Shown here one piece after another: positions 1-38,390 of a stretch of DNA of 38,390 nt. Below the pieces are notes generated by a model, which was not told the DNA's origin, searched no databases, and saw nothing but the letters and a program-made list of their open reading frames with translations. Each line of letters opens with the position of its first letter. Positions within the stretch are counted from its first letter, which is position 1. This stretch comes from an uncultured Bacillota bacterium (GTDB lineage: Bacteria; Bacillota; Clostridia; Christensenellales; Borkfalkiaceae), in contig CASEHS010000012.1 in the NCBI GenBank assembly GCA_949287815.1, positions 26,866 through 65,255 of the forward strand. Reading direction: 5' to 3'. The position numbers and the translations under genes are program-made.

Positions 1-554
1 ACCGAAAGGATATTCTTTTTTGCGATCGCCATTCTGTAACCGTCGAGCGCGGTGAAAGACACACATCCTTCTTTCGTTTCGATCAGGCAGCCTTTGAGAA
101 CGGGTCTCGAATCGTCCTGCGCGCAGCAAAAGGTCGTTTTCGCGACGAGATCTTTGAGATCTTTTGCTTTCAAAGAAAAATGCGATTCGCGGACATTGAG
201 ATCGATCGCAGGAAAATCCTGTGCTTTGAGAACCTGGATACAGCTTTCGGAATTTCCGTATCTGATATTGAGCTTGTCCTCTTCGCCGGCCATGACGATC
301 TGTACGTTTTCCAGTTTCTTAATAAAATCCGCGAAATATTTACCGGGTACGCAGAGTTCTCCCTCTTCTAAAACTTCCGCTTTTATCTTTTTCTCGATGG
401 AGATCTCCGAATCGGTTGCAAGCAGAATAAGCGTATCGTTCACTGCGGAAAGCTTGATACATTCCAATATCGGATTTGTCGTTTTCGTGCTGCAAGCCTT
501 GACAACTTTCATTACTGCGTCGGAAAGATCCACGCCTTCACAGATTATTTTCAT
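1..554 (-). CDS. dnaN: DNA polymerase III beta sliding clamp, N-terminal half (partial; 3' end lies beyond the window edge)
   Basis: - strand reading frame is open from the ATG at 552-554 to position 1. Translation MKIICEGVDLSDAVMKVVKACSTKTTNPILECIKL...SRPVLKGC...TALDGYRMA matches beta-clamp domains I-II (compare B. subtilis TRPILTGV / ATDSHRLA). GGAGG RBS at 559-563 (complement). The + strand ORF 52..603 is the antisense shadow. Confidence 0.85.
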   Translation of the reverse strand, partial: MKIICEGVDLSDAVMKVVKACSTKTTNPILECIKLSAVNDTLILLATDSEISIEKKIKAEVLEEGELCVPGKYFADFIKKLENVQIVMAGEEDKLNIRYGNSESCIQVLKAQDFPAIDLNVRESHFSLKAKDLKDLVAKTTFCCAQDDSRPVLKGCLIETKEGCVSFTALDGYRMAIAKKNILS

Positions 555-602
555 AATTCCTCCGTTCAAGAAAAAATTCTACCCTTACGGGATTATTATA
601 TA

Positions 603-989
603 AATATATTTTATTATAAAATGTTATTATTAATAATAAGGGATGTAGAATTGTGCATAACTTCGCTCAAATCCCGAAAAACATCCTCTTTTAACTGTAT
701 TATATATAAAAACGCAGAAAAAAGCAAGCAACTTACCGATAAAAAGGTGTGGACAATCGTTGATTTTTCTGGGGATAAACTCGGGGATAAAGAGTGGAAA
801 TGTAAATAGACTTTCCACAAAGCGGGCAGAAGTATGAGTGAGCAATAGAAGAAAAAGAAAGGAAAAAAGGTAGTTATCAAGAATTACACAAGAGAAATCA
901 ACAATGTGGAAAACCGGAAGTGGAAAAGGTGGATAAGCAATTTTTACAAAATAATTGAAAAAGAAAAAAAAGTATGATATAATAAAAAT
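603..989. other. Candidate replication origin (oriC-like): AT-rich spacer with DnaA-box cluster between divergent dnaN and rsmG
   Basis: DnaA-box-like 9-mers (consensus TGTGGATAA / TTATCCACA) with 1 mismatch or fewer at 748-756 (TGTGGACAA), 770-778 (TGGGGATAA), 905-913 (TGTGGAAAA), 928-936 (GGTGGATAA). Two-mismatch copies at 782-790, 812-820, 921-929. Extremely AT-rich tracts at 601-650 and 940-989 could be unwinding elements. Flanking genes are transcribed away from the region. Confidence 0.45.
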
Positions 990-1679
990 ATGGAACAAAA
1001 TCAGGAAAAAATATGGTTTTCTCTCATCAATGAAGGGAAAACGGGCGAGAAATTCGAAAGATTTTACGGGCTTTTAACCGAATACAACGAAAAATTCAAT
1101 CTTACACGGATTGTGGATAAAGAGGATTGCAAGATAAAACATTTTCTGGACAGTATTTCGGGCGAAAGATTTTTTCCGAAAGGCGCGAGCGTTGCGGAGA
1201 TCGGTTCGGGCGGGGGATTTCCTTCCGTGCCGCTGATGATCGTAAGGGAAGATCTGAAATTCACTTTGATTGAATCGTCCGAAAAAAAGTGTGTTTTTTT
1301 AAGGGAAATCTGTAAACAACTTGATCTGAATGCCGAAGTTTATCATTTGCGTGCGGAAGAGGCGGCAAGAACGCAGCAATTTCGGGAAACATTCGATGTT
1401 TGCTGCGCAAGAGCGGTAGCAAGGCTCAACACTCTTTCCGAATATTGTATCCCGTTCGTAAAAAAAGGCGGAAGATTCATAGCATATAAGGGAAAGGCGG
1501 AAGAAGAAATTTCGGAAACAGGGCATGCTTTTGAAGTTTTGGGCGTAAAACTTGTCAAAGCGGAGTGTTTTACTTTGCCCGACGGATCGGAAAGGGCGAT
1601 CATCGTGGCAGAGAAGGTAAAAGGTACGCCGGACGGGTATCCGAGAGGACGGGGAAAAGAGAGGAGTAAACCGCTGTGA
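990..1679 (+). CDS. rsmG: 16S rRNA (guanine527-N7)-methyltransferase RsmG (GidB)
   Basis: 229 aa. SAM-binding motif EIGSGGGFP, LIES..KK..FL and the overall sequence are typical of RsmG. Confidence 0.9.
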   Translation: MEQNQEKIWFSLINEGKTGEKFERFYGLLTEYNEKFNLTRIVDKEDCKIKHFLDSISGERFFPKGASVAEIGSGGGFPSVPLMIVREDLKFTLIESSEKKCVFLREICKQLDLNAEVYHLRAEEAARTQQFRETFDVCCARAVARLNTLSEYCIPFVKKGGRFIAYKGKAEEEISETGHAFEVLGVKLVKAECFTLPDGSERAIIVAEKVKGTPDGYPRGRGKERSKPL

Positions 1680-2122
1680 TAGTTTGTGCGATCACCGGGC
1701 ATAGGAGGCTCGGAAGAGATTTTTCGGAAAGGGATGCGGAAATAAGGCTTATGCAACTTGTCGGAATGGGTGTGGATGTGTTTTTATGCGGCATGGCGAT
1801 GGGTTTTGATATGCTGTGCTGCGAAATACTTCTTCGGCTTCGGGAAAAGTATCCTATCAAAATAGTTGCGGTCATACCCTGTAAAAACCAGAGCGAAAAA
1901 TTTCCGGAAAGCGAAAAGAGAAGATACGAAAATCTGAAACTTGCCTGCGACAGACAGGAGATTCTGCACGAGAAATACGTGGAAGGCTGTATGTTTGAGC
2001 GCAACAGAAAAATGGTAGACGAATGCGATCTCGTTTTTGCCTATCTCAAAGAGGCGAGAGGCGGAACGAAATATACCGTCGATTATGCAAAAAAGAAGGG
2101 AAAACCCATAGTATTTTTATGA
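1676..2122 (+). CDS. YpsA-like SLOG-family protein (DUF1273)
   Basis: 148 aa. N-terminal ITGHR motif and the architecture of the YpsA/YoqJ DUF1273 family. GTG start overlaps the rsmG stop (GTGA), suggesting translational coupling. Confidence 0.65.
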   Translation: MIVCAITGHRRLGRDFSERDAEIRLMQLVGMGVDVFLCGMAMGFDMLCCEILLRLREKYPIKIVAVIPCKNQSEKFPESEKRRYENLKLACDRQEILHEKYVEGCMFERNRKMVDECDLVFAYLKEARGGTKYTVDYAKKKGKPIVFL

Positions 2123-2210
2123 GTTTTCATTAAACTGATTTTTTTCGGAAAAACGGAAAAAGTCAGAAAATAAATATAACTTTCTTAATTTAAAGAGAAA
2201 GGAGGAGAAA

Positions 2211-2798
2211 ATGAGTTGGTTTGAAAGAATGAGCGGTCTTGAAATCGCATATTTCATTATAGCCTGTATCGGCACAGTCCTTTTGTTGGTGCAGATCGTG
2301 ATGATGATCATAGGAGCGGACGGTGACGCCGATTTAGATACGGACACGGACGGAGACGGTGCGCTGGATTCGCATACGGACACGGGTATTTCCCTGTTCA
2401 CGATGAAGGGGCTTACGGCTTTCTTTGCGATCGGCGGCTGGACGGGCGTAGTTCTCTTGTCTTACGGTATCAAAGCGGCGATATCCGTATCTGTTTCCGT
2501 CGCGGCGGGGCTCGTGGCGTATGTCGTGGTATGGCTGATCTTGCGCGCGGTATTGAAATTGCAGGAAGACGGCACGCAGGATTACGGCACGGCGGTCGGA
2601 AAAACGGCGACGGTGTATGTAGGCATTCCTCCCAAAAGGAGCGGCAGAGGCAAGATCACCCTCACTTTGCAGGGCAGATACACGGAAGCGGATGCCGTAA
2701 CGGACGAGGAAGAAAAGATACCCGTGGATGAAACGGTGGAGATCGTGGAAACTGCGGGAGATTTCTTTGTTGTGAAAAGAAAAAGCAACAACGGCTGA
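2211..2798 (+). CDS. NfeD-like membrane protein (flotillin-associated, OB-fold C-terminus)
   Basis: 195 aa. N-terminal TM helices, Asp/Thr-rich loop, C-terminal beta-rich soluble domain. Lies immediately upstream of a flotillin, as in the yuaF-floT / yqeZ-floA pairs. AGGAGG RBS. Confidence 0.7.
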   Translation: MSWFERMSGLEIAYFIIACIGTVLLLVQIVMMIIGADGDADLDTDTDGDGALDSHTDTGISLFTMKGLTAFFAIGGWTGVVLLSYGIKAAISVSVSVAAGLVAYVVVWLILRAVLKLQEDGTQDYGTAVGKTATVYVGIPPKRSGRGKITLTLQGRYTEADAVTDEEEKIPVDETVEIVETAGDFFVVKRKSNNG

Positions 2799-2855
2799 AA
2801 AAAGTTAAAAACGGGTAGTAAATCCGATAAAAAGAGAGAATAAGGAGAGAAAATC

Positions 2856-4295
2856 ATGCAGGCTTGGATTGTTGTTCTGATCGTGGTCGCGGTACTTGTA
2901 CTGTTTATGCTGCTGCTCATGGTACTTACGCGGTATAAGAAATGCCCGCCCGACAAAATTATGGTCATTTACGGTAAAGTAGGCGCGGATAAAAACGGAA
3001 ATGCGCGCAGTTCGAAGTGTATTCACGGCGGTGCGGCGTTTATCTGGCCGCTCGTGCAGGCGTTTACATATCTCGATCTTACGCCCCTTTCGATCAGCGT
3101 AGATCTGAAAAGCGCGCTGTCCCGTCAGAATATCCGTATAGACGTACCTTCCATATTCACCGTCGGTATCTCAACCGAACCCACGGTCATGGAAAACGCG
3201 GCGGAAAGGCTGAGAAACCTGAAAATGCAGGAAATACAGGAACTTGCAAAAGACATCATTTTCGGTCAGTTGAGATTGGTCATCGCAACGATGAATATCG
3301 AGGAGATCAACACCGACCGCGATAAATTTCTGGAAGCGATTTCGAGAAACGTGGAAGGGGAACTCAAAAAGATCGGTCTTCGCCTGATCAACGTGAACGT
3401 CACGGATATTTCCGATGAATCGGGCTATATCATCGCGCTCGGAAAAGAAGCGGCTGCAAAAGCGATCAACGATGCGAAAATTTCTGTCGCGGAAGCGAAC
3501 AAAGCGGGTTCTATCGGTGAAGCGAACGCGAAAATGGAAGAGCGTGTGCGCGTTGCACAGGCGGAAAGCGAAGCGATAAAGGGCGAAAACAAAGCGAAAG
3601 CGGAAATCGCAAAGACGCAGGCTGAACTTCGCGAAAAGGAAGCGGAAGCGTTGAAACTTGCGGTAACGGCGGAAAAAGTACAGGCGGCAAAGGCATTGGA
3701 AGAAAGCTATGCTGCCGAACAGCAGGCAGAAATTTCGCGTGCGGCGAAAGAAAAAGCGACGCAGGAAGCGGACGTCATCGTCTCCTCCGAGATCGACAAA
3801 CGTCAGAAAGAAATAGAAGCGGATGCAGAAGCGGAGCAAATGCGCAGAAAAGCAAAAGGTGAAGCGGACGCGATCTATGCGAAGATGGAAGCGGAAGCGC
3901 GCGGTATCCGCGAAAAGCTTTCCAAACAGGCAGAAGGTTTAGACGCGCTCGTGAAAGCGGCGGGCGGCGAAGCGAACGACGCAGTGCGCCTGATGCTTGC
4001 CGACAAGATCGAACAGCTCGTAGCCGAACAGGTAGAAGCGATCAAGAATATCAAAATCGACAAAGTCACCGTATGGGACGGCGGGGAAAACAAAGACGGA
4101 AAGAGTGCGACAGCCGGATTTTTGAGCGGACTTTTAAAGAGTCTGCCTCCTTTGGAAGAGATGTACAACATGGCAGGGCTTACCCTTCCCAAAGTGATCT
4201 CTCCTCAGCCTCAGACGGAAAAAAAGGCAGCGGAAACTTCCAAAACTTCTGAAAAACCCGCAAAAAAGTCGGAAAAGTCAGAAAAAACGGAATAA
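2856..4295 (+). CDS. floT: Flotillin-like SPFH-domain protein (FloT/YuaG-like)
   Basis: 479 aa. N-terminal TM, SPFH/band-7 domain, long Ala/Glu/Lys-rich coiled-coil (EA-repeat-like), C-terminal K/E/S-rich tail. RBS AAGGAGAG. Confidence 0.85.
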   Translation: MQAWIVVLIVVAVLVLFMLLLMVLTRYKKCPPDKIMVIYGKVGADKNGNARSSKCIHGGAAFIWPLVQAFTYLDLTPLSISVDLKSALSRQNIRIDVPSIFTVGISTEPTVMENAAERLRNLKMQEIQELAKDIIFGQLRLVIATMNIEEINTDRDKFLEAISRNVEGELKKIGLRLINVNVTDISDESGYIIALGKEAAAKAINDAKISVAEANKAGSIGEANAKMEERVRVAQAESEAIKGENKAKAEIAKTQAELREKEAEALKLAVTAEKVQAAKALEESYAAEQQAEISRAAKEKATQEADVIVSSEIDKRQKEIEADAEAEQMRRKAKGEADAIYAKMEAEARGIREKLSKQAEGLDALVKAAGGEANDAVRLMLADKIEQLVAEQVEAIKNIKIDKVTVWDGGENKDGKSATAGFLSGLLKSLPPLEEMYNMAGLTLPKVISPQPQTEKKAAETSKTSEKPAKKSEKSEKTE

Positions 4296-4325
4296 ACCTG
4301 ATTATATAAATTAAATCAAACGTCA

Positions 4326-4358
4326 GCAGACAGGGAAAGAAATCCCTGTCTGTTTTTT
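4326..4358 (+). terminator. Rho-independent terminator after floT
   Basis: Hairpin cagacaggg-aaagaaat-ccctgtctg followed by TTTTTTGT. Confidence 0.75.
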
Positions 4359-4427
4359 GTATATCGGAAAAAGAAATTTTTAAGATTTTATCAGAAAAAA
4401 TTTTTTTTAAAAAAAGGAAAAATTTGC

Positions 4428-4456
4428 TTGACATTAAAAGTTAAACGTGGTAAACT
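4428..4456 (+). promoter_or_regulatory. Sigma-A-type promoter of the feo operon
   Basis: TTGACA (4428-4433), 17-nt spacer, TAAACT (4451-4456). It lies about 75 nt upstream of feoA. Confidence 0.55.
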
Positions 4457-4529
4457 TTCAATCGTTAATCAAGGTTAATTTTTTTTGCGTTGAAAAATAG
4501 AGGAAAGGGAAGCGCAAAAAGAGAGGAGG

Positions 4530-4745
4530 TTGTCTATGCCGTTGCCGATTGCCCCTGCGGGGGAAGAACTCACGGTAAAAAAGGTACTTACCGACGAAAA
4601 GAACAAGAGGCATTTTGAAAATTTAGGGATCACGATCGGAACGAAGATACAGATATTGTCCCAGGTAGGCGGAAACGTGATCATAAAAGTTAAGGACGGC
4701 AGGCTCGCGCTGGACAGAACGCTTGCGATGAAAATTTTCGTGTAA
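4530..4745 (+). CDS. feoA: Ferrous iron transport protein A (FeoA), copy 1
   Basis: 71 aa SH3-like FeoA domain (VKKVLTDEKNKRHFENLGITIGTKIQIL...). GGAGG RBS. Confidence 0.8.
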   Translation: MSMPLPIAPAGEELTVKKVLTDEKNKRHFENLGITIGTKIQILSQVGGNVIIKVKDGRLALDRTLAMKIFV

Positions 4746-4808
4746 GGGCGTCAAAGCTGGCAAAAGAGACAAAACAAGAAAAATATTGTTTATGGGAGCA
4801 TAAATTAT

Positions 4809-5045
4809 ATGGAAAAGAAACTCAATACATTCGTCCCCGGAGAGAGCGGAAGAGTTTTGCGCATCGAAGGGGAAGGAAAGATCCGCAGGCGGCTCTTTGA
4901 TATGGGAGTTACGCCGGGAGCGGAGATCCTCCTCAGAAAACTTGCGCCGCTCGGCGATCCCGTAGAGATCAATCTGCGCGGATACGAACTCTCTTTGAGA
5001 AAGAGCGAAGCGGAATGTGTCGTAATGGAGGTAAAAAATGCTTAA
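4809..5045 (+). CDS. feoA: Ferrous iron transport protein A (FeoA), copy 2
   Basis: 78 aa FeoA domain (GESGRVLRIEGEGKIRRRLFDMGVTPGAEI). Its stop overlaps the feoB start (ATGCTTAA). Confidence 0.8.
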   Translation: MEKKLNTFVPGESGRVLRIEGEGKIRRRLFDMGVTPGAEILLRKLAPLGDPVEINLRGYELSLRKSEAECVVMEVKNA

Positions 5046-7320
5046 ATTCGCATTGGCAGGAAACCCCAACTCGGGCAAAACGACACTTTTTAACACGCTT
5101 ACGGGAAGCACGGCGCACGTCGGAAACTGGCCGGGCGTCACCGTAGACAAGAGGGAAGGCGTCTATAAAAAACTTTCTTCGCCCGTTCAGATCGTAGACC
5201 TTCCCGGCATATATTCCCTTTCGCCTTATACGCCCGAAGAAGTGATTTCGAGAAACTTCATTCTGGACGAAAAGCCCGATTGCGTCATCAATATCGTGGA
5301 TGCGACCAATCTTGAAAGGAATCTGTATCTGACCACGCAGATCATGGAAATAGACGTTCCCGTCGTCATCGCGCTCAATATGATGGACGTAGTGAGAAAG
5401 CGCGGCGACAAATTGGACGCAAAAAAACTCGAACAAAAGACGGGGCTTCCCGTAGTAGAGATCTCCGCTCTTAAAGAAGAGGGGATCAAAGAACTCATGG
5501 AGCGTGCGTACGCGGCGGCGCAGAAAAAGAGAGCAGGAAAAAGTGTTCTCGAAAAATCTCCGCTTTCGCACGTGATCGACGACGTGAGGATCGCGCTCAA
5601 AGGCAAGGGCGTAGAAAATCCGCTCTTCCATGCAGTCAAACTCACCGAGGGGGATGAACTGGAAGTCAAGGACCATCCCGCAGAGATCGCAATGGTCGAA
5701 GAGTTCAAAAAACAGTTCTCAGACGACATTTTCGCGGGAGATTTCGAAGCGATGGTCGCCGATGCGCGGTATAAATACATATCTACGGAATTTTCCGCGG
5801 CACTCACCCGTTCGGAAAAGAAAGAGACGTTTACAAAATCGGATAAAGCGGATAAAATTCTCACGCACAGGATATTCGGTATCCCTATTTTTCTCGTCAT
5901 TCTGTTTGCCGTTTTCCATCTCACGTTCGGAGAAGACCTTCTGTACCTGAACACGATTTTCGGCTTTGCAAATGACGTTTCTACGGGCAACGCCGTGCTC
6001 GATTCGTTTGTCGCTGTGTTTTATAGTTCCGCGGGTATCTCCACTCCCGGCGGTATCCTATTCAATCTGATGGGATTTTGTACCGATCAGTTGGGCGGAC
6101 TCATTGCCGAAGGTATGGCAAAAACGGGCGCAGCCGCCTGGGCGCAGGGGCTGGTCAACGAAGGTATCTGGGGCGGCGTTTCGGGGGTACTTTCTTTTGT
6201 GCCGCAGATACTGTTTCTGTTTCTTTGTATTTCCATTCTCGAAGATTCGGGATATATGGCGCGCGTGGCGTTTATCCTTGACCGCGCGTTCCGCAAATTC
6301 GGGCTTTCGGGCAGGGCGTTTATCCCTATGATCATGGGATTCGGCTGTTCTGTTCCCGCAGCGATCAACACGAGAACGCTCGCCGACGAAAAAGAAAGAA
6401 TTATGACGAACAGAGTCATTCCTTTCTTCACCTGCGGCGCAAAAGCGCCTATCCTTGCCGCCGTATGCGGAGCGATCGCTTCCAGATATACGGGGATAGA
6501 TGCGGGACTCATCGTATTTTTATTGTATGTGTTCGGCATGGCAATGGCGGTGCTTATGGTCGCGCTCATGCGTCAGACTTCTATGAGAGGGGAAGTCGCT
6601 CCCTTTATTATGGAACTTCCCGCCTATCACGCGCCCCAGTTTAAAAATCTGATGGCGCACCTTTGGGATAAACTCAAACACTACGTTCACAAAGCGTTTA
6701 CCATTATTCTTGCGTCCTGTATCATCATCTGGTTCCTTTCCAACTTCTCCTGGGAATGGAAAATGGTCAGCATGAACGAAAGTATTCTGCACGACATCGG
6801 TTCGTTCTGTCAGTGGCTGTTTACGCCCATGGGATTCGGATACGGTACTTCCGCCCTCAATCAGTACGGCTGGGTATTCGTCGTCGCGGCGGTAACGGGA
6901 CTCATTGCAAAAGAAAACGTCATTGCAACGTTCTTCATTCTTGCTCAGGCACTCGGCGGACTTGTCGGGGTGGAAGGGCAGTCGGAAGACGGCATTGCGG
7001 AAGTTCTGTTCCTTATGGAAAAGACGGGTATCACCTGGCAGGGACTTATGGCGTTTACGGTATTCAATATGCTCACCGTACCCTGTTTTGCGGCAGCGGC
7101 AACGGTCAGAGGCGAACTTCCGAAAGGAAAATTCAAGTATACGCTTGCATTCTGGCTCCTCACTTCCTATATCACATCCACGCTTGTTTTCGTGGTGCTG
7201 AGCTGGTGGTGGACGGCGTTCATCGTCGCGGCCGTGATCGCTCTTGTAATAGTGTACTTTGTGCTTCGCAATAAGGGTAAGATCAACTTCGGCAGAAGAA
7301 AGGGCGCAAGCAGAGAATAA
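5038..7320 (+). CDS. feoB: Ferrous iron transporter FeoB (G-domain plus polytopic membrane domain)
   Basis: 760 aa. P-loop GNPNSGKTT, G-domain, gate motifs and a long membrane domain. Full-length FeoB. Confidence 0.95.
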   Translation: MLKFALAGNPNSGKTTLFNTLTGSTAHVGNWPGVTVDKREGVYKKLSSPVQIVDLPGIYSLSPYTPEEVISRNFILDEKPDCVINIVDATNLERNLYLTTQIMEIDVPVVIALNMMDVVRKRGDKLDAKKLEQKTGLPVVEISALKEEGIKELMERAYAAAQKKRAGKSVLEKSPLSHVIDDVRIALKGKGVENPLFHAVKLTEGDELEVKDHPAEIAMVEEFKKQFSDDIFAGDFEAMVADARYKYISTEFSAALTRSEKKETFTKSDKADKILTHRIFGIPIFLVILFAVFHLTFGEDLLYLNTIFGFANDVSTGNAVLDSFVAVFYSSAGISTPGGILFNLMGFCTDQLGGLIAEGMAKTGAAAWAQGLVNEGIWGGVSGVLSFVPQILFLFLCISILEDSGYMARVAFILDRAFRKFGLSGRAFIPMIMGFGCSVPAAINTRTLADEKERIMTNRVIPFFTCGAKAPILAAVCGAIASRYTGIDAGLIVFLLYVFGMAMAVLMVALMRQTSMRGEVAPFIMELPAYHAPQFKNLMAHLWDKLKHYVHKAFTIILASCIIIWFLSNFSWEWKMVSMNESILHDIGSFCQWLFTPMGFGYGTSALNQYGWVFVVAAVTGLIAKENVIATFFILAQALGGLVGVEGQSEDGIAEVLFLMEKTGITWQGLMAFTVFNMLTVPCFAAAATVRGELPKGKFKYTLAFWLLTSYITSTLVFVVLSWWWTAFIVAAVIALVIVYFVLRNKGKINFGRRKGASRE

Positions 7321-7356
7321 AAAGCCGCTTGAAAAACGGGCGGCAAAGGAGTAAAT

Positions 7357-7578
7357 ATGAATTTACTTTTATCGGCGACGGGTACGGTCGTTACCGTACT
7401 TGTCGGGGTGATTGCCGTAGCCGTTGTAGTGGCTACGATCGTATGGCACATTCTGAGAAAAAAACAGGGCAAAACGGGTTGCGGCTGCGATTGCAGCGGC
7501 TGTGCGGGCTGTTCCTCGTGTGTTTCACGGAAAACCAAAGAAACAAAGACAGATAAAAACAAAAAAAGTGAGACCTGA
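7357..7578 (+). CDS. FeoB-associated Cys-rich small membrane protein
   Basis: 73 aa. One TM helix followed by GCGCDCSGCAGCSSC. Position immediately after feoB is typical of this family. Confidence 0.65.
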   Translation: MNLLLSATGTVVTVLVGVIAVAVVVATIVWHILRKKQGKTGCGCDCSGCAGCSSCVSRKTKETKTDKNKKSET

Positions 7579-7651
7579 AACCGTGTTTTTTTAAAAGTGC
7601 CTGAAAAAAGTTTACAGACAGATAACCTCTGATAACATAACCTCTAAGAAT

Positions 7652-7690
7652 GCCGCAGCGGAATTTTCCGCGGCGGCGTTTCTTTATAAA
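7652..7690 (+). terminator. Probable terminator of the feo operon
   Basis: Imperfect hairpin gccgcagcgg-aatttt-ccgcggcggc followed by TTTCTTT. Confidence 0.5.
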
Positions 7691-7755
7691 AATGCTTAAA
7701 AAAACTACGCCGCACTGTGTGAGAGGCAACAGTGAAAGAAGAAAACTTATATACG

Positions 7756-7783
7756 AAAAAAATCCTCACGCGTCGCGTGAGGA
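7756..7783 (-). terminator. Rho-independent terminator of rlmI-like gene
   Basis: On the - strand: cctcacgcg-ac-gcgtgagga followed by TTTTTTT. Confidence 0.75.
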
Positions 7784-7850
7784 GAATGAACGGGAAAAAT
7801 TTCCGATAATTTATATAAACAGAAAACTATAAGTAAAATAAATTTCAAGC

Positions 7851-9017
7851 TTAAAATATCTGCAAGAAAAACGCTTTGAGATAGTTTGTCTCTTCCGCGG
7901 TGAGCAGGGCGGGATGATCGGGAGCCTGAACGCGCACTTCCACGCATTTTACCCGTCTGCCGCTTGCCCTTGCGGCGTCTGCGAGCGTCTTTTCAAACAG
8001 CGGCAGCGTCATATAGTGGGAACAGGAGCAGGTGATCAGAAAACCGCCGCGTTTAACGAGTTTCATGGCGGTGAGGTTGATATCGCGGTAGCCGCGCGCG
8101 GCGTCCTTCACTTCTGCCGCGCTCTTGCAAAAAGCAGGGGGATCGAGGATCACGCAGTCAAATTCCGCCTTTTCCGCGCGGAATTTTCTTAAAAGTTCAA
8201 ACGCGTCTCCGCACAGAGTGTGAATATTTTTAAAACCGTTGAGCTCGGCGTTTTTCTTTACGTTTTCGAGGGCAAATTCGGAAATATCTACGGCGGTCAC
8301 TTCTTTTGCGCAAGTTGCGGCGTTGAGAGAAAAGCCGCCGCTGTTGCAGAAGCAGTCGAGGACTGACCCTTCCGCGCAATACCGCCTCGCCGCGAATCTG
8401 TTTTCTTTCTGATCGAGAAAATACCCCGTTTTCTGTCCGTTTTTCACGTCTACGGAGAGGAGAATGCCGTTTTCGCGAATGACGATCTCATCGGGTACTT
8501 CCCCGAAAAGCACTTTCGATTCAAGCGGAAGCCCTTCTTTTTTTCGTACCTGCACGTCGCCGCGCATATAGATCCCTTTGGGCGAAAACAACTCTTTCAG
8601 ACATTCGGCGATGAGTTCTTTACGCTCATCAATCCCGAAAGAAAGGCACTGCATCACGAGATAATCGCCGTATCTGTCCACGATCAGCGCGGGAAGATCG
8701 TCCGCTTCGGCAAAGACCATGCGGTAGCAATCGTCAAAAATAAGTTTTTTGCGCGCACGGTCGGCTTCTTCCAGCCTTTTAAGGTAGAAAGCCTTGTCGT
8801 CCACCTCGTCGCCGCGGATAAAAATGCGCACGAGGATCTTGGAAAGGTGGTTGATGTAACCTTTACCGATAAATCTTCCGTCGTTTGCGTACACTTCGGC
8901 AAGCGAGCCGTTTTTGTCTTTCCCTTCGATTTTCGCAACTTCGTTGGCATAAACCCAGCTGTGGCCGCCCGCGATGCGTTTTTCTTCGTTCTTTTTGAGA
9001 TAAATTTTGTAAGGCAT
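7851..9017 (-). CDS. rlmI: Class I SAM-dependent 23S rRNA m5C methyltransferase, RlmI-like (PUA + MTase)
   Basis: The six-frame ORF runs to 9161, but the RlmI-like start MPYKIYLKKNEEKRIAGGHSWVY (the GHPWVF-type PUA start) is the ATG at 9017. The 48 upstream codons are low-complexity. Catalytic Cys region TCSCSHYM. Confidence 0.78.
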   Translation of the reverse strand: MPYKIYLKKNEEKRIAGGHSWVYANEVAKIEGKDKNGSLAEVYANDGRFIGKGYINHLSKILVRIFIRGDEVDDKAFYLKRLEEADRARKKLIFDDCYRMVFAEADDLPALIVDRYGDYLVMQCLSFGIDERKELIAECLKELFSPKGIYMRGDVQVRKKEGLPLESKVLFGEVPDEIVIRENGILLSVDVKNGQKTGYFLDQKENRFAARRYCAEGSVLDCFCNSGGFSLNAATCAKEVTAVDISEFALENVKKNAELNGFKNIHTLCGDAFELLRKFRAEKAEFDCVILDPPAFCKSAAEVKDAARGYRDINLTAMKLVKRGGFLITCSCSHYMTLPLFEKTLADAARASGRRVKCVEVRVQAPDHPALLTAEETNYLKAFFLQIF

Positions 9018-9154
9018 AAATTTTTCCAAATACTGCGCCGAAAGGCGCGGTTGTTTTATTGAAAAGAAGTATATCAAAAACAGATAAAAAACGCAACTTT
9101 TCCGTGCGGCAGGGCAAGAAAAAGGGATGTGCCGCATTGCGGCGGGGGCAATGC

Positions 9155-9183
9155 TTGACAAAAATTATGCTTTGCGTTACAAT
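9155..9183 (+). promoter_or_regulatory. Consensus sigma-A promoter of dxs
   Basis: TTGACA (9155-9160), 17 nt, TACAAT (9178-9183). About 95-nt leader to the dxs ATG. Confidence 0.7.
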
Positions 9184-9280
9184 TAACAAAAAAAGAAGGA
9201 TTGCTTTTATCGGCGTTTGTTCGGTAAAAGGTATTATTCCGCTGCGCCCTGCGTAAAATAGAGAGCGCGGAGGGCAAAGC

Positions 9281-11089
9281 ATGCTGACGGACGAAATCAG
9301 AACATATAAGACAGGACAACTCAAACAACTTGCAAAAGAACTTCGGGAAGAGATCATCGGCGGCGTAAAGGAGAGCGGAGGGCATCTTTCTTCCAATCTC
9401 GGAACGGTGGAACTTACGCTTGCACTGCATAAAGTATTTTCATTTCCGCAGGATAAGTTGATTTTCGATGTAGGGCATCAGAGTTATACGCATAAACTGC
9501 TCACGGGCAGAACGCTTAAAAATCTTCGCCACGCTGGCGGAGCAAGCGGCTTTCCCGACCCTGAGGAGAGCGAATACGATACGTTCGCCTGCGGACACAG
9601 CGGAACGTCTGTCGCGCTCGGCATCGGACTTTGCAATGCGCGCGATCTTGCGGGGGGAAAGGAAAAAGTGATCGCCGTGATCGGAGACGCTTCGCTCGGC
9701 AACGGGCTTGCGCTCGAATCGATCTTTGCGGCGGACACGAAACCGAATAACTTTATCGTGATCCTCAACGATAACGGAATGTCTATCGATAAAAACAATT
9801 CCGCACTCTATAAATCCGTTTCTAAAATGACGGTAAAAAAGCGTTACCGCCGTTTTAATTCTTTTGTTTCGCGCGTATTTCGGGAAACGAGTGCGTTCGG
9901 CAGATATCTTCGGAAAATCAAATACAGTATCAAGGGCTGGCTCAATAAAAACGACTTTTTTGAGCGTTGCGGGTTCAAGTACATAGGCCCCGTGAACGGA
10001 CACGATCTTAACGAACTCGTCGCGGTTTTGTCGAATATCCGAGATCTTGAAGAACCTGTATTTTTGCATGCGATCACAAGAAAAGGGTACGGCTTCGATG
10101 CCGCGGAAGAGGATCCCGCCCGTTATCACGGAGTAGGCAAAAATTTTGCGGAAAGTGAAAATTCTTTTTCAAACGCGCTCGGAAGACATCTTTTGCTCCG
10201 CGCGGGCGAAGATAGAAACCTCGTGGCGGTAACTGCCGCCATGACGGACGGGGTAGGTCTTTCGGATTTTGCGAAAGCTTTTCCCGATCGGCTGTTCGAC
10301 GCGGGAATCTGCGAAAGTTATGCCGTGGCAATGGCTGCGGGTATGGCAAAGAGCGGTTTAAGGCCTGTTGTTTGTATCTATTCCACCTTTCTGCAACGCG
10401 CGTACGATCAGATCGTGCACGATGTGTGCCTGCAAAACCTGCCCGTAATTTTTTGTATCGATCGGGCGGGACTGGTCGGTTCGGACGGAAAAACGCACCA
10501 GGGGCTTATGGATATATCTTTTCTAAGATCCATTCCCAATCTTACTCTGTATGCGCCGAAAGACTGCGCAGAATTTGCGGATATTTTCGATTTTGCCTAT
10601 GCGGTGGGCAGACCTGCGGCGATCCGATACCCGAACGGCTATGCGCCTAATCTCGGTTCGGCGCGCAGGATAGAAACTTCGCTTTGGGAAATAATTTCGG
10701 ACGGCAACGGCGTTGCGGTGCTTGCCTGCGGTGCAAGGGCAGTAGCCCGCGCACTGGAAGCGAAAAAAATGGTCGCGCCGCTCAATCCGAAAATCATAAA
10801 TTGCAGAAGCATAGAGCCGTTGGACGAAAGAATTCTCGAAAGCGTTTCGGGAATGAAGATTTTAACTTTTGAAGAAGGTTATGCCTCGGGCGGGTTCGGC
10901 TCTGCGGTCGCCGAATATTATGCGAGAAACGCAAAGTCGGTGTTTTTGAAGATCATCGGCGCAGAGAGCGGGTTTGTGCCGCACGGAGCTTGCGAAGAGC
11001 AGGCGGCGTGGCTGAAAATTACGGCAAACGACCTCGCGTTGAAGATCCGCGCGGCTTTTTCGGACGGAAGAAACGGATATATTTTCTAA
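9281..11089 (+). CDS. dxs: 1-deoxy-D-xylulose-5-phosphate synthase
   Basis: 602 aa. TPP-binding GHSGTS...GDASLGNG and transketolase-like pyrimidine/C-terminal domains. Confidence 0.93.
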   Translation: MLTDEIRTYKTGQLKQLAKELREEIIGGVKESGGHLSSNLGTVELTLALHKVFSFPQDKLIFDVGHQSYTHKLLTGRTLKNLRHAGGASGFPDPEESEYDTFACGHSGTSVALGIGLCNARDLAGGKEKVIAVIGDASLGNGLALESIFAADTKPNNFIVILNDNGMSIDKNNSALYKSVSKMTVKKRYRRFNSFVSRVFRETSAFGRYLRKIKYSIKGWLNKNDFFERCGFKYIGPVNGHDLNELVAVLSNIRDLEEPVFLHAITRKGYGFDAAEEDPARYHGVGKNFAESENSFSNALGRHLLLRAGEDRNLVAVTAAMTDGVGLSDFAKAFPDRLFDAGICESYAVAMAAGMAKSGLRPVVCIYSTFLQRAYDQIVHDVCLQNLPVIFCIDRAGLVGSDGKTHQGLMDISFLRSIPNLTLYAPKDCAEFADIFDFAYAVGRPAAIRYPNGYAPNLGSARRIETSLWEIISDGNGVAVLACGARAVARALEAKKMVAPLNPKIINCRSIEPLDERILESVSGMKILTFEEGYASGGFGSAVAEYYARNAKSVFLKIIGAESGFVPHGACEEQAAWLKITANDLALKIRAAFSDGRNGYIF

Positions 11090-11160
11090 ATCTTACTTGT
11101 ATGTTTAAAAGCATTGTGACAGGGTAAGAATGAATAAAAAAACGGATAAAGGGATAGATA

Positions 11161-11928
11161 ATGCAATTTTTAAGCGCAATCAATCTGGACGCATCGTTTT
11201 CCGCCTGGCTGGGGGGAATTTTTGCGAAAATATTCGGCGATAACGCCTGGCTGGCAACGATACTGATCTCCATGATCCCGATGATCGAACTCAAAGGCGG
11301 CATTTTATTCGGCAGGAATGTAGATTTTTGGGGCAGGAACGCGCTTACGGCGGGGCAGGCGTATGCCTGCGGTCTTGCGGGCGGCCTGATCGTGACGATC
11401 ATACTCGCTCTGCTTTTGAAGCCTGTATTCGATTGGCTCAAAAAGACCAAGCTTTTCAGGCGTTTTGCGCTTCGTTTTGAAAAATCCGTACTTCGCAAGG
11501 CGGATAAGGCAGTAAAAGGCGGAGCAAGCGAAGATGTGAAAAAGAACTCGGAGCAGGAACAAAAGGAAGAAGAGACGAGCGGAAACGAAAAGAGAGTATT
11601 TTGGCAGATGCTCGGCGTGTTCTGTTTTGTTGCAGTGCCGCTGCCGCTCACGGGCGTGTGGATGGGTACGGCGATCGGGGTATTTATCGGGCTCAAATTC
11701 TGGCAGACGCTGATCGCGGCTTTTTGCGGAAATGCCGTTGCGGGCATCATCATCGTTTTGGTCAGCGAAATTTTCTTTGATTATCTGAATATTGTTTTTT
11801 TCATACTTTTAGGGATCGTCGCGGTGCTTATCGTTGTCGGTATCGTGAAAATGGTCATCGATTCCCGCCGCGAAAAACGGGAAGGGGTGAAAGAGGAGAA
11901 AAATTCGGACGAGAAAACAACAGATTAA
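11161..11928 (+). CDS. Polytopic membrane protein, COG2426 / putative small multidrug-export-like family
   Basis: 255 aa. Motifs IPMIELKGGILFG and GNAVAGIIIVLV resemble Pfam Sm_multidrug_ex. A charged central loop is inserted. Function unknown. Confidence 0.5.
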   Translation: MQFLSAINLDASFSAWLGGIFAKIFGDNAWLATILISMIPMIELKGGILFGRNVDFWGRNALTAGQAYACGLAGGLIVTIILALLLKPVFDWLKKTKLFRRFALRFEKSVLRKADKAVKGGASEDVKKNSEQEQKEEETSGNEKRVFWQMLGVFCFVAVPLPLTGVWMGTAIGVFIGLKFWQTLIAAFCGNAVAGIIIVLVSEIFFDYLNIVFFILLGIVAVLIVVGIVKMVIDSRREKREGVKEEKNSDEKTTD

Positions 11929-11957
11929 AATATTGATATAATATATAATAAAAAAAA

Positions 11958-11988
11958 GCGTAAGGAAAATTCCTTGCGCTTTTTTTGA
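11958..11988 (+). terminator. Rho-independent terminator
   Basis: agcgtaagg-aaaatt-ccttgcgct followed by TTTTTTT. Confidence 0.7.
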
Positions 11989-12044
11989 AAAAGTGTTTTC
12001 GGAAAGTAAAAATTATTGAATTGCGCATACTGAAAGTGTCGGAT

Positions 12045-12098
12045 TTTACAATTTAATTACAAAATACAGAAAAAGAATATACAATTTGGGGCTATACT
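12045..12098 (+). promoter_or_regulatory. pstS promoter with Pho-box-like TT(T/A)ACA direct repeats
   Basis: TTTACA 12045-12050, TTACAA 12057-12062, TATACA 12078-12083, with ACA cores phased 11 and 22 bp apart. Then 9 nt and the -10 TATACT 12093-12098. There is no -35, as in B. subtilis PhoP-activated promoters. Confidence 0.5.
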
Positions 12099-12130
12099 GA
12101 AATCACAAAGAAAGAAGGAGAAAAAAAGAA

Positions 12131-13027
12131 ATGAAGAAATTATTGCTTGCGATCCTTACAGTCGCATTGGCATGCGGTATCGGATTTGCCGCAGTAGGAT
12201 GTTCGGAAGAGGCGATGTCCGACACGATCAGCGTAATTACCCGTGAGGACGGTTCCGGCACGCGCGGTGCTTTTGTGGAACTTACGGGCGTACAGGCCGA
12301 AGTAGACGGCGAAAAAGTAGACAGAACGACAACTTCCGCGGAAGTTGCAAACTCCACGAGCGTTGTTATTCAGAAAGTCAAGGATAACAAGAGCGCGATC
12401 GGTTATGTTTCGCTCGGTTCGCTGACGGACGATATCAAAGCGGTACCTTACGAAGGCGTACAGGCGTCGGTTGAAAACATTAAAAACGGAACTTATAAAC
12501 TTTCCAGACCTTTCAATGTAGCTTACAAAGCGGATAACGACAACGCAACGCTTGCTGATTTCCTGAAATATATCAAGAGCGACGAAGCAAAGACGATCAT
12601 TGAAAGCGAAGGGTATATCGGACCTGAAAGTACGCAGGCTTACACCAAACCTGAAACTGCACCCACGGAAGAGCTTGTCATCAACGGATCTTCTTCGGTA
12701 CATCCTTTGATGGAAAAATTGGTCGCGGCATATTGCACGGCGTCGGGTGTTGCGGCATCTAAGATCAAACTCGGCTACAACGATTCGACTTCCGGAATGA
12801 ACGGCGCAATGAACGGAACATATGACCTTGGTATGGCTTCGCGTGAACTTAAAGCGGCGGAAGCAGAAGCGCTTACCGGATACGTGCTCGCTACGGACGG
12901 TATTGCGGTAGTCGTAAATAAATCCAACCCCGTTGAAAGTCTTACAAAAGACCAAATCTCTAAGATCTATATCGGAGAAGCAAAGAAATGGTCTGACGTC
13001 GGTGTAGACGTAAATGAAGCGAAATAA
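12131..13027 (+). CDS. pstS: Phosphate ABC transporter substrate-binding lipoprotein PstS
   Basis: 298 aa. Lipoprotein signal (LACGIGFAAVGC). ITREDGSGTRGAF and SGxxxA motifs of the PstS family. Confidence 0.9.
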   Translation: MKKLLLAILTVALACGIGFAAVGCSEEAMSDTISVITREDGSGTRGAFVELTGVQAEVDGEKVDRTTTSAEVANSTSVVIQKVKDNKSAIGYVSLGSLTDDIKAVPYEGVQASVENIKNGTYKLSRPFNVAYKADNDNATLADFLKYIKSDEAKTIIESEGYIGPESTQAYTKPETAPTEELVINGSSSVHPLMEKLVAAYCTASGVAASKIKLGYNDSTSGMNGAMNGTYDLGMASRELKAAEAEALTGYVLATDGIAVVVNKSNPVESLTKDQISKIYIGEAKKWSDVGVDVNEAK

Positions 13028-13040
13028 GCAGAACAATAAA

Positions 13041-13065
13041 GCGGGCTGGGAGCAGCCCGCTTTTT
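13041..13065 (+). terminator. Intra-operon hairpin/attenuating terminator between pstS and pstC
   Basis: gcgggctg-ggag-cagcccgc followed by TTTTT. Commonly found after pstS to raise PstS stoichiometry. Confidence 0.55.
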
Positions 13066-13102
13066 CCGCGTAAGGAAAAAGTATAAAAATTTTGGAGAAA
13101 AA

Positions 13103-14011
13103 ATGACAGAAACAACAATTACGCAAAACGGCGAAGCGGTGATCCGCAGAAACAAAAAGACAGACTTAAAAGAGCTGCTCATGAAAATCGTATTCATCAT
13201 CGCGGCAGTCTGTTTTATAGCAGCAGTGTTGATTATTTGCCTTTTTATATTCATGCAGGCAGTCCCTGCGATCGCGGAGATCGGATTTTTTAAATTCCTG
13301 TTCGGTACGGAATGGAAACCGTCGGACACAAACCCCAAATTCGGCATAGCGACGATGATCGTAGGTTCTTGCTATGTTACGGCAGGGGCGTTGGTTTTAG
13401 GCGTGCCTGTCGGATTTCTGACGGCGGTATTTATGGCAAGGTATTGCCCGAAACCGCTTTACAGGGTAATGAAACCCGTCACCAACATACTTGCGGGTAT
13501 TCCTTCCATCGTATACGGGTATTTCGGTCTGACCGTAATAGTCCCGCTTGTAAGAAGAACGTTCGGCGGTTCGGGTTCATCCATTTTAACTGCTTCGATC
13601 ATTCTTGCGATCATGATCCTGCCTACGATCATCAGCGTATCGGAAAACGCGATCCGTGCTGTGCCGAAGAGCTATTATGAAGGTGCGGTTGCGCTCGGGG
13701 CGACAAAAGAACGGGCAATCTTCTGCACGGAAGTGCCTGCTGCAAAATCGGGTATCGTAACTTCTATAATACTCGGGCTTGGCAGAGTCATCGGCGAAAC
13801 GATGGCGGTCGTTATGATCGCGGGAAACCAGCCGCAGTTCCCTTCCTCGATCACGGACGGTGTTCGAACGATGACCGCGAACATTGTATTGGAACTCGGC
13901 TATGCGACCGATCTTCACCGCGGTGCGCTGATCGCAACGGCGGCAGTGCTGTTCGTATTCATTCTGCTCATCACCATGCTGATCGCGCTTGTGCGCAGAA
14001 AGGCAAAATAA
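13103..14011 (+). CDS. pstC: Phosphate ABC transporter permease PstC
   Basis: 302 aa, 6 TM helices, PstC-type EAA loop. Confidence 0.9.
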   Translation: MTETTITQNGEAVIRRNKKTDLKELLMKIVFIIAAVCFIAAVLIICLFIFMQAVPAIAEIGFFKFLFGTEWKPSDTNPKFGIATMIVGSCYVTAGALVLGVPVGFLTAVFMARYCPKPLYRVMKPVTNILAGIPSIVYGYFGLTVIVPLVRRTFGGSGSSILTASIILAIMILPTIISVSENAIRAVPKSYYEGAVALGATKERAIFCTEVPAAKSGIVTSIILGLGRVIGETMAVVMIAGNQPQFPSSITDGVRTMTANIVLELGYATDLHRGALIATAAVLFVFILLITMLIALVRRKAK

Positions 14012-14021
14012 GGAGGAGAAC

Positions 14022-14948
14022 ATGGAAAAAGCAATTCCGATCGGAAAAGAACCGAAAAACGAACCTGATATATCCTCGATTGTGCCGATCAACCGCGTAA
14101 CTTTTGCAGACAAAATACGTTCATATCTGAAAAAGCCCTTTTCGTTTATGATCATGCTGCTCGTAATGCTGGCGGCGCTCATCACGGTTGGTTCGGTCGC
14201 ATGGGTCATTCTGCATACATTCATCAGCGGAATACCCAATCTCAAACCCGAACTTTTCGAATGGGAATATACCCCTGAAAATCTTTCCATGATGCCCGCC
14301 ATCATCAACACGCTGTTCATTGCGGCGGTGTCGCTTGCGATCGCAGTGCCGATCGGCGTGTTTGCGGCGATCTTCATGGTAGAATATGCAAAATCGACCA
14401 ATTTTCTCGTCAAAATCGTGAGAATGGCGGCAGAAACGCTTGCGGGCATCCCGTCTATCGTATACGGCATTTTCGGTATGCTGTGCTTTGTGTACTTTTT
14501 CGGCTGGGGCGAGAGCGTCCTTTCCGGCTCGCTTACGATGGCGCTTATGATCCTGCCTCTTGTGATGCGCACGACGGAAGAAGCCTTAAAAGCCGTGCCG
14601 GACACCTTCCGCGAAGGAAGTTATGCGCTGGGCGCGGGAAAACTTCGAACTATTTTTGTCATCATATTGCCTTCCGCAATGTCGGGTATCATTTCGGGCG
14701 TCATATTGGGTCTGGGCAGAGTCGTCGGCGAAACGGCGGCGCTCATATTCACGGCAGGTTCGTATTCGTTCGTGGCGGGAGGATTCATGGAAGGCGGCAG
14801 AACGCTTGCCGTACACGTATATATCCTTGCGTCTAACGGCTTATATGAGGATCAGGCCTGGGCGGCGGCGGTCGTTTTGATCTTGCTTGTCGTTGTGATC
14901 AACGGTCTTGCGGAATTTGTCGGAAACAAACTGAAAAAGGAGTACTGA
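14022..14948 (+). CDS. pstA: Phosphate ABC transporter permease PstA
   Basis: The ORF opens at 13989, but AAGGAGGAG then ATG at 14022 (MEKAIPIG) is the likely start. PstA-type permease. Confidence 0.88.
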
Positions 14949-14949
14949 G

Positions 14950-15786
14950 GTGTTCTCGAAAAATAAAAAAGAAGAAAAAAGGACAGAGTCAATGGAAAAC
15001 AAAAACGCGGGAAATGCGGAAAAAACCTGCGATGCTTCAAAAAAATTCAGCGTAAGGAAACTCAATTTATACTATGGGAAGTTTCATGCCCTTAAAGATA
15101 TCACGATGGATATCTCGGCAAAGCAGATTACCGCACTGATCGGGCCTTCGGGTTGCGGAAAATCGACTTTTTTAAAGACGCTCAACCGCATGAACGACCT
15201 CGTTCCCGACTGTAAAATAACGGGCGAAGTGGAAATAGACGGAGAAGATCTTTACGGAAAAGTAGATATCAACGTATTGAGAAAGAGAGTAGGGATGGTT
15301 TTTCAGAAACCTAACCCGTTTCCGATGAGCGTATACGACAATATCGTTTACGGTCCGAAAACGCACGGTATCCGTAAAAAATCAGAGCTGGACGAGATCG
15401 TGGAGACGTCTTTAAGGAAAGCCGCGATCTGGGATGAACTGAAAGACAGGCTCAAAAAGAGCGCACTCGGTCTTTCGGGCGGACAGCAGCAAAGGCTTTG
15501 TATCGCCCGCGCCCTTGCGGTAGAGCCCGAAGTAATCCTCATGGACGAGCCGACAAGCGCTCTCGATCCGATCTCCACGTCGAAGATAGAGGATCTGGCG
15601 CAGGAACTCAAAGAAAAATATACGATCGTAATGGTCACGCACAATATGCAGCAGGCGGCGCGAATATCGGATAAAACGGCGTTTTTCCTGCTCGGCGATC
15701 TGATCGAATACGGAGAGACCGATCAGATCTTCAACCGCCCCGCGGATAAAAGGACGGAAGACTATATTACAGGGAGGTTCGGTTGA
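14950..15786 (+). CDS. pstB: Phosphate ABC transporter ATP-binding protein PstB
   Basis: Walker [10 protein letters not shown], signature LSGGQQQRL, Walker [15 protein letters not shown] start after AAGGAG. An alternative ATG at 14992 is possible. Confidence 0.9.
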
Positions 15787-15787
15787 T

Positions 15788-16447
15788 ATGACGAGGAAAC
15801 AGTACGACGAGCAGCTTTCGGAATTGAAAGGAATGCTGATCGAGATGGGCAGGTTGAACGCGGAAGCGGTAGAGGATATTTTCCGGGCGCTGAAAAAAGG
15901 GAAAGCCGAACCTGCAAAGAAAACAAAAGCACTGGAAATACTGGTAGACGAAAAAGAGAGTGAAACGGAACGGCTTTGTTTAAAACTTATTCTTAAACAG
16001 CAACCCGTGGCGAGCGATCTTCTTTTTGTAACGGCGGCAATGAAGATGATCACGGATATGGAGCGGATCGCGGACCAGGCGGAAGATATCGGGGATCTGA
16101 TCATAAAGACGGAAAACCTGAAAGACGCCCCTGAACTATCGGATATCGCCGAGATGTCCGAGCGGGTATGGAAAATGGTTTGCATGGCAATGGAAGCGTT
16201 TAAAGAACGCAATACCGATAAGGCGAAGGAGACCTGCCGTGCGGACGATGCGGTCGACGATCTTTTTGAAGAGATAAGAAACAGGCTGAACGCAAAGAGC
16301 AAGATCGCAAAGGAAGAGGAAGACGTCGAAATTGCATTGAATATGCTGATGATCGCAAAATACCTGGAACGCATAGGCGATCACGCCACAAACATTGCGG
16401 AATGGGTACTTTTCATGATGACGGGCGAACATAAAAAACTCAACTGA
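15788..16447 (+). CDS. phoU: Phosphate transport system regulator PhoU
   Basis: 219 aa with two PhoU repeats (ERIADQAEDI / ERIGDHATNIAEW). Confidence 0.9.
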   Translation: MTRKQYDEQLSELKGMLIEMGRLNAEAVEDIFRALKKGKAEPAKKTKALEILVDEKESETERLCLKLILKQQPVASDLLFVTAAMKMITDMERIADQAEDIGDLIIKTENLKDAPELSDIAEMSERVWKMVCMAMEAFKERNTDKAKETCRADDAVDDLFEEIRNRLNAKSKIAKEEEDVEIALNMLMIAKYLERIGDHATNIAEWVLFMMTGEHKKLN

Positions 16448-16490
16448 AAAACAGTCCGCCCATCTGTTTTTCAAAAATTACATAATCAAA

Positions 16491-16523
16491 AAAGCGGAGC
16501 AAACAGAGGTTGCTCCGCTTTTT
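16491..16523 (+). terminator. Rho-independent terminator after phoU
   Basis: aagcggagcaa-acagaggt-tgctccgctt followed by TTTTATT. Confidence 0.8.
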
Positions 16524-16524
16524 A

Positions 16525-16577
16525 TTACAAATTTATTACAAGTTTTACAAGTGTATTATACAACTTTTTCTTAAAAT
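16525..16577 (+). promoter_or_regulatory. Na/Pi-cotransporter promoter with Pho-box-like TTACA direct repeats
   Basis: TTACA at 16525, 16536 and 16545, and TATACA at 16557-16562. Then 9 nt and TAAAAT 16572-16577. Same box-to-(-10) geometry as the pstS promoter. Confidence 0.5.
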
Positions 16578-16631
16578 GGAAAATGTAAGTGGTTTACGAA
16601 GGAAAAAGTATACGCAAAGGAGAAATTCAGA

Positions 16632-18263
16632 ATGGAAGTTTTCTGGTCGATCGTACAGTTGTTGGCAGGTCTCGGAGCATTTTTGCTCGGTTTTAAAATT
16701 CTGTCCGACAACATCGAGAAACTGGCAACGAACAAATTGCGCGGATGGTTCGACAAGACGTCCAAGAGCAGACTTGCCGGCGTAGGCATCGGCGCGGGAG
16801 TTACGGCGATCATACAGAGTTCGTCGGCAACGACGGTCATGGTCGTAGGTTTTGTCAATGCGGGACTGATGTCTCTGTATTCGGCAACGGCGATCATCAT
16901 GGGCGCAAATATCGGTACTACGATCACGGCGCATATTGCATCCCTTTCGGCTGTAAACGTCATCGGGTTTGTCACATTGCTTACCTGCGTGGGCGTTTTT
17001 ATGGATATGCTCGCAAAGAGCAATAAAATAAAGACAGCCGGATTGATGCTCGCGGGTCTCGGTCTCGTGTTCTTGGGGCTGGAATATATGTCGGGCGCAA
17101 TGGAAATTTACAGAGATAACGCCGCATTCAAAGATTTTCTTCGTACGGTAAGCAATCCGTTCCTTCTCATTCTCATCGGTGTGGCATTCACCGCACTCGT
17201 GCAGTCGAGTTCGGCGGTAACTTCGCTTATTATCGTCATGGTCAATGCGAATCTGATGATCGGAAACGGCGGAAATGACGTATTGTTCCTTGTTCTGGGC
17301 AGCAATATCGGAACGTGTATCACGGCTATCCTTTCTTCGCTCGGCGCAAATACGAACGCGAAGCGCGCAAGTCTTATCCACCTCATGTTCAACGTATTCG
17401 GAACGGTCATTTTTACGGTTTTCCTGTTGTGCTGGCCTGCGTTTATGGAAATGACGCTTGCGAAATGGTTCTCTTCACCCGGACAGCAGATCGCAATGTT
17501 CCATACTTTCTTCAACGTCGTCTGCACCTGTATTTTCCTGCCGTTCACGGGCGTGTTCGTGAAAGTGGCTACCAAACTTATCCGCGACAGAAAGGGCGCG
17601 TCGGGTGCGGTTTCGGATGCGGCGCTTCTCGACGAACGTTTTATTCATACCCCTTCGATCGCGATCGCGCAGGCGAACAAGGAAACGGCATATATGGCAG
17701 GGCTTGCGATGCAGGCAATGGATCAGGCTTTCGGCGGATTCCTTAAAGGCGACGAGTCGGCAAAGGAAAAAGTGGATGCGCTCAATCAGCGCGTGTCCGA
17801 TTTGGAAAAGAAGATCGTGCAGTATCTGATCCGTATTTCTTCCGAGGATGCGTCTACTTCGGATGAAAAGATTATTTCGGCAATTCATCAGGCTACGGGC
17901 GATATTCTCAGAATAGGCGAACTTGCCGACAATATCACAAAATACACCCGCAACTGCAAGCGCGACAACGTGGAGTTCTCCGCGGGAGTCATGAAATCTC
18001 TTGAACAGATGTACGAAAAGATCACCGAACTTTACGAAAGCACTCTGGAAGTATTCGATAAAAAGGACATCACCGAACTCAAAACGGTGGATTCGATAGA
18101 GGAGGAGATCGACGCGGCGCGCAAAGAAATGATCGCCGATCATATCCGCAGGCTCAAAGAGGGCAAGTGCAAGGCTCAGTCGAGCGGTATCTTTATCAAT
18201 CTTGTCGGAAATCTGGAAAGGGCGGCAGACCATCTCACTTATGTGGCGCACGTTTTTGACTGA
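16632..18263 (+). CDS. Na+/phosphate cotransporter family protein (NptA-like) with C-terminal PhoU-like domain
   Basis: 543 aa. Duplicated QSSSATT / QSSSAVT motifs typical of Na/Pi-cotransporter II-related proteins, and a C-terminal PhoU-like helical domain. Confidence 0.88.
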   Translation: MEVFWSIVQLLAGLGAFLLGFKILSDNIEKLATNKLRGWFDKTSKSRLAGVGIGAGVTAIIQSSSATTVMVVGFVNAGLMSLYSATAIIMGANIGTTITAHIASLSAVNVIGFVTLLTCVGVFMDMLAKSNKIKTAGLMLAGLGLVFLGLEYMSGAMEIYRDNAAFKDFLRTVSNPFLLILIGVAFTALVQSSSAVTSLIIVMVNANLMIGNGGNDVLFLVLGSNIGTCITAILSSLGANTNAKRASLIHLMFNVFGTVIFTVFLLCWPAFMEMTLAKWFSSPGQQIAMFHTFFNVVCTCIFLPFTGVFVKVATKLIRDRKGASGAVSDAALLDERFIHTPSIAIAQANKETAYMAGLAMQAMDQAFGGFLKGDESAKEKVDALNQRVSDLEKKIVQYLIRISSEDASTSDEKIISAIHQATGDILRIGELADNITKYTRNCKRDNVEFSAGVMKSLEQMYEKITELYESTLEVFDKKDITELKTVDSIEEEIDAARKEMIADHIRRLKEGKCKAQSSGIFINLVGNLERAADHLTYVAHVFD

Positions 18264-18274
18264 AAAACAAAAGG

Positions 18275-18303
18275 TTGCGCTTTGAAAGAAATTGTGTTAT
18301 ACT
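18275..18303 (+). promoter_or_regulatory. Sigma-A promoter (extended -10) of the two-component genes
   Basis: TTGCGC (18275-18280), 17 nt, TGt-TATACT (18295-18303). Confidence 0.55.
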
Positions 18304-18338
18304 GAGGAAAACAACGGCAAAGGCCGGAGGAAACTGTT

Positions 18339-18995
18339 TTGAATAAAAAAGTATATCTTTTGGAAGACGATAAAACCATTGCGGAACTGGTGCGCTGCGC
18401 ACTGGAAATGTCGGGCACGGAAACGGAGTGTTTCGGAACGGTCGCCGAGTTTACGGCAGCGGCAGAGAAACAGCCGCCCGCGGTCGCGCTTTTGGATATC
18501 ATGCTTCCCGACGGCAACGGGCTGGACGTCCTTGCAAAACTCAAACAGAAATATCCGTCGGTGGGAGTGATCATGCTTTCCGCGCTCGGTCAGGAAACGG
18601 ATAAGGTAAAGGGGCTCAACCTCGGTGCGGACGATTATGTTTCCAAGCCGTTCGGGGTTTTGGAACTCACGGCTCGCGTCAATGCGCTTTTGCGTCGTTC
18701 GGCAGGGAGTTCTTCGCTTGTGCGCGGCAACTTATCTTTGGACGAAGAGACGATGACGGCAACTCTTCGCGGCGCGAAACTGGAACTCAACAATAAAGAA
18801 TTTCATCTTCTCAAATACCTGATGCAAAAGGAAGGCAAGGCGCTTTCCCGCGAGAACATTCTCAATGCGGTCTGGGGCTATGATGAGGGCGAAACGCGCA
18901 CGGTGGACAATCACATAGCGCGGCTTCGCAAACTCGGCATCGATTACATAGAAACTGTTTTCGGCGTAGGCTATAAATTCGTTTATAAAGAATAA
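18339..18995 (+). CDS. OmpR-family response regulator, PhoP/PhoB-like by context
   Basis: 218 aa. Receiver domain (LLEDD...D53-like LDIMLPDGNG) and winged-helix C-terminus. TTG start 8 nt after GGAGG. Confidence 0.88.
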   Translation: MNKKVYLLEDDKTIAELVRCALEMSGTETECFGTVAEFTAAAEKQPPAVALLDIMLPDGNGLDVLAKLKQKYPSVGVIMLSALGQETDKVKGLNLGADDYVSKPFGVLELTARVNALLRRSAGSSSLVRGNLSLDEETMTATLRGAKLELNNKEFHLLKYLMQKEGKALSRENILNAVWGYDEGETRTVDNHIARLRKLGIDYIETVFGVGYKFVYKE

Positions 18996-19044
18996 AGCAC
19001 CGTTCAAATGCAAAGGCGGCTGAAAACGCCGCAAGGCAGAAAAA

Positions 19045-20712
19045 ATGAAAAAGAGAATTCTTATCTTATCATTGTCGGTCACGATTATCGGTATACTGCT
19101 CATATCTGTTCTGTATACCGATATTTTTTACAGAAAATCGGTGGATACGGCAAAAGACCAATTAAAAAAATACTCAAATTTTTATGATTCGACAGAGGTT
19201 TTCGACGAAGCGGGCGCAACCGCACTTTCCGAAAAACTCGGCGGGATACAGGTGACCTATCTTCTTTCGGACGGGAATATCGTAGCGGACACGCTCGGCG
19301 AAAGCGGTGTTTCGGACGGCGAGGAAATTTCAGAGGCGTTAAAAAGCGGCGAAGGTTATGCCGTGCGTGCGGACGGCGGCGGAAAGGACAGGGTGTATTA
19401 CTGTTTCCGACTCTCCGTTCCCGTTCAGACGCCGCAGGGCGAAAAGGAAAATTGTCTTGTTCGGCTTTCCCTTACGCTTGCGGATGAATTTTCGGCATTT
19501 TCGGGCGCATTGCCCACGATGATCTGGTTTTTAGTGTTGGATATTCTATGCTGTTTCGGTTTTTCGTGGCTGGTATCGGGTTCGGTGTTAAAGCCTGTCG
19601 AGCGGTTCACAAAGGACGCCGCAACAGTTCGGGAAGGGGAAATCAGAACGGATACGCCCGAACTTAAACCCATCGCAAAGCTGATGAACGAAATGAATGC
19701 GGATATCGACAAGAAGGTAGCAAGGATCAAAGAGGACAGCCGTCTGGAAAAACTCATCCTCGACAGTATGGAACACGGTATCGTGATTTTCCGAGATCCT
19801 TCGGATGTGGTTCTCATCAACAAAACGGCGGTAAAACTTTTAGACTACGAGCAGAACGAACCGATCGGGCTGTTTTTGACGGATAAAGAGATTTCCACAA
19901 TTCTTTCCGATCGGGAAGCGTCGCTTGTATACAGAAAATTTTCAAATAAAGACTACGCACTGCGCTTTACTTTCGGGGAAGATTCGGCGGTGCTTCTGAT
20001 GACGGACGTAACGGAAACGCTTGCGGCGTCCCGCTCGAAAGATGAATTTATCGCAAACGTCACGCATGAAATGAACACGCCGCTGACGAGTATCCGAGGC
20101 TATGCGGAACTTATCGAGGCGAATGCCGTACCGCCCGAAAAAATAGGCGATGCGGCAAAGATCATCAGAAAGCAGAGCGACAGGCTCTCCAATCTCATCC
20201 GAAGTATCATCAATTTTTCGGCGATAGACAGTGATGCGCTTCCCGCCTTTGAAGTGAACGTATCCGATGTGATCGGGGAACTTCTCCCGGGGTTTGAACC
20301 GAAGATCGGTCAGAAAAATATCACGCTCACTTCTCAGATCGAACCGAACGTAAAAGTAATTACGCGCAGGGAACGCCTTGTGGAGATCGTAAACAATCTG
20401 ATCAGCAACGGCATAAGGTACAATAAAGAGGGCGGCTTGCTCGACGTTCGGCTTACAGGCGGAGAAGAGCCCGTTCTTACCGTTAAAGACACGGGTATCG
20501 GGCTTTCCGAAGAAGATAAAACGCGTATCTTTGACAGATTCTATACGGTCGACAAATCGCATAACGGCAGCGGCGGAGGGTTCGGGCTTGGTCTTGCGAT
20601 CGTCAAAAAGATCTGCAAGAGAGAAGGCTGGTCGCTCAGTGTGGACAGTGCGCTCGGCGAAGGCACAAAGTTTACCATCGTTTTTCATCAGAAAAAAGAA
20701 GAAACCAAATAA
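19045..20712 (+). CDS. Sensor histidine kinase, PhoR-like by context
   Basis: 555 aa. Two TM helices, extracytoplasmic domain, PAS-like domain, HisKA (ANVTHEMNTPLTSIRGY) and HATPase_c (GGGFGLGLAIVKKI). Confidence 0.88.
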   Translation: MKKRILILSLSVTIIGILLISVLYTDIFYRKSVDTAKDQLKKYSNFYDSTEVFDEAGATALSEKLGGIQVTYLLSDGNIVADTLGESGVSDGEEISEALKSGEGYAVRADGGGKDRVYYCFRLSVPVQTPQGEKENCLVRLSLTLADEFSAFSGALPTMIWFLVLDILCCFGFSWLVSGSVLKPVERFTKDAATVREGEIRTDTPELKPIAKLMNEMNADIDKKVARIKEDSRLEKLILDSMEHGIVIFRDPSDVVLINKTAVKLLDYEQNEPIGLFLTDKEISTILSDREASLVYRKFSNKDYALRFTFGEDSAVLLMTDVTETLAASRSKDEFIANVTHEMNTPLTSIRGYAELIEANAVPPEKIGDAAKIIRKQSDRLSNLIRSIINFSAIDSDALPAFEVNVSDVIGELLPGFEPKIGQKNITLTSQIEPNVKVITRRERLVEIVNNLISNGIRYNKEGGLLDVRLTGGEEPVLTVKDTGIGLSEEDKTRIFDRFYTVDKSHNGSGGGFGLGLAIVKKICKREGWSLSVDSALGEGTKFTIVFHQKKEETK

Positions 20713-20745
20713 GCCGAAATTGTGAAACTTAAAATTTTAAATCCC

Positions 20746-20773
20746 AACCAGCCGCAATTTTTTGCGGCTGGTT
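20746..20773 (+). terminator. Terminator-like hairpin after the histidine kinase
   Basis: aaccagccgca-attttt-tgcggctggtt. The downstream U-tract is weak. Confidence 0.5.
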
Positions 20774-20783
20774 GCTGTTTATG

Positions 20784-20829
20784 GGAAATTTTTTTGCGCG
20801 TGTAGGGTTTTTACGGAAATTTTTTTGCG
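20784..20829. repeat. Perfect 15-bp direct repeat GGAAATTTTTTTGCG, 2 copies 31 bp apart
   Basis: Copies at 20784-20798 and 20815-20829, in the intergenic region upstream of the fucosidase gene. Confidence 0.6.
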
Positions 20830-20853
20830 GAGAAATAAAAGCAAATTTTTCCA

Positions 20854-20882
20854 TTGCAAATAGATTCGGCGTATGCTATGAT
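20854..20882 (+). promoter_or_regulatory. Candidate promoter of the alpha-L-fucosidase gene
   Basis: TTGCAA (20854-20859), 17 nt, TATGAT (20877-20882). Confidence 0.4.
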
Positions 20883-20898
20883 TATTTTATACGACACG

Positions 20899-20918
20899 AA
20901 TTTTCCTATCGGAAAATT
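20899..20918. promoter_or_regulatory. Perfect inverted repeat AATTTTCC-TATC-GGAAAATT (candidate operator)
   Basis: 8-bp arms with a 4-bp spacer. Located about 15-35 nt downstream of the predicted TSS and about 40 nt upstream of the fucosidase ATG. Confidence 0.45.
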
Positions 20919-20957
20919 TTAATCGGATACGAAAGGGAGAATACGGGGAAAAATATT

Positions 20958-22157
20958 ATGAATTTTGATTATATCAGGGATTTTGAAGAGCTCAGCTACG
21001 GTATGTTCGTGCATTTCGGGCTGTACAGCGTGGAGGGGAAAGGCGAGTGGTATCTGAACTCTCATCCCAAAGCGTCGCGCGAAAAATACGAAAAATTGCC
21101 TAGTAAATTCAAAATCACCAAAAACTGGGCAAAAAATCTTGTTCGCACCGCAAAGGAAGCGGGGGCAAAATACATAACGCTGACAACGCGCCATCACGAC
21201 GGATTTTCACTGTACGATACTCAGGGGCTGAACGATTATGACGCGCCTCATTCGGCCAGCAAAAGAGATCTTATTGCGGAATTCGTGCAGGAATGCCGTG
21301 CGGGCGGAATCGTTCCGTTCTTTTATCATACGCTGCTCGATTGGCACAATAAAGACTATAAGGAAAATTTCCCCGCGTACATAGATTATCTTGTAAAGAG
21401 CGTGGAAATTCTCTGCCGCAACTACGGTAAGATCGGCGGTTTCTGGTTTGACGGAATGTGGGATAAGCCGAATGAAGACTGGCAGGAAGACCGTTTGTAC
21501 GGCACGATCCGAAAATACCAGCCGCAGGCGATGATCGTAAACAATACGGGGCTTTCCGCATTGGGAAAATTGGGGCATCGCGAACTGGACAGCGTCACTT
21601 TCGAGCGCGGCGCGCCGCAGTTTGTCGACAGGAGCGAAAAGCCGATCGCAGGGGAGATGTGCCAAGTCCTCAACGATCATTGGGGCTATGCAAAGAATGA
21701 TTGCAATTATAAATCGGTAAAAGAACTGATCGAAAACCTCGTGGAATGCAGAAAATACAACTGTAATTTTCTTTTAAATACGGGGCTGAAAGGCAACGGC
21801 GAAGTAAACGAAACGGATAAGTGCCTTTTGCGCGAGATCGGAAAATGGGTCAGAGCGAATAAGGGCTTTATTTACGGGGCAAAGGCTGCCGAGTGGCAAT
21901 GCGAAGGCGGTTTTATTTTGGAAAAAGGCGACGAATTGTATGCGGTCATTGAAAACGTGCCGATGAGCGCGGATCCGAACGTGACCGCTGTCATTTCCGA
22001 AAAGAAGATATCTTTGGACGAACGCCTGAAAATCCGCCGCGGTGTATGGCTGGACAGCGGTGAGAAAATAAAGATCAGAAAGAACGAATTTGACGTAAAA
22101 CCCTTTACGTACGGAACGAGCCTTTCCGTGCGCGTTGCAAAACTGGAAAAAGAGTAA
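20958..22157 (+). CDS. Alpha-L-fucosidase, glycoside hydrolase family 29
   Basis: The ORF opens at 20772, but GAAAGGGAGAA then ATG at 20958 (MNFDYIRDFEELSYGMFVHFGLYSV, the GH29 N-terminal signature) is the likely start. 399 aa, no signal peptide. Confidence 0.8.
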   Translation: MNFDYIRDFEELSYGMFVHFGLYSVEGKGEWYLNSHPKASREKYEKLPSKFKITKNWAKNLVRTAKEAGAKYITLTTRHHDGFSLYDTQGLNDYDAPHSASKRDLIAEFVQECRAGGIVPFFYHTLLDWHNKDYKENFPAYIDYLVKSVEILCRNYGKIGGFWFDGMWDKPNEDWQEDRLYGTIRKYQPQAMIVNNTGLSALGKLGHRELDSVTFERGAPQFVDRSEKPIAGEMCQVLNDHWGYAKNDCNYKSVKELIENLVECRKYNCNFLLNTGLKGNGEVNETDKCLLREIGKWVRANKGFIYGAKAAEWQCEGGFILEKGDELYAVIENVPMSADPNVTAVISEKKISLDERLKIRRGVWLDSGEKIKIRKNEFDVKPFTYGTSLSVRVAKLEKE

Positions 22158-22286
22158 ATCGGCTTGCTTTGACGGTAAAGGATTAAAAAATAAGGGGCGT
22201 TACCCTTAAAGAATTTAAAAAACGGATCGGGAACGCTTTCCGTAAAGAAATTTAAGAAAAATCAAAAAATCGGTCAAACAGAAAAA

Positions 22287-22328
22287 ATCCGCAGTGCGAA
22301 GTTATTCGCACTGCGGATTTTGTTTTTT
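22287..22328. terminator. Bidirectional rho-independent terminator (fucosidase / trxB-like)
   Basis: atccgcagtgcgaa-gtta-ttcgcactgcggat, flanked by A-run upstream and T-run downstream. Confidence 0.8.
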
Positions 22329-22340
22329 GATTTTAATAAA

Positions 22341-23252
22341 TTACAGGCTTTCCAGATAGAGGGAAGCGTTGGTTGCGGCGATCGCGCCGTCGGAAACGGC
22401 GGTGGAAACCTGACGCACTGCTTTTGTGCGGCAATCTCCTGCCACGAACACGCCTTCCGTCTTTGTCTTGCAGTTTTCGTCCGCTATGATATAGCCCGCG
22501 CTGTCAAGATCGGCTACGTTTGAAAACGCCGCGTTGTCGGGAACCTGTCCGATCGCAACGAAAACCGCGGGGATCTCCTGCCTTAAAAGGTTGCCGTCTT
22601 TATCGGTGTATTCTATGGCTGTAAGTTCATCTTCGCCTATGAAATCGACCACGCTCGTGTTCGGGCGCACTTCGATATTCTCTTTTGTGCGAAGTGTCTT
22701 GATGAGGTTTGCGTCGCCGAAAAATTTATCGAAGAGGGTATACATATACACTTTTTTGCAATAACCCGAGAGGAGCAGGGCGTATTGAAGCGCCGAGTTC
22801 GCGTCGCCGATCACGGCAACTTCCTGCCCTTTGTAAGCGGGACCGTCGCATACGGCGCAGTAGTAAACGCCTTTTCCGACAAGGTCTTCGCGGTCGTGTT
22901 TGGTTTTGAGGTGTTTGTGCTTCACGCCCGCGGCAATGATCACGCTCTTTGCGCAGTATTCGCTGTATTCGGTCTTTACGACAAAAGTTTTGTCGGGCTG
23001 TTTTTCGATATGTACGGCTTTGTCGATCTCTATTTCCGCGCCGAGGTCGGAGATCTGTTCAAAAAGATTGTCCGCAAACGCCTCGCCGCTGATCTCCTTT
23101 ATCGAAGGAAAGTTTTCAAGGCGCGGAGAAGTTGCGATCTGACCGCCCAAGCTTTCCCCTTCGAGAACGAGTACTTTTTTTCCGTTTCTTAAAGCATAGA
23201 GTGCGGAGGTCATGCCTGCCGCACCCGCGCCGATCACTATGATGTCGTACAT
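22341..23252 (-). CDS. Thioredoxin-reductase-like flavoprotein lacking canonical NADPH-binding motifs (candidate ferredoxin-dependent FFTR-type)
   Basis: 303 aa. FAD GxGxxG (VIGAGAAG) and redox-active CAVCDG are present. The second dinucleotide site reads VIGDANSA instead of GGGNSA, and no HRRD motif follows. The ATG lies 1 nt after the nrdD stop. Confidence 0.8.
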   Translation of the reverse strand: MYDIIVIGAGAAGMTSALYALRNGKKVLVLEGESLGGQIATSPRLENFPSIKEISGEAFADNLFEQISDLGAEIEIDKAVHIEKQPDKTFVVKTEYSEYCAKSVIIAAGVKHKHLKTKHDREDLVGKGVYYCAVCDGPAYKGQEVAVIGDANSALQYALLLSGYCKKVYMYTLFDKFFGDANLIKTLRTKENIEVRPNTSVVDFIGEDELTAIEYTDKDGNLLRQEIPAVFVAIGQVPDNAAFSNVADLDSAGYIIADENCKTKTEGVFVAGDCRTKAVRQVSTAVSDGAIAATNASLYLESL

Positions 23253-23253
23253 A

Positions 23254-25620
23254 TCAGCCGATACTCTCTATATATTTTTTGATTTCACTGGGATTATCGT
23301 AAATTTTGAAGCTGTCGCCGTCGGGAACAAGCAACGTGGAAGCGTTTTTGATGCCGTACTTGATCGCAGTCTCTTTATCCTGTTCTGCGTTGATAACGGT
23401 GTATCTGATGCCCGCTTTATCGAGGAGCATTTTGCTCGTCTTGCACTTAGGGCAGTTATCTCTTGTAAAGAGGATAGGAGCAGTAAGAGAAGGAGCGGCG
23501 CAGCAAGCCTGTTCTGCTTTTTCCTGCTGAACTTTTTTGGTTTTCAGCGTGGAATGCTCGATATCGTAGACTTTTCTGTCCTTGAATTCCTGAGATTTTC
23601 CGTCGTTCCAGTTCTGAACGGGGCGGTAGTAACCGGTTATACGGCTGTATACTTCCGTTTTAGCTCCGCAGTGCGGGCAGGTGAACTGTTCGCCTGCAAG
23701 GTAACCGTGATCCTTACAGATGGAATAGGTCGGGGAAAGTGTGTAGTAGGGCAGTTTGTAGTTGTCTGCGATTTTCTTGACGAGAGCGGCAGCCGCTTTC
23801 CAGTCGGGCAGTTTTTCGCCGAGGAAGGCGTGGAATACCGTACCGGAAGTGTAGAGGGTCTGCAATTCGTCCTGAATATCGAGCGCGTCGAAGATGTCCT
23901 CGGTAAATCCGACGGGCAGATGCGAGCTGTTGGTGTAATAAGGCGTTCCGTTTTCGTTCGCCGTCTTGATATTGGGGAACTGTTTTTTATCGTGTTTTGC
24001 GAATCTGTATGCGGTGGATTCCGCGGGGGTCGCTTCGAGGTTGTAGAGGTCGCCGTATTCTTCCTGATAATCGGAGAGGCGTTCACGCATATGGTTGAGT
24101 ACGCGCTTTGTGAATTCCTGCGCTTCGGGGGAAGTCATATCCTTGCCGATCCAGCAGGCATTGAGTGCGGCTTCGTTCATACCGACAAGCCCGATCGTCG
24201 AGAAGTGGTTAGCGAATGTGCCGAGATAGCGTTTCGTGTACGGATACAGACCTTCGTCGAGGAGTTTGGTGATAACGGTACGCTTTGTTTTGAGCGAGCG
24301 CGCCGAAATATCCATGAGTTTATCCAGCCTTGACATAAACTCTTCTTCCGACTTGGAAAGATAAGCGATCCTCGGCATATTGATTGTCACAACGCCGACC
24401 GAACCGGTCGATTCGCCGCTTCCGAAGTATCCGCCCGATTTTTTGCGCAGTTCGCGAAGATCGAGACGCAGACGGCAGCACATACTGCGGATATCGCTCG
24501 GTTCCATATCCGAGTTGATGTAGTTGGAGAAATAAGGGGTGCCGTACTTGGAAGTCATTTCGAAGAGCAGGCGGTTGTTTTCGGTATCCGACCAGTCGAA
24601 ATTCTTCGTAATGGAATAGGTAGGGATAGGGTACTGGAACCCTCTGCCGTTGGCGTCGCCCTCGATCATCACTTCGATGAAGGCTTTGTTTACCATATCC
24701 ATTTCTTTCTGGCAGTCTTTATATTTGAAATCCTGGTTCTTTCCGCCGACGATCGCGGGCAGTTCCGCAAGATCGGCAGGTACAGTCCAGTCGAGGGTGA
24801 TATTCGAGAAAGGTGCCTGCGTACCCCAACGGCTGGGCGTATTTACGCCATAAATAAAGGATTCGATGCACTTTTTGACCTGTTCGTAAGAGAGGTTGTC
24901 CTTTTTCACGAACGGAGCGAGGTAAGTATCGAAAGAGGAGAACGCCTGAGCGCCTGCCCATTCGTTCTGCATAATGCCGAGGAAGTTGACCATCTGGTTG
25001 CAGAGAGTCGCGAGGTGGCTTGCGGGCGCGGAAGTGATTTTTCCGGGAATACCGCCGAGGCCTTCCTGAATGAGTTGTTTGAGCGACCAGCCTGCGCAGT
25101 AGCCTGTGAGCATGGAAAGATCGTGGATATGGATATCCGCGTTCTTGTGCGCGCGGGCGATTTCGTCGTCATAGATCTCGGACAGCCAGTAGTTCGCCGT
25201 GATCGCGCCGCTGTTGGAGAGGATAAGTCCGCCGACCGAATAGGTAACGGTGGAGTTTTCCTTTACGCGCCAGTCAGTCGCCTTAACGTAACTGTTCACG
25301 AGTTCTTTATAGTCGAGAATGGTCGACTTCATGTTACGCAGTTTTTCTCTCTGTCTGCGGTAGAGGATGTACGCCTTTGCGACGTCCGAATATCCCGCCT
25401 GGATAAGTACAGACTCCACGCTGTCCTGAATATCTTCCACAGCGATCTTGTCGTTTTGTATTTTGGATTCGAAATCAGCGGTCACTTTGAGTGCGAGCAT
25501 ATCCAGAATGCTCGGATGCGTCTGTTTTCCCTGTGCTTCAAACGCTTTGCCGATTGCCGCGGAAATTTTCTTGATATCAAATTCCGCTATTTTTCCGTCT
25601 CTTTTGATTACATTGAACAT
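23254..25620 (-). CDS. nrdD: Anaerobic ribonucleoside-triphosphate reductase NrdD (class III) with C-terminal glutaredoxin/NrdH-like domain
   Basis: ATG at 25620 follows GGAAAGGAG (the ORF opens further upstream at 25734). ATP-cone, Zn-ribbon CKDHGY...CPHCG and glycyl-radical motif RITGYY. A ~100-aa C-terminal extension follows, with linker ...EQACCAAPS... and a thioredoxin-fold segment ILFTRDNCPKCKTSKMLLDKAGIRYTVI. Confidence 0.92.
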   Translation of the reverse strand: MFNVIKRDGKIAEFDIKKISAAIGKAFEAQGKQTHPSILDMLALKVTADFESKIQNDKIAVEDIQDSVESVLIQAGYSDVAKAYILYRRQREKLRNMKSTILDYKELVNSYVKATDWRVKENSTVTYSVGGLILSNSGAITANYWLSEIYDDEIARAHKNADIHIHDLSMLTGYCAGWSLKQLIQEGLGGIPGKITSAPASHLATLCNQMVNFLGIMQNEWAGAQAFSSFDTYLAPFVKKDNLSYEQVKKCIESFIYGVNTPSRWGTQAPFSNITLDWTVPADLAELPAIVGGKNQDFKYKDCQKEMDMVNKAFIEVMIEGDANGRGFQYPIPTYSITKNFDWSDTENNRLLFEMTSKYGTPYFSNYINSDMEPSDIRSMCCRLRLDLRELRKKSGGYFGSGESTGSVGVVTINMPRIAYLSKSEEEFMSRLDKLMDISARSLKTKRTVITKLLDEGLYPYTKRYLGTFANHFSTIGLVGMNEAALNACWIGKDMTSPEAQEFTKRVLNHMRERLSDYQEEYGDLYNLEATPAESTAYRFAKHDKKQFPNIKTANENGTPYYTNSSHLPVGFTEDIFDALDIQDELQTLYTSGTVFHAFLGEKLPDWKAAAALVKKIADNYKLPYYTLSPTYSICKDHGYLAGEQFTCPHCGAKTEVYSRITGYYRPVQNWNDGKSQEFKDRKVYDIEHSTLKTKKVQQEKAEQACCAAPSLTAPILFTRDNCPKCKTSKMLLDKAGIRYTVINAEQDKETAIKYGIKNASTLLVPDGDSFKIYDNPSEIKKYIESIG

Positions 25621-25674
25621 AAACTTTTCTCCTTTCCCCCGTAGACTGCTTTTTTCGATCGGTGAAGTAGACCC

Positions 25675-25703
25675 ATTATAGCACCATAAAATGGCTTTGT
25701 CAA
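25675..25703 (-). promoter_or_regulatory. Consensus sigma-A promoter of nrdD
   Basis: On the - strand: TTGACA (complement of 25698-25703), 17 nt, TATAAT (complement of 25675-25680). Confidence 0.7.
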
Positions 25704-25746
25704 CATATTGTGGCAAAAAAATTCCGTGAAACACAATATATTGTGT
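25700..25746 (-). promoter_or_regulatory. Tandem NrdR boxes
   Basis: Box 2 ACACAATATATTGTGT (25731-25746) is a perfect 16-bp palindrome matching the NrdR-box consensus. Box 1 TCAACATATTGTGGCA (25700-25715) is degenerate and overlaps the -35. The centre-to-centre distance is 31 bp. Confidence 0.7.
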
Positions 25747-25788
25747 GTTTCACGGATAAAGATCAAAAATTATGAAATGATGAGAAAA

Positions 25789-26478
25789 TCAGCCGTTTTC
25801 GCCGCGGATGAGAACGGAGGGGACGAAAGGCTTTAAAATTCTTTTAAAAGTCTGCAATTCGTCGTCGGAAAAGGGGGTAAGCCCTTTTTGGAGAACGAAT
25901 TCGCTGTCCTTGAAGTTCTGTAAAAAATACCGCTTCGCGCCTTTGATGCGCTTTCCGATGTCGATAAAGTCTTCCGTTTTGTGGAATTCTTTGACTGCGG
26001 TGGTGCGAAATTCGTATTCGACTTTTCCCGAGAGTAGAAAGGCTATGCTCTCTTCGATCTTGGAAAAATCGCAGTGTACACCTGCCGTGCGCTCGTATTT
26101 TGCACGCGAATTTTTAATATCCATCGCGACAAAATCGACGAGTCCTTCTAAGACGAGGCTTTTGAGTTTTTCGGGGAAAGAGCCGTTCGTATCCAGTTTT
26201 ACCGCATAGCCGAGCGATTTTATTTTGCGGATAAACTCCTCAGTGCCTGCCTGTAAAAGCGGTTCGCCGCCCGAAACGCATACTCCGTCGAGTATGCCCT
26301 TGCGTTTTTCGAGGAAATCAAAAAATTCTTTTTCGGGGATCTCGCCTTCCGCAATGTCGAGAATCTCACCGTTCTGGCAGAACGGACAGCGGAAGTTGCA
26401 GCCCGAAAGGAATACCGTACAGGCAACTTTTCCCGGAAAATCGAGCAGGGTCGTTTTTTGCAGTCCTGAAATTTTCAT
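25789..26478 (-). CDS. nrdG: Anaerobic ribonucleotide reductase activating protein NrdG (radical SAM)
   Basis: ATG at 26478 follows GGAGG (the ORF opens at 26574). CNFRCPFCQN radical-SAM cluster motif, with a glycine-rich SGGEP loop downstream. 229 aa. Confidence 0.88.
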   Translation of the reverse strand: MKISGLQKTTLLDFPGKVACTVFLSGCNFRCPFCQNGEILDIAEGEIPEKEFFDFLEKRKGILDGVCVSGGEPLLQAGTEEFIRKIKSLGYAVKLDTNGSFPEKLKSLVLEGLVDFVAMDIKNSRAKYERTAGVHCDFSKIEESIAFLLSGKVEYEFRTTAVKEFHKTEDFIDIGKRIKGAKRYFLQNFKDSEFVLQKGLTPFSDDELQTFKRILKPFVPSVLIRGENG

Positions 26479-26623
26479 GGCATTCCTCCGAAAGATTGTG
26501 CATTCCATTATACACTTTTTTTCATAAAAGGAAAGAACTTTGACCCCTATTTTCGAAATGTTTGAAAATAACATAAAAAACCGAGCGGAAATCGGCGTAG
26601 TATTTTTGTGCGTTTTAGAAAAG

Positions 26624-26652
26624 TTGATAAAATTGCGGATTTGTGGTATAAT
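26624..26652 (+). promoter_or_regulatory. Consensus sigma-A promoter of the DUF2156-GNAT gene
   Basis: TTGATA (26624-26629), 17 nt, TATAAT (26647-26652). Confidence 0.65.
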
Positions 26653-26684
26653 AAGTTTTCAAAGAAAAAAATCGGCGAAAATTT

Positions 26685-28103
26685 ATGAAATTTGAAAAAC
26701 TCAGAAAAGAAGATATAGTTACACTTTTACCCTGGCTGAGACGGCAGAATACGCACATCAGCAACTATTCGGCAGCATTTTTATTTATGTGGCACAGACA
26801 CCAGAATGCGTGGTTCGCGACGGTGGGCGACTGCCTAATTCTTCGCGAACAGTTTGTGAAAATGCCGTATTTTTACTATCCCATATCGCTCAGCGGCAGT
26901 GAAGAAGAGGAGCGTGCGGCAATTTCCGCTTTGGAAGAGTATTGCAGAGAAAACAAAGAGCGTCTGCATTTTACCAATGTTCCGAAAAATAAACTTTGCG
27001 AACTCGTGCCGAGATACGGTGCGGACGTGCATATCTCCAACCTTCGCAAATGGCGGGATTTTCTGTACAGAACGGAAGATTTCAGAAGTTTTGCGGGCGG
27101 AAAATACAGCGGACAGCGAAATCATATCAATAAATTTAAAAAAAATTATCCTGACGCGCAGATGTATCCGTTCAGGCAAGAGGATGTCGGCGAGGTTTTG
27201 AAGTTCCTTGACGCATACTCTGCCGTACAGCTGAGCAAGGACACGTTTTTGGCAAAAGAAGAATTGCGCGCCGTCAGGGAAGTCTTGCCTTTTATCGAAA
27301 AGCTCGATCTTGTCGGGGCGTATGTTCGCATCGGCGGTAAAATCGTGTCTTTCGTGATCGGAGAAAAGTGCGGGGATATGATGATCGTGGTAGTGGAAAA
27401 GGCTCTTCGGGAATATGAAGGGATTTATCCCGCGACTGCGCAGATGTTCGCAAATAATTTTTGCGGTGATGAGATAGAGTATTTAAACCGCGAGGACGAT
27501 GCGGGGGATCTGGGACTTCGCAAATCCAAAATGCAGTATCTGCCTTGTGAACTTGTGGATAAATACAATCTTGCCATACACCGCCCGATCGATACACTTT
27601 CCAAATTCCCCGAAATCAGAACGCAGCGGCTGGTGCTTAAAAAGATCGGTAAGGAAGATACTGCCGAATATGCCCGCCTTGCAAGGGATGAAGAGCTCAA
27701 CCGTTATTGGGGCTATGATTGGAAAAAAGACGCACCCGAGGACGTTTCGGACGAATGGTTTTTAAAAGACGTATACACTGATTTTAAAAATAAAGACGAA
27801 ATAAGATTAGGTATCTATTCAGAGGGAACACTGATCGGCGAAGCGACGCTCTATAATTTCGGCTATCGGGCCGAAGCGGAATTCGGCGTGCGCGTATCGA
27901 AAGAATATCAGGGCAGAGGTTTTGCAAAAGAAGCGGCGATCGGGCTTTGCGGTTACGGATTTTCCGTTCTCAATCTTGAAAGGATAGAGGCGAAGTGTTA
28001 TAAACCCAATCAGCCGTCCGCAAAGATGTTGCAGGCATCGGGTATGCGCCCTTGCGGGGAAGACGAAACTTTTTTGTATTTTTATAAGACGGCTGCAATG
28101 TAA
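26685..28103 (+). CDS. Fusion protein: DUF2156 (LPG-synthase-C-like aminoacyl-transferase fold) plus RimL/RimJ-type GNAT N-acetyltransferase
   Basis: 472 aa. Residues ~1-300 carry DUF2156 hallmarks (GGKYSGQRNHINKF; INREDDAGDLGLRKSK). Residues ~310-470 form a GNAT of the Acetyltransf_3 type (RLVLKKIGKED...YQGRGFAKEA). SD is weak. Confidence 0.65.
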   Translation: MKFEKLRKEDIVTLLPWLRRQNTHISNYSAAFLFMWHRHQNAWFATVGDCLILREQFVKMPYFYYPISLSGSEEEERAAISALEEYCRENKERLHFTNVPKNKLCELVPRYGADVHISNLRKWRDFLYRTEDFRSFAGGKYSGQRNHINKFKKNYPDAQMYPFRQEDVGEVLKFLDAYSAVQLSKDTFLAKEELRAVREVLPFIEKLDLVGAYVRIGGKIVSFVIGEKCGDMMIVVVEKALREYEGIYPATAQMFANNFCGDEIEYLNREDDAGDLGLRKSKMQYLPCELVDKYNLAIHRPIDTLSKFPEIRTQRLVLKKIGKEDTAEYARLARDEELNRYWGYDWKKDAPEDVSDEWFLKDVYTDFKNKDEIRLGIYSEGTLIGEATLYNFGYRAEAEFGVRVSKEYQGRGFAKEAAIGLCGYGFSVLNLERIEAKCYKPNQPSAKMLQASGMRPCGEDETFLYFYKTAAM

Positions 28104-28161
28104 AAATACAGCGTACTGAAACTTTGTATAAATTAGAATAACAATATAAATATAAGAAAAT

Positions 28162-28204
28162 AAGGCGGAAGCAAAGATATTTCTTTGCTTCCGCCTTATT
28201 TTTA
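28162..28204 (+). terminator. Rho-independent terminator
   Basis: aaggcggaagcaaag-atattt-ctttgcttccgcctt followed by ATTTTTAT. Confidence 0.8.
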
Positions 28205-28321
28205 TCAGAAACAGTTTTTTAATTTCGGAAAATTGTTTAAAAATACAAATCAAATCTTAAAGTATAAATTTACTTTCATTTGTCAATAACTCTTGCACAA
28301 ACAAAAAGGCAGGAACATTTC

Positions 28322-28849
28322 ATGAAAAAAATCGGTATAGTTTTCGGGGTATTATTCATAATAATTCTGACGGTTATATTCACGGCGCAGGAAAAACCCG
28401 CGCCCGCATCGGAATATCTGAGGATGCACGTCCGCGCAAACTCCAATTCGGCGGAAGATCAGTCGGTAAAATACGAAGTCAAAGAAGCGATCGTAGAATT
28501 TCTGATCCCTTATGCGGCCGAGGCGGAAACAAGAGAGGAAGCAAAGCAAATTTTTGCGGAGCTTCTGCCCGGCATAGAACGGGTCGCGGACAAAGTTCTG
28601 GCGAAAAACGGATTTAATTACACTTCGCATGCCGAATGGCGGAAAGAAGAGTTTCCGACCAGGGTATACGACGGAGTGACTCTCGAAGCGGGCGTATATG
28701 ACGCACTGATCGTTGAACTCGGCACGGGCGAAGGCGATAACTGGTGGTGTGTGGTGTATCCGCCGCTGTGCTTTTCAGGCGCGGCGGGCAGCAACGTGCA
28801 GTACCGTTCCCGTATTCTGGAAATCATCAGAAATTTTTTCGGAGACTGA
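28322..28849 (+). CDS. spoIIR: Stage II sporulation protein R (signals pro-sigma-E processing)
   Basis: ATG at 28322 (the ORF opens at 28280). Signal/TM segment, then YLRMHVRANSNS...GDNWWCVVYPPLCF, which are SpoIIR hallmarks. Confidence 0.85.
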   Translation: MKKIGIVFGVLFIIILTVIFTAQEKPAPASEYLRMHVRANSNSAEDQSVKYEVKEAIVEFLIPYAAEAETREEAKQIFAELLPGIERVADKVLAKNGFNYTSHAEWRKEEFPTRVYDGVTLEAGVYDALIVELGTGEGDNWWCVVYPPLCFSGAAGSNVQYRSRILEIIRNFFGD

Positions 28850-28910
28850 GTTTTTCAAATAAGTCCTCCGAGAAACGGGAAATAGTTTTAAACGGAGGAA
28901 CAGGAGAAAA

Positions 28911-29639
28911 ATGAAAAAACTCATCAGAACGAGTGCGCTCGTCCTTTCCCTTCTGGTCGTCGGCTGCGCGGGTGTACTTTTCACGGCGCGGAATCTTTCT
29001 TTTGGCAGAGAAGACATCGCCTGCGAAGCGGTAACGGAAGCGGCGGTATTGCGTCAGGGCAGCACGGGCAGCGAAGTAAAGACGGTCCAGTCCAAACTCA
29101 AACGTTGGGGATATTATTCGGGCGCGGTCGACGGGATCTACGGATCGCAGACAAAAAAGGCGGTAGAATATTTTCAGCGCAAGAACGGACTTAAAGTAGA
29201 CGGTATAGTAGGCGCAAAGACTTTTGCGGCACTGGGCATGTCCTCGTCTTCCTCATCTTCATCGTCTTCAAGCAGCAGTTCTTCGGCAAGCGGCGACGTT
29301 TACTTGCTTGCGCGCTGCATTTACGGAGAAGCTCGCGGTGAAAGTTATGTCGGACAGGTCGCCGTCGGCGCAGTAGTCTTGAACAGGGTAAAGAGCCCGT
29401 CCTTCCCGAACACCATATCGGGAGTCATTTATCAGAAGGGCGCGTTTACGGCGGTTTCGGACGGACAGATCAATCTTACGCCTAACCAGACGGCGATCAA
29501 TGCCGCAAAGGATGCTTTGAACGGTTGGGATCCTACGTACGGATGTCTGTACTATTACAATCCGGCAACGGCGACAAGTTCGTGGATATTCAGCCGCGAA
29601 ACGGTCGTTACGATCGGCAAACACGTCTTTGCGATTTAA
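28911..29639 (+). CDS. sleB: Spore cortex-lytic enzyme SleB-like (PG-binding domain plus Hydrolase_2), with poly-Ser linker
   Basis: 242 aa. Signal peptide, PG_binding_1 (GSEVKTVQSKLKRWGYYSGAVDGIYG), a run of 15-16 Ser (29241-29285), SleB catalytic domain (RCIYGEARGE...VVLNRV). Confidence 0.85.
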   Translation: MKKLIRTSALVLSLLVVGCAGVLFTARNLSFGREDIACEAVTEAAVLRQGSTGSEVKTVQSKLKRWGYYSGAVDGIYGSQTKKAVEYFQRKNGLKVDGIVGAKTFAALGMSSSSSSSSSSSSSSSASGDVYLLARCIYGEARGESYVGQVAVGAVVLNRVKSPSFPNTISGVIYQKGAFTAVSDGQINLTPNQTAINAAKDALNGWDPTYGCLYYYNPATATSSWIFSRETVVTIGKHVFAI

Positions 29640-29651
29640 GGAGGAAAGGGA

Positions 29652-31256
29652 ATGAGAGAGGAAGAAAAATTTTCTGAAGGTGCAGAAAAAGTAGAAAATC
29701 TCGCCGAAGAAAAGCGCGAAAAGGCGCGCCGCGCGGAAGAAGAAAAGGCGCAGGCGAGACTGGACGCGGCTTTGAAAAAAGAAGAAGAAAAAAAGCGCAA
29801 AGAAGAAATGAAGCGCGAGAAGAAAGAAGAAAAGGCGCGCAAGATCGCAGAGGATCGCGCACAGAAAGAACGCAGAAAAGAACACGCTGCGGAAGATAAG
29901 CGCAGACGTCGCGAAGATAAGGACAGAAAACAGCACGCGCCCGGTTTTGGAGGCTGGCTTACGGCTGTCATCACGCTGGGTGTTACCGTTCTTGCGCTGG
30001 GTGCTGTCGTTACGGTCGGATATTTCGATCTTACAGAGGCGAAATCGGGATTGTATAACGGTTATCAGAGCGCAGTGTGGGAGCTGAGCGAACTTACCGA
30101 AAATCTGAACGCGAATCTTTCCAAGGTGCGCGTTGCGACGGGAAATTATGAGATGCAGAAGATCCTCACGGATATTCTTGTCGAGAGCGAACTTGCGGAA
30201 AATTGTCTGCAATCTTTCCCTGTCGACGGACACGGAACGGAAAATCTGACGGCGTATATCAACCGCATGGCTGATTATTCGAGAAAACTTTTAAACCGTC
30301 TCGCTATGGGCGGAGAAATCACCGAAGAGGATGAACAGGTACTCGAATATATGTATTTTACCACTCAGAAGATCAATATCGCGGCAAGAGAGTTGTCCGG
30401 CGGTATGAAGGGTAAAAACTTAGACGAATTGCTGTCCGGAAAGGAATTTCGCGATAAATTCGACGAACTCGAACACAACACGATCGAAACGCCTAAAATG
30501 ATCTATGACGGGCCGTTTGCGGCAACGAGCAATGCCAAAGGTCTGAAAGCGGTAGCGGGCGAAAAGGAAGTTACGGAAAAGGACGCTGAAAAAATCGTCA
30601 AAGATCTTTTCATTGATTATAAGATAAAGGACATCAAAGCGGAAGGAAAGACAGAGCATAAAGATATGTGCGCGTATAACTTCACGTTCACGACCGAAGA
30701 GGGCGCATATTATTATGCGCAGCTCACCGAACGCGGCGGAAAACTGATGATGTTCGACGGATATGAAAAGAAAAAGCAAGACAATTTCGGGCAGGAAGAA
30801 TGTATCCGCAAAGCGGAAGAATTCTTGCACAAAGCGGGCTATGACGGCATGGAAGCAGTCTGGGCGAACGAGGGCGAGGAATTCTGCGATATCAACTTTG
30901 CGTATGAACAGGACGGAGTGATCTGTTATCCCGATCTCATTAAAGTAAAAGTCTGCAAAGAATGCGGCATGGTGACGGGTATGGAAGCGCACGCATATCT
31001 TACCAACCACACAGAGCGCGATCTGGGAACGCCTTCGGTATCCGAAAAGAAGATAGAGCGCGCGGCAGAGCGTAAAATGGAACTCCGAGGCGTACGCCTT
31101 GCGGTCATTCCCGTAGAAGAAAAGGAAACGCTCGCGTATGAGATCAACGGATTCCACGACGGAAACGAATATTATGCTTACCTCGATGCGAAAACGGGCA
31201 GAATGGTCGAATTGTTCACCGTTGTCGGCTCGGGTGCAGGCAGGGCGTTGATGTAA
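29652..31256 (+). CDS. ypeB: Germination protein YpeB-like (PepSY domains) with a ~95-aa K/E/R-rich N-terminal extension
   Basis: 534 aa. Lies 12 nt after sleB, the canonical sleB-ypeB pair. Charged N-terminus, one TM (GWLTAVITLGVTVLALGAVVTV), C-terminal PepSY-like repeats. Confidence 0.78.
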   Translation: MREEEKFSEGAEKVENLAEEKREKARRAEEEKAQARLDAALKKEEEKKRKEEMKREKKEEKARKIAEDRAQKERRKEHAAEDKRRRREDKDRKQHAPGFGGWLTAVITLGVTVLALGAVVTVGYFDLTEAKSGLYNGYQSAVWELSELTENLNANLSKVRVATGNYEMQKILTDILVESELAENCLQSFPVDGHGTENLTAYINRMADYSRKLLNRLAMGGEITEEDEQVLEYMYFTTQKINIAARELSGGMKGKNLDELLSGKEFRDKFDELEHNTIETPKMIYDGPFAATSNAKGLKAVAGEKEVTEKDAEKIVKDLFIDYKIKDIKAEGKTEHKDMCAYNFTFTTEEGAYYYAQLTERGGKLMMFDGYEKKKQDNFGQEECIRKAEEFLHKAGYDGMEAVWANEGEEFCDINFAYEQDGVICYPDLIKVKVCKECGMVTGMEAHAYLTNHTERDLGTPSVSEKKIERAAERKMELRGVRLAVIPVEEKETLAYEINGFHDGNEYYAYLDAKTGRMVELFTVVGSGAGRALM

Positions 31257-31334
31257 TCAAAAACAAAAGAAATTATGTCGAATTATCAAACTGAGCGCAA
31301 GGCTCATAAGTATAATTCATCTTTATAAAAAACC

Positions 31335-31366
31335 AGCCCCGCGATCGGCATGCCGATCGCGGGGCT
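31335..31366. terminator. Bidirectional terminator (ypeB / alpha-galactosidase operon)
   Basis: agccccgcgatcggc-atg-ccgatcgcggggct. T-run on the - strand side (GGTTTTTTAT) and an A/T tract on the + side. Confidence 0.75.
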
Positions 31367-31406
31367 TAAATGTTAAAATATTTTTCGTTGTCTGCGTTTT
31401 TTCAGG

Positions 31407-31619
31407 TTATTTGCTGTCTGTTGACTGAGTAAATAAAGCGCAGCCGCTTTTTCTGAACTCTTCCGCTTTTTTGTGAAGAAGTTTTTCGTCTACCTTAAAA
31501 AATTCGGCAAGGCAGGCAAGGCATAAAAACTGAGTGCTTGCGCGGTTGATCAGCTTTTTTGTGAGCGCAATTTCCAAAGCCGAAACTTCTTTTCCGCAGT
31601 TTTTACAGATATCCTTCAT
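31407..31619 (-). CDS. Small 4-Cys (zinc-ribbon-like) protein of unknown function
   Basis: 70 aa. CKNC...CLAC...GC. Its ATG overlaps the alpha-galactosidase stop (ATGA), implying translational coupling. Confidence 0.45.
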   Translation of the reverse strand: MKDICKNCGKEVSALEIALTKKLINRASTQFLCLACLAEFFKVDEKLLHKKAEEFRKSGCALFTQSTDSK

Positions 31620-32737
31620 CTTTCCTCAATGATTTTTGCGCGGTATACAACGCAGTCGTGCGCGTCGAGGTTTTTAAAGATCACGCCGTTTGAAGGATAA
31701 ACTTTTTCATTTGTCCAGCAATCGGTAAGTTCGAGCGTTTTATGCGAATGAATACCGATACCCAGTTCGTCGAGCATACAAGTTCCGCGCTGGGATTGAT
31801 CGCTCAGGTTGAAAAATCCGATGGCAATATCCCCGTTTTCGAGCGCTCTTACGAGGATAGGTGTGGTTTCACTGCCTATGCGATAGGTCTGAGCGCATTT
31901 TTCGTCCTGATCGATGCCGATAAGTACTGGGTTTTTTAAAAGACTAAGTGTGAAAGGATCGATATTTCTAATGTCGCAGCCGATCATAAGCGGGGATTGC
32001 AGCATGCACCATGCCGCAAAATGCAATCTGTATTCGGTATCCGTACATCCGCCGAGTCCTACGTGTCCCGCGCCGCGCATTCCGGTGATCAGCATATCCA
32101 TATCATTGAAACAGCCTTTTCCGCCGAAAGCCAGCCTGTCAAATTGTTGCTCGATGAGCGATTTCACCGAATTCCAGTTATCGAAAATATCTCCTGTGGA
32201 ACGCCATATATCCGCGCCCGTCGTGCGGATCCATTCGTGCGTCTTGTCCGCACCCCAACTGCAAGCGGAAAACAGGATATCTCTGCCGCAGTTCGCGAGC
32301 GCAAGCCCCATAGCGCGGTAAAGATCTTCCCCGCGGCGGGTGTTCGGTTTAAAACAATAGTCATATTTGAGATAATCTACGCCCCAGTCTGCAAAAGTTT
32401 GCGCGTCCGTCCATTCTCTGTCCATACTGGAAGGATAGCCTGCACAGGTCATTCGCCCCGAACAGGAATACATTCCGAATTTCAGTCCTTTTTCATGTAT
32501 CTTATCGGCAAGCGCTTTCATTCCGTGTGGGAATTTTTTCGGGTCGGCAACCAGCTTTCCGTTTTTATCCCGTTCTTTCAAAGCCCAGCAGTCATCTATC
32601 ACTACATAGTTATATCCCGCAGCGGCAAGCCCCGTGTCGATCAGCGCGTTTGCGCTGTCGAGAATGAGCTTCTCGTCGATGTTTTCCGCAAAAGTATTCC
32701 AGGAATTCCAGCCCATAGGCGGTTTATTGATTTTCAT
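31616..32737 (-). CDS. Alpha-galactosidase, glycoside hydrolase family 27
   Basis: ATG at 32737 follows GGAGG (the ORF opens at 32782). PPMGWNSWN, the DDCW catalytic nucleophile region and the YLKYDYC motif of GH27. 373 aa, no signal peptide. Confidence 0.85.
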   Translation of the reverse strand: MKINKPPMGWNSWNTFAENIDEKLILDSANALIDTGLAAAGYNYVVIDDCWALKERDKNGKLVADPKKFPHGMKALADKIHEKGLKFGMYSCSGRMTCAGYPSSMDREWTDAQTFADWGVDYLKYDYCFKPNTRRGEDLYRAMGLALANCGRDILFSACSWGADKTHEWIRTTGADIWRSTGDIFDNWNSVKSLIEQQFDRLAFGGKGCFNDMDMLITGMRGAGHVGLGGCTDTEYRLHFAAWCMLQSPLMIGCDIRNIDPFTLSLLKNPVLIGIDQDEKCAQTYRIGSETTPILVRALENGDIAIGFFNLSDQSQRGTCMLDELGIGIHSHKTLELTDCWTNEKVYPSNGVIFKNLDAHDCVVYRAKIIEER

Positions 32738-32740
32738 AGG

Positions 32741-32796
32741 TTGACCTCCGCAAAAAATTGTGGTATAAGTATAACACAGCAAGAAAAAGGCGGCAA
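32741..32796. promoter_or_regulatory. Overlapping divergent promoters (AraC regulator + / alpha-galactosidase -)
   Basis: + strand: TTGACC (32741-32746), 17 nt, TGg-TATAAG (32761-32769). - strand: TTGCCG (complement of 32791-32796), 17 nt, TGt-TATACT (complement of 32768-32776). Confidence 0.45.
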
Positions 32797-32816
32797 TGTT
32801 TTAATGTTGCCGAAAC

Positions 32817-33620
32817 ATGGGAAAATGTTGCATGAATGATTTTCTGAAACTTATCTGGTCCAATGAAACGCAGTGCGAACCGCTCTATAAAGTAGGGCCT
32901 TACGAACGGAACTGTTACATTCTGCATTATATCGTTTCGGGAAAGGGGTCGATAGAGTATGCGGGGAAGAGATACGAAGCTCGGCAAGGTCAGATGTTTG
33001 TCATCTATAAAGGGGATATGATCTCTTATTGTGCGGACAGAGAAGACCCCTGGAAATACATATGGGCGGATTTTGACGGTATGGATGCCGAAAAACTGCT
33101 TTCGGCAACGGCTTTTTCGAGGGAAATGCGCGTGTCGCCCGTATTGCCCGAGCAAGAGATTTATCCCATTATGAAAAAAATGTACGGAAAAATGGGAACC
33201 TTGAGCGCGGAAATGGAGGGGAGCGGGTTGCTTTTAATGTTGTTTTCATTGCTGATCCGCTTTTTCCCGTCTGAAAGGAAAGAGGACTGCGAAGTGGCGG
33301 AGCGTGCGGCGCTGCTGATCAGAACGGGTTTTTCCGATTGCGATTGCCGTATCGAAAAAGTTGCGGAAATGATCGGGCTTAGCCGTTCGCAGCTGTTTCG
33401 CGTGTTCAGACAAAAATACGGAATCAGTCCCAAAGAATATCTTACGGAATGCCGTCTTCTCTGCGCGAAAAACCTGCTTGCAGAGGGCAATTTAGGCATT
33501 TCGCAGGTCGGTTATGCCTGCGGTTATGCCGATGCGCTGTATTTTTCATCTGAATTCAGGCGAAAAGAGGGAATATCTCCCGGAGCGTACAGAAAAAGCA
33601 AACAGAAAAAAGAGGATTAA
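32817..33620 (+). CDS. AraC/XylS-family transcriptional regulator (cupin sensor plus HTH)
   Basis: 267 aa. N-terminal cupin/AraC-binding-like domain, C-terminal double HTH (LSRSQLFRVFRQKYGISPKEYL...). Confidence 0.85.
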   Translation: MGKCCMNDFLKLIWSNETQCEPLYKVGPYERNCYILHYIVSGKGSIEYAGKRYEARQGQMFVIYKGDMISYCADREDPWKYIWADFDGMDAEKLLSATAFSREMRVSPVLPEQEIYPIMKKMYGKMGTLSAEMEGSGLLLMLFSLLIRFFPSERKEDCEVAERAALLIRTGFSDCDCRIEKVAEMIGLSRSQLFRVFRQKYGISPKEYLTECRLLCAKNLLAEGNLGISQVGYACGYADALYFSSEFRRKEGISPGAYRKSKQKKED

Positions 33621-33622
33621 CC

Positions 33623-33654
33623 GCGGCGGCTCATGCGAGCCGCCGCTTTTTTTA
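33623..33654 (+). terminator. Rho-independent terminator after the AraC regulator
   Basis: gcggcggctc-atgc-gagccgccgc followed by TTTTTTTATT. Confidence 0.85.
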
Positions 33655-33756
33655 TTGTTTGGACAAGATTTACGGATTTGAAAAACGTTATAAAAATTAT
33701 CCGTTTTTAATTTTGTTGCATAGTATGTACTGATTTTCTTTTCAAGGAGGAAGTAC

Positions 33757-34395
33757 TTGTCCCGCATAAAAATTTTATCGCCGGAAACGGTGAGTATTTC
33801 GGAGGAAGCGATCATTGAAGAGGGCGTTACAATCTATCCGAACAATCATATTTTCGGCAAAACGATCGTAAGAAAAAACGCCGTTCTCTATCCGAACAAT
33901 ATCATAACCGATTCGGAAATCGGAGAGGGTGCGTCGGTTACGGCAAGCGTTCTGGAGGGCGCAAAAGTCGGTATAAACGCACAGGTAGGCCCTTTTTCTC
34001 ATCTTCGCAAGGGTGCGGACGTGGGCGAAGGTTGCAGGATAGGCAATTATGTAGAGATCAAGAACGCAAAGATCGGTGCGGGGTCGAAAGTGAGTCACCT
34101 TACCTATGTGGGGGACGCGACGGTCGGCAAAGACTGTAATATCGGCTGCGGTGTGATCTTTTGCAATTATGACGGCAAGACCAAGAAAAGTTCTGTAATA
34201 GAAGACGACTGCTTTATCGGAAGCAACGTGAATATCGTTGCCCCCGTTACAATCGGGAAGGGCTCGTTTGTTGCCGCGGGAACGACTGTCACAAAGGACG
34301 TTGAAAGGGGTGCTTTCGTGATCGGAAGGGTGCGTCAGCAGGAAAATGCGCACTTAGCGGAAAAATATGCCCGCAAAGGAGGTAAAAATGAGTGA
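33757..34395 (+). CDS. Stand-alone GlmU-type left-handed-beta-helix acetyltransferase domain (glucosamine-1-P N-acetyltransferase-like). No uridylyltransferase domain
   Basis: 212 aa. TTG start after AGGAGG. Near-collinear with the GlmU C-terminal domain (GNYVEIKNAKIGAGSKVSHLTYVGDATVG...NIGCGVIFCNYDGKTK...APVTIGKG). Its stop overlaps the glmM start (ATGAGTGA). Confidence 0.8.
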   Translation: MSRIKILSPETVSISEEAIIEEGVTIYPNNHIFGKTIVRKNAVLYPNNIITDSEIGEGASVTASVLEGAKVGINAQVGPFSHLRKGADVGEGCRIGNYVEIKNAKIGAGSKVSHLTYVGDATVGKDCNIGCGVIFCNYDGKTKKSSVIEDDCFIGSNVNIVAPVTIGKGSFVAAGTTVTKDVERGAFVIGRVRQQENAHLAEKYARKGGKNE

Positions 34396-35698
34396 AAAGT
34401 TCGGAACGGACGGCATTCGCGGTATTGCAAACGAGGATTTGACGGCGCGCACGGCGTTTGCGCTCGGCAATGCGCTTTGCAGGCTCAAACAAAACCCGAA
34501 AGTGGTGATCGGCAGGGATACGCGCGTATCGTCGGATATGTTTATGCTGGCGGTTGCGGCGGGTATCACTTCGGGCGGCGGCGATGTGATAGACGGCGGC
34601 GTCATACCTACTGCCGCCACGGCTTTTTTCGTTCGGAAAACGGGTGCGGATTTCGGTGTTGTGATCAGCGCGTCGCACAATCCTGCAAAATTCAACGGTC
34701 TGAAAGTGTTTGACGAGCGGGGCAGGAAACTTTGTGAAAAGGCGGAGTGCAGGGCAGAAAAGTATTTTGACGAGTACGCTTTTTCGGGTTCTTTGTCGGC
34801 AGGTCGGTTTTCGCCCCTTTTCAGGAAAGAGGATTATACCGATTTTCTGGTTTCGTGCTGCGGTGTTTCGCTCAAAGGCAAGAAGTTTGCGCTCGACTGC
34901 GCGAACGGAGCGGCTGGCGGGTTTGCGGCGGAAGTTTTCGAACGGCTGGGAGCGAAAGTAGTGGTTTGCGGTATCGGACGGGGCGGCACGGACATCAACG
35001 ACGGCTGCGGCGCATTGCATCCCGAACGGGTACGCGCGCTCGTCAAGGAAACGGGTGCGGATGCGGGGTTTTCCTATGACGGAGATGCCGACAGGCTGAT
35101 CGCTTGCGACGAAAAGGGCGGGCTTGTGGACGGCGATAAAATTCTCTGCGTGTTTGCGCAGGAAATGAAATCGCGCAAGACTTTAAAGAAAGATATCGTC
35201 GTCGGAACGACGCACACGAATACGGGTGCGGAACTTGCGCTTGCAAAGATGGGGGTGCGCCTGATCCGCACGGACATCGGCGATAAATATGTTGCTGAGG
35301 CAATGGAAAAGAGCGGTGCGCAGATCGGCGGGGAGCAGTCGGGGCATATTATTTTATCCGATTATTCCACGACGGGCGACGGCATTCTGACCTCTGTCAA
35401 GCTTGCCGAACTGATCTCGGAAAAGAAGCTTTCAAAACTCGCGGATATCAAACTTTTCCCGCAGTGCAATGCGAGCATAAAAGTCAAAGACAAGGTGCGC
35501 GTGCTCGGCGACGAAATGTTGCGCGAAGAAATCGACAGGGCGCGGGAGAAAGTGGCGCGCCTCGTTGTCCGTGCATCGGGAACGGAGCCCGTTATCCGTA
35601 TTTTTGCCGAAGCGGAGAGTTTGAAAACGGCAAAAAATGCGGTGGAACAGGTGAAAAGGTCGATCGCGGCGTCAGAAGAAGGATATTCAGCCGATTAG
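34388..35698 (+). CDS. glmM: Phosphoglucosamine mutase
   Basis: ATG at 34388 follows AAAGGAGG. GTDGIRG start, phosphoserine loop SASHNPAKFNGLKV, metal-binding loop FSYDGDADR (DGDADR-type), overall ~436 aa. Confidence 0.92.
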   Translation: MSEKFGTDGIRGIANEDLTARTAFALGNALCRLKQNPKVVIGRDTRVSSDMFMLAVAAGITSGGGDVIDGGVIPTAATAFFVRKTGADFGVVISASHNPAKFNGLKVFDERGRKLCEKAECRAEKYFDEYAFSGSLSAGRFSPLFRKEDYTDFLVSCCGVSLKGKKFALDCANGAAGGFAAEVFERLGAKVVVCGIGRGGTDINDGCGALHPERVRALVKETGADAGFSYDGDADRLIACDEKGGLVDGDKILCVFAQEMKSRKTLKKDIVVGTTHTNTGAELALAKMGVRLIRTDIGDKYVAEAMEKSGAQIGGEQSGHIILSDYSTTGDGILTSVKLAELISEKKLSKLADIKLFPQCNASIKVKDKVRVLGDEMLREEIDRAREKVARLVVRASGTEPVIRIFAEAESLKTAKNAVEQVKRSIAASEEGYSAD

Positions 35699-35824
35699 GT
35701 GCGGTTTTTTAAAAAATCAACGCTTACAAATTATCTGTTGAATCGTCAAACTAATCGCGTACTGAAAAAGTGTAATTCACTGTTTAAAGCGCAAAGATAA
35801 ATCATATCATGCGTTAAATTAAAA

Positions 35825-35858
35825 GATCAGTCGGAGCCGTTTTGGCTCCGACTGATCT
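35825..35858. terminator. Bidirectional terminator (glmM / - strand hypothetical)
   Basis: gatcagtcggagcc-gttt-tggctccgactgatc with a 14-bp stem. T-run on the - strand side. Confidence 0.8.
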
Positions 35859-35872
35859 TCTGTCAGGAGTTT

Positions 35873-36313
35873 TTACAGATAAGTTTTCAGTTTCTTTTCA
35901 TACTTTTGTTCCATATCGAGAAGCTCCTGCGCAAGCGCGAGAACTTTTTCATCTGCACAGTCTTTGCTGTCGCCGATCGAGCGGGCGAGGGCGGTAATGC
36001 CCATCACCGTGCCTTGCGTGAGCATTTCGGCAATGTGAGCGCGGGTATTGTCTTTTAGGGTACTCAGTTTGACCGAGCCCCACATCATCGCTTTTTTAAC
36101 GGGGCTGGGCTCTTTGAGTTCCACGCCCTGGTCTTTTGCGAGGATGGCGGCTTTTCCCGAAATCAGTTCGTAACCGTCGTGCATTTTTTTGAGTTCTTCG
36201 CAAAGTTCGGCGTCTTCCGTTTCGGGCATAATGTCCGAAATGGATTGAAGAGCATAATGGGTATTGCGGTAAATTTCCGCAAGAAGTTCGTTGCCCGATT
36301 TGATATCTGCCAT
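35873..36313 (-). CDS. Hypothetical alpha-helical protein (possible four-helix-bundle / ferritin-like)
   Basis: 146 aa, acidic, no TM helices. I do not recognise the family. Confidence 0.45.
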   Translation of the reverse strand: MADIKSGNELLAEIYRNTHYALQSISDIMPETEDAELCEELKKMHDGYELISGKAAILAKDQGVELKEPSPVKKAMMWGSVKLSTLKDNTRAHIAEMLTQGTVMGITALARSIGDSKDCADEKVLALAQELLDMEQKYEKKLKTYL

Positions 36314-36413
36314 AATTATTCTCCTTATACGTTCAGTTTGTGCAAAAGGCCTGTAAATATGCGCAAAAAAGCGGGAAAAGGTCGCCTAAAACATTAAAAA
36401 CAAGTAAAAACAC

Positions 36414-36443
36414 TTGACAGAAATGTTAAAAATATGTTATTCT
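36414..36443 (+). promoter_or_regulatory. Sigma-A promoter of the rplU-rpmA operon
   Basis: TTGACA (36414-36419), 18 nt, TGt-TATTCT (36435-36443). Confidence 0.55.
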
Positions 36444-36448
36444 ACAAT

Positions 36449-36473
36449 CCGAGCCGCTCGGAGCGGGCTTTTT
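36449..36473 (+). promoter_or_regulatory. Leader hairpin plus U-tract at the 5' end of the rplU leader (possible L21-leader / attenuator)
   Basis: GC-rich palindromic stem GAGCCGCTCGGAGCGGGCT followed by TTTTT, immediately after the predicted TSS. About 70 nt further to the rplU start. Confidence 0.3.
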
Positions 36474-36542
36474 AAGCGTGCCGAAAAGAAAATCGGTACC
36501 GCCTTGGCAAACGGCGAGACTGGATAGAGGAGGTAAACTATT

Positions 36543-36848
36543 TTGTACGCGATCATCGAAAACGGAAACAAGCAGTATAAGGTTTCCGAAGGCGACGTAT
36601 TGAGGCTGGAAAAGCTGGACGCTCAGGTGGGCGACAGTGTGGAATTCCCCGTAGTTATGATTTCCGCGGAAGACGGTATCAAAACGGGCGAAGAAGTCAA
36701 AACAGCTAAAGTCAGCGCGAAAGTGGAAGCGCAGGACAAGTTCAGAAAAATCGTCGTTTTCAAGTATAAGGCAAAGAAGAACGAGCGTAAAAAGCAAGGT
36801 CATCGTCAGCCTTTCACCGCAGTCAAGATCGAAAAGATCACGCTGTAA
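36543..36848 (+). CDS. rplU: 50S ribosomal protein L21
   Basis: MYAIIENGNKQYKVSEGDV... is the canonical L21 N-terminus. TTG start 9 nt after GGAGG. Confidence 0.9.
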   Translation: MYAIIENGNKQYKVSEGDVLRLEKLDAQVGDSVEFPVVMISAEDGIKTGEEVKTAKVSAKVEAQDKFRKIVVFKYKAKKNERKKQGHRQPFTAVKIEKITL

Positions 36849-36873
36849 CAATTTTTTATAGGAGGATAAATAA

Positions 36874-37149
36874 ATGATTTTCATCAGTTTATTTGCTCAT
36901 AAAAAAGGAACAGGCTCGTCGCACAACGGCAGAGACAGCGAGGCAAAACGCCTTGGTGTGAAGCGTTCCGACGGTCAGGAAGTGCTTGCCGGCAACATTC
37001 TCGTTCGTCAGCGCGGCACGAAGTTCCATCCCGGCAACAATGTCGGTATCGGTAAAGACGATACGCTCTTCGCTCTTTGCGACGGGGTTGTCAGGTTCGA
37101 AAGACTGGGCAAGGACAGAAAACAGGTCAGCGTTTACAAAGCGCAGTAA
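36874..37149 (+). CDS. rpmA: 50S ribosomal protein L27 with 7-aa N-terminal propeptide
   Basis: AGGAGG 8 nt upstream of the ATG. MIFISLF precedes the conserved mature N-terminus [15 protein letters not shown]. Confidence 0.9.
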
Positions 37150-37160
37150 CAAAAACACAA

Positions 37161-37190
37161 ACGGCTCCGCAAAGGCGGAGCCGTGTTTTA
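37161..37190 (+). terminator. Rho-independent terminator after rpmA
   Basis: acggctccgc-aaag-gcggagccgt followed by GTTTTACTTT. Confidence 0.7.
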
Positions 37191-37273
37191 CTTTCCGAAA
37201 CTTTTCGGAAAGTTTTCTTTTAAATTAAGAGTTTATCGTTTTAAAAAGTGAGGCGCAATTTTTTGGAGGTCGA

Positions 37274-38236
37274 ATGAAAGAAGAAAAGGGGAAAAAGAAA
37301 AAATTCATACTTAATCCTCCGGCTTGGTTTGCTCTCATCGTTTTTGCGGTTTCTCTTATTTTTATTGTATTATCGATCGTTCTGGCGGCAAAAGAGGAAA
37401 AACCTTCCATACTGGCCTGTATCGTATTTGCGCTCTCTGCCTGTCTTTTAGGCTATTCGGTGTATCTTGCCGTCAGGGAAATTCCCGTTCTGAAATCAAA
37501 AATCCATTCCTTACTGGAAAGATTTCCCTTTACATACAGGCTCATCAAAGACTGGGGATACCGTGCGGGCATCGTCTTGATCGGCTCTTTTATTGTCAAC
37601 ATTCTTTACGCCATATTTGAGGGAACGCTCGCGGTTTTGGAACTTTCACTCTGGTACGGCTCGTTGGCAGGGTATCATTTTTGTTTAAGTGTAGTCAGGT
37701 TTTATATAGTAAGAAAGAACAGAACGGCGCAAAAGCAAAGCGCCCAAAAAACGGACAACAGTATTTTCGGCTGGTCTACCTTTCGCATGACGGGCGTTGC
37801 GATACTTGTTTTGTCTGTTGCGATCTCTGCCGCGGCAACGCAGATGGTTCTTTCGGATAATCATTTTAATTATGCGGGCACGATGATCTACGGCGCTGCG
37901 GCATACACTTTCTATAAATTTGCGGGCTCGATATACAGGATCATCCGCGCAAAGCGTATCCACGATCCTTTGGTTATCGCCATGAAAAATGTCGGGTTTG
38001 CCGATGCGCTTGTATCCATGCTCGGTCTGCAAAGCGCGATGATCGCAACTTTTTCGGAACAATCCATGTGGAAACTGAATGCCGTAACGGGTATAGTCGT
38101 ATGTATTTTAACGGTTGCGCTCGGTATAATAATGATCGTTTCGGGAACCAAAAAACTTCGTAAGATACGAAGCGATGCTCAAAAGACAGAAATGGCAACG
38201 GAGGATATTTCCGAAGAAGAAGGGGAAAGATTTTAA
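37274..38236 (+). CDS. Hypothetical polytopic membrane protein
   Basis: 320 aa, about 8 predicted TM helices, Lys-rich N-terminus, acidic C-terminus. No family recognised. Confidence 0.5.
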   Translation: MKEEKGKKKKFILNPPAWFALIVFAVSLIFIVLSIVLAAKEEKPSILACIVFALSACLLGYSVYLAVREIPVLKSKIHSLLERFPFTYRLIKDWGYRAGIVLIGSFIVNILYAIFEGTLAVLELSLWYGSLAGYHFCLSVVRFYIVRKNRTAQKQSAQKTDNSIFGWSTFRMTGVAILVLSVAISAAATQMVLSDNHFNYAGTMIYGAAAYTFYKFAGSIYRIIRAKRIHDPLVIAMKNVGFADALVSMLGLQSAMIATFSEQSMWKLNAVTGIVVCILTVALGIIMIVSGTKKLRKIRSDAQKTEMATEDISEEEGERF

Positions 38237-38269
38237 ATTCCGTAAAGTTAAAATTTTGAAAAAATCAAG

Positions 38270-38297
38270 CGGTGCAGTTCATCTGTGCCGTTTTTTT
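38270..38297 (+). terminator. Rho-independent terminator
   Basis: cggtgcag-ttcat-ctgtgccg (two G-U wobbles) followed by TTTTTTT. A second hairpin cccgcgga-tagt-ccgcggg lies at 38307-38328. Confidence 0.55.
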
Positions 38298-38390
38298 GTA
38301 TAGTAAAACCCGCGGATAGTCCGCGGGTAAGAAAGAGCTTAAGCGATGGAACTTGAAATAAAAACTCCGATTGTGTAAAATAAGAACTGA

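Follow-up and report, generated by a model that had tools for sequence, protein, structure and literature searches.

Among Firmicutes, the gene order rpmH-dnaA-dnaN with a bipartite origin is treated as near-universal, and origin predictors default to dnaA as their marker. The locus described here, from an uncultured chicken-gut Clostridia bacterium (Candidatus Borkfalkia), raises the question of where the chromosome starts to replicate when dnaN adjoins a cluster of DnaA boxes and dnaA is missing from the site. We analysed one stretch of DNA of 38,390 nucleotides, hereafter the window, in which dnaN (minus strand) and rsmG (plus strand) diverge from a 435-bp spacer (555–989, 30% GC), together with related loci. 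In this Borkfalkia-like bacterium, chromosome replication very probably starts at the dnaN–rsmG spacer (~555–989), which would be its oriC. On this reading it is a compact origin, in which an incC/oriC2-type module at dnaN is combined with a distal box cluster and dnaA has been removed from the neighbourhood. An original prediction from the sequence, that of a candidate oriC in a rearranged region with dnaA off its usual site, was supported by all tests run. The features referred to below are the following.

1–554, minus strand: 5′ part of dnaN, its first 184 codons, running off the window's left end (Pfam PF00712, E = 2.7e-28, and PF02767)
558–563, minus strand: dnaN ribosome-binding site GGAGGA, as read from the sequence
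582–591: small GC hairpin between the AT tract and GGAGGA/dnaN ATG
592–630, no strand assigned: AT-rich tract adjoining the trios, candidate DNA unwinding element from a stability calculation
625–639, plus strand: putative DnaA-trios, 3′-AAT AAT AAT TAT TAT-5′ on the plus strand (5′-TTA TTA TTA ATA ATA-3′ in the dnaN sense)
640–643, minus strand: GC-rich 4-nt spacer TCCC between the tandem boxes and the trios
644–651, minus strand: second, degenerate DnaA box ATTCTACA, abutting box 652–660 (4 mismatches, counted as in the published table)
652–660, minus strand: trio-proximal DnaA box TTATGCACA (TGTGCATAA on the plus strand), 1 mismatch, facing the trios and dnaN
699–727, minus strand: predicted sigma-70-type promoter toward dnaN, with −35 TTGCTT (727–722), 17-nt spacer and −10 TATAAT (704–699)
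748–756, minus strand: middle DnaA box TTGTCCACA (given as TGTGGACAA in the original prediction), toward dnaN
770–778, minus strand: middle DnaA box TTATCCCCA (given there as TGGGGATAA), toward dnaN
782–790, minus strand: middle DnaA box TTATCCCCG, 2 mismatches, toward dnaN
811–819, plus strand: weak inverted DnaA box CTTTCCACA, 2 mismatches
874–882: two-mismatch DnaA box from the box scan
905–913, minus strand: rsmG-proximal DnaA box TTTTCCACA (given there as TGTGGAAAA)
919–927, minus strand: rsmG-proximal DnaA box TTTTCCACT, 2 mismatches
928–936, minus strand: rsmG-proximal DnaA box TTATCCACC (given there as GGTGGATAA)
955–983, plus strand: predicted rsmG promoter, TTGAAA, 17-nt spacer, TG-n-TATAAT (11/12 consensus, extended −10)
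990–1679, plus strand: rsmG (gidB), transcribed away from the spacer (Pfam PF02527, E = 1.6e-46)
1112–1120, minus strand: perfect DnaA box TTATCCACA inside rsmG, at a position not conserved in relatives

The Pfam matches confirm the predicted divergence of dnaN and rsmG from the spacer. The dnaN codons present (554 down to 3) cover the beta clamp of DNA polymerase III through its N-terminal and central domains, and the GGAGG upstream of the dnaN ATG is kept in relatives. Downstream of rsmG lie a YpsA/SLOG gene, a flotillin pair and feoAAB, followed by ordinary housekeeping and sporulation genes. No parS-like site, Rfam family or tRNA was found in a scan of the whole 38 kb. The GC hairpin at 582–591 was considered as a terminator and rejected, the terminator scan having reported none. 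Two open reading frames in the spacer (621–809, plus strand, and 630–998, minus strand) were rejected as genes: they have low-complexity composition and overlap conserved non-coding motifs, and the one that was checked has no Pfam match. An exact-protein look-up with RsmG returned one independent 3.4-kb Logan contig, which ends at the same base as the window, inside dnaN. Because both sequences stop there, the intactness of this dnaN is judged from its relatives. Metagenome contigs contained no exact copy of a 40-mer taken from the left end, a homologue search with the DnaN fragment gave only fragments of ≤80% identity on short contigs, and exact-protein look-ups with two genes near the window's right end returned no record.

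Relatives were collected by a scan with the DnaN fragment over one genome per GTDB species. The best 80 loci come from 80 different assemblies, all of them uncultured gut Clostridia (Candidatus Borkfalkia, Borkfalkiaceae, 'Christensenella sp.') with 54–80% identity. Where both genes were found, rsmG is directly upstream of and divergent from dnaN in 75 of 76 loci (window included), usually across a spacer of 280–560 bp. With B. subtilis DnaA as the query (confirmed as DnaA by Pfam), tblastn found no match in the window, which extends 37 kb on the rsmG side, nor within 10 kb on either side of dnaN in the best 80 related loci (~20 kb each). Most bacteria have dnaA as the gene that marks the origin, and some lineages dnaN; here the gene adjoining the spacer is dnaN, and the absence of dnaA from the site, as originally proposed, holds throughout these sequences. 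The arrangement is a family-level trait and not an assembly artefact of this contig.

One close relative (L012) shows what has become of the genes that usually flank the origin. It has a full-length dnaN (366 aa) followed by a co-directional rpmH-rnpA-yidD-yidC-jag string. The original prediction had taken the rnpA-yidC-jag block to be absent between rsmG and dnaN; it is indeed absent from the spacer, but it is not missing, lying directly downstream of dnaN in this relative. Judged by this gene order, the classical origin-flanking operon rpmH-rnpA-yidD-yidC-jag has not been lost but has moved across the origin, and dnaA, mnmE and mnmG are gone from the origin neighbourhood. The same locus bears on whether the window's dnaN might be a truncated duplicate, a possibility that the original prediction had offered as a check on itself. 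We rejected it: in this relative a full-length gene occupies the same setting, dnaA lies upstream of dnaN in none of the relatives, and the best 80 loci all come from separate assemblies.

The spacer contains five DnaA boxes with at most one mismatch and four with two mismatches, all within 285 bp, and the four boxes named in the original prediction lie where it had placed them. Dinucleotide-preserving shuffles of the spacer itself gave a mean of 0.14 boxes with at most one mismatch, and none of 5,000 shuffles reached the observed five. With up to two mismatches allowed, nine boxes are observed against a mean of 1.76, a count reached by one shuffle in 5,000. The remaining 37 kb of the window hold only five boxes with at most one mismatch, including the perfect one in rsmG (1112–1120), which may be an outlying origin box or a chance match. 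An origin criterion quoted in PMC7561715 is at least three DnaA boxes with a mean spacing of <100 bp, and the spacer holds such a cluster, above background. Across 75 related loci, there are 7.3 boxes per kb in the spacer versus 0.27 per kb elsewhere, a 27-fold enrichment; box density, on which the original prediction could have failed, is thus far above background in both the window and its relatives.

The boxes are also ordered. All five one-mismatch boxes of the spacer are oriented toward dnaN; in relatives, 130 of the 132 boxes lying <300 bp from dnaN point to it, and orientations are mixed 300–450 bp upstream. The box position 748–756 is strongly conserved in relatives, as TTATCCACA, which is also their consensus at 652–660, and at the position of box 644–651 many of them have ATTCCACA or AATCAACA. 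The window's own proximal boxes (1 and 4 mismatches) are weaker than those of its relatives. In an alignment of the spacer from 30 species, conservation is highest at the boxes, at two promoter hexamer blocks and at the module that runs from the boxes to the trios.

This module, which goes beyond what the original prediction had observed, is the strongest evidence for oriC: box, box, GC spacer, trios and AT-rich tract follow one another upstream of dnaN and are conserved in the family. Under the published rules for the basal unwinding system (Richardson 2019; Pelliciari 2021), a box with ≤2 mismatches faces the trios and may be followed, after a gap of ≤3 bp, by a second box with ≤4; a spacer of ≤16 bp (mode 12–13) with a GC-rich end then leads from the first box to at least three consecutive trios with a central A (consensus 3′-GAT-5′). 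The central-A rule is given in PMC8287927, and the trio motif is described as 3′-[G/A]A[T/A]-5′ (PMC7561715). In the dnaN sense, the window reads TTATGCACA, ATTCTACA, TCCC and TTATTATTA, followed by the AT-rich tract, with a box-to-trio spacer of 12 bp ending in TCCC, and it agrees with every one of the published sequence rules. At the trio site, relatives have (C/T)TA repeated three to nine times (3′-GAT AAT (A/G)AT-5′). The original prediction had noted AT-rich tracts at both ends of the spacer, and both are present (593–632, 97% AT; 951–990, at the rsmG end, 90% AT). The first is the least stable 40-mer of the 38-kb window (−33.5 kcal/mol versus a mean of −54.7, s.d. 4.7, a deviation of 4.5 s.d.) and directly abuts the trios, as expected of an unwinding element. 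An AT-rich tract also follows the trios in those related loci that were displayed.

The module is strongly enriched in the spacer. A permissive pattern found it in 61 of the 75 related loci, with a spacer of 12 bp in 45 and 13 bp in 4. On visual inspection, 13 of the 14 loci without a match carry near-variants (ATA as the third trio, for instance), and in this check only one locus, L079, was without an obvious module. A strict pattern (box with ≤2 mismatches, spacer of 11–13, at least three YTW trios) matched 57 of the 75 spacers on their dnaN-sense strand and gave only 8 matches on both strands of 1.29 Mb of flanking DNA, an enrichment in the spacer of ~300-fold. In one locus (L028), the rsmG-ypsA block is inverted, yet the module remains with dnaN. 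Because consensus boxes and trios are so strongly conserved, a dnaA gene is presumably present at a remote site on the chromosome.

Two predicted promoters lie among the boxes. The blocks GCTTGCTTTTT and TATATAAT are among the most conserved in the 30-sequence spacer alignment, and the hexamers at 699–727 would function as the dnaN promoter; a consensus promoter scan missed it because its −35 hexamer matches the consensus at only three of six positions. The predicted rsmG promoter ends 6 nt before the rsmG ATG. Transcription from the conserved, origin-internal promoter would read through the unwinding site into dnaN, and its position among the boxes suggests that DnaA probably also regulates dnaN through the same boxes.

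Replication polarity provides a further line of evidence. In the window, GC skew changes sign at ~650, with 554 bp of its own sequence to the left of the spacer, and the plus-strand skew is positive over nearly all 38 kb, two near-zero 1-kb bins excepted; it stays positive across the minus-strand nrdD-nrdG block. In relatives, pooled 1-kb bins give −0.156 immediately before the spacer, on its left, and +0.042 immediately after it. The adjacent bin on the rsmG side is negative in 71 of 74 relatives, and each side keeps its sign. On either side, ~70% of the coding sequence is oriented away from the spacer. On the 10-kb scale, skew is confounded by gene orientation. Since divergent transcription alone could mimic such a switch, genes were separated by orientation: in relatives, co-oriented genes have a skew of +0.063 on the dnaN side and −0.063 on the rsmG side, and counter-oriented genes one of +0.032 and −0.012, respectively, so that on the rsmG side the replication component is weak for the counter-oriented genes. 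The component that switches at the spacer whatever the gene direction is ~0.04 in relatives and 0.09 in the window. For 44 loci the sequence reaches ≥8 kb beyond the spacer in each direction; in 30 of them the cumulative-skew minimum, taken locally, falls ≤500 bp from the spacer, versus ~3 expected, and most of these local minima lie at the spacer's dnaN-proximal end. Skew and gene orientation both switch at the spacer, over 10 kb on each side in relatives, and on that scale the skew result agrees with the original prediction.

Taken together, these features suggest how the spacer might act. DnaA encoded elsewhere on the chromosome would bind the distal boxes (748–936) and the orientation-fixed tandem boxes (652–660 and 644–651). 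ATP-DnaA would oligomerize from the tandem boxes onto the plus-strand trios, from 639 down to 625, and the oligomer would open the adjoining 97%-AT tract (~592–630) for helicase loading. On firing, forks would leave in both directions, with dnaN and rsmG each co-oriented with its own fork. Binding, filament growth on the trios and opening of 592–630 are here predicted by analogy with B. subtilis incC. The dnaN-proximal region of C. difficile alone showed no in vitro unwinding without the upstream region (PMC7561715), and a canonical module is therefore no proof of a self-sufficient origin.

The alternative that survives best makes the spacer a divergent promoter region under DnaA control, or a cluster that titrates DnaA, with the real origin lying beside dnaA elsewhere. 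DnaA bound to the boxes would then control dnaN and perhaps rsmG as well, or the pool of free DnaA would be buffered. The two promoters among the boxes, the conserved one directed to dnaN and the strong one to rsmG, fit this proposal, as does a box ~32–40 nt downstream of the predicted start of the dnaN promoter, and dnaA, the usual origin marker, is absent here. There is also precedent in the six DnaA-box clusters outside oriC described for B. subtilis (PMC3245932), and in the P. aeruginosa oriCII boxes, which lie upstream of gidA and regulate the gidAB-parAB operon (PMC13438810). However, neither regulation nor titration needs fixed-phase tandem boxes, a GC spacer, trios and an extreme AT tract, all of which are conserved here and ~300-fold enriched, and skew polarity and gene orientation switch at the spacer family-wide. 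A non-origin cluster is expected to lie off the polarity switch and to be without a trio or unwinding module; the spacer lies on the switch and has the module. Moreover, regulation and origin function are compatible, as the origin boxes of B. subtilis also regulate dnaA-dnaN. The original prediction had itself raised a titration or regulatory site as the alternative; as an exclusive explanation it fits poorly with the trios, with the unwinding element and with the switch in skew, and we regard it as unlikely. A second, possibly primary origin may nonetheless exist beside dnaA elsewhere.

A split or dual origin, in which the incC-like half described here is joined by a second box cluster at the relocated dnaA, either needed in trans or firing independently, seems considerably less probable still. 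A bipartite origin is the usual form in Firmicutes, both halves are required in vitro in C. difficile (PMC7561715), and dual origins have been predicted in other bacteria (bioRxiv 10.1101/2025.08.05.668638). Against this, the spacer already has a distal cluster 90–280 bp upstream of the tandem boxes. We know of no precedent for cooperation between origin halves by looping over >10–37 kb. In B. subtilis, such a distal cluster suffices as the distal subregion (PMC6669920). Lastly, given the spacer's 30% GC and a box consensus that is AT-rich at one end, the boxes might be fortuitous matches in an AT-rich promoter region. This is effectively refuted by the shuffles, by the boxes forming conserved islands in the 30-species alignment and by their 27-fold enrichment across 75 loci.

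If the spacer is oriC, its history can be considered. A plausible, if tentative, scenario is that Borkfalkiaceae collapsed an ancestral bipartite origin into one self-sufficient oriC of ~0.4 kb by evicting dnaA, leaving the dnaN promoter inside. The promoter left in the origin is possibly the former dnaA promoter, now driving dnaN and the genes behind it (rpmH-rnpA-yidD-yidC-jag in the close relative). If this scenario is true, cis-linkage of dnaA and oriC, and the dnaA-spanning loop between box clusters, would be dispensable in the phylum.

Origins that lie apart from dnaA are already familiar, E. coli and cyanobacteria being among the examples, and the module here is entirely canonical; the absence of dnaA beside the origin is nevertheless unusual for the phylum. 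The literature searched held nothing on the origins of Christensenellales or Borkfalkia. Within it, a whole Firmicute family with a broken rpmH-dnaA-dnaN order, a monopartite, rsmG-flanked origin in Borkfalkiaceae, and the dnaN-rpmH-rnpA-yidD-yidC-jag string of the close relative all appear to be undescribed. The locus reveals no new mechanism and is useful for origin annotation. Origin indicator genes are lineage-specific, and origin finders already use them (PMC10225481); in Borkfalkiaceae genomes, origin prediction and read-depth estimates of growth rate should anchor on dnaN and not on dnaA. The results lend support to regarding the module of boxes, trios and AT-rich tract as the conserved core of an origin, in place of the dnaA gene, and they offer a compact natural origin in which the contributions of a second box cluster and of dnaA proximity could be tested.

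B. subtilis incC has the same order as the window, directly upstream of dnaN: distal boxes, tandem boxes, a 4-nt GC spacer, trios and an AT tract. Its module reads, 5′ to 3′, TTATCCACA, AATCCACA, GGCC and CTACTATTACTTCTACTA, with a 12-bp spacer, and the box-to-trio spacer of Listeria and Oceanobacillus is also 12 bp (Pelliciari et al. 2021, supplement). The TCCC of the window is thus the counterpart of GGCC, and ATTCTACA that of AATCCACA (box 7), with a 12-bp spacer in both. Both incC and the window's spacer have distal and proximal box subregions. The incC distal subregion works by looping, over 132–462 bp and in either orientation, and the proximal boxes are orientation-fixed (PMC6669920); this scheme fits both the window's distal boxes, which lie 90–280 bp upstream in mixed orientation, and the distribution of boxes in relatives (fixed near dnaN, mixed at 300–450 bp). 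Unlike B. subtilis, the window has no upstream dnaA and no separate incA/B, the whole origin spans ~435 bp, its upstream neighbour is the divergent rsmG, and in the close relative rpmH-rnpA-yidD-yidC-jag lies downstream of dnaN and not upstream of dnaA. In B. subtilis, transcription from an upstream promoter crosses the module into dnaN. A dnaA-dnaN operon (PMC6669920) is consistent with this, and the proposed read-through into dnaN in the window would resemble that from the B. subtilis dnaA promoter.

In C. difficile and other clostridia, the bipartite origin has the order rpmH-oriC1-dnaA-oriC2-dnaN (PMC7561715). C. difficile belongs to the same class as the host, and it has a trio of the 5′-CTACTACTATTACTACTA-3′ type and an unwinding element just upstream of dnaN, with boxes directly upstream of the trio (PMC7561715); that CTACTACTATTACTACTA precedes the unwinding element and dnaN there bears out the strand convention used here. 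The clostridia analysed in that study keep dnaA-dnaN, and all but C. tetani keep rpmH upstream. Borkfalkiaceae, by contrast, keep neither, and a separate oriC1 beyond dnaA is absent; dnaA between two box clusters with rpmH on the far side, the mark of the Firmicute bipartite origin, is not what is found here. By this comparison, the element would work like incC without being a member of the bipartite arrangement.

More distant systems share single traits. The oriC of E. coli, between gidA/mnmG and mioC, is also unlinked to dnaA (PMC8287927, PMC6669920), and the gidA-gidB(rsmG) operon is transcribed away from it, as rsmG is here. E. coli is, however, of another phylum, scores weakly for the unwinding module and depends on IHF and R-boxes, whereas the window's module is a textbook Firmicute one. 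In cyanobacteria, oriC lies next to dnaN, which is the origin-adjacent gene. Their oriC shares this adjacency with the spacer, but the phylum differs. Finally, the B. subtilis DBCs, E. coli datA and P. aeruginosa oriCII have clustered boxes beside promoters, as does the spacer. To our knowledge, they are not marked by a trio or unwinding module or by a skew switch; unlike them, the spacer has both.

The probable origin module, which consists of tandem DnaA boxes, a GC spacer, DnaA-trios and an AT-rich tract (the candidate unwinding element), is tied to dnaN and not to rsmG. This is seen in L028, a relative in which rsmG and the adjacent ypsA are inverted: despite the inversion, found in this one species only, the box, trio and AT module is still located directly upstream of dnaN. 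Nearly every related locus carries a YpsA/SLOG-family gene together with rsmG, and thus the two genes appear to form a conserved origin-proximal pair in Borkfalkiaceae.

Window 1676-2122: YpsA/SLOG-family gene, overlapping the rsmG stop codon
L028 8298-10001: inverted rsmG–ypsA block, in the same direction as dnaN

Three further elements lie in the dnaN–rsmG spacer.

Window 699-727, minus strand: predicted dnaN promoter blocks GCTTGCTTTTT and TATATAAT, 17 nt between them
Window 582-591, and the equivalent position in the related loci L002-L035: GC-rich hairpin that separates the AT-rich tract from the dnaN ribosome-binding site
Window 955-992, plus strand: predicted rsmG promoter (TTGAAA, 17 nt, TG-n-TATAAT) and the rsmG ATG

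Apart from the boxes, GCTTGCTTTTT and TATATAAT are the most invariant blocks of the spacer across 30 Borkfalkia species, and together they likely form a promoter. A transcript from this predicted promoter can reach dnaN only by passing through the tandem boxes, the trios and the candidate unwinding element. The hairpin is present in most Borkfalkia relatives, typically as TTTCCCGC...GCGGGAAA with a stability of −9 to −19 kcal/mol; its sequence varies, and the stem in the window is only 3 bp long. It could stabilize the 5′ untranslated region or limit unwinding. On the other side, the near-consensus rsmG promoter has its 3′ end 6 nt upstream of the rsmG ATG, and no Shine–Dalgarno sequence precedes this ATG, which together suggest a leaderless rsmG mRNA with the A of the ATG as its first base.

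At the left end (position 1), the window and an independent 3.4-kb Logan contig, ERR10610440_185309, stop at the identical base within dnaN. This shared end point suggests that the assembly graph breaks here, owing to a repeat or to variation between strains, and that the gene itself does not end at this base.

Outside the spacer, the window contains two perfect DnaA boxes, compared with about 0.3 expected in 38 kb.

Window 1112-1120: perfect box TTATCCACA, 122 nt into rsmG
Window 27554-27562: perfect box TTATCCACA, within an LPG-synthase/GNAT gene
Window 22341-26574, minus strand: thioredoxin-reductase-like gene, nrdD and nrdG

The position of the rsmG-internal perfect box is not conserved in relatives. 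Minor recurrent box matches occur within the rsmG coding sequence (700–800 bp upstream of the dnaN start, 24 related loci) and within dnaN (700–750 bp downstream of its start, 11 related loci), probably reflecting conserved peptides and not binding sites. The thioredoxin-reductase-like gene, nrdD and nrdG make up the longest lagging-strand block of the window, and nrdG contains two one-mismatch DnaA boxes (25959-25967 and 26226-26234); in other bacteria, DnaA is known to control nrd genes.

The surrounding gene order is visible in L012, a close relative with a full-length dnaN.

L012 (Ca. Borkfalkia excrementavium) 10001-14573: dnaN, then rpmH, rnpA, yidD, yidC and jag, all co-directional

Neither mnmE nor mnmG is located in the 10-kb flanks of L012. 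The rpmH–rnpA–yidD–yidC–jag operon usually lies on the other replichore, diverging from dnaA; in L012, it has been flipped to a position behind dnaN.

Follow-up and report, generated by a model that had tools for sequence, protein, structure and literature searches.

A 38,390-nucleotide stretch of DNA from a gut Clostridia bacterium (hereafter, the window) encodes a class III ribonucleotide reductase (RNR) activase (nrdG), an oxygen-sensitive class III RNR whose C-terminus carries a glutaredoxin (Grx)-like domain (nrdD), and a thioredoxin reductase (TrxR)-like flavoprotein, all clustered on the minus strand. We observe a domain architecture, a set of active-site residues, an operon structure and a two-way gene linkage that together delineate a three-part, NrdR-regulated unit. 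At the level of sequence, the conservation of this unit across many species strongly supports a dedicated thiol relay. We consider it likely that the locus is a module serving anaerobic dNTP synthesis, self-contained and under NrdR control, that operates by a thiol relay. An earlier note on this DNA had proposed such a relay, in which electrons would pass from ferredoxin through the flavoprotein, the Grx-like domain and a cysteine pair in the linker to the NrdD active site. The dedicated, conserved three-part unit stands, but neither the linker step of that proposal nor its assignment of the flavoprotein to the ferredoxin-dependent FFTRs does.

The nrdD operon and its distribution

The nrdG gene (25789..26478, minus strand) encodes a radical SAM activase of 229 residues, counted from an inferred start at the ATG 3' of a GGAGG ribosome-binding site. 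The product scores 212.3 bits against the NrdG2 model TIGR02495 (cut-off 131) and also matches Radical_SAM and Fer4_12. The nrdD gene (23254..25620, minus strand) encodes 788 residues plus stop (NF006126, 1147.9 bits; PF13597, 650.8 bits). Its raw open reading frame spans 23254-25734, and we placed the true start at the ATG at 25620 because an AGGAG ribosome-binding site precedes this codon and the upstream GTG sits within an NrdR box. The flavoprotein gene (22341..23252, minus strand; 303 residues plus stop; PF07992, 141.5 bits) begins at 23252, one nucleotide past the nrdD stop codon (23254-23256).

The NrdR box (ACACAATATATTGTGT; 25731..25746, no strand assigned) shows 0 mismatches to the consensus, and a second, weaker box lies at 25698-25713, with a centre-to-centre distance of about 33 bp. 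The sigma-70 promoter of the nrdD-flavoprotein transcript (25675..25703, minus strand) consists of TTGACA, a 17-nt spacer and a TG-extended TATAAT, agrees with the consensus at 12 of 12 positions and overlaps the second NrdR half-site. An intrinsic terminator, a 17-bp stem followed by a T-run (22284..22321, minus strand), marks the operon end. With a common promoter and NrdR box, a 1-nt gap and a single terminator, nrdD and the flavoprotein gene are predicted to form one transcription unit. The same operon is present in eight independent assemblies, its C-terminal NrdD domain identical except for one substitution in one assembly, and is therefore not an assembly artefact. The sequence facts listed in the earlier note, including a TrxB-like gene one nucleotide after the nrdD stop, were all recovered on the minus strand at the coordinates it gives.

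Among related loci, 87 of 118 carry an NrdR box with at most two mismatches within 260 nt upstream of nrdD. The co-occurrence of the fusion with a trxB-like neighbour, which the earlier note had singled out for survey, holds in both directions. The module is widespread, recurring in at least 80 species. All of the best 80 species-level loci encode a fused nrdD, and in 73 of these 80 the next gene downstream, on the same strand, is TrxR-like. Conversely, a scan of metagenomes for the motifs of the type-A flavoprotein (defined below) returned 80 loci, and fused nrdD lies immediately upstream in 77/77 of those with enough upstream sequence to be informative, a count in which redundancy was retained. 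At five fused loci no TrxR-like gene occurs within 7 kb, and at one more the contig ends after 717 nt without one; some other reductase can therefore do the work. Besides nrdG, no other conserved gene was found in the neighbourhood of the module.

Architecture and active site of the fused NrdD

NrdD comprises an ATP-cone (residues 3-92; 25345..25614, minus strand; PF03477, 82.8 bits), a class III core with its glycyl-radical domain (NRDD domain, residues 121-685), a 29-residue linker and a 73-residue thioredoxin-fold domain bearing a CPKC motif. The glycyl radical site, Gly663 (23632..23634, minus strand), belongs to RITGYY (660-665), and SRITGYYRP is invariant in 62/62 fused homologues.

Alignment to the Thermotoga maritima and P. 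copri enzymes reveals the extra finger-loop cysteine and the glutamate of the thiol-dependent class, as the proposed relay would lead one to expect. The conserved reducing cysteine, Cys175 in strand beta-A (LTGYCAGWS; 25096..25098, minus strand), aligns with the GYC of T. maritima NrdD and is kept in 61 of the 62 fused homologues. The finger loop SMCCRLRL (379-386; 24463..24486, minus strand) contains the double-cysteine MCCR motif as defined in PMC9669993; it lines up with the CCR of the T. maritima enzyme, is likewise kept in 61/62, and reads MGCR in the formate-type P. copri NrdD. Glu529 (YNLEATPAES; 24034..24036, minus strand) aligns as the equivalent of T. maritima Glu495, is Glu in all 62 fused homologues and Leu in P. 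copri, and occupies the position of the residue proposed to donate a proton in thiol-dependent class III RNRs (PMC9669993). Across the 62 sequences SMCCRLRL, GYCAG and NLEATPAE are essentially invariant. The enzyme also retains the finger-loop methionine (Met380) of formate-dependent enzymes.

The extension beyond RITGYY is, as first read, a thioredoxin-fold domain. This Grx-like domain (716-788; 23257..23475, minus strand), with CPKC at 723-726 (nt 23443-23454), matches Glutaredoxin PF00462 over residues 717-752 at 27.1 bits, above the 22.9 cut-off; against the NrdH model it reaches 22-26 bits, under the cut-off of 85.75. Its AF2 model (pLDDT 86) has a beta-alpha-beta-alpha-beta-beta-alpha fold, for which Foldseek returns Trx, PDI, NrdH and Grx structures, and both cysteines and the proline of CPxC are invariant in 60 aligned sequences. 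Ser761 (nt 23338-23340) replaces the cis-proline found in relatives, and the absence of this residue, nearly universal in thioredoxin folds, could weaken the domain. The change is paired with one in the flavoprotein, which carries Ala at a position occupied by Phe, Met or Ile in 159 of 160 relatives and corresponding to Phe142 in the loop with which E. coli TrxR docks thioredoxin. Both changes were seen only in this species, and their pairing would fit a direct contact of the flavoprotein with the Grx-like domain.

The linker (687-715; 23476..23562, minus strand), of low pLDDT in the AF2 model, contains the vicinal C706-C707 (EQACCAAPS; nt 23500-23505) that had been assigned a step in the relay. 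Linkers in relatives span 30-57 residues and vary in cysteine content: of the 62 fused enzymes, 28 have CC or CxC, 11 a single Cys and 19 none. Not being conserved, the pair would be an optional extra and no obligatory step.

The flavoprotein and its NADPH site

The flavoprotein keeps the FAD site and carries the motifs GAGAAG (8-13) and CAVCDG (132-137, nt 22842-22859), and its AF2 model (pLDDT 86.2) adopts the low-Mr TrxR fold. Alignment to the NADPH-dependent M. mazei enzyme 4ZN0 and relatives bears out the reported loss of both NADPH motifs: GDANSA (149-154, nt 22791-22808) stands where NADPH enzymes have GGGNSA, and TLFDKFF (172-178, nt 22719-22739), aligned with HRRDHLK of 4ZN0, where they have HRRxxxR. 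Against TIGR01292 the protein scores 277.6 bits, under the 343.45 cut-off.

Its family divides into 34 type-A sequences, the window protein among them, in which both the glycine motif and the 2'-phosphate residues are replaced; 23 of type B, in which GGGNSA is intact and only the 2'-phosphate residues are lost; and 15 of type C, with a canonical NADPH site. TIGR01292 scores are 278-310 bits for type A, 290-318 for type B and 340-351 for type C. Type A keeps the first Gly and last Ala of GxGxxA; Ala takes the place of the second Gly in 24 of these 34 sequences, an acidic Asp beside the pyrophosphate position is invariant in the type-A alignment, and Thr, Leu, Phe and Phe stand where the four basic residues would be. 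Since the glycine motif and all four 2'-phosphate-binding basic residues are replaced, the type-A reductase most probably uses no NAD(P)H. The likeliest electron donor would be a low-potential carrier such as ferredoxin or flavodoxin; our neighbourhood survey of related loci found no conserved gene for either near the operon.

Close kinship with FFTRs was considered and rejected. The flavoprotein scores 174 bits against an NADPH enzyme and 97-116 bits against the C. acetobutylicum FFTRs, about the level that an ordinary NTR attains against the same FFTRs (104 bits), and the top 50 fold matches of its model include no FFTR. In a neighbour-joining tree, computed without bootstrap support and with few outgroups, it nests in an nrdD-linked clade whose basal members (type C) keep GGGxxA and HRRxxxR, which suggests that the motifs were lost independently of FFTRs. 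Among sister lineages with the same operon, the redoxin relay appears conserved and the electron source changed.

Known NAD(P)H-independent low-Mr TRs, namely clostridial FFTR (6GNA-6GND), cyanobacterial FFTR/DTR (5J60), DvTRi, TaTrxR and DFTR, share with the window flavoprotein the low-Mr TrxR fold, FAD, CxxC and the absence of the GxGxxA and HRRxxxR motifs. Unlike them, it stands nearer the NADPH enzymes (174 bits, against 98 bits to 5J60), exceeds the FFTR chains by about 21 residues over the aligned span, and lacks a C-terminal aromatic tail extension. Its replacement motifs are GD[AG]N[ST]A and TLFDKFF, in contrast to the TQ/NGK motif of DvTRi, and its proposed substrate is a domain of NrdD rather than a free thioredoxin.

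The proposed relay and related systems

The direction of electron flow and the donor are what we infer. NrdG would install the glycyl radical on NrdD. In each turnover, as has been proposed for thiol-dependent (NrdD2-type) class III enzymes, Cys175 and the finger-loop Cys381 or Cys382 would be oxidised to a disulfide, with Glu529 as proton donor. This disulfide would be re-reduced, in cis or across the dimer, by the CPKC dithiol of the Grx-like domain, which a flexible linker of about 30 residues ties to the glycyl-radical domain. The oxidised domain would then be re-reduced through the FAD and CAVCDG disulfide of the co-transcribed flavoprotein, a private reductase with one substrate.

It is possible, if rather improbable, that the relay runs in this way while the type-A flavoprotein still draws its electrons from a pyridine nucleotide via a non-canonical site, NADH being the most plausible source. 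C. pasteurianum Cp34/Cp9, reportedly a TrxR-like enzyme using NADH with a Grx-like partner, offers a precedent, and NADH-preferring low-Mr TRs without HRR are known. The whole second Rossmann domain is kept in a predicted fold like that of NADPH enzymes (TM about 0.8), two residues of GxGxxA remain, and type-B relatives have the glycine motif entire. Against NADH stand the type-A changes at the second Gly, beside the pyrophosphate position and at the four basic residues; in DvTRi, TaTrxR and FFTRs such losses accompany NAD(P)H independence.

We also think it unlikely that formate drives turnover in the manner of E. coli NrdD, via Met380 and Cys175, leaving the Grx-like domain and flavoprotein in auxiliary roles, where they could provide a back-up reductant for times of scarce formate or keep the active-site and zinc-site cysteines reduced after oxidative stress. 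MCCR enzymes do have the components for either reductant (Burnim et al., PMC9669993), and in one MAG (L077) the gene directly downstream of the fused nrdD encodes a formate-type MGCR NrdD, at a locus without the flavoprotein gene. However, neither Glu529 nor the extra Cys varies within the fused family, a dedicated reductase lies on the same NrdR-controlled transcript, and the nearly exclusive two-way linkage exceeds the conservation expected of a back-up. That linkage, together with the shared promoter, NrdR box and terminator, makes it scarcely credible that the flavoprotein is a housekeeping thioredoxin reductase lying beside nrdD by chance, even though the scores of type-C members reach or approach the TrxB equivalog threshold (343 bits). 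No thioredoxin gene lies beside the flavoprotein, whereas Monoglobus has an ordinary trxA-trxB pair.

Read as a dedicated thiol relay, the module is, in the literature searched, an uncharacterised variant of redoxin-dependent class III RNR systems; we found there no experimental study of the three-part arrangement, as the first reading had supposed. In the archaeon Methanosarcina barkeri, the NrdD3 gene cluster reportedly supplies a Grx-like redoxin and a pyridine-nucleotide-independent reductase, the redoxin being a separate protein and the reductase, it is said, an iron-sulfur enzyme of the FTR type rather than a flavoprotein. The logic is that of the relay originally proposed here, but M. 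barkeri NrdD3 differs from the window NrdD in lacking the Glu and in having a QCCR loop. Wei et al. (2015, Biochemistry) couple NrdD3 with an NrdH-like redoxin and ferredoxin:disulfide reductase.

A supplementary table of PMC6187632 lists a single Glutaredoxin:NrdD fusion, from Lachnospiraceae bacterium TWA4 (subclass NrdDd), which is not examined further there. The thioredoxin-dependent NrdD2 enzymes of Neisseria bacilliformis and T. maritima (Wei et al. 2014, PNAS, as described in PMC4493059 and PMC9669993) likewise combine a glycyl-radical NrdD with an extra finger-loop Cys and an active-site Glu, and their turnover disulfide is re-reduced by a thioredoxin-type protein. Those systems draw on a general redoxin and a general reductase, both separately encoded and NADPH-linked, and their finger loop, SCCR, has no Met. 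The window NrdD has an MCCR loop and carries its redoxin as a C-terminal fusion, and its dedicated reductase is encoded in the operon. A Grx-type domain shown to act as reductant is also fused to an RNR polypeptide in the class I enzyme of Facklamia ignava (Grx::ATP-cone::NrdB; PMC6187632), although that fusion is N-terminal, on the radical-generating subunit, of the glutathione-dependent GrxC type and without a linked reductase gene. The NrdH-redoxin of class Ib RNR, a small Grx-like protein whose gene accompanies those of the RNR, similarly receives electrons via a TrxR-type flavoenzyme and not glutathione (PMC6187632), but is free-standing and relies on the housekeeping NADPH-dependent TrxR.

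The fused NrdD and its redoxin domain

NrdD passes the class III RNR models NF006126 (1147.9 bits, cut-off 548), TIGR02487 (540.9 bits, cut-off 326) and PF13597 (650.8 bits), and its Pfam layout comprises an ATP-cone at residues 3-92, an NRDD domain at 121-685 (650.8 bits) and a Glutaredoxin domain at 717-752 (27.1 bits). The glycyl-radical motif RITGYY occupies residues 660-665, preceded by a Cys-rich zinc site (C635/C648/C651), and nrdG lies directly upstream of the gene. The active site was read against T. maritima NrdD (PDB 4COI/4U3E), with P. copri NrdD, reported to be formate-dependent, as the formate-type comparison. Cys175 (GYCAG) aligns with the beta-A cysteine of the T. maritima enzyme, SMCCRL with its CCR finger-loop motif, where the third cysteine is kept in 61 of 62 relatives, and Glu529 (NLEATPAE) with chain residue 495, kept in all 62. 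At the finger-loop and Glu529 positions, the P. copri enzyme reads MGCR and Leu in the same alignment output. In the definitions of Burnim et al. (PMC9669993), the double-cysteine motif corresponds to T. maritima residues 328-331, and residue 495 is the Glu that donates the proton. The active site is therefore of the double-Cys-plus-Glu kind, and the thiol-type site predicted in an earlier note is borne out by the extra finger-loop cysteine and Glu529.

According to Burnim et al. (PMC9669993), the finger-loop Met is retained in 83% of double-Cys enzymes, for which either reductant is chemically possible, and its absence marks the 'thioredoxin only' subclades. The window NrdD lacks this mark: Met380 is present, and the loop reads MCCR. 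Because Met380 is kept, formate would also be a chemically possible reductant for this enzyme. At locus L077, which comes from an uncultured Clostridia MAG (E07__bin8), the fused MCCR NrdD-Grx gene is followed directly by a gene (7690-9849) for another NrdD, 720 aa long, unfused and with the formate-type MGCR loop, and no TrxR-like gene is present; this organism thus carries in tandem two class III enzymes that differ in reductant type.

Downstream of RITGYY, a 29-residue linker (687-715) holding C706-C707 leads into a 73-residue Grx-like domain with CPKC at 723-726. The domain passes the Pfam Glutaredoxin cut-off of 22.9 both within full-length NrdD (27.1 bits) and as the tail alone (32.3 bits). 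An AF2 model of the C-terminal extension, built on 60 sequences, has a mean pLDDT of 86, with low confidence in the linker, and displays a beta-alpha-beta-alpha-beta-beta-alpha thioredoxin fold with CPKC as the CxxC at the N-terminus of helix 1. Foldseek matches it to thioredoxins, PDI domains, NrdH (4FIW, 4HS1) and glutaredoxins (probability 1.0, TM 0.55-0.69). Profile, model and fold matches agree on the thioredoxin-fold extension claimed in the earlier note. Both cysteines and the proline of CPxC are invariant in the 60 aligned sequences, and the active site reads CPNC in 134 of 157 loci. None of the NrdH, YruB, mycoredoxin and Grx3 models is passed (21-29 bits against cut-offs of 85-90; among the NCBIfam subfamily models, NrdH scores 22.7-26.3 bits with a cut-off of 85.75 and YruB 24.6-27.9 with a cut-off of 88.55), so the domain is a thioredoxin-fold redoxin of no named subfamily. 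A library-wide search with the 78-aa Grx-like domain returns mostly contig-edge NrdD fragments and some free-standing proteins of about 74 aa, closest to YruB yet below the YruB cut-off; it says little about the origin of the domain. One further protein, P0386, is a multi-redoxin giant of 2774 aa with five stretches resembling the domain.

The earlier note had also made the vicinal linker cysteines (23500-23505) a step in electron transfer. Across 62 full-length fused enzymes, linkers are 30-57 residues long and enriched in cysteine (4.2% versus 1.8% for the whole protein). A CC or CxC occurs in only 28 of the 62 (~45%); 11 linkers have one cysteine and 19 (31%) have none, with no clear tie to reductase type. 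This poor conservation rules out the CC pair as an obligatory shuttle. The recurrence of CC or CxC nonetheless suggests some use, and these cysteines could act in auxiliary shuttling, bind a metal or link subunits through a disulfide. CC or CxC linkers are found, for example, in the window and at loci L029, L062, L079 and L080; some linkers hold three or four cysteines (CACTCGC, CCCE).

A flavoprotein without the NADPH motifs

The AF2 model of the neighboring flavoprotein (pLDDT 86.2) adopts the low-Mr TrxR fold, and its best 50 PDB fold matches are all NADPH-type TrxRs or AhpF (TM ~0.8, 30-34% identity). The FAD motif GAGAAG and the redox motif CAVCDG are intact. Where the NADPH-dependent M. 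mazei enzyme (4ZN0) contains GGGNSA and HRRDHLK, the flavoprotein reads GDANSA and TLFDKFF, so that both NADPH motifs are absent at the aligned positions, just as first noticed. Its score to the TrxB equivalog TIGR01292, 277.6 bits, falls below the cut-off of 343.45.

The loss of these motifs had led to the suggestion of kinship with FFTRs, the ferredoxin-dependent flavin thioredoxin reductases. In its motifs the flavoprotein fits the FFTR-type pattern as used in PMC10880999; judged by phmmer and Foldseek scores, it does not cluster with characterized FFTRs. Its scores to the FFTRs of C. acetobutylicum are 116 (6GNC), 97 (6GNA) and 92 bits (6GND), and to the Gloeobacter FFTR 98 bits; its scores to NADPH enzymes are higher, 174 bits for 4ZN0 and 134-164 for the others. 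The best 50 Foldseek matches include no FFTR. As a control, an ordinary NADPH-type TrxR (NTR), that of Monoglobus, reaches 104 bits against 6GNA. Since the FFTR scores are about those of an ordinary NTR, the flavoprotein has no special FFTR affinity, and the proposed kinship is not supported. The Monoglobus trxA-trxB pair, considered as an FFTR candidate itself, was rejected because its protein is a canonical NTR; it was used as an outgroup.

Operon structure, distribution and reductase types

All three genes lie on the minus strand. For the gene of the 229-aa NrdG activase (25789-26478; TIGR02495, 212 bits), the most probable start is the ATG at 26478, behind a GGAGG site. Between nrdG and nrdD sits a perfect NrdR box (ACACAATATATTGTGT, 25731-25746), which forms with a weaker box about 33 bp away a tandem pair spanning 25698-25746. 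The pair overlaps the -35 element of the nrdD promoter, a minus-strand sigma-70 promoter (TTGACA-17-TATAAT with a TG extension, 25703-25675) matching 12 of 12 consensus positions. The annotated nrdD start is a GTG inside the NrdR box, giving an 826-aa ORF. Given this position of the GTG and the AGGAG ribosome-binding site ahead of the ATG at 25620, we place nrdD at 23254-25620, encoding 788 aa. An exact look-up of this 788-aa protein finds no record because gene callers took the GTG; the same look-up matched the flavoprotein. The flavoprotein gene (22341-23252) starts 1 nt past the nrdD stop codon and is followed by a minus-strand terminator with a 17-bp stem (22284-22321), beyond which lies a convergent GH29 fucosidase gene. 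Promoter, NrdR box, 1-nt gap and terminator thus define nrdD and the flavoprotein gene as one NrdR-controlled transcript, with a promoter separate from that of nrdG. Rfam returned no match in the window. Of 118 loci, 87 have an NrdR box with two mismatches or fewer in the 260 nt upstream of nrdD. Many of the related loci have nrdG in another place, either some 2 kb upstream or on the opposite strand downstream.

A search with the last 158 residues of NrdD retrieved 1398 proteins. Query coverage among the best 120 ranges from 76 to 100% and is at least 97% for almost all of them; PF13597 and PF00462 are found together in most. Each of the best 80 loci, drawn from species-representative genomes, covers the region from the glycyl-radical domain through the linker to the Grx-like domain. 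Among them the closest relatives are Christensenellaceae and Candidatus Borkfalkia; further hosts include Oscillospiraceae, Acutalibacteraceae, Faecousia, Lachnospiraceae (including the cultured Butyrivibrio sp. INlla16), uncultured Bacilli and Erysipelotrichaceae. In 73 of these 80 loci nrdD is followed immediately, on its own strand, by a TrxR-like gene, in most cases after 0-130 nt. Five of the remaining seven have none within 7 kb, one (L056) has none in its remaining 717 nt, and one (L044) retains only 213 nt of contig. Conversely, a scan of metagenomes with [IV]GD[AG]N[TS]A[LA]Q, the motif of the flavoproteins that have lost both NADPH motifs (type A), yielded 80 loci, counted without de-replication; a fused nrdD lies immediately upstream in all 77 with enough upstream sequence. 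ORF clustering of 161 loci finds nrdD, the flavoprotein gene (150 loci) and nrdG (86 loci) conserved and nothing else; no conserved ferredoxin, flavodoxin or thioredoxin neighbor emerges from these loci. Five MAGs with this Firmicutes-type operon (L015, L028, L038, L041 and L046) are labeled Bacteroidaceae, Bacteroidales, Faecalibacterium prausnitzii or Coriobacteriia, labels that probably reflect binning or labeling errors rather than horizontal transfer.

The nrdD-linked flavoproteins comprise three types. Type A, with GD[AG]N[ST]A and [TA]LFD[KR]FF, includes 34 sequences, the window's among them; type B (23 sequences) combines GGGNSA with Q[ND]L..[FL]T; and type C (15 sequences) has the canonical GGGxxA and HRRxxxR. 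TIGR01292 scores are 340-351 bits for type C, 290-318 for type B and 278-310 for type A. In type A, Asp150 is invariant, the second Gly of the motif is Ala in 24 of 34 sequences, and the four basic residues are replaced by Thr, Leu, Phe and Phe; because of these substitutions, type A is very probably unable to bind NAD(P)H. In a neighbor-joining tree with five NADPH-enzyme outgroups, including the Monoglobus NTR, the nrdD-linked flavoproteins group together, with a basal, paraphyletic type C and one nested clade each for types A and B. The tree carries no bootstrap support, and the order of types is therefore a lead rather than proof. On the simplest reading, an NADPH-dependent reductase dedicated to NrdD-Grx would have come first and lost its nucleotide site later. 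That loss would have arisen independently of the losses in DvTRi, TaTrxR, DFTR and the FFTRs of clostridia and cyanobacteria, each of these being a case of its own.

A candidate electron relay to NrdD

Under anaerobic conditions, DNA precursors come mainly from class III RNRs. The best-supported model for this operon is a relay, in which we infer the flow of electrons and their donor from the observed architecture, residues, co-transcription and linkage. Electrons would pass from the donor to the FAD of the flavoprotein and its CAVCDG disulfide, from there to CPKC of the tethered Grx-like domain, and then to the Cys175-Cys381/382 disulfide of NrdD for NTP reduction. In these fermenters ferredoxin or flavodoxin is the obvious candidate donor, with nothing in the sequence pointing to either. 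We also considered whether the relay might reduce the iron-sulfur cluster of NrdG and rejected this, since a dithiol relay is insufficiently reducing for that step.

A change peculiar to this species fits direct contact between the Grx-like domain and the flavoprotein, although as one paired event it is anecdotal. The window domain reads A-S-T (Ser761, 23338-23340) where the other loci examined keep the cis-Pro as A-P-[ST], and Ser761 is reproduced in eight independent assemblies. The window flavoprotein is the only one of 160 with CDG-P-A-Y (Ala139, 22836-22838); the others have Phe, rarely Met or Ile. By alignment, we take this position to be that of Phe142 in the thioredoxin-docking loop of E. 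coli TrxR. Ser761 and Ala139 occur together only in this species among 161 operons and may represent compensatory co-variation of the two partners.

In M. barkeri, a redoxin reportedly works with a ferredoxin-dependent iron-sulfur reductase. That system resembles the window operon in having an operon-encoded redoxin for a class III RNR together with a reductase; it differs in that redoxin and NrdD are separate proteins and the reductase is an iron-sulfur, ferredoxin-dependent enzyme. The literature searched contains no description of a fused NrdD-Grx with a linked flavoprotein, in keeping with the earlier note's claim that the arrangement was uncharacterized; a single Glutaredoxin:NrdD fusion (Lachnospiraceae bacterium TWA4) is listed, without analysis, in a supplementary table of Rozman Grinberg et al. 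(PMC6187632). The arrangement is thus new and widespread, yet with the M. barkeri precedent it falls within a known category. Class III reductants as currently summarized are formate (NrdD1), thioredoxin (NrdD2) and Grx-like NrdH (NrdD3).

Burnim et al. (PMC9669993) raised the reductant of the majority MCCR-type enzymes as a question, to which this operon offers a genetic answer for many gut anaerobes, among them Christensenellales, Oscillospirales, Lachnospiraceae and uncultured Bacilli. With the redoxin attached to NrdD and the reductase co-transcribed under NrdR, the question becomes testable with three purified proteins. We further advance, tentatively and as a plausible rather than a probable reading, that type A arose independently as one more lineage of low-Mr TrxRs that do without pyridine nucleotides, that it has a single substrate, the NrdD-fused redoxin, and that it wires anaerobic dNTP synthesis to the reduced ferredoxin/flavodoxin pool in many gut Clostridia and Bacilli. 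The same tentative reading would make the series from C through B to A, in one operon context, a stepwise record of a TrxR changing its donor, and the abundant MCCR-plus-Glu class III RNRs thiol-dependent in vivo. Reductases for one substrate with canonical, part-lost and fully lost NADPH sites are useful for studies of donor switching and for identifying where other NAD(P)H-independent TRs obtain their electrons. In current annotation the fused enzyme is a plain 'ribonucleoside triphosphate reductase' and the reductase, like its close relatives at NCBI, an 'FAD-dependent oxidoreductase'; annotated genomes give no sign that the two are linked.

Near the operon, three ORFs judged by eye resemble sporulation and germination genes: a SpoIIR-like ORF (28280-28849), a SleB-like cell-wall hydrolase with a poly-Ser linker (28911-29639) and a YpeB-like ORF (29652-31256). 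If these readings are correct, the organism would be a spore-former, which fits a Christensenellales/Borkfalkia relative.
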